Shown: piece by piece, positions 1-32,000 of the stretch
Layout: every line of letters begins with the position of its first letter
Numbering within the stretch: the first letter of the stretch is position 1
Assembly: GCA_037444445.1 (NCBI GenBank)
Contig: JBBIMK010000020.1
Span: 1-32,000, forward strand
Origin: a bacterium
GTDB lineage: Bacteria; UBP7; UBA6624; JBBIMK01
Length of the DNA: 32,000 nucleotides
Direction: 5' to 3'
Position numbers and translations under genes: made by a program
The notes under the pieces: model-generated
Seen by the model: the letters and a program-made list of their open reading frames with translations, nothing else
Told to the model about the DNA's origin: nothing
The model's database searches: none

Positions 1-1098
1 GACAGTGGCATGGCAGGTTTAACATTAGTTATGACGATACCAAATGATCTTTACATGCAGGGGAAGACTCAAGAAGCCATAGACTTCCTGAATAAGTTAA
101 TCCAACATCACATTGGCGGTATTAGCCAGTATCTGCCGATACAGAGCGAGACAGAGCTTGTTTCCTTTTTGAATCGCCCGGAAGTTGTAAAAACAATACA
201 GATGAGTGATGCCCGATTTACAAGTTACTGTGGCTACTATGATGTTCTGCAGATCCACGACTACCAGGGCTGGGAAACGCTCGAGCAAGTCTTCGATTGG
301 ATTCAGGCGAAGATGGATTCCGCTGGTTGCATCAAACCAATTGAGATGTGGGAATTGGGCTATGGATGGGACAACGCTTTGACTTACACCGTTGATGTCC
401 ATGCCAAAGGGGTTGCCAAGTCACTGGTCATCACGGTGGCCAAAGGTGCCGAGGCCGTCATCTACTTTCCCCTCACAGATAGAGGCAACTACGCACGGTC
501 GCTACTGACCGGAGAGTACGGGGTTCTTCCACCAGCCATTGCTTACAAAGTTGCTGTACAAAAACTGCGGGGTGTTACCGCTGCAGAGGAGCTTAATCTT
601 GGTGAAGGAGTTTGGGCATTTAAGTTTACAAAAGGTAGCCAAGAGCTTTATAGTGTTTGGAGCGATACTACAAGAACGATAAATCTACCTATCAATGCAA
701 TGAAAGTAATAGTAACAGATATCCAGGGAGATACAATGTATGCAAGTCCAGATAGTCTTATTATTGATTCAAGCCCAGTTTTTGTAGAACCGGTCACCGC
801 TACTTCAGTAGAAAATATAACGGAAGATGTTCCGCATGCAGTCCAGCTTTATCAAAACTATCCAAACCCATTCAACCCATCAACAACAATTCGCTTCTCC
901 ATTCCACAGCGAGAATTTGTAACGCTCAAAGTTTTTGATGTATTGGGCAGGGAAGTGGCAACGCTGGTAAATGGTGAATTAAGCCCCGGCAAGCATTCAA
1001 TTGTGTTTGATGCAAGGGATTTGGCAAGCGGTGTATATTTTTACCGATTGGCAGCGGGAACATTTGTTCAACAAAAGAAGATGGTAGTGATGAAATGA
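1..1098 (+). CDS. Secreted clan GH-A-like glycoside hydrolase paralog (5' end cut by the window edge) with a T9SS C-terminal sorting domain
   Basis: Frame 1 is open from base 1 (GAC AGT GGC ATG..), so the ATG at 10 is probably internal. 'YDVLQIHDYQGW..IEMWELGYGW..AKSLVITVAKGAEAVIYF' aligns by eye with the C-terminal half of the two downstream paralogs ('FDALDIHHWGH..QIWSCEHGTW..ARSLVRRFVYNLNHGLDKLFW'). The last ~80 aa (nt 850-1095: YQNYPNPFNPSTTIRFSIP..LKVFDVLGREV..GVYFYRL..KKMVVMK) look like a textbook Por/T9SS CTD (TIGR04183 type). Confidence 0.75.
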   Translation, partial: DSGMAGLTLVMTIPNDLYMQGKTQEAIDFLNKLIQHHIGGISQYLPIQSETELVSFLNRPEVVKTIQMSDARFTSYCGYYDVLQIHDYQGWETLEQVFDWIQAKMDSAGCIKPIEMWELGYGWDNALTYTVDVHAKGVAKSLVITVAKGAEAVIYFPLTDRGNYARSLLTGEYGVLPPAIAYKVAVQKLRGVTAAEELNLGEGVWAFKFTKGSQELYSVWSDTTRTINLPINAMKVIVTDIQGDTMYASPDSLIIDSSPVFVEPVTATSVENITEDVPHAVQLYQNYPNPFNPSTTIRFSIPQREFVTLKVFDVLGREVATLVNGELSPGKHSIVFDARDLASGVYFYRLAAGTFVQQKKMVVMK

Positions 1099-2669
1099 AA
1101 AGGTTATTTATACTGCTCGCAATTGCATTATGGATGGCGCATGGTGCTTATGCGACAACACGGGACAGCCTGATCACCTCAGAGTTTTTCGGCTTCGACT
1201 TCTGGAGTCGCGACGTTCAGTTCTGGCGCGAGGTTCTGAATCTAATGAACAAAGACACCGTCGGCTTTGGGTTGGTCGGCTACGGCGTCGGCTGGGAGAA
1301 AATCGAGCTGAGTCCACCAAAGCAAGGCGTGCATGCTTATGACTGGTCAGCCTTAGATGAACTGATTCGAGCAGTGGTAGAGTCTGGTCGAGCCCTCGAT
1401 TTTGAAATTCTTTCTCGCAGTAACTGGGCGACAATGGTCCCCTACCGAAATATGGACGAAGAGTGCTGCGCCATGAGCCCGCCGAAAGAAGATGCTGACT
1501 CTGATGTGGCCGCTTGGGGGATGACTGCCTATCAGGCGTGGAGCGATTTCGTGTTCAATCTGGTGGAACGCTACGACGGCGACGGCGTGGGCGATGCTCC
1601 GGGCATCACGCGTCCGGCTATCAAGTATCTCCAGTTGGGGAATGAACCCGAAGCCCCCAACCATTTCATCAGGTATGGCGGCACACCCGAGCGTTACGCC
1701 CGCATGTTGGCCGTCATGTACGAGGCTGCCAAGCGGGCTAACCCCACCATCAAGGTGGTCCGGGGAAAGTCTAATCCCGGCCACATCTTCGACGATAACC
1801 CTGATGAGGCAACCCTGAGAGCACGAAGAGCGGGCTATCTGGATTTCCTCTCGACCAGCCTCAAGCTGAGCAAAGATCACTTTGACATCTTCGCCATCAA
1901 CTTCAACGACCATTACACAGGGCTTTTCCCGTTTGTCCGCTGGCTGAAGGCAGAGATGGAGAAGAACGGCTACACCAAGCCTTTTCTGGTGGGTGATGCG
2001 AGGACGACGCTCTATCCTCGTGATAATGACGACGCTGTTCACATTTTGCCTCCGCGTTATCCTCCTGGGTTCGTAGAAAGTTTGAGAGACCCGACCCATC
2101 CGCAGTACGCTGCCAACAAGAGACTCTATCATGCCGATGAAGTGCGCCAGAGCCTGCGCAAGATGCTCGTGGCGCTTGCCTCCGGACAGGAAGCCATTTC
2201 CCTGCAGCCAGTGATGGGGCCGGTCATCCATAAAAGGGCGCTCTGGCAAGATGCCGGGCTGCTGGATGCGCGCGTCTACCGGGCGACCGGAGACCTGCGC
2301 AAAGCGCGGAAGCCTGTCTATTACGCCACCAAGCAACTGATGGATGCTCTTCTCGGTGCGGACCAACAGGTGAAGATTCTCGGCTTGGGCAAGAACGTGT
2401 TCGCTTATCAAGTGCTCAAGAAGGGCAAGAAGCTCTTCTTCCTCTGGCACGAAGACCCCTTCAATGTGGACGCTCAGGGATTGGTGCGACGCAATCAGCA
2501 GGTGAAGGTTAACTTGAGTTCCTTTGTCTTAACCTCTCGGATCCGCGTCAAGCGTTTTGTGATGGAGTTAGATGCAAACTACGCCCCCATTTATCCCAGT
2601 GACCTCGTCGTGTCGGCAACTCAACTGGTGATAGACGAAACTCCGGTGCTGGTCGTTGAAGAGCCGTGA
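1095..2669 (+). CDS. Secreted clan GH-A (TIM-barrel) glycoside hydrolase-like protein
   Basis: Signal peptide MKRLFILLAIALWMAHGAYA. 'ERYDGDGVGDAPGITRPAIKYLQLGNEPE' carries the NEP acid/base motif typical of clan GH-A barrels. ATG 1095 overlaps the upstream TGA (ATGA). The gene is visibly GC-richer than the backbone. Confidence 0.75.
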   Translation: MKRLFILLAIALWMAHGAYATTRDSLITSEFFGFDFWSRDVQFWREVLNLMNKDTVGFGLVGYGVGWEKIELSPPKQGVHAYDWSALDELIRAVVESGRALDFEILSRSNWATMVPYRNMDEECCAMSPPKEDADSDVAAWGMTAYQAWSDFVFNLVERYDGDGVGDAPGITRPAIKYLQLGNEPEAPNHFIRYGGTPERYARMLAVMYEAAKRANPTIKVVRGKSNPGHIFDDNPDEATLRARRAGYLDFLSTSLKLSKDHFDIFAINFNDHYTGLFPFVRWLKAEMEKNGYTKPFLVGDARTTLYPRDNDDAVHILPPRYPPGFVESLRDPTHPQYAANKRLYHADEVRQSLRKMLVALASGQEAISLQPVMGPVIHKRALWQDAGLLDARVYRATGDLRKARKPVYYATKQLMDALLGADQQVKILGLGKNVFAYQVLKKGKKLFFLWHEDPFNVDAQGLVRRNQQVKVNLSSFVLTSRIRVKRFVMELDANYAPIYPSDLVVSATQLVIDETPVLVVEEP

Positions 2670-2737
2670 TATGCTTCGGGTATGGATAGCCACAAGTATG
2701 AATATACTTGTCGTAGATGTATAGGAGGCCGAGTAAT

Positions 2738-4238
2738 ATGAAAGCCAAGCTCATTCTTATCGTTGCAATCCTGCTGGCTGTGGCCATCGGCCTGAAGAGC
2801 GGAAGTCAGGGAGCCTCAGGCGAGGCCCTGACCTTCCTAAACAGTTTTCAACGTGCTGGGGTCGTCAACAAGGGCGACACCGTTTCGTTCGAGGATTCGG
2901 CGTTCGGAATCTTCGCTGCGTTCACCGCCAACGAGTTCGGTTACTTCAGCCGCCGAATGGGCTTTGACAACGACGCATACTGGACCTGGGCGGAAAACCA
3001 TATGCGGACGCTCGGGGCGCACTGGACGCGGAGCAACCTGCAGTTTGTCTGGGACCTTGTTGAACCCGAAATCGGTGCGGGCTACAACTGGGACAACCAG
3101 ATGCTGACCGACCCCATCGCGAAGCGCATCTACCGCGAGGGCAACGCCATTCACTGGCTCGCGGTGTTCCACGAAGGCGGGGGACCTGTCACGCCGCCGA
3201 TGCCCGCGCGCCGCGCACAGCACCCGCCCCTGCGCAACCCGCTGGACGACCCCGACCGTTACAGAGCCTTCGTTCGCGCCTCCGTGGAGCGCTACGACGG
3301 CGACGGAATCAACGACGCCGCCCCCGGCGTCCACATCAAATACTGGCAGGCGGGCAACGAAATACTGTTTTGGACAGCCTCCGGGCGCACAGCGCAAGAC
3401 TATGTGCGCTACTTTCGCCTCATCCGTGAAGCGGCGCGGGAGGCTGACCCCACCGCTAAATTCGTTCTCATCGCGCCCACCCAGGCTTTCACCGTTGACC
3501 CCTTCCTCGCCGAAGTCATTGACGCGCTCGCGACCGCCCGCGAGTTTGATGCCCTGGACATCCACCACTGGGGTCACGCGGGCAACTGGAAAATGACCGC
3601 CGTCCCGCTATACCGCCGCCTCCTTGACTCCAGGGGTCTCACCGCGGTTCAAATCTGGAGTTGCGAGCACGGAACCTGGAACGGCGCCCCATCTGCGCCG
3701 CCCCCGCAGTCCGAGCAAGACCAGGCGCGCTCCCTCGTCCGCCGCTTCGTCTACAACCTCAACCACGGCCTGGACAAACTCTTCTGGAATAATCTGATGG
3801 AGTGGCGCGACTTTTCCGGCGACCCCGCCAGCATCTTCAACTCAATGGGGCTGATGACCGACGGGCAAGGACCCGGCGAAGACCCCGCGCGTTTCCACAC
3901 CGAGCGTGTCGCCTACTGGGCCTACAAGATGCTCGCCTCAAAGATTGACGCCCGTTCGCGGCTCCCCTCGGCGCGATGCCCGAGTCACGCGCGAAGGACG
4001 AACTTACGGCTTCGCCTACCGGCGCAAAGACAACGGCAAGCCGTTCTATATTCTCTGGGCGGAGCCGTCCGCCGACGGCGCAGAAGTTTCCTTCACCGTC
4101 ACTGCGCCCTCCGTTTGGGTTACGAACCTCATCCCCGACCGATTTAGCAAAACCCTCTACCAGCGCACACTCTCCGCCGAAGATGGCAAGGTTACCTTGC
4201 CCCTTCCCATAGATCCCTTTCTCATAGAGGAAACCTGA
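2738..4238 (+). pseudogene. Frameshifted (or indel-error-interrupted) paralog of the GH-A-like hydrolase at 1095-2669
   Basis: AGGAGG at 2723-2728 precedes ATG 2738 and the signal peptide MKAKLILIVAILLAVAIG. 'ERYDGDGINDAAPGVHIKYWQAGNE' and 'IWSCEHGTW' are paralogous to the upstream gene. After ~3950 the frame-2 reading becomes Arg/Pro/Leu-rich nonsense (..KIDARSRLPSARCPSHARRTNLRLRLP..). Frame 3 instead gives 'GRTYGFAYRRKDNGKPFYILWAEP..KVTLPLPIDPFLIEET*', which matches the paralog C-terminus ('KNVFAYQVLKKGKKLFFLWHED..'). The net shift is +1, somewhere in ~3945-3995. Confidence 0.6.
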
Positions 4239-4499
4239 ACCAGCCACCCGTACGCTACCCGCCGCTGTCCGTTCGGCAACTGTCCGTGTGTGCACCCGCA
4301 GAGAGGGTATACTCACGGGGGAGATGGTGCGCGAGTCGCACATCCGGACACGCACTGACGCGGCGATCCAAGGCCCGGGCACGCCGGACTGACCTTCCGT
4401 CCCGACCACTTCCGCCGCTTCGCCGCCCTCATCCTTGAACTTGCAAGATGTCCCCGCTGTAAAATCAGAGGCGCGAGAGGTGAGAAGGGAAACGGATGG

Positions 4500-5237
4500 T
4501 TATTTACGGGTTTTGTAAAGGCTGGCGGAGCCAAGGCCAAATGTTTTATATTTTACTTCCCGAAAACCAGCCTTTTTCAGTGTTTCTACCATATCCTCAC
4601 GGGCGTGAAAAGTCCTTGCTGACTGCGGTAGATATTTATAGGCCTGGAAATTATGGGCGATGAGCCAGCCTAATATCGGCACGATTCCACTAAAGTAAAG
4701 ATGGAAAAAGGGAAGGATGAAAGGATTCTCGGGATAAGAAGCCTCCAGAGTTAGAAGAATCCCATCGGGCTTGAGGACACGATGAATTTCCGTGAGCCCC
4801 CTAAAAAGGTCCTTTAGATTTCGGAGGCCGAAACCGATGGTGGCAAGATGAAAAGATTCTGCGGGATAAGGCAGGTGCAAGACATCTCCTCTGACGAATT
4901 CAATCTGAAAAAGTTGCGCTGGGAAGTGGCGTTTTTGAAGTTTCTTCTCGGCGATGTGAAGCATATTTTCTGAGAAATCCAGCCCGATGATACAAGTAAC
5001 CGGAGCAGGATTTATGGCACTCTTTTGAATTTTCCAATGGATGATTTCTGCAGCGGAGAAGATAAAATCGCCGGTGCCGGTGCAGAGGTCTATAATACGC
5101 ATGCCGGGTTGAACATTTCCCCATTTCACTGCTTCCTTTCTCCAGCGATGATGAAGGCCGAAAGAAATCAGGGTGTTCATCAAATCATAACGACTGGAGA
5201 TAGCATCAAACATCTGACGGATGTGTTCAGAGTTCAT
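4500..5237 (-). CDS. ubiE: Demethylmenaquinone / ubiquinone-precursor C-methyltransferase (UbiE/MenG family)
   Basis: The N-terminal hallmark 'FDAISSRYDLMNTLISFGLHHRWRK' and SAM motif I 'IIDLCTGTGD' are present. It lies 21 nt downstream of the ABC-2 permease on the same strand. Confidence 0.85.
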   Translation of the reverse strand: MNSEHIRQMFDAISSRYDLMNTLISFGLHHRWRKEAVKWGNVQPGMRIIDLCTGTGDFIFSAAEIIHWKIQKSAINPAPVTCIIGLDFSENMLHIAEKKLQKRHFPAQLFQIEFVRGDVLHLPYPAESFHLATIGFGLRNLKDLFRGLTEIHRVLKPDGILLTLEASYPENPFILPFFHLYFSGIVPILGWLIAHNFQAYKYLPQSARTFHAREDMVETLKKAGFREVKYKTFGLGSASLYKTRK

Positions 5238-5258
5238 CCCTGCATCTAAAATCAGGAC

Positions 5259-6107
5259 TCACCAACCGGTGGTGAGGTCAAAAAGCCCTTTCTGCCTCGC
5301 AATCCACTCAAAAAGGCGGAATAGATAATAAGCAACAACTGAGAGAAAGATAGTGGTCAAGAGAAGAATCCAGAAGATGGAAAAATCGGGGAGTGAAGCG
5401 AAAGCGGTGCTGTAGCGCTTGCCCATCCAGATTCGTCGGAGGCCCTCCAGCCAGTAAGTGAAAGGAATCAACTTGCTGAGAGGCTGAAGCCAGGAAGGAA
5501 GAACCTCAACGGGGAAAATGGCACCGCTCAGGAGATAGAAAATCCCTCCCACATATTCCCCGATAGCAAAAGCCTGCTGAGGTAACACGAGGCAAACCCC
5601 GGCCACAATCAACCCCAGAGCCAGAATTCCCAGATTCCCCAGGACGAATACCAGTAAAAAATAGGGAATATTCTGGTAGTTGAAGTGGATTTGTAGGTGC
5701 AGAAATAAGAAACCAAAAAGTAAGGTTACTGTGCAGGCGACGATGCTGAGAACGAATTTGACGAAGCCTCTTCCAGCCAGGTAGACGAAGATAGAAACAG
5801 GTGAGATATAAATATACTTCAGCATCTCGTGCCATTCACGGTCGCCGATAAGGGTCCAGGAGATGCCGTAAAGGAGGTTCATCACGAAGATGAAAAAGGC
5901 GTTCCCAATGAAAAAATAAGTGAATAAGTCTGGCTGAGTTTCTCTGCTGAGGTAGGTGACTATCCAGTACATCACCACGAGAATCAGGGAAGCGGAAATG
6001 GGCTTGATAAAGGAATAGATGATGAAAAGAAGAGGGTCAGCCCAGTTGGATTCCGTTTGCCATCCGAGCCATGCTGACGCTTTGAATGAATGTATCGGGT
6101 GAGCCAT
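5259..6107 (-). CDS. ABC-2 type transporter permease (second of two)
   Basis: 282 aa, about 6 hydrophobic helices, ABC-2 permease-like layout. Its start lies 1 nt after the stop of the upstream permease. Confidence 0.8.
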   Translation of the reverse strand: MAHPIHSFKASAWLGWQTESNWADPLLFIIYSFIKPISASLILVVMYWIVTYLSRETQPDLFTYFFIGNAFFIFVMNLLYGISWTLIGDREWHEMLKYIYISPVSIFVYLAGRGFVKFVLSIVACTVTLLFGFLFLHLQIHFNYQNIPYFLLVFVLGNLGILALGLIVAGVCLVLPQQAFAIGEYVGGIFYLLSGAIFPVEVLPSWLQPLSKLIPFTYWLEGLRRIWMGKRYSTAFASLPDFSIFWILLLTTIFLSVVAYYLFRLFEWIARQKGLFDLTTGW

Positions 6108-6108
6108 T

Positions 6109-6960
6109 TTATTGCAAACGCAGCGATAAAGTTCCAGTAGTCTTTCCCAGATACTCCATAGTTCGGAGGGCTTTTGAGGCCAACCCGAGAAAAAGGATGG
6201 AAAGAGCGCCCAGAATCAAGATTTCATATTCCACCGAGAGGAAGAGTGGATAAAGAGTGGAAGGGAACATCAGTTGCCTCATCGCATCCAATCCCAGAGT
6301 AGCGGGAATGATGGAAGCAAAGGCAGCCACGATGACCCCTAACGCCCTCACCGGGAAATAGAAACCCGATAACAGGTAAATCGGCTCTTGGAATAGATTA
6401 CTCAAATGCCAGGCTTCTCTGCCCCAGAGAAGATACAAAGAGGCAAATGCCATGCCAAGGCCATACAAAGCAGTGAGAGTAAGAAGGAAGGCGAGGATAA
6501 AAAGAAAAGGGGACTCCAGGGAAAACTTCACGCGGAAAATGAGAAGCCCGATGAAGAACGCTGAACCAGCCCGAAGAGTGCTCATGAACATTCCCCCCAG
6601 AGCCATACCCAATAGAATCGCCATGCGGGAGGAGGGCATCAGAAGGAAAATTTCCAATTGTCCATTCATTTTTTCCCAGTAAAACTGGCTCGCCATACTC
6701 CAGAGGACATTCATCCAGTAGGCGGTCATCGCTCCACCGAGGATGACATAGCCGGTAAATTCTGGAGCCGCTCTCATAGCACGATAAATGAACACATAAG
6801 CGGAGAGGCCAAGGACAGGCAGGAGGGTTTCAACGAGTGCCCAGGATGTTTCGCGGAAAGTGGCCATAAACCGAACATAAGCCCTTGCCCAGATAGTGCG
6901 CAGGTGGAGTTCAATGGAGGAATGGATTTTAAGACTCTCTAACAGATTCATCTTCCTCAA
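6109..6960 (-). CDS. ABC-2 type transporter permease (first of two)
   Basis: 283-aa polytopic membrane protein. It overlaps the 3' end of the ATPase gene (6929-6960). An alternative start is MNLL at 6951. Confidence 0.8.
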   Translation of the reverse strand: MRKMNLLESLKIHSSIELHLRTIWARAYVRFMATFRETSWALVETLLPVLGLSAYVFIYRAMRAAPEFTGYVILGGAMTAYWMNVLWSMASQFYWEKMNGQLEIFLLMPSSRMAILLGMALGGMFMSTLRAGSAFFIGLLIFRVKFSLESPFLFILAFLLTLTALYGLGMAFASLYLLWGREAWHLSNLFQEPIYLLSGFYFPVRALGVIVAAFASIIPATLGLDAMRQLMFPSTLYPLFLSVEYEILILGALSILFLGLASKALRTMEYLGKTTGTLSLRLQ

Positions 6961-7975
6961 AAGTTCTTCCCACTATACTAACGAACACATCTTCCAGCGT
7001 AGGTTCGGTCTTTCGCAGGAGTCGGATTTGCCCACCCATAGCGGTAATACGCTCCAGGACTCTTGCAATCACAGCATCTTCCTGCAGGGAAAGTCGTAAG
7101 AGGGTGTCGCTGGAATGGGGCTGGCGGTGCGAGGATACGCGTAAAACCCCCTGAATTTCTGACAATTGCTCCATCAGCGAATCCGGGGTGAAGGCTTCAA
7201 TCTCAAAAAGTGCCTCTTTCTGCACGCCCCTCTTTAAGTTGGCAGGAGTATCGCAGGATAAAATTTTTCCATGGCTGATAATGGCTATGCGGTCGCATAA
7301 TTCATCTGCTTCAGCCATATAATGGGTGGTGAACAGAACCGTTTTCTCCGGATGCTCCGCAATCCAGCGTTTAATAAATTTCCTGCAAGCCATGGCAGAA
7401 GTAACATCCAATCCGAGGGTAGGCTCATCCAGAAACACGATTTTCGGGTCGTTGATGAATCCCCGGGCAAAGTTTAACTTCTGCCGCATTCCAGTGGAAA
7501 GGCGATTAACCCTCGTCTTTTCTTCCTCTTTTAACTCCACGAGGGCAAGCAATTCATCAATCCGCTTTTTCGCCACAGCGTAGGAAATTCCATAAAATTG
7601 AGAGAACATCCACAGAGTTTCACGAACCGTTAAAATTCCATACCCCGCATGCTCTCCTCCGGAAACCATGTTGATGCGGTGGCGTATCAGGGCTGCTTGC
7701 TTCACCACATCTAAACCATCCACAAAAGCCTGCCCCTCTGAAGGCAGAAGGAGAGTGGTGAGGATTTTAATGAGAGTGGTTTTGCCGGCACCATTCGGAC
7801 CCAAAAGACCGAAAAGTTCTCCGGGCTGTATCTCCAGAGAGACCTCATCCAGCGCTTTGATGGTCTCTTTCTCACGCTTGCTTCGCCGTTTCGTATAAAA
7901 TCTCTTCAGATGAACCGTTTGGATAGATGGGAACATCTCCAATTCCTTGCCTCTTCGTTCAAAACCCTTCTTCAT
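6929..7975 (-). CDS. ABC transporter ATP-binding protein (DrrA/CcmA-like, with a C-terminal extension)
   Basis: Walker A GPNGAGKTT, signature LSTGMRQKL, Walker B IVFLDEPTLGLD. The start may be the internal ATG at 7936 (MFPSIQT..), which has AAGGA 7 nt upstream. Confidence 0.9.
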   Translation of the reverse strand: MKKGFERRGKELEMFPSIQTVHLKRFYTKRRSKREKETIKALDEVSLEIQPGELFGLLGPNGAGKTTLIKILTTLLLPSEGQAFVDGLDVVKQAALIRHRINMVSGGEHAGYGILTVRETLWMFSQFYGISYAVAKKRIDELLALVELKEEEKTRVNRLSTGMRQKLNFARGFINDPKIVFLDEPTLGLDVTSAMACRKFIKRWIAEHPEKTVLFTTHYMAEADELCDRIAIISHGKILSCDTPANLKRGVQKEALFEIEAFTPDSLMEQLSEIQGVLRVSSHRQPHSSDTLLRLSLQEDAVIARVLERITAMGGQIRLLRKTEPTLEDVFVSIVGRTFEEDESVRES

Positions 7976-8105
7976 TATAATCCATTCCAGGTGAAAAGGG
8001 AAGCCCCTTCACTTTTGACAGAGTCTCGGATATAATTGTAGCAAACAGGGATGAAAAAATGGTGGATGAAAGGTGTTTAAAACTGGCAAAAAGGGGTGAA
8101 AAGAA

Positions 8106-9065
8106 ATGGTGGAGAGTGAATTTGCTTACACACGAGAACTTCTGGAACATTTCTTGAATCAAAGCTCTGTTCTTTTCATTGCCGTGGATAAAAAGGGTCA
8201 GGTCCATCTCACGAATTCTGCTTTTCAACGCCTTGTGGGTGAGAAGAAATCCTATGCACTTCAAGATTTCCTGGAAGAAAAAGATATTTCAGGAATGAAT
8301 GAGGTCTGGAAGCGAGCACTGGATAATCAATCCTGTGAGGTTGTTGACCTTCACATTCGCGACTCCGGGGGCGTTCTCAAAAGTGTGAAGGCCTGGCTCT
8401 ACCCTGCCTCGTCGGGTGTGCTTCTTTTCGGTGAGCCCACGGTGGAGGAAGTGGAGAAATATAAAGGGGCTTATCTCCGGGTCGTTTCCGAAATCGACCG
8501 TATCGCACGGGAAAACCAGCAGTTAAAAGATTCGGCAGAATTTCTCAGAAAGAAACTGGAGCAAATGGAAACCACAGATATGCTGACTGGAGTATCCAAT
8601 CGGAAGAGTTTTAAGGCAATCCTGGATACAGAGTGGTCCAGAGCTATTCGTTACAAACATCCCTTTTCGCTGATAAGTTTTGACATAGACCGGCTGAAAG
8701 AGGTGAATGAGTCCTATGGGCCTGACACCGGGGATACAGTTATCGTAGAATCGGTGAAAAGAATTCGTGAAAATCTACGAATGAGCGATACAATCGGGCG
8801 ATATGAAGGAGGCACTTTTTTCGTGCTCTTGCCCGAGACCAACGCCAAGCGGGCATATCCAATGGCAGAGCGAATGAGAATCCTTATCCAGGGTCAGTCC
8901 TTCTTTGCCCCTGAGAAGACCTTTCAGGTCACTGCCACTTTTGGACTCACTGAGGCTTTCTGCATTGGGGATGACGACTCTGAAAAACTCATCCACCGTT
9001 GTCTCCAGGCCTTGCATAAAGCGAAGGCGATAGGCAAGAATCGCATTGAAGTGATTTTATACTAA
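8106..9065 (+). CDS. PAS-like sensor / GGDEF-domain protein with a degenerate active site (EGGTF) and an intact RxxD I-site
   Basis: 'DMLTGVSNRKSF..FDIDRLKEVNESYGPDTGD..RMSDTIGRYEGGTFFVLLPE..LHKAKAIGKNRIEV' follows the GGDEF-domain consensus. The signature codons at 8805-8819 read E-G-G-T-F. RMSD at 8778-8789 occupies the canonical I-site position. Confidence 0.8.
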   Translation: MVESEFAYTRELLEHFLNQSSVLFIAVDKKGQVHLTNSAFQRLVGEKKSYALQDFLEEKDISGMNEVWKRALDNQSCEVVDLHIRDSGGVLKSVKAWLYPASSGVLLFGEPTVEEVEKYKGAYLRVVSEIDRIARENQQLKDSAEFLRKKLEQMETTDMLTGVSNRKSFKAILDTEWSRAIRYKHPFSLISFDIDRLKEVNESYGPDTGDTVIVESVKRIRENLRMSDTIGRYEGGTFFVLLPETNAKRAYPMAERMRILIQGQSFFAPEKTFQVTATFGLTEAFCIGDDDSEKLIHRCLQALHKAKAIGKNRIEVILY

Positions 9066-9123
9066 TGTTCAGATTTCGCTCCGGGAGCCGACTCTGAAGA
9101 TGTGGTAAACTAAAAGTGTTAGA

Positions 9124-9198
9124 GGGGATGTAGCTCAGCGGTAGAGCGTCTGCTTTGCACGCAGAAGGCCGCGGGTTCAAGTCCCGCCATCTCCACCA
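9124..9198 (+). tRNA. tRNA-Ala (anticodon UGC), CCA encoded
   Basis: Folded by hand: acceptor GGGGATG/CATCTCC with the G3:U70 Ala identity pair; D arm GCTC-AGCGGTA-GAGC; anticodon arm TCTGC-TTTGCAC-GCAGA (TGC at positions 34-36); T arm GCGGG-TTCAAGT-CCCGC; discriminator A plus CCA. Confidence 0.95.
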
Positions 9199-9209
9199 GA
9201 TTGAATGAG

Positions 9210-9234
9210 CCGCTTCGCACGGCGAGCGGTTTTG
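9210..9234 (+). terminator. Rho-independent terminator after tRNA-Ala
   Basis: The GC-rich hairpin CCGCT(T)CGC-acg-GCGAGCGG (one bulged T) is followed directly by TTTT (9230-9233). Confidence 0.6.
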
Positions 9235-9345
9235 AATATGCATCAAAAGGTCGATATTATACATTCAAAATTCGTATAAAATGAGTCAGGCGAAGTTGCG
9301 ACCCGTGTTGCGAAAATTTATTAAAGATTAAGGAGATGATAATTT

Positions 9346-9650
9346 ATGATGAACAAAAAAATTTTAGTCATACTCTTGGTTGCAAAAACAAAGTATCTTG
9401 GTTTTATGATTTTAGCATGAGAAATTGTTGGAACTGTTTTCATAACTGGGTGCACCAGGCCGCTACAGAACCCCAAGAATCAGAAGAAAAAGCAGATTTT
9501 CAAAAAATCGCTAACTGGCTGGCAATGAAAAGTAAAAAGATCTGCGATTTGGTGATGACTGCTTGGTTTACACTCGAAGAAGCCCCAAAAATCAAATCAG
9601 TAAACCCAAAAGCAAAACTTTTAGCCGGTCTTACGGTTAACTGGGTTTGA
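9346..9650 (+). pseudogene. Possible decayed lipoprotein-like gene (in-frame TGA plus a frame change)
   Basis: AAGGAG at 9330-9335 is well spaced for ATG 9346 but abuts the ORF-track ATG at 9336. Frame 1 reads MMNKKILVILLVAKTKYLGFMILA-TGA(9418)-EIVGTVFITGC (a lipobox-like ITGC at 9442-9453). The only long continuation (AATEPQESEEKADF..) is in frame 3. I recognise no family. Confidence 0.25.
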
Positions 9651-9715
9651 GACAATCAAGAATGGATGACATTTTTTACGACTGTGGCAAATTATGGTAA
9701 GGAAAGCCAGTAAAA

Positions 9716-9912
9716 ATGACTGTTGAAGGGATGATATGTTCTGGTTGCGAATTCAATGTTGAAAATGCGGTAAAGAAACTTGATGGCATAATACACAAGT
9801 GAGAGCAGACTATCAAAAAGGTGAGATTGTGCTAAATTTGAGAAGGGAAAGGAACCGTAGATAACATTGTAGAAGCGATAAATAGAACGGGTGACGGGCA
9901 ACCAAACCGTAA
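9716..9912 (+). pseudogene. CopZ-like heavy-metal-associated (HMA) domain gene remnant with at least three frame disruptions
   Basis: Frame 2 (9716-9799) gives MTVEGMICSGCEFNVENAVKKLDGIIHK, with the GMxCxxC metal-binding motif, then TGA. Frame 1 (9799-9840) gives VRADYQKGEIVLNL. Frame 2 (9842-9892) gives EGKGTVDNIVEAINRTG. Frame 1 (9895-9912) gives RATKP*. Joined, the pieces make a ~65-aa HMA fold consensus. Every piece falls below the ORF-track length cutoff. Confidence 0.6.
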
Positions 9913-10075
9913 GGTAAATATGGCACAACGGCGCATAACACAGTATAAAAGGTTTGTCCGTGAGATAGTCTGCGACATCTCTTGGGGTCACCTAAATTTT
10001 TGCTTCGCAAAAACTTCTCTTATGCCGGGAACATTATCTGCTCATTACGTGCAGGGAAAAGGAGGAAAATAAAAT

Positions 10076-11155
10076 ATGGAAGTCCGATTAATTGGGATAC
10101 TTCTTACAGCCTTTTTATTGGGTCCATGTAATATCAATTCAGCAGGGATCCGGAAGAGCATGCAAAACTTGAATGATAATGAAAAGGAAGCAATTCAGCC
10201 CACAAGCCAGAACCCCTTTGGGTTGATGTTGCCGTCGAAGCTTGTGCGCTCGTCCCGGGGGATGCAGATAGCCAAAGCGCTGGGGGCCGTGTATTTCCGG
10301 CCCGCTTCCATCTTCCTGGATCAATGGAGCGGGGTCTGTCCGGAGTGCGATATTGCACTGAATGCTGGTTTGCAACTTGTCCTGACCGTCCGCAACAACG
10401 ACCGGGGGCAAGCCACCTCCCCGCCCAGCGATCTCGCCACCTATCAACGCACACTGAGCCAGGTGCTGGACAAATACCGCCCGGCGGTGCTGGTGGTGGA
10501 GAACGAGGAGAACTCGGCTCTGTTCTACACCGGCACGCCAGAAGAATACGCCGCCGAGTTGAAGGCCGCCTGCCAGGTGGCGCGCCGGAAAGGCATCCCC
10601 TGCACCAACGGAGGGTTGGTGAGCACCTTGGTTGCCCTGTTGGTATACGACCATTACCTGTCCGGTGGGCAATCCGTGGCTGCCCAGGACTTCGCCGCTC
10701 GGGCTTTCTCGGCGAAACTGCGGCAACAACTGAACTTGCCCCAGGCTCAGAAGCAAATTGACAAGGGCAAAGCGCTCCTCACGGCTTACCGCACCGCCAG
10801 GGTGGACTATGTGAACTTCCACTGGTACATCGCCGATACGCGGGCGCTGGAGGAAGCTGTGGCTTATCTAAGGGCGCAGACAGGCCTGCCGGTCATCACC
10901 AATGAGGTCGGCCAGTTCACCGATGACCCCCACCAGACAACCACCGTTATGGGCAAGATCGTGGAGCTGGGCTTGCCCATTGCCGTGTGGTTCGGCCTGG
11001 ATGGACCGAAAGCGCGGGGATTGGTAAACCTGGATGGCAGCCTGAGGCCCACCGGAGAGGCGTTCAGACAGTTCATCGCACAACACTTCAGGTTGGCCCG
11101 TATTCGTATTGATGTTAAGGTTAACTCTCAATTAAAACCGAATGTTTTTAACTGA
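10076..11155 (+). CDS. Secreted clan GH-A-like TIM-barrel glycoside hydrolase
   Basis: GGAGG RBS precedes ATG 10076. The N-terminus is hydrophobic (MEVRLIGILLTAFLLGPC). 'AVLVVENEENSALFY' is a candidate acid/base NE and 'LPVITNEVGQF' a candidate nucleophile. GC is high from ~10200 onward. Confidence 0.7.
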   Translation: MEVRLIGILLTAFLLGPCNINSAGIRKSMQNLNDNEKEAIQPTSQNPFGLMLPSKLVRSSRGMQIAKALGAVYFRPASIFLDQWSGVCPECDIALNAGLQLVLTVRNNDRGQATSPPSDLATYQRTLSQVLDKYRPAVLVVENEENSALFYTGTPEEYAAELKAACQVARRKGIPCTNGGLVSTLVALLVYDHYLSGGQSVAAQDFAARAFSAKLRQQLNLPQAQKQIDKGKALLTAYRTARVDYVNFHWYIADTRALEEAVAYLRAQTGLPVITNEVGQFTDDPHQTTTVMGKIVELGLPIAVWFGLDGPKARGLVNLDGSLRPTGEAFRQFIAQHFRLARIRIDVKVNSQLKPNVFN

Positions 11156-11219
11156 GGTGCGTTTTTAAACAAAAGAAAAGCAGATTCTTCCCATGGAAAA
11201 ATGTTTATGTTCAGGCGGA

Positions 11220-12557
11220 TTAGAAGAGGGTGGCGGAAGTGAAAGTGAAAGAGTCAATTTTCACAGCGGGGGCGAAGGCTTTATACCATTCCTCACCCAC
11301 GCCGTAGGCTTCACGGGAAACCATGGAAAGATTTCGGAAAGCATCTATGATGTTCTGGGTAAAGCGGAGATTTTTCACGCCGTGGGTAATTTGCCCGTTT
11401 TCAATCCAGAAAGTGCCATCCCGGGTCATGCCAGTGAGGATGAATTTTCGCGGGTCAACGGTGTTGGTGTAATGGAAACGGGTAATCCATAAGCCTTTTT
11501 GAACAGATTGAAGCATTTCAGACTTCGGGGTATCGCCCGGAAGAAAAATCATGTTCAGGGGGACGGGACCCCAGGTATTAGGAGGTGGAAGAGCGTGTCC
11601 GGTCGTTTTTTTTCCCTCTCTAAAGGCGGTAATGGAATCGTAAACCAGGTTTCTGGCTACACCTTTTTCTATCAGGATGACCTTTTGACGGGGTGCGCCT
11701 TCATAGTCAAAGGGTATGCCGATATTTTCTTCCCGGGTGTAATCATCCACGATATTGACGAGAGGGGAAAAAATTTGTTCACCGAGACGGTCAGTGAGGA
11801 ATCCTCTTTTTTCTTGAACAGCGCGGGCGTTAAACCCATAAAAAGCCAGGTAGGTGAGAATGTCCACCACGGCAGGTGTATCCAGGATGACGGGATATTC
11901 TCCGGGCTGGAGTTCACGGGGATTTGCCCCCTGGAGTGTTTTTTGAACGGCTTCCTGTGCGATTTCCTCAAAGTGAATATCCTGAAGACGATGAGAAAAA
12001 CGGGAAACATACCCGGAGGATGTTTCTCCGAATGTGATGAGTTCTGCATTCACGAGGGAGGAGCAGGCGGAGAGGCAAGCACCCCTGGAGTTACCGTAAG
12101 AAACAGTAGAGGAAGAGGCGGAAACATAGCCAGCGCAGGACAGACGACTGGCTCTGGCAATTTTCACGAAGGTTTTCACAGCGTCAGCGCGTTTTCCTGG
12201 TGTGAAACTTTCTACATCCGGGGAATAAGGTTCAAATGCAGGAACGGGCTCCGGAGGCAGAAGGCCGGGGAAATCTGGATTTTCTGGAGCATAATGGGCG
12301 AGGTCCATAGATTTTGAGACGACTTCTTTCAATCCAGCGGGGGTCAGGTCGTTGGTGGATGCGACGCCCATTCGCTTTCCACATATCGTTTGAACACGGA
12401 CTGTGGTGTTACGCTCTTCCACATTTTGATGAATTTCTGAATTAGCGAAGCGAGTTAATGCAAGGTCTTCGGATATAAGAATCACAGCGGTTTCGTCAGC
12501 GGTAGAAAAGTTCAAGACCGTATCCAGAGTTTGATAGATTTTTTTCCGTTCTAACAT
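11220..12557 (-). CDS. pmbA: PmbA/TldE-family metalloprotease subunit
   Basis: 445 aa with TldD/PmbA family architecture, lacking the HExxxH motif. It sits 20 nt downstream of tldD on the same strand. Confidence 0.85.
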   Translation of the reverse strand: MLERKKIYQTLDTVLNFSTADETAVILISEDLALTRFANSEIHQNVEERNTTVRVQTICGKRMGVASTNDLTPAGLKEVVSKSMDLAHYAPENPDFPGLLPPEPVPAFEPYSPDVESFTPGKRADAVKTFVKIARASRLSCAGYVSASSSTVSYGNSRGACLSACSSLVNAELITFGETSSGYVSRFSHRLQDIHFEEIAQEAVQKTLQGANPRELQPGEYPVILDTPAVVDILTYLAFYGFNARAVQEKRGFLTDRLGEQIFSPLVNIVDDYTREENIGIPFDYEGAPRQKVILIEKGVARNLVYDSITAFREGKKTTGHALPPPNTWGPVPLNMIFLPGDTPKSEMLQSVQKGLWITRFHYTNTVDPRKFILTGMTRDGTFWIENGQITHGVKNLRFTQNIIDAFRNLSMVSREAYGVGEEWYKAFAPAVKIDSFTFTSATLF

Positions 12558-12577
12558 GAGAACCTCACTCTCCTCAC

Positions 12578-14020
12578 TTATTTTGAAGAAGTAACCTGAA
12601 CATTTCGGAAGCGGGCCACGGGAGCACCATGCGAAACATGGGCAGATTGCATGGGTTGACCCTTCCCGCAGGTGGGAATGCCCCAGAGTTGCCAGGTGGA
12701 GGCATCCCCTACCCCATCCATACTGCCCCAGAACCGGGGGGTGATACCGGAGTATAGAGGGTTTTTCAGCAGGCGACCCAGTTTCCCATGGTTGATTTCT
12801 CTGGCGTATTCTGTGGCAAACTGGAAATTCAGGCGCCGGTCATCTATGCTCCAGGATTTGTTGGTTTCCATATAGATTCCTTTCTGAACATCGGAAAGGA
12901 GTGAGTCCAGAGAAAGGGGGCCGGGCTCCAGGCTCACATTGGTCATTCGGACCAAAGGAATGCGGTTCCAGCCATCGGCGCGCATAGCGCCGGTGCTTCG
13001 CATACCGATTTTCACAGCAGTTTCGCGGGAACTGAGAGCGTTCATTAGAATTCCATTTTGAACCAAATACACTTTTTGTGCAGGGACGCCCTCATCGTCA
13101 AATCCATAAGTTCCGAGACCTCGGGGTAAGGTGGAATCGGAGATGATATTCATCCATTCCGAGCCATAGCGTAAGGAATGGAAATCTGTGGGTTTTACCC
13201 AGGAGCCTCCAGCAAAGGAAATTTCGGTTCCAAAGATGCGGTCCAGTTCGGTGGCATGACCCACAGATTCGTGAATTTGAAGGGCTAACTGAGAAGAACC
13301 GAGGACGAGAGTGGTGGTGAGGGTCGGACAGGGGTCTGCTGAGAGAAGTGCCACCGCTTCTTCAGCAATCCGAGAGGCATTCTCCACCAGGGAGAGTTCG
13401 TGGATGAACTCAAAGCCCGCGGTGGCTACATTGCCACCGTGATACGATGGGTAACTGCGTCTCTGAAGTTCACCGTTTTTTAGAGCGTAGCAGGCAATTT
13501 CTCCACCGCTTTCAAGAATTTTCTGGCGGACGAATCCACTCTGATTGCTGGCGAAACAGATTTCTTTCTCCCAGAAACGGAGGGCACCTTCTGTGAGATA
13601 AATCCCATTTACCTTTGCCATCCGAGCGTGGGCTTCCTCCAGGAAATACACCTTTTCATCCAGAGGGATTGAAAAAGGATGGATTCGGTAAGGGGTCTGA
13701 TAATCTTGAGTTGCCAGAGGAGAATCATCCAGCGTGACCGGGGATTGCTGAACTTTCCGGCTGGCACGGGCAATCTTCACGGCGTTCCGAATGGTTTGTA
13801 CCACCCGGGACCGGGAGAGTTCTGGACTGCAAGAAAACCCCCACGACCCCTGAAGTAGCACACGAACGCCGAATCCCTCTGAATGCGTGCGCTCCACCGC
13901 CTCCACTTTCCCTTGCTTCGTTTCCACACCCTCAAATTGTTCCCTCTGATACCGAAAGTCAACATAGGTGGCTCCCTGACGCTCTGCCTCCTCTATAGCT
14001 ACACGGGCTAAATCTTCCAT
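12578..14020 (-). CDS. tldD: TldD metalloprotease
   Basis: 480 aa. The TldD zinc motif HESVGH is present in 'QIHESVGHATELDRIFG'. AAGGAGG lies 10 nt upstream of ATG 14020. Confidence 0.9.
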   Translation of the reverse strand: MEDLARVAIEEAERQGATYVDFRYQREQFEGVETKQGKVEAVERTHSEGFGVRVLLQGSWGFSCSPELSRSRVVQTIRNAVKIARASRKVQQSPVTLDDSPLATQDYQTPYRIHPFSIPLDEKVYFLEEAHARMAKVNGIYLTEGALRFWEKEICFASNQSGFVRQKILESGGEIACYALKNGELQRRSYPSYHGGNVATAGFEFIHELSLVENASRIAEEAVALLSADPCPTLTTTLVLGSSQLALQIHESVGHATELDRIFGTEISFAGGSWVKPTDFHSLRYGSEWMNIISDSTLPRGLGTYGFDDEGVPAQKVYLVQNGILMNALSSRETAVKIGMRSTGAMRADGWNRIPLVRMTNVSLEPGPLSLDSLLSDVQKGIYMETNKSWSIDDRRLNFQFATEYAREINHGKLGRLLKNPLYSGITPRFWGSMDGVGDASTWQLWGIPTCGKGQPMQSAHVSHGAPVARFRNVQVTSSK

Positions 14021-14829
14021 GATTCACTGACCTCCTTAGGTGGTGGAAATTCCTCCCTTTCATCTCCCATGGGTTTTTGCCAGGGTTTTTCTTGATGATA
14101 AATGTATAAACTGACTCCCTGTGATAGATTGTGTCGGAGGAATTCCTTGATGGTTTCTACCTGTGTTTCATCATGATGGATTTGAATTCGCCTCCCGGTT
14201 GGGAGAAAAAATTGATGAATGATGATGTCACCGGCGAAAATAAAAAGATTTTTGTCCTCCACAGGAGCGAATAATCTCTTTTGCCGGTGGTGAACAATTA
14301 CCATCTGATGACCTGGAGTGTGGCCCCCGGTGGGAAGCAGAGTGATGGAAGAAGTGAGGTGAACTCTTCCATGACCCCAGGAGATGGCAGGATGGTGAGA
14401 AAGAAACTCATAAATTTTTTTATGGGGATAAATGAAAGAAGGGGTGGATTTTTTCACAGAAGCGGTTTTTTCAAGAGCATATTGAATCTCTTGCTTCTGG
14501 ATGTAATGAGTGGCTCTGGAAAATACGAGGCGGTGAGGAGTGGAAAGCCAGCCGATGTGGTCGAAATGAAGATGAGAAAGGATAACTGCATCTATCTTTT
14601 CCGGCGTGAGTCCATAAAGCAGGAGATTTTCCAGCAAGTCTTCCTGGCGTTGAACTTGAAAGGTATTCAGAATTTCTGAAGGCACCTGTGGACCCAATCC
14701 CGCATCCACCAGGAAGTTTCCATCTACAGAGCGGATGAGAAGGGGGTGAATAAAAACGCTTCTATCCGATGTTTTCAACGCACCATCGGTTAACTCAATA
14801 AAATCTCCCACAGTGGTGAGCCAGTGCAC
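14008..14829 (-). CDS. MBL-fold metallo-hydrolase (lactonase-like HxHxDH)
   Basis: 'AVILSHLHFDHIGW' carries the HxHxDH motif, with downstream His residues ('GGHTPGH'). Its 3' end overlaps the tldD start by 13 nt. Confidence 0.8.
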   Translation of the reverse strand: MHWLTTVGDFIELTDGALKTSDRSVFIHPLLIRSVDGNFLVDAGLGPQVPSEILNTFQVQRQEDLLENLLLYGLTPEKIDAVILSHLHFDHIGWLSTPHRLVFSRATHYIQKQEIQYALEKTASVKKSTPSFIYPHKKIYEFLSHHPAISWGHGRVHLTSSITLLPTGGHTPGHQMVIVHHRQKRLFAPVEDKNLFIFAGDIIIHQFFLPTGRRIQIHHDETQVETIKEFLRHNLSQGVSLYIYHQEKPWQKPMGDEREEFPPPKEVSESWKI

Positions 14830-14842
14830 TATTATAATTTTA

Positions 14843-16147
14843 TCACGGCAACGGGTTGTCCCTCAGAATATCCACTGGAAGGGGAGTGAAGGGGGGAACA
14901 ACTTTAGGACGAAGGGCTTTCATGTGTTTAACAAAAGCAAAAACGGCGTAGGGGTCAGACGGATACCGGTTTGAAATTCCCAGGGGATGAACTTTTCCGT
15001 GAGCCGAAAGAAGATGAAGCCAATCTTTCAGGGGGACCGTGTCAGGAGAACGGGCAAATGACGGCACTAAAGCAAGATAAATCGTCTGGAATGAGAGCCC
15101 CTCCAAAAAATGAGTTAAAAAGTTATAACTGTCTGTGCAGTTGAAAGGGAGCCATAGGCCGGGTGTCCGGGAGGCACGATTGGTGTAAGGGTCTATATAG
15201 GTAAAGCAATCTATGAGGATATTCTGGGAGGAGAAGAGGCGGGTATAAAGGAAATAGACGAGCACGCTTAAAGGTTCTAAAGAGGGATGAGAAAGGTTCA
15301 CCAGTGGGATGTGGTGCCGGGAAGCGAATTGGTGAGTGTCTTCTACAAAGGCAGTTGGAGTGCCCCATTCAGACTCCGGTCCTTCTTCCACGGGATAGAG
15401 CAGTGGATACTCTTTCAAAAAGGTATCCGGTGAAATCCCACCCAATCCTCCGATTTGAAAAATGAGGTTATCCGCGATTCGGTAATATCTCCAGAGATAA
15501 TGGATGTTAAGCAGGATCAGGCTTCCCTTCGGGGCAAGGTGAGAACGGATGAAATTCTGATATGCACCGGGTAAACGGGAAAATTTCAGGCGAAGATGAG
15601 TGAGATACTTTACGAGGAAAGCATCGTGGACGGGGTCAAAGTGAAGGACGATTTCCACATTGGAATGATTTTTCAAAATCTGGTCAGCCCACTGGCTACC
15701 CAATCGGAGGACTTCCTGAACAGCGGATAACGGTTTGTGATGCTGAATGCTCAGGAGGAAATGGGTGGTGAGGAGAGGCGCAGAGAGGAGAGCGGACAAG
15801 TGTGCGGCGGCACCCGAAGGCGCACCGACCAGTATCGCCGGATAAAGCCGGGCTGGATACTGAGACACGCACCATTCTGCAAAATTTTCCGCATTCACTT
15901 TTGGAATCACTGCAGGAGGAAGCCCCCGCCCTGAAACTCCCAGTTCTATACCCCGAATGCGATAGGCTTCAGGGAAACAGGAGAGAAGTTTCAACAGAGG
16001 GGCGGTGCCTGAAGGATAGGCTTCACTAACCCGGAAGGATTCTCCTCGCAGGGCTGAGGCAGAGGCTTTGACAGCGATAAGAGAAGAATCCAGAGGCTCT
16101 AAATACTTTTCAATATCTGAACTTTCCGCTTTCATGGCAGGGTTCAT
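14843..16147 (-). CDS. Hypothetical protein (434 aa, soluble, no family recognised)
   Basis: This long ORF sits 12-13 nt from both neighbours in the same operon. It has normal amino-acid composition and no TM helices or signal peptide. I could not assign any motif. Confidence 0.6.
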   Translation of the reverse strand: MNPAMKAESSDIEKYLEPLDSSLIAVKASASALRGESFRVSEAYPSGTAPLLKLLSCFPEAYRIRGIELGVSGRGLPPAVIPKVNAENFAEWCVSQYPARLYPAILVGAPSGAAAHLSALLSAPLLTTHFLLSIQHHKPLSAVQEVLRLGSQWADQILKNHSNVEIVLHFDPVHDAFLVKYLTHLRLKFSRLPGAYQNFIRSHLAPKGSLILLNIHYLWRYYRIADNLIFQIGGLGGISPDTFLKEYPLLYPVEEGPESEWGTPTAFVEDTHQFASRHHIPLVNLSHPSLEPLSVLVYFLYTRLFSSQNILIDCFTYIDPYTNRASRTPGLWLPFNCTDSYNFLTHFLEGLSFQTIYLALVPSFARSPDTVPLKDWLHLLSAHGKVHPLGISNRYPSDPYAVFAFVKHMKALRPKVVPPFTPLPVDILRDNPLP

Positions 16148-16159
16148 GGCGTCGGATGG

Positions 16160-17374
16160 TCAGGCGCAGAACCGATTCAATTTTCCAGCGTGTGCCAGGA
16201 GCACCGTCATCAGTTCAGGCCCCCGAAGGTGTCCCAGTCCACCCCATAGACAGGCAGATTCAGAGAAGTGAAGGGTAGAATCGCGGCGGGCATTTTTTGC
16301 CCACAGCAGCACAGGCACAGGGTGCCAGGAATGAGATTTCATAAGAGCAGGCGTAGAATGGTCGCCCGTAATTACCATCACATCCGGTTGTTTTTGCAAG
16401 ATAGCCGGTAGAAGAGCATCTATTTTTTCAATTTCCTGAACTTTTCTGGCAAAGTTTCCGTCCTCGCCATAAGAGTCCGTTTTCTTAAAGTGGAGATAAA
16501 AAAAATCGTATGATGGAGAATCCCAGGCAGATTGGAATGCTCGGATTTCGTCCTCCGGAGCTTCTCCATCCACGGGAATGCATTTCATGCCCACCAGCTG
16601 AGCAATTCCCCTGTAAGCAGGATAAATAGCGATGGCGGCTGGCGTCAGGTGGAAAAGTTCCTTCATGCCCGGGATGCGGGGCAGGTTATCTATTCCCCGG
16701 AGCAGGATAAAATTGGCAGGATGCTCTCCCTTCAGGATTTCCTGACAGGAAGAAACGAAAGAATTCACAACCCGCGCGGCTTTTTCACCCTCGGGTGTTA
16801 GAGGATAGGAAGGGAGGAAAGGTTTCATGGTTTCCTGCGGGTCCGTGTCCGTTAAAGGACCATTTAGGTTATCACCGTGAAAAATGGCGCAAAAGCGGTG
16901 CTCATATCCGGAGAGTAGACTGATTTTCACATCTTGAATTTGAGGAATGCTGGAAGAAATTTTGGTGAGGAGTTGTCGGTTCAACTCCGTGGAAATGCGC
17001 CCCGCGCGGCGGTCTGTTACAAGATTATTGGGTCCCAGAGTACAAAAGTTGCCTCGGGCGTATAAATCTCCCCTTTGGGGAAGGTATCCCAGACCGAGGG
17101 CTTCCACGGGTCCACGCAGGATGCGATATGAAAATGGGTCATAGCCGAAGAGAGATAGGTGGCCTGAAATACTACCGGGGGTAATGCCCGGTGCCACAGG
17201 TTCCCAGAGTCCACATACCCCTTCTCTTGCCAGTTGGTCCATATGGGGTTTCCGGGCAGATTCCAGTTCTGTTTTCCCGGCACCGCCTAACCCTCCTACT
17301 CCATCCAGAACGACCAGAACAATGCGAGCGGGTGTCTTTTTCACCAGGTTCCGGAGAATTTCCATCCCACCCAT
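16160..17374 (-). CDS. apgM: Cofactor-independent phosphoglycerate mutase, archaeal type (ApgM / alkaline-phosphatase superfamily)
   Basis: 'RIVLVVLDGVGG', 'KPHMDQLAREG' and 'PGSISGHLSLFGYDP', together with the ~400-aa length, are typical of the ApgM/COG3635 family. Confidence 0.8.
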   Translation of the reverse strand: MGGMEILRNLVKKTPARIVLVVLDGVGGLGGAGKTELESARKPHMDQLAREGVCGLWEPVAPGITPGSISGHLSLFGYDPFSYRILRGPVEALGLGYLPQRGDLYARGNFCTLGPNNLVTDRRAGRISTELNRQLLTKISSSIPQIQDVKISLLSGYEHRFCAIFHGDNLNGPLTDTDPQETMKPFLPSYPLTPEGEKAARVVNSFVSSCQEILKGEHPANFILLRGIDNLPRIPGMKELFHLTPAAIAIYPAYRGIAQLVGMKCIPVDGEAPEDEIRAFQSAWDSPSYDFFYLHFKKTDSYGEDGNFARKVQEIEKIDALLPAILQKQPDVMVITGDHSTPALMKSHSWHPVPVLLWAKNARRDSTLHFSESACLWGGLGHLRGPELMTVLLAHAGKLNRFCA

Positions 17375-17436
17375 TCATTATACCTGAAACCGTATTTTCA
17401 TAGTAAGATAAAATCAGGTGATAGGGGGTGGAGAAA

Positions 17437-20400
17437 ATGCGTTGGGGTGAAAAACGAGGATTTTTCTGGAGAATCTTCGGATTCACGCTCACTGCGATTC
17501 TCCTTACGAGAACAGAAGTTTTTGCATCTTCAGAGCCAGTTTATCATCAACTGACTGTTATGTTAAATCCTTCCAGGCACTGGTTGAGTGGCGCGGATAA
17601 AATTGTCCTGCCACGAGAAAGTCGCACTACCACCCGGTTCCGTCTGAATTCCGGACTGGATGTGAAAAAACTCCTGTTGGAAGGTGTGGATATGACGAAA
17701 AAAATAGTGAAACTGAATTCAGATAAAAGGTATATGGAATATCAGGTTCCCTTACCTCCAAAGGCATTGAAGGAAGACCTTCTTGCTCTGGAAGTCGTTT
17801 ATGAAGGAGAAATCTACGACCCGGTGAAATCGGATAAGGAACTGTCGTTTGTTATCGGCGACCGCACGACCGGCTTGATTGGTGAAGAAGGAATTTTTCT
17901 CACAGGTGAAACAGGATGGTATCCCCGATTTGACTATTCACTGGAGATTTACCGGCTACGAGCCAGGGTTCCCACTCCATGGGTGATTGTTTCTCAGGGT
18001 CAGGAAGTCAAGCAATCCCGAAGCGGTAAAAATCTGGAATATATCTTTTCATCAGATATTCCAGCAGATAGCCTGACGCTGGTGGGTGGAAAATATAAGG
18101 TTCATTCTCGCATGGCGGGCTCCGTTGCGGTCTCCACTTACTTTTTTGAGGAAGAGGAATCGCTTTCAGATTTATTCTTAAATAAAACAGCGGAATACCT
18201 GGAGAAATTCTCCGGGATTCTCACTCCGTATCCTTATAAAAAATTTGATATTGTAGAGAATTTCTTCACCACCGGGTATGGATTTCCATCCTTCACTTTA
18301 TTGGGGAGAGATGTGATTCGGATGGGGGAACGGGCATTACGCCCCGGATATTTAGACCATGAAATCGTGCACTGTTGGTTTGGAAATTATGTCTATTTTC
18401 CGCCAGGGGAAGGAAACTGGGTGGAAGGCTTGACCACTTACATTGCCAATTATTACACCCAGGAACTGGAAAGCCCTGAAAAGGCACGCGAATACCGCAA
18501 AGGTATCTCTCTCAAGTATTCTCTTCGCGTGTCGGAAAAAAAAGATTATCCGGTCCGAAAATTTGAGGGGAAAGAAGAGGATTATGAAAATGACATCGGC
18601 TACGGAAAGGCGAGCATGATTTTCCATCTTTTACGGGATATGACGGGGGATGAAGAGTTCTTTTATGCCTTGAGAGAATTCATTGGCCGATATGGCGGAA
18701 AATACGCCACCTGGGAAGAGATAAAAAAGGTCTTTGAGGAGTCTATGCGAGGAGAGATTCCCTGGTTCTTTCACCAATGGTTAGACCGTGCTGGCCTGCC
18801 TCAACTCCAGCTTCAGGATGTTCAACTAAAAAAAATAGGGAGCGAGGAAGAAGGTCAGTCGTCACACAGGGAATATCTCATTCAGGGCAAAATTGTTCAA
18901 GTCGGTGAACCCTATATTCTGCCCGTGACATTACGCATTCAATTGACCGGGGGGTATCAGGATTTTACCCTCTGGGTGGACAAACAGGAAGTTCCCTTTC
19001 AGTATTTCGTAAGGAGTAGGCCTGTGAAAGTGGAGTTGGACCCGGATTTTGTGATCCCTCGCAAAATCCCCGGGTCAGAAATCCCTCCCTCTTTGAATTT
19101 CACCCTTGAATCCGGGCCTTTGAAGATTGTTCTACCGGGGAAAATGAGTGAAAAAGCCAGAACTCAGTATCAGGCTATTGCTGAGCGTGCTCATCAATTT
19201 AAGGGGGGAGTGATTTCACAGGATTCGGAAATCTCAGAGGAAGGATTGGGAGACTTCTCATTTTTGGTTCTGGGCTCACCTTCAGAAAATACTTTTCTTC
19301 AGAAGATTTTACAGAAATATGCTGATGAACGAGTAAAACTGGAGGAGCGGGGATTTCAGATTCAGGGAAAATCCCACTCGGATGCCGGCGAGAGTGTGTT
19401 GATTTCTTTCAGAAATCCATCGGGTTCTCAGCACTCAATCACGGTGTATTACGGTCTTTCGGATGAAGCGATAGGGAAGGCCCGTCTGATTTTTTACTAC
19501 GGCTGGGAAAGCTGGGTAATCTTTCAAAACGGCACACCGGCGGAAAGAGGCACCTGGGAAGTTCTTTCACCCACAACTGACTTTACATTTTCATTTCAGC
19601 CCTCTCAAGAAATTAGCGGAGAAAATTTAGAAAAAACATTGAATAGTTTAACGGCTCCTGAAATGGAGGGTAGAATGGCAGGTTCACCGGGAGCAGAGAT
19701 AGCCGCTTCATTCATCCAAAATTTTTTGACGGAATCTCAACCGTTTCAAATCACGGTGAAAGACTTGGCACCGGATTCTTTGTTCAAAATTGGACGGAAG
19801 GGAAGCCTGCAGTCCATTCTATTTTATCCCTTCTATTTTTCACCGGAAACTGGAGATAGTCCTCTGGATTTCAACCGTCTCTTCTATGCAGGCTATGGAA
19901 GCGACACAAAGGATTTCAATAAAGATGCAGAGGGGGCGCTGGTTCTGATTGAGGATGGATTCCCTCCTGGTTCCGTTACTTCTATGGAAGACTCCCCGAA
20001 GGCTTTATTCAGCAAGATACGGAGGGCGCAGGAGCAAGGCGCTCAGGGTGTTCTGCTTTTACTGCCGGATACATCTACTACTTTTCCCTCGTCCATGATT
20101 TCTTTCCCATCCCGATTATCGCCCCCTGATGAGAATAAGCGAAGAGAAGAGGAAAGGGCTGGAGAGGGAAAGGATTTACGCCTGAAAGTGATCAGTGAGC
20201 ATTCTCGTATGCCCTCCCCTGATTTTCCACTTCAAATCCCGGTCTTGGCTGTGGAAAAAAAACGGATTCTGCCTGTGCTTCCTGCCCTGGTGAAGGGAGT
20301 GTTAAAAAATCGGGTTGCAGAATTGAAAATTCACTTTACCCGGGAATCAATTCCCTGTAAGAATTTGCTCGCAATACTGCCAGGGAGCGACCCTGAAAAG

Positions 20401-20994
20401 ACAAATGAATCTATTGTGATTGGGGCTCACTATGACCACCTGGGAATGAATAATCGGAAAGAACCCTATCCGGGGGCAGTGGATAATGCCTCCGGAATCG
20501 CCGCTCTGCTGGAACTGTATCGCTTATTTGTAGAAAACCCTGTAAAGCCGAAAAAATCCCTTATTTTCGTGGCGTTTGACGGAGAGGAATGGGGGCTTCA
20601 GGGCTCTTCCTATTTCACCGAAAATTTTCCTGACCTTTCAAAAGTGGCCCTCATGCTCAATATAGATTCCATTGCTGGAACTTCCGAGAAAAGCGTTTAT
20701 CTCATCGGTCAGTCTTATTTCCAGGATGTCGCCTATGCAATCAAGGAAAAGGCTTCACAGATGGGCTTTGAGATAAAAGAGGATATTGACCGTTATGCCT
20801 ATCAATTCGGAAGTGACTTCTACCCATTTTACTTGAAAAAGATTCCGGCGGTCGGTTTTTTTGACGCCAACTATCGGAGTATCCATAAAGTTACTGACAC
20901 GTTAGCCCGGGTCTCTCTGGAGAAACTGAAGCAACTTGTCCTTTTCTTTTATGAAATCATCTACGATTTTGCAAACGACCCCCTAACACAATAA
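17437..20994 (+). CDS. Secreted fusion peptidase: M1-like gluzincin domain plus PA domain plus M28 aminopeptidase domain
   Basis: The signal-like N-terminus is FFWRIFGFTLTAILLTRTEVFASS. HEIVH (18358-18372) with E 18 residues later (WVEGLTTY) gives the M1 HExxH-x18-E motif. The C-terminal third has M28 ligand motifs AHYDHLG, DNASGIAALLEL, FDGEEWGLQGS, LNIDSIA and IHKVTDT, with a PA-like insert (GALVLIEDG..AQGVLLLLPD). The ORF track starts at GTG 17428, but ATG 17437 has the better SD spacing. Confidence 0.85.
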   Translation: MRWGEKRGFFWRIFGFTLTAILLTRTEVFASSEPVYHQLTVMLNPSRHWLSGADKIVLPRESRTTTRFRLNSGLDVKKLLLEGVDMTKKIVKLNSDKRYMEYQVPLPPKALKEDLLALEVVYEGEIYDPVKSDKELSFVIGDRTTGLIGEEGIFLTGETGWYPRFDYSLEIYRLRARVPTPWVIVSQGQEVKQSRSGKNLEYIFSSDIPADSLTLVGGKYKVHSRMAGSVAVSTYFFEEEESLSDLFLNKTAEYLEKFSGILTPYPYKKFDIVENFFTTGYGFPSFTLLGRDVIRMGERALRPGYLDHEIVHCWFGNYVYFPPGEGNWVEGLTTYIANYYTQELESPEKAREYRKGISLKYSLRVSEKKDYPVRKFEGKEEDYENDIGYGKASMIFHLLRDMTGDEEFFYALREFIGRYGGKYATWEEIKKVFEESMRGEIPWFFHQWLDRAGLPQLQLQDVQLKKIGSEEEGQSSHREYLIQGKIVQVGEPYILPVTLRIQLTGGYQDFTLWVDKQEVPFQYFVRSRPVKVELDPDFVIPRKIPGSEIPPSLNFTLESGPLKIVLPGKMSEKARTQYQAIAERAHQFKGGVISQDSEISEEGLGDFSFLVLGSPSENTFLQKILQKYADERVKLEERGFQIQGKSHSDAGESVLISFRNPSGSQHSITVYYGLSDEAIGKARLIFYYGWESWVIFQNGTPAERGTWEVLSPTTDFTFSFQPSQEISGENLEKTLNSLTAPEMEGRMAGSPGAEIAASFIQNFLTESQPFQITVKDLAPDSLFKIGRKGSLQSILFYPFYFSPETGDSPLDFNRLFYAGYGSDTKDFNKDAEGALVLIEDGFPPGSVTSMEDSPKALFSKIRRAQEQGAQGVLLLLPDTSTTFPSSMISFPSRLSPPDENKRREEERAGEGKDLRLKVISEHSRMPSPDFPLQIPVLAVEKKRILPVLPALVKGVLKNRVAELKIHFTRESIPCKNLLAILPGSDPEKTNESIVIGAHYDHLGMNNRKEPYPGAVDNASGIAALLELYRLFVENPVKPKKSLIFVAFDGEEWGLQGSSYFTENFPDLSKVALMLNIDSIAGTSEKSVYLIGQSYFQDVAYAIKEKASQMGFEIKEDIDRYAYQFGSDFYPFYLKKIPAVGFFDANYRSIHKVTDTLARVSLEKLKQLVLFFYEIIYDFANDPLTQ

Positions 20995-20997
20995 AAC

Positions 20998-22029
20998 ATG
21001 GAGGAGAAGATGGAGGAAGAAATAAAAGAAATAGTGAAAGAATGGGGTGTGTCCGGGTATGAGAACCCGATTCGCACTTTGCTGTATCACAAGGTGGAGG
21101 ATATGGGCAAGATTCGGGTGGATCCGGTGGGAAATTTGTGGCTGACTCTCGGGAAAGGGGAAAAGAGGGTGGCATTCCTGGCACACCTGGATGAGTTGGG
21201 GCTGGTGGTTTCCAGATTGACCTCCCAGGGAACAGCGAAATTTAAGAAAGTAGGCGGGATAGATGACCGAACTTTACCCGGTCGGCATGTGGAACTTCTC
21301 ACGAGCAAAAATCGGGTTCTGGAAGGGGTGATTGGGCTTCCCCCTCCCCATCTTATGGTGGACCCACCTTCCGAGATGAATAAGGTTATTCCCTGGCAGG
21401 ATATGGAGGTGTACTTTGGAGTGAACAGTAAAAAAGCCTTAACAGAGTTAGGGGTTTCCGTTCTTGACCCCTTGCGGGTCAAGAAAGATTTCTTCTCGCT
21501 ACCTAACGAGCAGATTGTCTGCCGGGGCATGGATGACCGGATAGGGTGTTATATCCTGCTGGAATTGGCGCGAAAAACCTCAAAATGGAAGTTAAACTTT
21601 CAATTGGATATAGTCTGGACGGTTCAGGAGGAGTACGGGCTACGAGGTGCTCGGGCTGTGGCACGAAATACTTTTGATGAAGTGTATGTTCTGGACACGA
21701 TTTCTTCCACTCAGGGCTGTGGGGCTTCCATCCCTTATACGGAAATTTTTTTGGGGCAGGGGCCGGTTGTCCGCTTCATAGACCGTGCTGGAATTTCTTC
21801 CCCAGCGCTGATGGAAAAAGTGAAGAAGGTAGCGAAAAAGGCCCAAATTCCTTTACAGCGTGCAGTGAGTGGGGGCACCACCGATGCTACGGCTGTATTT
21901 GAAGGGGGTTCCCCCGCAATCTCCATTGGCATTCCCATAGCCTATACGCACAGTGCAGTAGAAATTTGCAGTTTGAAAGATGTAAAAAATACGCTGCGCC
22001 TTTGTGGACGCTTGCTGGAAACTTTTTAA
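20998..22029 (+). CDS. M42 family peptidase (FrvX/CelM-type aminopeptidase)
   Basis: 'AFLAHLDELGLVV', 'CRGMDDRIGC', 'VQEEYGLRGA' and 'GGTTDA' are M42 metal-ligand blocks. It starts 3 nt after the upstream stop. Confidence 0.85.
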   Translation: MEEKMEEEIKEIVKEWGVSGYENPIRTLLYHKVEDMGKIRVDPVGNLWLTLGKGEKRVAFLAHLDELGLVVSRLTSQGTAKFKKVGGIDDRTLPGRHVELLTSKNRVLEGVIGLPPPHLMVDPPSEMNKVIPWQDMEVYFGVNSKKALTELGVSVLDPLRVKKDFFSLPNEQIVCRGMDDRIGCYILLELARKTSKWKLNFQLDIVWTVQEEYGLRGARAVARNTFDEVYVLDTISSTQGCGASIPYTEIFLGQGPVVRFIDRAGISSPALMEKVKKVAKKAQIPLQRAVSGGTTDATAVFEGGSPAISIGIPIAYTHSAVEICSLKDVKNTLRLCGRLLETF

Positions 22030-22045
22030 CTTGTCTTCAAGTTTT
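22028..22045 (+). terminator. Weak hairpin plus T-run after the M42 gene
   Basis: AACTTG-tctt-CAAGTT is followed by TT(C). The stem is AT-rich, only 6 bp, and overlaps the 3' coding end of the convergent gene. Confidence 0.2.
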
Positions 22046-23188
22046 CGGTGTGCTGGTGGGTATAGGAGAGTAGCGCAGGAGGCAACCGATACAGATTTGC
22101 TTAAGGAAGGCGGTGTCATATCGGATGGGGCGAATCACAGCCCCCTGGGCAAAGGCTTTTTCAACGGCCTCTGCCACAACATCCGGAGTTAAAACAGTAG
22201 GAGACCCACAATACTGGCAGTTCCCAAAATTCGTGAACAGGGCTTTACAATTTTTGCAAATATAACCGTTGAGATGGTAGTCCTCTGAGAAGAGAAGGGT
22301 GTGGATGTTGGCTCCATTCAGGGCTTGAAGCACAGGGGCAAGGCCTATTCGCCCTTGCCTGCCCGCGGAAGATTCCTGCTTCAGGGATTCTACGAGGCTT
22401 CTTTCCTCTGCCTCCTCAAAACGGCGAATAAGAGGTTCACACCGCTGGAGAATTTCCTCTTTCGATTCATCTCGGTCTACCCGGATGACTCCGATAATTC
22501 TGTTGGATATGGAGGATGGGATGGCGATTTTGAGAGCACTGACCACATCCTCACTCCCCCCGAGGATGAGATGATGACAGAAGCGTTTCTGAAGCAGGGA
22601 AGAAAGTTTTTCAGCCACTTTACGCGCATGGTGCATCAGGTGAGCAGAGATATGCCGAGCCATACGCCCTTCCTCTCTACCCTCATACCCCCCTGCTTTT
22701 ACCTTCTTCGGTACTTCACTTTCCATTTCTTCAAGGGATTCAATATCACCCAAAAAAAGTTCATAGATGGAGGCGCCCTTTCGGTCAATCACTCCCACCA
22801 GATAACGCCGGTAAGCCTGAAGTAAAGTTAGAAGAGGGGAGACATAAGGCGTAGAATTTACGACCAGGCGATTCGGAATATAGGCTCTTAATGGGTAAGT
22901 CTTCCAGAGGCCAGCTTTGCTGGAGGAAAAAATTGCCACGGACCGATGGGGAAAATTCAGAGGCATCTGATTCAAAAAAGTTTGAATCTGGCGTAAATCT
23001 TTTTCTACCAAAGGTTTCACAGATTCCTGCACCTGGGTTTTGATGAGGTTCTTTAAGACAGTGCGGTATTCACCTCTGGGGTAAGTTTGATGGTCTACTC
23101 CGAGATAAACGCTTACGATAGGAGTAGAACTTTTCAGCTGTGATAACTCTCTAACTTGCTGTAGTGTGAGCAATGCCCATCCCTCCAA
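22037..23188 (-). CDS. Archaeo-eukaryotic release factor (eRF1/aRF1/Pelota)-like protein, bacterial 'baeRF'-type, with a zinc ribbon
   Basis: 'PIVSVYLGVD' near the N-terminus. The block 'VIDRKGASIYEL..VPKKVKAGGYEG..ARKVAEKL' parallels the aRF1 M-domain block around GGQ. The C-terminus '..GCLLRY' resembles aRF1 '..AILRY'. CKNC-x12-CQYC lies at nt 22208-22258. There is no ATG start: either TTG at 23188 or TTG at 23173 preceded by GGAGGG. Confidence 0.6.
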   Translation of the reverse strand: MEGWALLTLQQVRELSQLKSSTPIVSVYLGVDHQTYPRGEYRTVLKNLIKTQVQESVKPLVEKDLRQIQTFLNQMPLNFPHRSVAIFSSSKAGLWKTYPLRAYIPNRLVVNSTPYVSPLLTLLQAYRRYLVGVIDRKGASIYELFLGDIESLEEMESEVPKKVKAGGYEGREEGRMARHISAHLMHHARKVAEKLSSLLQKRFCHHLILGGSEDVVSALKIAIPSSISNRIIGVIRVDRDESKEEILQRCEPLIRRFEEAEERSLVESLKQESSAGRQGRIGLAPVLQALNGANIHTLLFSEDYHLNGYICKNCKALFTNFGNCQYCGSPTVLTPDVVAEAVEKAFAQGAVIRPIRYDTAFLKQICIGCLLRYSPIPTSTPKT

Positions 23189-23383
23189 TTTAGAAAAAGA
23201 GGGAGTGGAGTTTGAAGCCCCCCTTCAAGGAGGAGGTGGGGGGAGAGAAGGCCAGGCTTCATACCACTCCCTTCATATAATTATAACTCAGAAATAAAAA
23301 TGGTAAAAGTCAGGAAATAATTGGATGGACATACGATAGATTTCTTATTAGAGCAGTAAAGAAGTATGATAGACTAAAAGCGG

Positions 23384-26158
23384 ATGAACAGGGGGATGGT
23401 GGTCTTAATGTGTTGCATTTATATGGCAGAAAGTGCAGGAGTAAGCGTGAAGCATGCTTTCGGATTTGAGGGGCTTGTTCTGTCGCTCAAAGAAGGAAAA
23501 TGGAAATTCGCAATAGATGAGAAGAGAGAAGGAATTGTGAAAGGATGGTTTAAACCGGAGCACGATGTCTCTAACTGGGATGAGATTCAGGTGGGGCGTT
23601 CATGGGAGGGACAGGGATATAACTATGATGGTTGGGCGTGGTACCGTAGAGACTTTCTTCTCTCAAAGGAATGGGCAGGGGAGAAAGTTTTTGTCGTATT
23701 GGGCGGTGTAGACGATGAATATGAAGTTTATGTAAATGGAGAAAAGGCTGGAGGCAATGGAAGTTTTGAACAGGGTATTTCGGTATGGGATACCTATACT
23801 TATGTGGAAGTTACTCCCTGGATTCACCGGGAGAAAACCAATATTCTGGTCATCTGGGTCAATGACTGGGGAGGATATGGAGGATTACGGAAAGAACCAG
23901 TGGCAGTGGTAAGTGACCCGAGAATTTTGATGCCACCGGAAGATTTTATCAAAATATATGCCCGGGAACACACCGATTTGCCCCTTCCTTACTGGGCAAC
24001 CGGAAAGGGAATCGCATGGACGATGACCGGGGTGGACGAAGGGGTGGAAGAAATTCTGTTAAGCCATGACGGGGCTATTGGAGCCACATCCTTTCCATTC
24101 ACCATTTCTGGGTGGATTTTAAGCCGCACAACCGGGAAACTGTGGGCACCAGAAAATCTTCAATCATCCCAGCCTTCCGCCTCATTGAAAAACGGATATC
24201 TCCCTCTCCTTCAATACGCTTTTCTTGCCGATGGTTTCCGAGTGGAATCCGAAGTCTTTGCTAATTCTTACGGCGACCCGGATGAGGATGGAGTGGCATA
24301 TATCCTTTACAGAATCGCGAATAATTCTAAAGAAAACCAGGAAGCGGAGTTTCTTCTCGTCATCCGACCTTATCTGGTGAATGGGAAAATCGGCCAGGTG
24401 ACCTCCGTGAGGTTTGAAGGTAATTCCGTGTTCATCAACGACAATTTCTTATTGTTGTGCGAGGATGTGCCATCGGGTTCTCTGACTTCATCTCTCTTTG
24501 AATCCGGAGATATTTCACAGGATATTTTCACGAAAAAGCCCTCGGTCTTCATCACCGATGAGCGTGGGTTAGGCATGCTTGCACTGCAGTATCCGTTGAA
24601 CACCAAACCCGGGCAGGTATTTACTTTTCACTTTCGGTTGCCCCTCCGGCCCCGAGAAGAATTCCCTCTGGCGTGGTTGCGTTCTATGCGACTCCATTCC
24701 TTTGCAGGTGAAGAAGCAACAGTTTCTGCTTACTGGGAGAAGTTACTGGAGAACATCCCCTTCCAATTCCCTGATGAATCTCTAAATCATGCGTATAGGG
24801 CTTCTATCGCTAATATCTTAATTGCTATGGACAAAGGGATGCTCCATCCCGGCCCCCTGGCTTACAGTTTATTCTGGTACAGGGATTCTGCTTATATGAT
24901 AACTGCCCTGTTGCAATCTGGATTCGCTCCACGGGTCAAAAATATGCTTCCCCATTTTATGAAAGCCCAGCTGGAGTCCGGGGAATTTCCCTCCATATTT
25001 GATTTGAATTACAAAAATGTGGGGTGGCAGGAATGGGACGCCCAGGGGCAGGCTCTTTACTCTATGGCCCAGTATTACCGTTTCACGAGAGATAAGGAGT
25101 TCATACAAGAGCACTGGCAAACTCTCGTGAAGGGCGCAGAATTTTTAAGGAAAATTCGGAAAGAGCGATTGAAACCCGAATTTGAAGCAACAGAACGATA
25201 CGGAATCCTGCCTCCTTCAGTTTCCGCAGAAGACCTGGGACCCGGAGACTGGCATCATTATTGGGATGATTTCTGGGCTATCCGAGGGTTGAAAGATGGA
25301 GCATTCCTGGCAAGAGAATTGAACGATGATGCCACCAGCCAGTGGATGGAGAAGGAAGCACAAGAACTCCTCCACTGGACAAAGCATTCTTACTCGCTCA
25401 TCATGCAAAAACAGGGAATAGACTGGATAGCCAATGGTCCGGAAGATTGGACTGGCTCTTCCATGGCAAGAGGCACAGGAGCGGGATTATGGCCCGGGGG
25501 CGCGCTTTCACCCGGTGACCCGGTGGTGCGAACCTCTTTCCAGCGCTATTATGAAAAATGGATACAGCCGTTCGGTGGAGCCTATCTTCATCAGGGGCGT
25601 TTCTGGCCCTACGGGCTTGAACTGGCCCTTGCGTATGTGATGCTGGGGCGGAGAGAAATTGCTTCTGAAATCCTGAAGTGGCATCTGGACCATCAAACAT
25701 TCCCCGGCACCTTTTCCTGGGCGGAACAGATTGACCCCAAAACCTTCAAGTTTCTATCCGGAGATATGCCCCACTGCTGGGTGGCGGCTGACCTTCTTAA
25801 CCTCCTGCGCGGAATGCTGGTGTATGAGGAGGAGAATCGTCTGGTGTTAATGGCAGGCATTCCACGAGTATGGCTGGATTCTCACCAGACGATTCAACTC
25901 CGTGATGCCCCCACCTACTTCGGCAAACTTTCCCTTGCCCTTTCAGTAAATCGTGAACAGGAAGAACAACGCATCCGGATAGCAATCACTGGCGATGCCC
26001 GTCCAGAAGCAGGATTTCACTTCCGTCTGCCCATACTACCTGAAGAAGTTCAATCTATCCTCGTGGAGAATGAGCCCATACATCTTCAAGCAGATGGTTC
26101 CTTCACAATTCCTGGCGCTGCTCATCAGATTCTGATAACTTTGAACCTTCCACGATAA
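23384..26158 (+). CDS. Glycoside hydrolase-like protein: N-terminal galactose-binding jelly-roll plus (alpha/alpha)6 six-hairpin domain (GH15-like)
   Basis: 'WDEIQVGRSWEGQGYNYDGWAWYRRDF..VVLGGVDDEYEVYVNGEKAG' resembles the GH2-type sugar-binding domain. 'LFWYRDSAYMITALLQSGF', 'EWDAQGQALYSMAQYY' and 'HYWDDFWAIRGL' are six-hairpin glucoamylase-like blocks. The exact start is uncertain (ATG at 23384, 23396 or 23426). Confidence 0.7.
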   Translation: MNRGMVVLMCCIYMAESAGVSVKHAFGFEGLVLSLKEGKWKFAIDEKREGIVKGWFKPEHDVSNWDEIQVGRSWEGQGYNYDGWAWYRRDFLLSKEWAGEKVFVVLGGVDDEYEVYVNGEKAGGNGSFEQGISVWDTYTYVEVTPWIHREKTNILVIWVNDWGGYGGLRKEPVAVVSDPRILMPPEDFIKIYAREHTDLPLPYWATGKGIAWTMTGVDEGVEEILLSHDGAIGATSFPFTISGWILSRTTGKLWAPENLQSSQPSASLKNGYLPLLQYAFLADGFRVESEVFANSYGDPDEDGVAYILYRIANNSKENQEAEFLLVIRPYLVNGKIGQVTSVRFEGNSVFINDNFLLLCEDVPSGSLTSSLFESGDISQDIFTKKPSVFITDERGLGMLALQYPLNTKPGQVFTFHFRLPLRPREEFPLAWLRSMRLHSFAGEEATVSAYWEKLLENIPFQFPDESLNHAYRASIANILIAMDKGMLHPGPLAYSLFWYRDSAYMITALLQSGFAPRVKNMLPHFMKAQLESGEFPSIFDLNYKNVGWQEWDAQGQALYSMAQYYRFTRDKEFIQEHWQTLVKGAEFLRKIRKERLKPEFEATERYGILPPSVSAEDLGPGDWHHYWDDFWAIRGLKDGAFLARELNDDATSQWMEKEAQELLHWTKHSYSLIMQKQGIDWIANGPEDWTGSSMARGTGAGLWPGGALSPGDPVVRTSFQRYYEKWIQPFGGAYLHQGRFWPYGLELALAYVMLGRREIASEILKWHLDHQTFPGTFSWAEQIDPKTFKFLSGDMPHCWVAADLLNLLRGMLVYEEENRLVLMAGIPRVWLDSHQTIQLRDAPTYFGKLSLALSVNREQEEQRIRIAITGDARPEAGFHFRLPILPEEVQSILVENEPIHLQADGSFTIPGAAHQILITLNLPR

Positions 26159-26218
26159 CGCAAGGAAACAGGTGAAAGGCAACCGAACGGGCAAAATTGT
26201 GGATGGCGGTGATGTGAT

Positions 26219-27064
26219 TTGTTTCAGCATTTGACATCCCCGGTAGTGGTTGCCATGCTTCTGATTGGATTTATGAGCGTGGTGGACACATTAAATCTTT
26301 CCATCCGGGTGAGCGCAGTCATCACGAAGCGGCTGGCAGTAGCCCTATCTTTGTTCAATATGCTTATGATTCTTTCCCGCACATCCAATCTTGTGCAGGC
26401 GCCTATCGTAGCCAGCATGGCGGATATAGCGGTAGAACGGCATTCTGCTATCTGGCTCCTGCCCAAATTACGCTGGATTATCCTTTCCACCACGCTGGGC
26501 ACGGTGGTGGGTGCCTTCCTGACACCCACATTGGTGCAGATATTTGTGCGTAGTATTCATCTTTTTGAGGAGAAAAAGACGGTGACTCGTGTCATCGTTC
26601 ATCTATTAAAACCGCGTAATTTATGGGACCTGCGGACGGACTTTCGGGCCCCTTCATGGCAAGAATTTCGGTTGCATCTGGGGCGTGTTCGCCGTCTACC
26701 CTGGGATTTGCTGGTCTGGCATGTGCTCGTGATTGGATTCTATACTGTAGGGGTTCTTTCCACCATTTATGCGGCCGTTCTGGAGCCGAATATGCGTGCT
26801 ACCGTCACCAATTTATCCGGAGTGGTGAATGGGATTGCCACCCTGTTGTTATTCATCGTTGTAGACCCTCCCGCCGCAATGATAACCGACCACTGCATCC
26901 AGGAGAAACGCCCTCCAGAAGATGCAAAAACCCTGAACACTTTTTTAATTCTCACCCGATTCACTGGCACTCTATTAGCCCAGTTTCTCCTCGTGCCTAT
27001 GTCCCATTGGGTGCTAATCGTGGCCCGCTGGGTATTTACCATCTTCTACGGGCACACCTTTTGA
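26219..27064 (+). CDS. Polytopic inner-membrane protein, possibly Amj/DUF2837 lipid II flippase family
   Basis: About 6-7 hydrophobic helices. 'LSIRVSAVITKRLAVALSLFNMLMILSRTSNLVQAP' resembles my recollection of the Amj N-terminal block, so the family call is tentative. The start is TTG 26219 or ATG 26255. Confidence 0.45.
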   Translation: MFQHLTSPVVVAMLLIGFMSVVDTLNLSIRVSAVITKRLAVALSLFNMLMILSRTSNLVQAPIVASMADIAVERHSAIWLLPKLRWIILSTTLGTVVGAFLTPTLVQIFVRSIHLFEEKKTVTRVIVHLLKPRNLWDLRTDFRAPSWQEFRLHLGRVRRLPWDLLVWHVLVIGFYTVGVLSTIYAAVLEPNMRATVTNLSGVVNGIATLLLFIVVDPPAAMITDHCIQEKRPPEDAKTLNTFLILTRFTGTLLAQFLLVPMSHWVLIVARWVFTIFYGHTF

Positions 27065-27121
27065 AACCAATAAGCAGGAAATGATTGATAATTTCTTACC
27101 ACATTCAAGGAGGAGATGAAT

Positions 27122-28825
27122 ATGAAAAAAAACACAGGGAAGTGGGTAAGAACTCTGGGGCTTGCAGGGGTGTCTTTCTTTCTGATTTATGCGGCAAAGG
27201 AAGAAACATATCAGCCACCCTTAGAATTGAAGGTGCCAGCCAGGATATCCGGGGAAACTCAGTATTTGAGAATCCCCGTTGTAGCCCTGATTTACACCCA
27301 TGTAACACGATGGCCTGTGGAGTTGATTCGGAAGCCCACCGACCCTCCAACTGTGAAAACGGTCCGAAAGAAAGTTCCCCCTCCTCCGCAGGTGCCGGAT
27401 TCGGAAGTGGAACGCATTATGGAAGAACTCCGACTGGGGCAACTATTTTACTGGACAAATTCTTCTATGAAATGTTTTGTGGATGTGATTCCTATCGTCG
27501 TGAAGGATGCGCTGGAACCGAAAGATATCTATGACACAAGCGAATATCGTTTCCCTCTGGCAGAAGATGTGAAAAAACGTCTGGCTGAATATGGATTTGA
27601 ACCTCTGGGTAGCAATCCTGTTACTCCAGACACGAAGCGGGCGGCTGGTCTTCTTCATCTGGTGATTGAGCAGGTATGGAATGAGAAGGAGAAGAAGTGG
27701 GTTTATTCCGGGCGTGGCGGGGGATTTACGGTAGGACCTGACATCTACGGAATGGGGGTTTCCTGGTGGCAGGTTACCCCTGCAGATGCCGGCTCTAATA
27801 ATCAATGGCTGATGGTTCATGAGTTCCACCACGACCTGGATGCTATGTTCGCTTTCAGCGGCCAGGAAGACTACTGGTTCAACCACCCCTCCCCCACAGA
27901 AAATAATGTGGCACGCTTGGGGGAGCATTACGATGATAACGCCTACATCCTCCGCAGATGGCTTCCGTTAGAAAAATGGTTTACCAATCATTACGGGGAG
28001 GTGAAATCATTCATTGACCGGGATGAAGATGGGGTCCCCGATGATGACCTTACCCTGCCTATGGATGAAAAAAGGTTTGGAAGTTCACCGGACTCAAAAG
28101 ATACAGATCAGGATGGGCTGACGGATTTAGAAGAAGTTATGGCCTGGAACGGAATAAATCGGGGCCTGGGAGATATCTTTATGTCGGAGCATTTTTACCC
28201 TGACCCTAAAAATCCAGATTCGGACTCTGACGGTATTCTGGATGGTGATGACCCCTACCCTCTCTACCCCATCCATCCTTTCATCCCTATGAAATCACCT
28301 GAGATAGACGGGAAATTGGAGCATGATGAATGGTCAAAATTTGCTGAAATCAAAGATGAGCGCATTCAGGGCATTCTGTATGTTCAATGGAAAGAACTGG
28401 ATGCCCTTTACTTTGCCCTGGAATTACCCAGCCCTGCAGGTATCAAAATTCAAATAGATGCCCTGAACGATGGATGGTTCATCGGGCGTGATAATTACCG
28501 TGTGGTGGTGAACAAGGAGGGAAAAGTAACAGAAACTACCATCATTGATTCCTCATCGCCCGGGAAATGGCCGCACGACGACAAAACTTTTGTAAAACCG
28601 GAAGATGTCAAAGTTGTTCATTCCCGGGAGGGTGAAAAAAACATGTATGAAATTGCCATTCCGAGAAACTGGTATACCGGTTTGTCTCTGGAACCCTGCC
28701 AGATTCTTGGCCTCAATATCGGGGTAAAGCCCGATGATGGGAACCCTTTTTATGTGATGCTATTTGAACCTCATACTCTGGTGCAATTAAGGCTGGTGAA
28801 TCCCACAGAATCCTGTAAGGTCTAA
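27122..28825 (+). CDS. Secreted or anchored multidomain protein: HExxH-containing domain, thrombospondin type-3-like Ca-binding repeats, CBM9/DOMON-like C-terminal domain
   Basis: AAGGAGGAG at 27107-27115 favours ATG 27122 over 27116. The signal anchor is WVRTLGLAGVSFFLIYAA. HEFHH lies at 27818-27832. The D-rich repeats are DRDEDGVPDDD, DSKDTDQDGLTDLEE and DPKNPDSDSDGILDGDDPYP. 'IDGKLEHDEWSKFAEI..LYVQWKELDALYFALEL' is CBM9-like. Confidence 0.7.
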   Translation: MKKNTGKWVRTLGLAGVSFFLIYAAKEETYQPPLELKVPARISGETQYLRIPVVALIYTHVTRWPVELIRKPTDPPTVKTVRKKVPPPPQVPDSEVERIMEELRLGQLFYWTNSSMKCFVDVIPIVVKDALEPKDIYDTSEYRFPLAEDVKKRLAEYGFEPLGSNPVTPDTKRAAGLLHLVIEQVWNEKEKKWVYSGRGGGFTVGPDIYGMGVSWWQVTPADAGSNNQWLMVHEFHHDLDAMFAFSGQEDYWFNHPSPTENNVARLGEHYDDNAYILRRWLPLEKWFTNHYGEVKSFIDRDEDGVPDDDLTLPMDEKRFGSSPDSKDTDQDGLTDLEEVMAWNGINRGLGDIFMSEHFYPDPKNPDSDSDGILDGDDPYPLYPIHPFIPMKSPEIDGKLEHDEWSKFAEIKDERIQGILYVQWKELDALYFALELPSPAGIKIQIDALNDGWFIGRDNYRVVVNKEGKVTETTIIDSSSPGKWPHDDKTFVKPEDVKVVHSREGEKNMYEIAIPRNWYTGLSLEPCQILGLNIGVKPDDGNPFYVMLFEPHTLVQLRLVNPTESCKV

Positions 28826-28911
28826 CCTGAAGGAGATATGGCCTGCTTGTCTTACTCGGATGAAGAGGTAATTCTTCACCTGAACAATTTCTGATAATCA
28901 TTTCTATTTTC

Positions 28912-28940
28912 TTGACAACCGCAAATTACCATTTCAGAAT
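28912..28940 (+). promoter_or_regulatory. Sigma-70-like promoter candidate upstream of the CbiX-like gene
   Basis: TTGACA (28912-28917), a 17-nt spacer, then CAGAAT (28935-28940). It lies ~20 nt upstream of the GTG 28962 start. The -10 element matches only 4 of 6 positions. Confidence 0.3.
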
Positions 28941-28961
28941 TAAGATTCAGGTGATGGAAAG

Positions 28962-29890
28962 GTGAGAGAGGATGAAAACATCAAATTTTTGAGGATAATC
29001 CCCTTTTTCCTTTTGCTCCCCCTATTCTTTTCTGGAGCGAGTGCCCATATTCATAATGGTTCTGGAATCACTATGAAAGAGCACACAATTTTTCTACCAT
29101 CCACACGCTCCACTCCGGTGGGATTGCTGGTGCTGGCACACGGTGGCTCAGAAGAATGGGAAGAGCAAGTGGTGGAAAAGATGCGGAGTTTCCACTCCAC
29201 TTTGCCTGTGGCAATAGCCTTTGGAATGGCAATGAGTTCCAGCGAGTATATCCGGGAGGGAATTCTGAAACTGGAGAAGACAGGTGTAAGGGAAATCGTG
29301 GTTCTGCCTCTTTTTGTTTCATCTTATGCGCCTGTGCCTCGTCAAATGGAGTATATCTTTTGGCGGAGAAAAAACCTGTTTTTTCCACAGTTTCACAAAT
29401 TTCCACGCGGTTAAGGATACATTATCTATCAGCGATAGATGGGGATTATCAGATAGGCTGGATGCTTGCGGATTTCACCGACGAACTCAGCGAGAGCCCG
29501 GAGGAAGAAGTGGTTCTACTGGTTGCTCACGGTCCTATCACGGAAGCGGATAATCAAATCTGGTTGAACCAGCTGAGGAGAATGGGGGAAGAGATTCAGG
29601 GGAGAGGGTATGTAGCGATAGAGGTGGCGACCCTGCAGGATGATGCTCCACCCGAGATTCGGAATCGTGCCGTTGAAGATATTCGGCGTCTCATCCAGCG
29701 ATGGAGTCCGCCCCATCGTGTTTTAGTCGTGCCCGTGCTCATTTCCTCTTCCGACATTCAGCAAAAAATCCTGAAAATCCTTCCAGACTGTCCTTGCCGC
29801 TTCAGTCATCGTGGAATCATTTCACACCCGGCATTCTCAAAATATATCTGGAAAAAGATTAGGCCTTACCTTTTGTCCACATATCCGTAG
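28962..29890 (+). pseudogene. Signal-peptide-bearing two-domain CbiX/SirB-like chelatase, interrupted by a -1 frame change in an A6 run
   Basis: Frame 3 (28962-29414) gives the signal peptide FFLLLPLFFSGASA, then 'GLLVLAHGG..VAIAFGMA..GVREIVVLPLFVSS'. Frame 2 (to 29890) gives 'VVLLVAHGP..IEVATLQDD..VLVVPVLISS', a second CbiX-like half. The frames join at AGA AAA AAC (29367-29375). Confidence 0.6.
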
Positions 29891-29903
29891 TATTTCTGGA
29901 TTT

Positions 29904-30971
29904 TTATGGGATGAGCCCGGGGGAGGAATACAGGTTATGGGCGACGAAATCCCCCACCTGAGAAGTGGATGCAGTGCCTCCCAGGTCTCGTGTATAAACT
30001 CCACCTGCGATGGCTTCATACACCGCCTGTTCAACTTTCACGGCTTCATTCTGAAATCCGAGGTAATCCAGGAGAAGGGAAAGGCTAAGAATGGCGGCAA
30101 AAGGGTTGGCAACATTCTGCCCTGCATATTTAGGGGCGGAGCCATGGACGGGCTCAAACATACCTTTCCCGCTCTCAGGGTTGATATTTCCCGATGGTGC
30201 CACCCCAAGCCCTCCCACGATTTCACCCCCTAAATCAGATAAAATATCACCAAACATATTCGTCGTTACAATCACCTGGAATTCCCAGGGCCTTTTCACC
30301 AGCTGCTGAGCCGCATTATCCACATAGAGATGGTCCGCCTGAATCCCCGGATGCTTTTTTGCCTGTGTCCAGAACACCCGTTGCCATAAATCGTGGGCAT
30401 AAGTGAGCACATTACTTTTATCTACCAGGGTGATGCGTTTTCTCCCCTTTTCTTCTGCGTAACGAAAAGCATACTCAATAATCCGGTGAACTCCTTTATA
30501 GGTGTTCAGGCTTTCTTGAATGGCAATTTCATCCTCTGTGCCTTTCTTGAAAAATCCACCCTGGGACACATAGAGGTCTTCCGTATTTTCCCGAACGATG
30601 ACGAAATCAATGTTTTTTTTCTGCTCCAGAGGAGTGAAAGAGGGGTGAAGGAGCTTCACAGGTCTGAGGTTCACATACAGGTCCAGGCCAAAGCGGATGG
30701 TGAGAATAATTTTTTTGGCGTATTCTGGGTCTGAGATTCGGGGGTCACCTACGGCTCCCAGATAAATAGCGTCATACGCCTTTAATTCTTCAAATCGCTC
30801 TTCTGATAAGGCAACACCGGTTTTGAGATACCCTTCTCCACTGATGTCCGGGTAAACTTTATAGGAAACGGGCAGGGAAGAGTTGGAAATGAGGGCATTC
30901 AGGATTTTCAGCCCTTCTTGAATCACCTCTGCGCCAATACCATCGCCCGGAATAACCGCAATCCTTTTCAT
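29904..30971 (-). CDS. Isopropylmalate / isocitrate / tartrate dehydrogenase family oxidoreductase
   Basis: 'KRIAVIPGDGIG', 'IVRENTEDLY', 'NMFGDILSDLGGEIVGGLGVAPSGNINPE' and 'FEPVHGSAPKYAGQNVANP'. The ORF track starts at 30983, but AAGGAG abuts that ATG, so ATG 30971 is the more plausible start. Confidence 0.85.
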   Translation of the reverse strand: MKRIAVIPGDGIGAEVIQEGLKILNALISNSSLPVSYKVYPDISGEGYLKTGVALSEERFEELKAYDAIYLGAVGDPRISDPEYAKKIILTIRFGLDLYVNLRPVKLLHPSFTPLEQKKNIDFVIVRENTEDLYVSQGGFFKKGTEDEIAIQESLNTYKGVHRIIEYAFRYAEEKGRKRITLVDKSNVLTYAHDLWQRVFWTQAKKHPGIQADHLYVDNAAQQLVKRPWEFQVIVTTNMFGDILSDLGGEIVGGLGVAPSGNINPESGKGMFEPVHGSAPKYAGQNVANPFAAILSLSLLLDYLGFQNEAVKVEQAVYEAIAGGVYTRDLGGTASTSQVGDFVAHNLYSSPGLIP

Positions 30972-31019
30972 AAAAATTTTCATCTCCTTGGAAGGAATGG
31001 AGAGAAGAAACGGAGACCT

Positions 31020-31844
31020 TCACCTGGGCACTCGTAAATCTATGGGCTCTCCCTGTATCCACGAACTGGCGTTATCTCCGGAATCCACGAGGCGCACTGA
31101 GAAACTGGTGACGAAATGGGTGGCTTCACTTACGGTTCTGGAGGGAACTTTGTACACTATTTCCTCCTCTATCGTTTCCTCTAACTGCAGAATCTTGAAA
31201 GGAATCTTCTCAAATATCAGCGTTTTCCCGCTAATTTTTTCCTTCCGACTCATAGCATCAATCTCGGTGGTGGGATAAGATTTTTCACCCTCAAAATAAA
31301 TTAGAGGAGCGGTGTATTCTTGCTCCTGGATGGATAACTTTCCTTCACCGATGGGAGTTTTCTTCACCGGGATGTCGGAAGACAGGAGGCGAAAGGGCCA
31401 GAGGAGATTGTAATCCGGAGAAATATCCAGGGTGGTGAACAGTGGAGAGCGGTCAGTTTCTTGAATCATATATTCCTTTGCAGTATTCAAAAAGTTCCCG
31501 CTTTTCAGGTCATTCTCGTGGACGAGGAACTTTACTTTCTGGTAGGAAGTGGGGTTTTCTCCCTCCCCCAGGTCATATTCCACCCAGTAGTAGATTTGAA
31601 CATTCTGGTGTTGTTTCCTTTCTTTTCGCTTTTCCATTCCTACAATGGCAATTCTGAGGGTAAAGACCTGACGTTGAATTTCAGCGTCGCTTTGCCCTTT
31701 GAACACGCGATATCGGGAGCGGTATCCCCGATAGATGGCATATTTACCCACTTCCTCTTTCCAGTCCGCGGGGAACGAAAGGGCGGAATCCGTCATCCAG
31801 AGAAAGAAAACAACAGAGAGGAAAAAAATCCGAAGGCTCATCAT
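31020..31844 (-). CDS. Secreted hypothetical protein
   Basis: Signal peptide MMSLRIFFLSVVFFLWMTDSALS. Its ATG overlaps the upstream gene's TGA (ATGA, 31841-31844). I recognise no family. Confidence 0.55.
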   Translation of the reverse strand: MMSLRIFFLSVVFFLWMTDSALSFPADWKEEVGKYAIYRGYRSRYRVFKGQSDAEIQRQVFTLRIAIVGMEKRKERKQHQNVQIYYWVEYDLGEGENPTSYQKVKFLVHENDLKSGNFLNTAKEYMIQETDRSPLFTTLDISPDYNLLWPFRLLSSDIPVKKTPIGEGKLSIQEQEYTAPLIYFEGEKSYPTTEIDAMSRKEKISGKTLIFEKIPFKILQLEETIEEEIVYKVPSRTVSEATHFVTSFSVRLVDSGDNASSWIQGEPIDLRVPR

Positions 31845-32000
31845 CCCACCTCCCTTGAAGTGACAATGTGTCCGGGGACGCCCGACCGGGCAAGAGCCAG
31901 GGCTCGTTCCACGATGGAAAGGATAGAGGAATTGTCACGGGCGCGCTTATCCTCCGTAGAAGCCACTCCGATGCTGATTGAAAGTTTCAGGATTCCTCCG
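31841..32000 (-). CDS. 3' end (52 codons) of a gene truncated by the window edge; resembles a GGDEF-domain C-terminus
   Basis: The minus-strand reading 'GGILKLSISIGVASTEDKRARDNSSILSIVERALALARSGVPGHIVTSREVG*' resembles the terminal '..tvSiGvA....d...ll..Ad.AlY.AK..G.n.v' block of GGDEF domains. It is too short for the ORF track. Confidence 0.4.
   Translation of the reverse strand, partial: GGILKLSISIGVASTEDKRARDNSSILSIVERALALARSGVPGHIVTSREVG

What the first reader, a model, noticed from the sequence alone, without database searches (positions are those of the whole stretch)
22037..23188. Bacterial eRF1/aRF1-like protein whose GGQ position reads GGY, with a CxxC..CxxC zinc ribbon
Bacteria terminate translation with RF1/RF2, so proteins with the archaeo-eukaryotic release-factor fold are unusual in them. 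Such families have been catalogued by comparative genomics as 'baeRF', but as far as I know none has been characterised experimentally.

This ORF follows the eRF1 layout by eye. It has the N-terminal 'PIVSVYL' segment. Its M-domain-like block 'VPKKVKAGGYEG..ARKVAEKL' lines up with aRF1 'vPkKhkqGGQS..f.kkVae'. It ends in '..LLRY' as aRF1 does.

The catalytic Gln of GGQ is Tyr here (codons at 22685-22693; the plus strand reads ATACCCCCC). That argues against classical peptidyl-tRNA hydrolysis. It suggests a Pelota/Dom34-like ribosome-rescue, sensing or conflict role instead.

The gene also lacks an ATG start and stands alone between convergent and divergent neighbours.
Basis: partly seen in the sequence, partly recalled or inferred. 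Interest (0 to 1): 0.7.

Follow-up and report, generated by a model that had tools for sequence, protein, structure and literature searches.

The report
Gln-less, zinc-ribbon Balon/aRF1-like ribosome factor
This gene encodes a bacterial copy of the archaeal/eukaryotic release-factor fold that has lost the catalytic glutamine and the stop-codon motif; it falls in the same protein family as the "Balon" ribosome hibernation factor described in 2024, so it is an uncharacterised variant of a known kind, not a new kind of system.

Summary
A 378-aa gene lies at 22037..23173 on the minus strand. It starts with TTG, probably the second TTG, which sits behind a GGAGGG Shine-Dalgarno. It encodes a three-domain aeRF1-fold protein with GGY at 22685..22693 and a CxxC-x9-CxxC zinc ribbon.

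It passes Pfam baeRF_family10 (91 bits against a cut-off of 27). The AlphaFold model (pLDDT 89.6) best matches ribosome-bound Balon Msmeg1130 (E 2e-23, TM 0.77), ahead of aRF1, eRF1 and Pelota.

Among the top 190 cluster representatives there are two loop types:
- 93 carry GGWSQ, with an invariant Gln.
- 81, including this protein, carry a loop three residues longer: GG[WFY]xG[YL]EE[RK]RIERHIxxH...H, with Glu where the others have Gln.

Both types keep the zinc ribbon.

There is no NIKS, no GGQ, no conserved gene partner and no defence or phage link. dN/dS against an 85%-identical orthologue is 0.15.

The most likely function is a non-hydrolytic blocker of the ribosomal A site, like Balon. A variant catalytic role is not excluded. 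It scores far below the curated Balon subfamily thresholds.

The parts
22037..23173 (-). Probable CDS (378 aa plus stop) of the baeRF family-10 / Balon-like protein. The maximal ORF extends to the TTG at 23188.
   Evidence: ORF list. Sequence. The identical 378-aa database protein P0001. Pfam PF18854 at 91.2 bits. dN/dS 0.148 against the orthologue in L001.
23181..23186 (-). Shine-Dalgarno GGAGGG, 7 nt upstream of the TTG at 23171..23173. It overlaps the first TTG, so it argues for the second start.
   Evidence: Read directly from the sequence.
23280..23307 (-). Sigma-70-like promoter candidate, TTTACC-16-TATAAT, in the divergent intergenic region. Weak evidence only.
   Evidence: Consensus scan. 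One site was found against 1.7 expected from shuffles, so this is not above chance.
22814..23173 (-). N-terminal domain (aa 1-120), homologous to the aRF1 N domain. It has no NIKS, and the segment that aligns with NIKS is shortened. It ends in the family's most conserved motif, PYxxPL (here PYVSPL).
   Evidence: Model secondary structure. Profile alignment to aRF1 3agk across the N domain. Nine-residue gap relative to subgroup relatives. No NIK string.
22364..22813 (-). Middle domain (aa 121-270), the eRF1_2/RNase H-like domain matched by baeRF_family10.
   Evidence: Pfam match over aa 114-250 in 383-aa numbering. Model.
22619..22714 (-). Tip loop plus the start of the following helix (aa 154-185): VPKKVKAGGYEGREEGRMARHISAHLMHHARK. 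The GGY codons are at 22685..22693. E168 (22670..22672) sits in the column that is Gln in 93/93 short-loop relatives. H174, H178 and H182 form a His ladder.
   Evidence: Loop census. HMMER alignments to aRF1/eRF1. Lower pLDDT (62-73) in this loop.
22070..22363 (-). C-terminal domain (aa 271-368), eRF1_3/Pelota-like, ending in IGCLLRY.
   Evidence: Model. Alignments to Msmeg1130 and aRF1 C domains.
22208..22258 (-). Zinc ribbon CKNC-x9-CQYC (C306, C309, C319, C322), inserted in the C domain at the site of the aRF1 zinc ribbon and of Balon's EF-Tu-binding beta-hairpin.
   Evidence: Cys conservation. Aligned to Msmeg1130 'VGTVGADGSLYADGEIAPHSH' and to aRF1 'CPNDH...CSDC'. pLDDT 92-94.
22040..22069 (-). 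Ten-residue C-terminal tail, SPIPTSTPKT, after LLRY. Among aligned relatives, a similar tail is seen only in this protein and its 85% orthologue; a few others have unrelated extensions. Low model confidence.
   Evidence: Alignments. pLDDT below 50 for residues 374-377.
21996..22011 (-). Terminator-like hairpin just downstream of the stop codon, inside the 3' end of the convergent M42 peptidase gene. Weak evidence only.
   Evidence: Consensus scan. Two sites were found against 2.1 expected.

Best explanation
The gene encodes a three-domain tRNA-mimic of the aeRF1 superfamily, in Pfam baeRF_family10. That is the family of the mycobacterial Balon homologue Msmeg1130.

I infer that it binds the A site of the 70S ribosome without reading a codon and without releasing the peptide. 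It would act as a Balon-like translation silencer and ribosome protector during stress or dormancy.

**Shown here.**
- The fold and the family membership.
- Loss of NIKS and of the loop Gln.
- Purifying selection on the gene.
- A conserved zinc ribbon at the site where Balon carries its EF-Tu-binding hairpin.
- A strongly conserved loop and helix motif, GG[WFY]xG..E.R..RH...H...H.

**Inferred, not shown.**
- The N domain sits at the decoding centre.
- The GG-aromatic loop and the basic/His helix contact 23S rRNA near the peptidyl-transferase centre (A2602 region). The aromatic residue may stack on a nucleotide.
- The zinc-ribbon C domain engages EF-Tu.
For: **Family and fold.**
- Pfam PF18854 scores 91.2 bits against a cut-off of 27.1.
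- Msmeg1130 itself scores 124.7 bits on PF18854.
- The best PDB sequence hit is Msmeg1130, over the full length. With the subgroup profile it reaches E = 2e-23.
- The AF2 model has pLDDT 89.6 and pTM 0.79.
- Foldseek hits, in order: Msmeg1130 on the ribosome (E 2e-23, TM 0.77), P. urativorans Balon (TM 0.69), Rv2629 (TM 0.68), aRF1 (TM 0.57), Pelota (E about 1e-9).

**Missing release-factor motifs.** There is no GGQ, GGxSQ or NIKS, and no Gln in residues 120-194.

**Basis for the Balon analogy.**
- Balon homologues bind the A site, lack NIKS and GGQ, and inhibit translation about 15-fold in vitro (PMC10901736).
- Burroughs and Aravind predicted that Gln-less baeRFs are non-catalytic A-site inhibitors (PMC6514570).

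**Other support.**
- The protein is basic, pI 9.2.
- dN/dS is 0.148.
- One subgroup homologue has Hsp20 immediately upstream (L004). That is a context reported for Balon genes.
Against: - Scores against the three curated NCBIfam Balon subfamilies are far below their cut-offs: 84 vs 480, 57 vs 320 and 54.5 vs 330. aRF1 scores about the same (56.7).
- Balon's hallmark beta-hairpin is an intact zinc ribbon here.
- The protein has no His-Pro dipeptide anywhere.
- Msmeg1130's longer N-domain loop is absent.
- Typical Gln-less baeRF loops are degenerate. The loop of this subgroup is length-constrained and highly conserved, which could indicate chemistry and not mere blocking.
- GG, the part of GGQ most critical for backbone geometry, is retained.
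- No RaiA/HPF or stress gene lies next to this gene.
- No expression or binding data exist.
Confidence: 0.55

Rival explanations
1. It is a catalytically active alternative release or rescue factor. The conserved GG-aromatic-x-G loop with Glu168 and the following His residues would reach the peptidyl-transferase centre. There it would either promote peptidyl-tRNA hydrolysis or, like Vms1/ANKZF1, cleave the tRNA 3' end on stalled ribosomes, independently of a stop codon.
For: - The sister group within the same Pfam family keeps an invariant Gln (GGWSQ, 93/93). Burroughs and Aravind singled out family 10 as potentially active.
- The query's subgroup retains GG (G162 in 66/81) and has a length-constrained loop. 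It conserves G165 (69/81), E168 (62/81), R173 (69/81), H174 (60/81) and H182 (76/81). That pattern is more typical of functional loops than of degenerate ones.
- From general knowledge: the backbone amide at the Gln position contributes to release-factor catalysis, and some Gln substitutions retain partial activity in vitro.
Against: - The side chain universally conserved in active release factors is absent.
- The loop is 3 residues longer.
- The closest solved structures are non-catalytic Balons.
- There is no RQC-type or RtcB-type neighbourhood.
- The acVLRF1 Pfam model scores below threshold, 21.6 vs 27.1.
Confidence: 0.22
2. It is a Pelota/Dom34-like non-catalytic rescue factor. It would recognise stalled or empty-A-site ribosomes and promote subunit splitting or recycling together with a GTPase (EF-Tu or another), and would not store ribosomes.
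For: - It has the same three-domain architecture and no Gln.
- Pelota is recovered structurally (E 1e-9 to 1e-6).
Burroughs and Aravind also consider Dom34-like relief of stalled ribosomes.
Against: - Pelota matches are far weaker than Balon or aRF1 matches, with TM at most 0.45.
- No Pelota family HMM was hit.
- Bacteria lack ABCE1, the splitting partner.
- No partner gene is conserved next to the gene in five contexts examined.
Confidence: 0.15
3. It is a decaying or non-functional remnant of a horizontally acquired aRF1 gene, or a mis-called ORF.
For: Non-ATG start. Isolated gene. Loss of the canonical motifs.
Against: - dN/dS is 0.148 with dS 0.51 against an 85% orthologue in conserved synteny.
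- A good Shine-Dalgarno precedes the second TTG.
- The fold is predicted with high confidence.
- Four zinc ligands and subgroup-specific motifs are conserved.
- There are thousands of homologues: 6948 at E<1e-3.
Confidence: 0.02

Closest known systems
Balon-family ribosome hibernation factors, especially Msmeg1130 (PDB 8V9J/8V9L), also Rv2629 (8V9K) and P. urativorans Balon (8RD8) - Helena-Bueno et al. 2024, PMC10901736
   Same: - Same Pfam family as Msmeg1130, PF18854.
- Collinear over the full length, with few indels.
- Best structural match, TM 0.77 to the ribosome-bound conformation.
- Length within the reported 360-420 aa range.
- Lacks NIKS and GGQ.
   Different: - Only about 18% identity.
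- Far below the NCBIfam equivalog cut-offs.
- Keeps an intact Cys4 zinc ribbon where Balon has a beta-hairpin.
- Its tip loop is a conserved GG-aromatic motif, not Balon's Gln/Arg-rich lasso ('FGQAPQERAGQMREQRQARE').
- No His-Pro dipeptide anywhere.
- The N-domain loop is 7 residues shorter than in Msmeg1130.
- No RaiA or stress-gene neighbour.
Zinc-ribbon baeRF family-10 proteins with GGWSQ (GGxSQ), variously annotated 'VLRF1 family aeRF1-type release factor', 'Vms1/Ankzf1 family peptidyl-tRNA hydrolase' or 'peptide chain release factor subunit 1' (Burroughs and Aravind 2019, PMC6514570)
   Same: - Same Pfam family.
- Same three domains.
- Same Cys4 zinc ribbon.
- Same PYxRPL, GG-aromatic and C-terminal ALLRY motifs.
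- 21-30% identity.
   Different: - They have a short loop with an invariant Gln and an Arg-rich helix (RYERRR).
- This protein belongs to the other subgroup. Its loop is 3 residues longer, Glu replaces Gln, and His replaces Arg (RIERHIxxH...H).
Archaeal aRF1 / eukaryotic eRF1 (TIGR03676; PDB 4AF1, 3AGK, 1DT9)
   Same: - Homologous N, M and C domains.
- 'VPxKxKxGG' aligns with this protein's 'VPKKVKAGG'.
- Zinc-binding insert at the same C-domain site (4AF1).
- C-terminal 'ILRY'.
   Different: - No GGQ Gln and no NIKS.
- Scores 56.7 bits against a cut-off of 234.7.
- Bacterial host, where RF1/RF2 are the standard release factors.
Pelota/Dom34
   Same: Three-domain aeRF1-superfamily tRNA mimic that lacks the catalytic Gln.
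   Different: Much weaker structural and sequence similarity. The two belong to different clades of the superfamily according to PMC6514570.

Membership tests
aeRF1 superfamily (three-domain release-factor fold) | N, M (RNase H-like eRF1_2) and C (eRF1_3/Pelota-like) domains in that order | tested here: met
   AF2 model with pLDDT 89.6. Full-length Foldseek matches to Balon, aRF1 and eRF1 at E 1e-23 to 1e-14. Profile alignments covering all three domains.
Pfam PF18854 baeRF_family10 | Score above the gathering threshold of the family HMM | tested here: met
   91.2 bits against 27.1, E = 9.4e-26, best of all Pfam families.
Pfam PF18854 baeRF_family10 | Well-conserved catalytic-type Gln in the loop, the trait highlighted for family 10 by Burroughs and Aravind (GGxSQ in relatives) | tested here: not met
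   The loop reads GGYEGREEG. Glu168 sits in the column that is Gln in 93/93 short-loop relatives. There is no Gln in residues 120-194.
Classical aRF1/eRF1 release factor | GGQ motif | tested here: not met
   No GGQ anywhere in the protein. GG is aligned to the GG of GGQ but is followed by Y.
Classical aRF1/eRF1 release factor | NIKS stop-codon recognition motif | tested here: not met
   No NIK string. The segment that aligns to aRF1 'DNIKLK' is a shortened helix-loop.
Classical aRF1/eRF1 release factor | TIGR03676 equivalog score | tested here: not met
   56.7 bits against a cut-off of 234.7.
Balon ribosome hibernation factors | aeRF1 fold lacking both NIKS and GGQ | tested here: met
   Definition from PMC10901736.
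Balon ribosome hibernation factors | Membership of a curated Balon subfamily (NCBIfam NF052288, NF052289, NF052287) | tested here: not met
   84 vs 480, 57.2 vs 320 and 54.5 vs 330 bits. Relatives of both loop types behave the same way.
Balon ribosome hibernation factors | HP motif / N-terminal insertion that binds the decoding centre | tested here: inconclusive
   No His-Pro dipeptide in the protein. Msmeg1130 'FIHPL' aligns with the query's 'YVSPL', and Msmeg1130 has 7 extra residues in the beta1-alpha2 loop. The papers give no residue numbers for the motif, so the exact position could not be checked.
Balon ribosome hibernation factors | EF-Tu-binding beta-hairpin insertion in the C domain | tested here: not met
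   An insert of the same length sits at the same site, but it is an intact Cys4 zinc ribbon. Whether it binds EF-Tu is untested.
Balon ribosome hibernation factors | Lasso loop around A2602 and the bL27 trap | not testable with these tools
   This needs coordinates of a ribosome complex. Only the sequence difference of the loop is visible.
Balon ribosome hibernation factors | A-site binding, translation inhibition and induction by stress | not testable with these tools
   Experimental properties.
Balon ribosome hibernation factors | Frequent linkage to RaiA/HPF or stress-response genes | tested here: not met
   The window and its syntenic relatives carry peptidases, a GH-like protein and Amj. 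Among four other subgroup loci, one has Hsp20 upstream and one has a CBS-pair gene downstream.
Pelota/Dom34 | Closest structural and sequence relationship to Pelota | tested here: not met
   Pelota hits at E 1e-9 to 1e-5 with TM 0.25-0.45, well behind Balon and aRF1. Pelota was reached only at 42 bits with the subgroup profile.
VLRF1 / Vms1-ANKZF1 clade | Family HMM match and a GxuQ/GGxSQ Gln | tested here: not met
   Pfam acVLRF1 scores 21.6 bits against 27.1. NCBIfam acVLRF1 was not hit. The Gln is absent.

The most novel reading that the evidence does not exclude
The long-loop, zinc-ribbon subgroup may be a functionally distinct class of bacterial A-site factor, neither a Balon-type passive blocker nor a Gln-dependent hydrolase. 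The subgroup has at least 81 clusters at 50% identity and is found in a Chlamydiae (Chlamydiota) MAG, a Candidatus Desulfaltia MAG and a Candidatus Binatia MAG, among other uncultured bacteria. Its motif is GG[WFY]xG[YL]EE[RK]RIERHIxxHxxxH. The invariant-like Glu and the His ladder could carry out a new chemistry at the peptidyl-transferase centre, such as Glu/His-assisted peptidyl-tRNA hydrolysis or CCA-end cleavage. Alternatively they could make ribosome binding switchable by pH or metal.
Probability: 0.15. Interest if true: 0.75.

Novelty: new variant of a known kind. Interest (0 to 1): 0.4.

Why it matters
Balon showed that bacteria reuse the archaeo-eukaryotic release-factor fold to silence ribosomes. 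Only three proteins have been studied, all with degenerate loops and a degenerate zinc ribbon.

This protein represents a large, unstudied branch of the same Pfam family. It keeps the ancestral zinc ribbon and has replaced the Gln loop with a different motif that is just as strongly conserved.

Comparing it with its GGWSQ sister group would give a natural experiment on how a release factor turns into a hibernation or rescue factor. It would also show which loop features decide between peptide release and ribosome storage.

For the window itself the practical result is a better annotation: 'baeRF family-10 / Balon-like ribosome-associated factor, Gln-less', not 'peptide chain release factor'.

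Tried and rejected
1. **Conflict or defence role.** PADLOC gave no hit. BFVD gave only giant-virus eRF1. There is no compositional anomaly at the gene: GC 0.47 against about 0.48-0.50. Rejected.
2. **A conserved operon partner.** The window, L001/L002 (85% orthologue, same synteny), L003, L004, L005 and L033 share no neighbour. Only single cases of Hsp20 and of a CBS-pair gene were seen.
3. **Organism identity.**
   - Exact-sequence look-ups of 11 window proteins returned no names or accessions.
   - The contig look-up for P0001 found nothing.
   - The GTDB scan did not recover the window's own species.
   - Only a T9SS sorting domain hints at the FCB group.
4. **Genome scan with the 17-sequence alignment.** It was rerun with 4 sequences.
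5. **Locating Balon's HP motif.** Neither paper version gives residue numbers.
6. **An intact GGQ elsewhere in the protein.** None exists.
7. **Promoter and terminator scans.** Sites were found, but no more than expected by chance.
8. **Tree placement.** The NJ tree is crude (BLOSUM distances, midpoint root). The placement of Msmeg1130 in it is not trustworthy, so I do not use it.
Full report
**1. Observation**

- The window has an ORF at 22037..23188 on the minus strand, 383 aa with a TTG start.
- The first TTG overlaps a GGAGGG Shine-Dalgarno at 23181..23186. A second in-frame TTG at 23171..23173 lies 7 nt behind it.
- The identical database protein P0001 is 378 aa and starts at the second TTG. 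I therefore use 22037..23173 and 378-aa numbering throughout.
- GGY is encoded at 22685..22693, and the four cysteines of CKNC-x9-CQYC at 22208..22258.
- The gene is convergent with an M42 aminopeptidase gene; the two stop codons are 7 nt apart. It is divergent from a 924-aa GH2_N-domain gene.

**2. Fold and family**

Sequence searches:
- Pfam gives baeRF_family10 (PF18854) at 91.2 bits against a cut-off of 27.1. It gives weaker baeRF2 and baeRF3 hits, and sub-threshold hits to eRF1_2 and acVLRF1.
- NCBIfam gives only sub-threshold hits: MSMEG_1130-family ribosome hibernation factor 84 vs 480, Rv2629 family 57 vs 320, aRF1_eRF1 56.7 vs 234.7, AOC03_06830 family 54.5 vs 330.
- The only PDB sequence hit of note is Balon Msmeg1130, over the full length.

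Structure:
- An AlphaFold2 model built on 40 homologues is confident, with pLDDT 89.6 and pTM 0.79.

| Foldseek hit | E-value | TM |
|---|---|---|
| Msmeg1130 on the ribosome | 2e-23 | 0.77 |
| aRF1 4AF1 | 6e-20 | 0.57 |
| P. urativorans Balon | 1e-19 | 0.69 |
| Rv2629 | 2e-17 | 0.68 |
| eRF1 entries | about 1e-16 | not noted |
| Pelota/Dom34 | 1e-9 to 1e-5 | not noted |

- The Msmeg1130 sequence, rebuilt from the printed alignment, scores 124.7 bits on PF18854 and passes no other family.
- So the window protein shares its Pfam family with an experimentally validated ribosome-binding, translation-inhibiting protein (PMC10901736).

**3. The GGQ position in context**

- A profile search of 1.84 billion cluster representatives found 6948 relatives at E<1e-3 and 1202 at E<1e-30.
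- I aligned the top representatives with the word-index hits and the query, 190 sequences in all. The tip loop falls into two main types.
- The short type has 93 sequences. It reads (K/V)GGWS-Q(Q/K)RYERRR, with Gln in 93/93.
  - This is the GGxSQ pattern. Burroughs and Aravind noted a conserved Gln for family 10 and thought the family possibly catalytic (PMC6514570).
- The long type has 81 sequences, including the query. Its loop is three residues longer: V-P-x-[KR]-V-[KR]-x-[GA]-G-[WFY]-x-G-[YL]-E-E-[RK]-R-I-E-R-H-I-x-x-H-x-x-x-H.
- Counts for the long type:

| Position | Sequences with that residue (of 81) |
|---|---|
| P155 | 67 |
| G162 | 66 |
| G165 | 69 |
| E168 | 62 |
| R173 | 69 |
| H174 | 60 |
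| H182 | 76 |

- Glu168 occupies the Gln column.
- A further 16 sequences have a short loop without Gln.
  - In an ungapped HMMER alignment, that aromatic does fall on the Gln of GGQ.
  - With the subgroup profile, HMMER instead treats 'W-x-G' as an insertion after GG.
  - Under either alignment there is no Gln. The protein has none between residues 120 and 194.
- In a crude NJ tree, 75 of the 81 long-loop sequences form one clade of 83. The query, its 85% orthologue P0002 and P0045 (38% identical) sit on an early branch of it.
- The loss of Gln is thus a subgroup trait under selection, not a private mutation.

**4. Other anatomy**

- The Cys4 zinc ribbon is conserved in both loop types, at 53-62 of 62 and 90-92 of 93 per position.
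- The ribbon aligns with Msmeg1130 'VGTVGADGSLYADGEIAPHSH', which is Balon's EF-Tu-binding beta-hairpin. It also aligns with the Cys/His-bearing insert of Halobacterium aRF1.
  - This fits the earlier proposal that the two-strand insert of many baeRFs is a degenerate zinc ribbon.
- The N domain is homologous to that of aRF1 but has no NIKS. Relative to its own subgroup, the query even has a 9-residue deletion in the aligned segment.
- The family-wide motif PYxRPL (here PYVSPL) aligns with the YxCxxxF region of eRF1 and with Msmeg1130 'PFIHPL'.
- The protein is basic, pI 9.2.
- Against the orthologue in L001, dN/dS is 0.148 with dS 0.51. In residues 150-185 there are 14 synonymous and 3 non-synonymous differences. 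The gene is clearly functional.

**5. Context**

- The window encodes:
  - TldD/PmbA peptidases and a metallo-beta-lactamase-fold protein;
  - a cofactor-independent phosphoglycerate mutase;
  - an M1+M28 fusion peptidase and an M42 peptidase;
  - a large GH2_N protein and Amj;
  - an ABC-2 exporter, UbiE and a GGDEF protein.
- The same arrangement surrounds the 85% orthologue in two JGI metagenome contigs.
- Other long-loop genes have different neighbours:
  - A Chlamydiae MAG has a CBS-pair protein downstream.
  - An uncultured bacterium has Hsp20 directly upstream.
  - A Desulfaltia MAG has a convergent AcrB.
  - An ENA contig has nothing suggestive.
- There is no conserved partner.
- PADLOC finds nothing, and viral structure matches are only giant-virus eRF1.
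- The source organism could not be named. A T9SS sorting domain at 10..1098 suggests the FCB group.

**6. Mechanism**

- The best-supported reading is a Balon-like, non-hydrolytic occupant of the A site.
  - It would be a tRNA-shaped protein that enters the A site without reading a codon, because NIKS is absent.
  - It would place its GG-aromatic loop and basic/His helix near the peptidyl-transferase centre without releasing the peptide.
  - It would use the zinc-ribbon C domain where Balon uses its hairpin to touch EF-Tu.
- What is shown: the fold, the family, the motif losses, the conservation and the selection.
- What is inferred: ribosome binding, the A-site location, the EF-Tu contact and the physiological role. 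These rest on homology to Msmeg1130, Rv2629 and Balon (PMC10901736) and on the earlier prediction for Gln-less baeRFs (PMC6514570).
- I put this reading at about 0.55.
- The main rival, at about 0.22, is that the strongly conserved, length-constrained loop (GG retained; Glu and His conserved) carries out some chemistry.
- A Pelota-like splitting role gets about 0.15, and a pseudogene about 0.02.

**7. Comparison and novelty**

- The protein is a member of Pfam baeRF_family10 and of the broad 'Balon homologue' set as defined by Helena-Bueno et al.: bacterial aeRF1 homologues of 360-420 aa lacking GGQ and NIKS.
- It is not a member of any of the three curated Balon subfamilies.
- It differs from solved Balons in the loop, in having a zinc ribbon and not a hairpin, and probably in the N-domain insertion.
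- It differs from its GGWSQ sisters in lacking Gln.
- I found no paper that characterises this zinc-ribbon, long-loop subgroup.
- I therefore class it as a new variant of a known kind, with interest 0.4. A specialist would now expect Balon-like proteins in bacteria. The subgroup's conserved replacement loop is a worthwhile but not startling lead.

Noticed in passing
window 22628..22654 (H174, H178, H182) and relatives: In the long-loop subgroup, the helix after the GG loop carries a His ladder at i, i+4, i+8: H174 in 60/81, H178 in 43/81, H182 in 76/81. The Gln-bearing sister group has Arg or Tyr at these positions (RRRD...Y). This could mean pH- or metal-dependent rRNA binding, or catalysis.
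   Followed up: partly
L004 5257..5709 and L003 7255..7770: In an uncultured-bacterium genome, an Hsp20 gene sits directly upstream of a long-loop homologue on the same strand. In a Chlamydiae MAG, a CBS-pair protein follows the homologue. Both are single cases, not a conserved pattern.
   Followed up: partly
window 17428..20994 (+) and L002 4596..8109: An 1188-aa protein fuses an M1-type peptidase domain to a C-terminal M28 peptidase domain, next to an M42 aminopeptidase. In the related contig L002 the same region is called as two genes (863 + 311 aa). This suggests a fusion or fission event, or a frameshift.
   Followed up: no
window 1095..4147 (+): GC is 0.598 in 2001..4000 against about 0.48 elsewhere. 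Two adjacent large ORFs (524 and 476 aa) have no Pfam hit. They look like secreted glycosidase-like paralogues. The second ends in an odd Arg-rich tail that may be an over-extended or frameshifted ORF.
   Followed up: no
window 23384..26158 (+): In this 924-aa protein only an N-terminal GH2 sugar-binding domain is recognised; about 780 aa remain unassigned. Its weak PADLOC hit reflects only that sugar-binding domain.
   Followed up: no
window 9124..9198 (+): tRNA-Ala (anticodon TGC), in a gene-poor stretch between the GGDEF gene and a glycosyl-hydrolase-like gene with lower GC (0.436).
   Followed up: no
window 10..1098 (+): This protein has a C-terminal T9SS sorting domain (Por_Secre_tail). 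That hints that the unnamed source organism belongs to the FCB group.
   Followed up: no
relatives P0003, P0005, P0006, P0213, P0216, P0219, P0221: A third family-10 subtype, found in Thermodesulfobacteriota MAGs among others, has a tip loop about 20 residues longer ('...TKFQSQEGKFKQRVS..GGGEVPHG(F/Y)GEYGFQR...') and lacks the zinc-ribbon cysteines. One is annotated 'host attachment protein'.
   Followed up: no
annotation of relatives: Public names for proteins of this one family are inconsistent: 'peptide chain release factor 1', 'VLRF1 family aeRF1-type release factor', 'Vms1/Ankzf1 family peptidyl-tRNA hydrolase', 'host attachment protein', 'hypothetical protein'. The PDB entry for P. urativorans Balon is still labelled 'Methyl-accepting chemotaxis protein'.
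   Followed up: no
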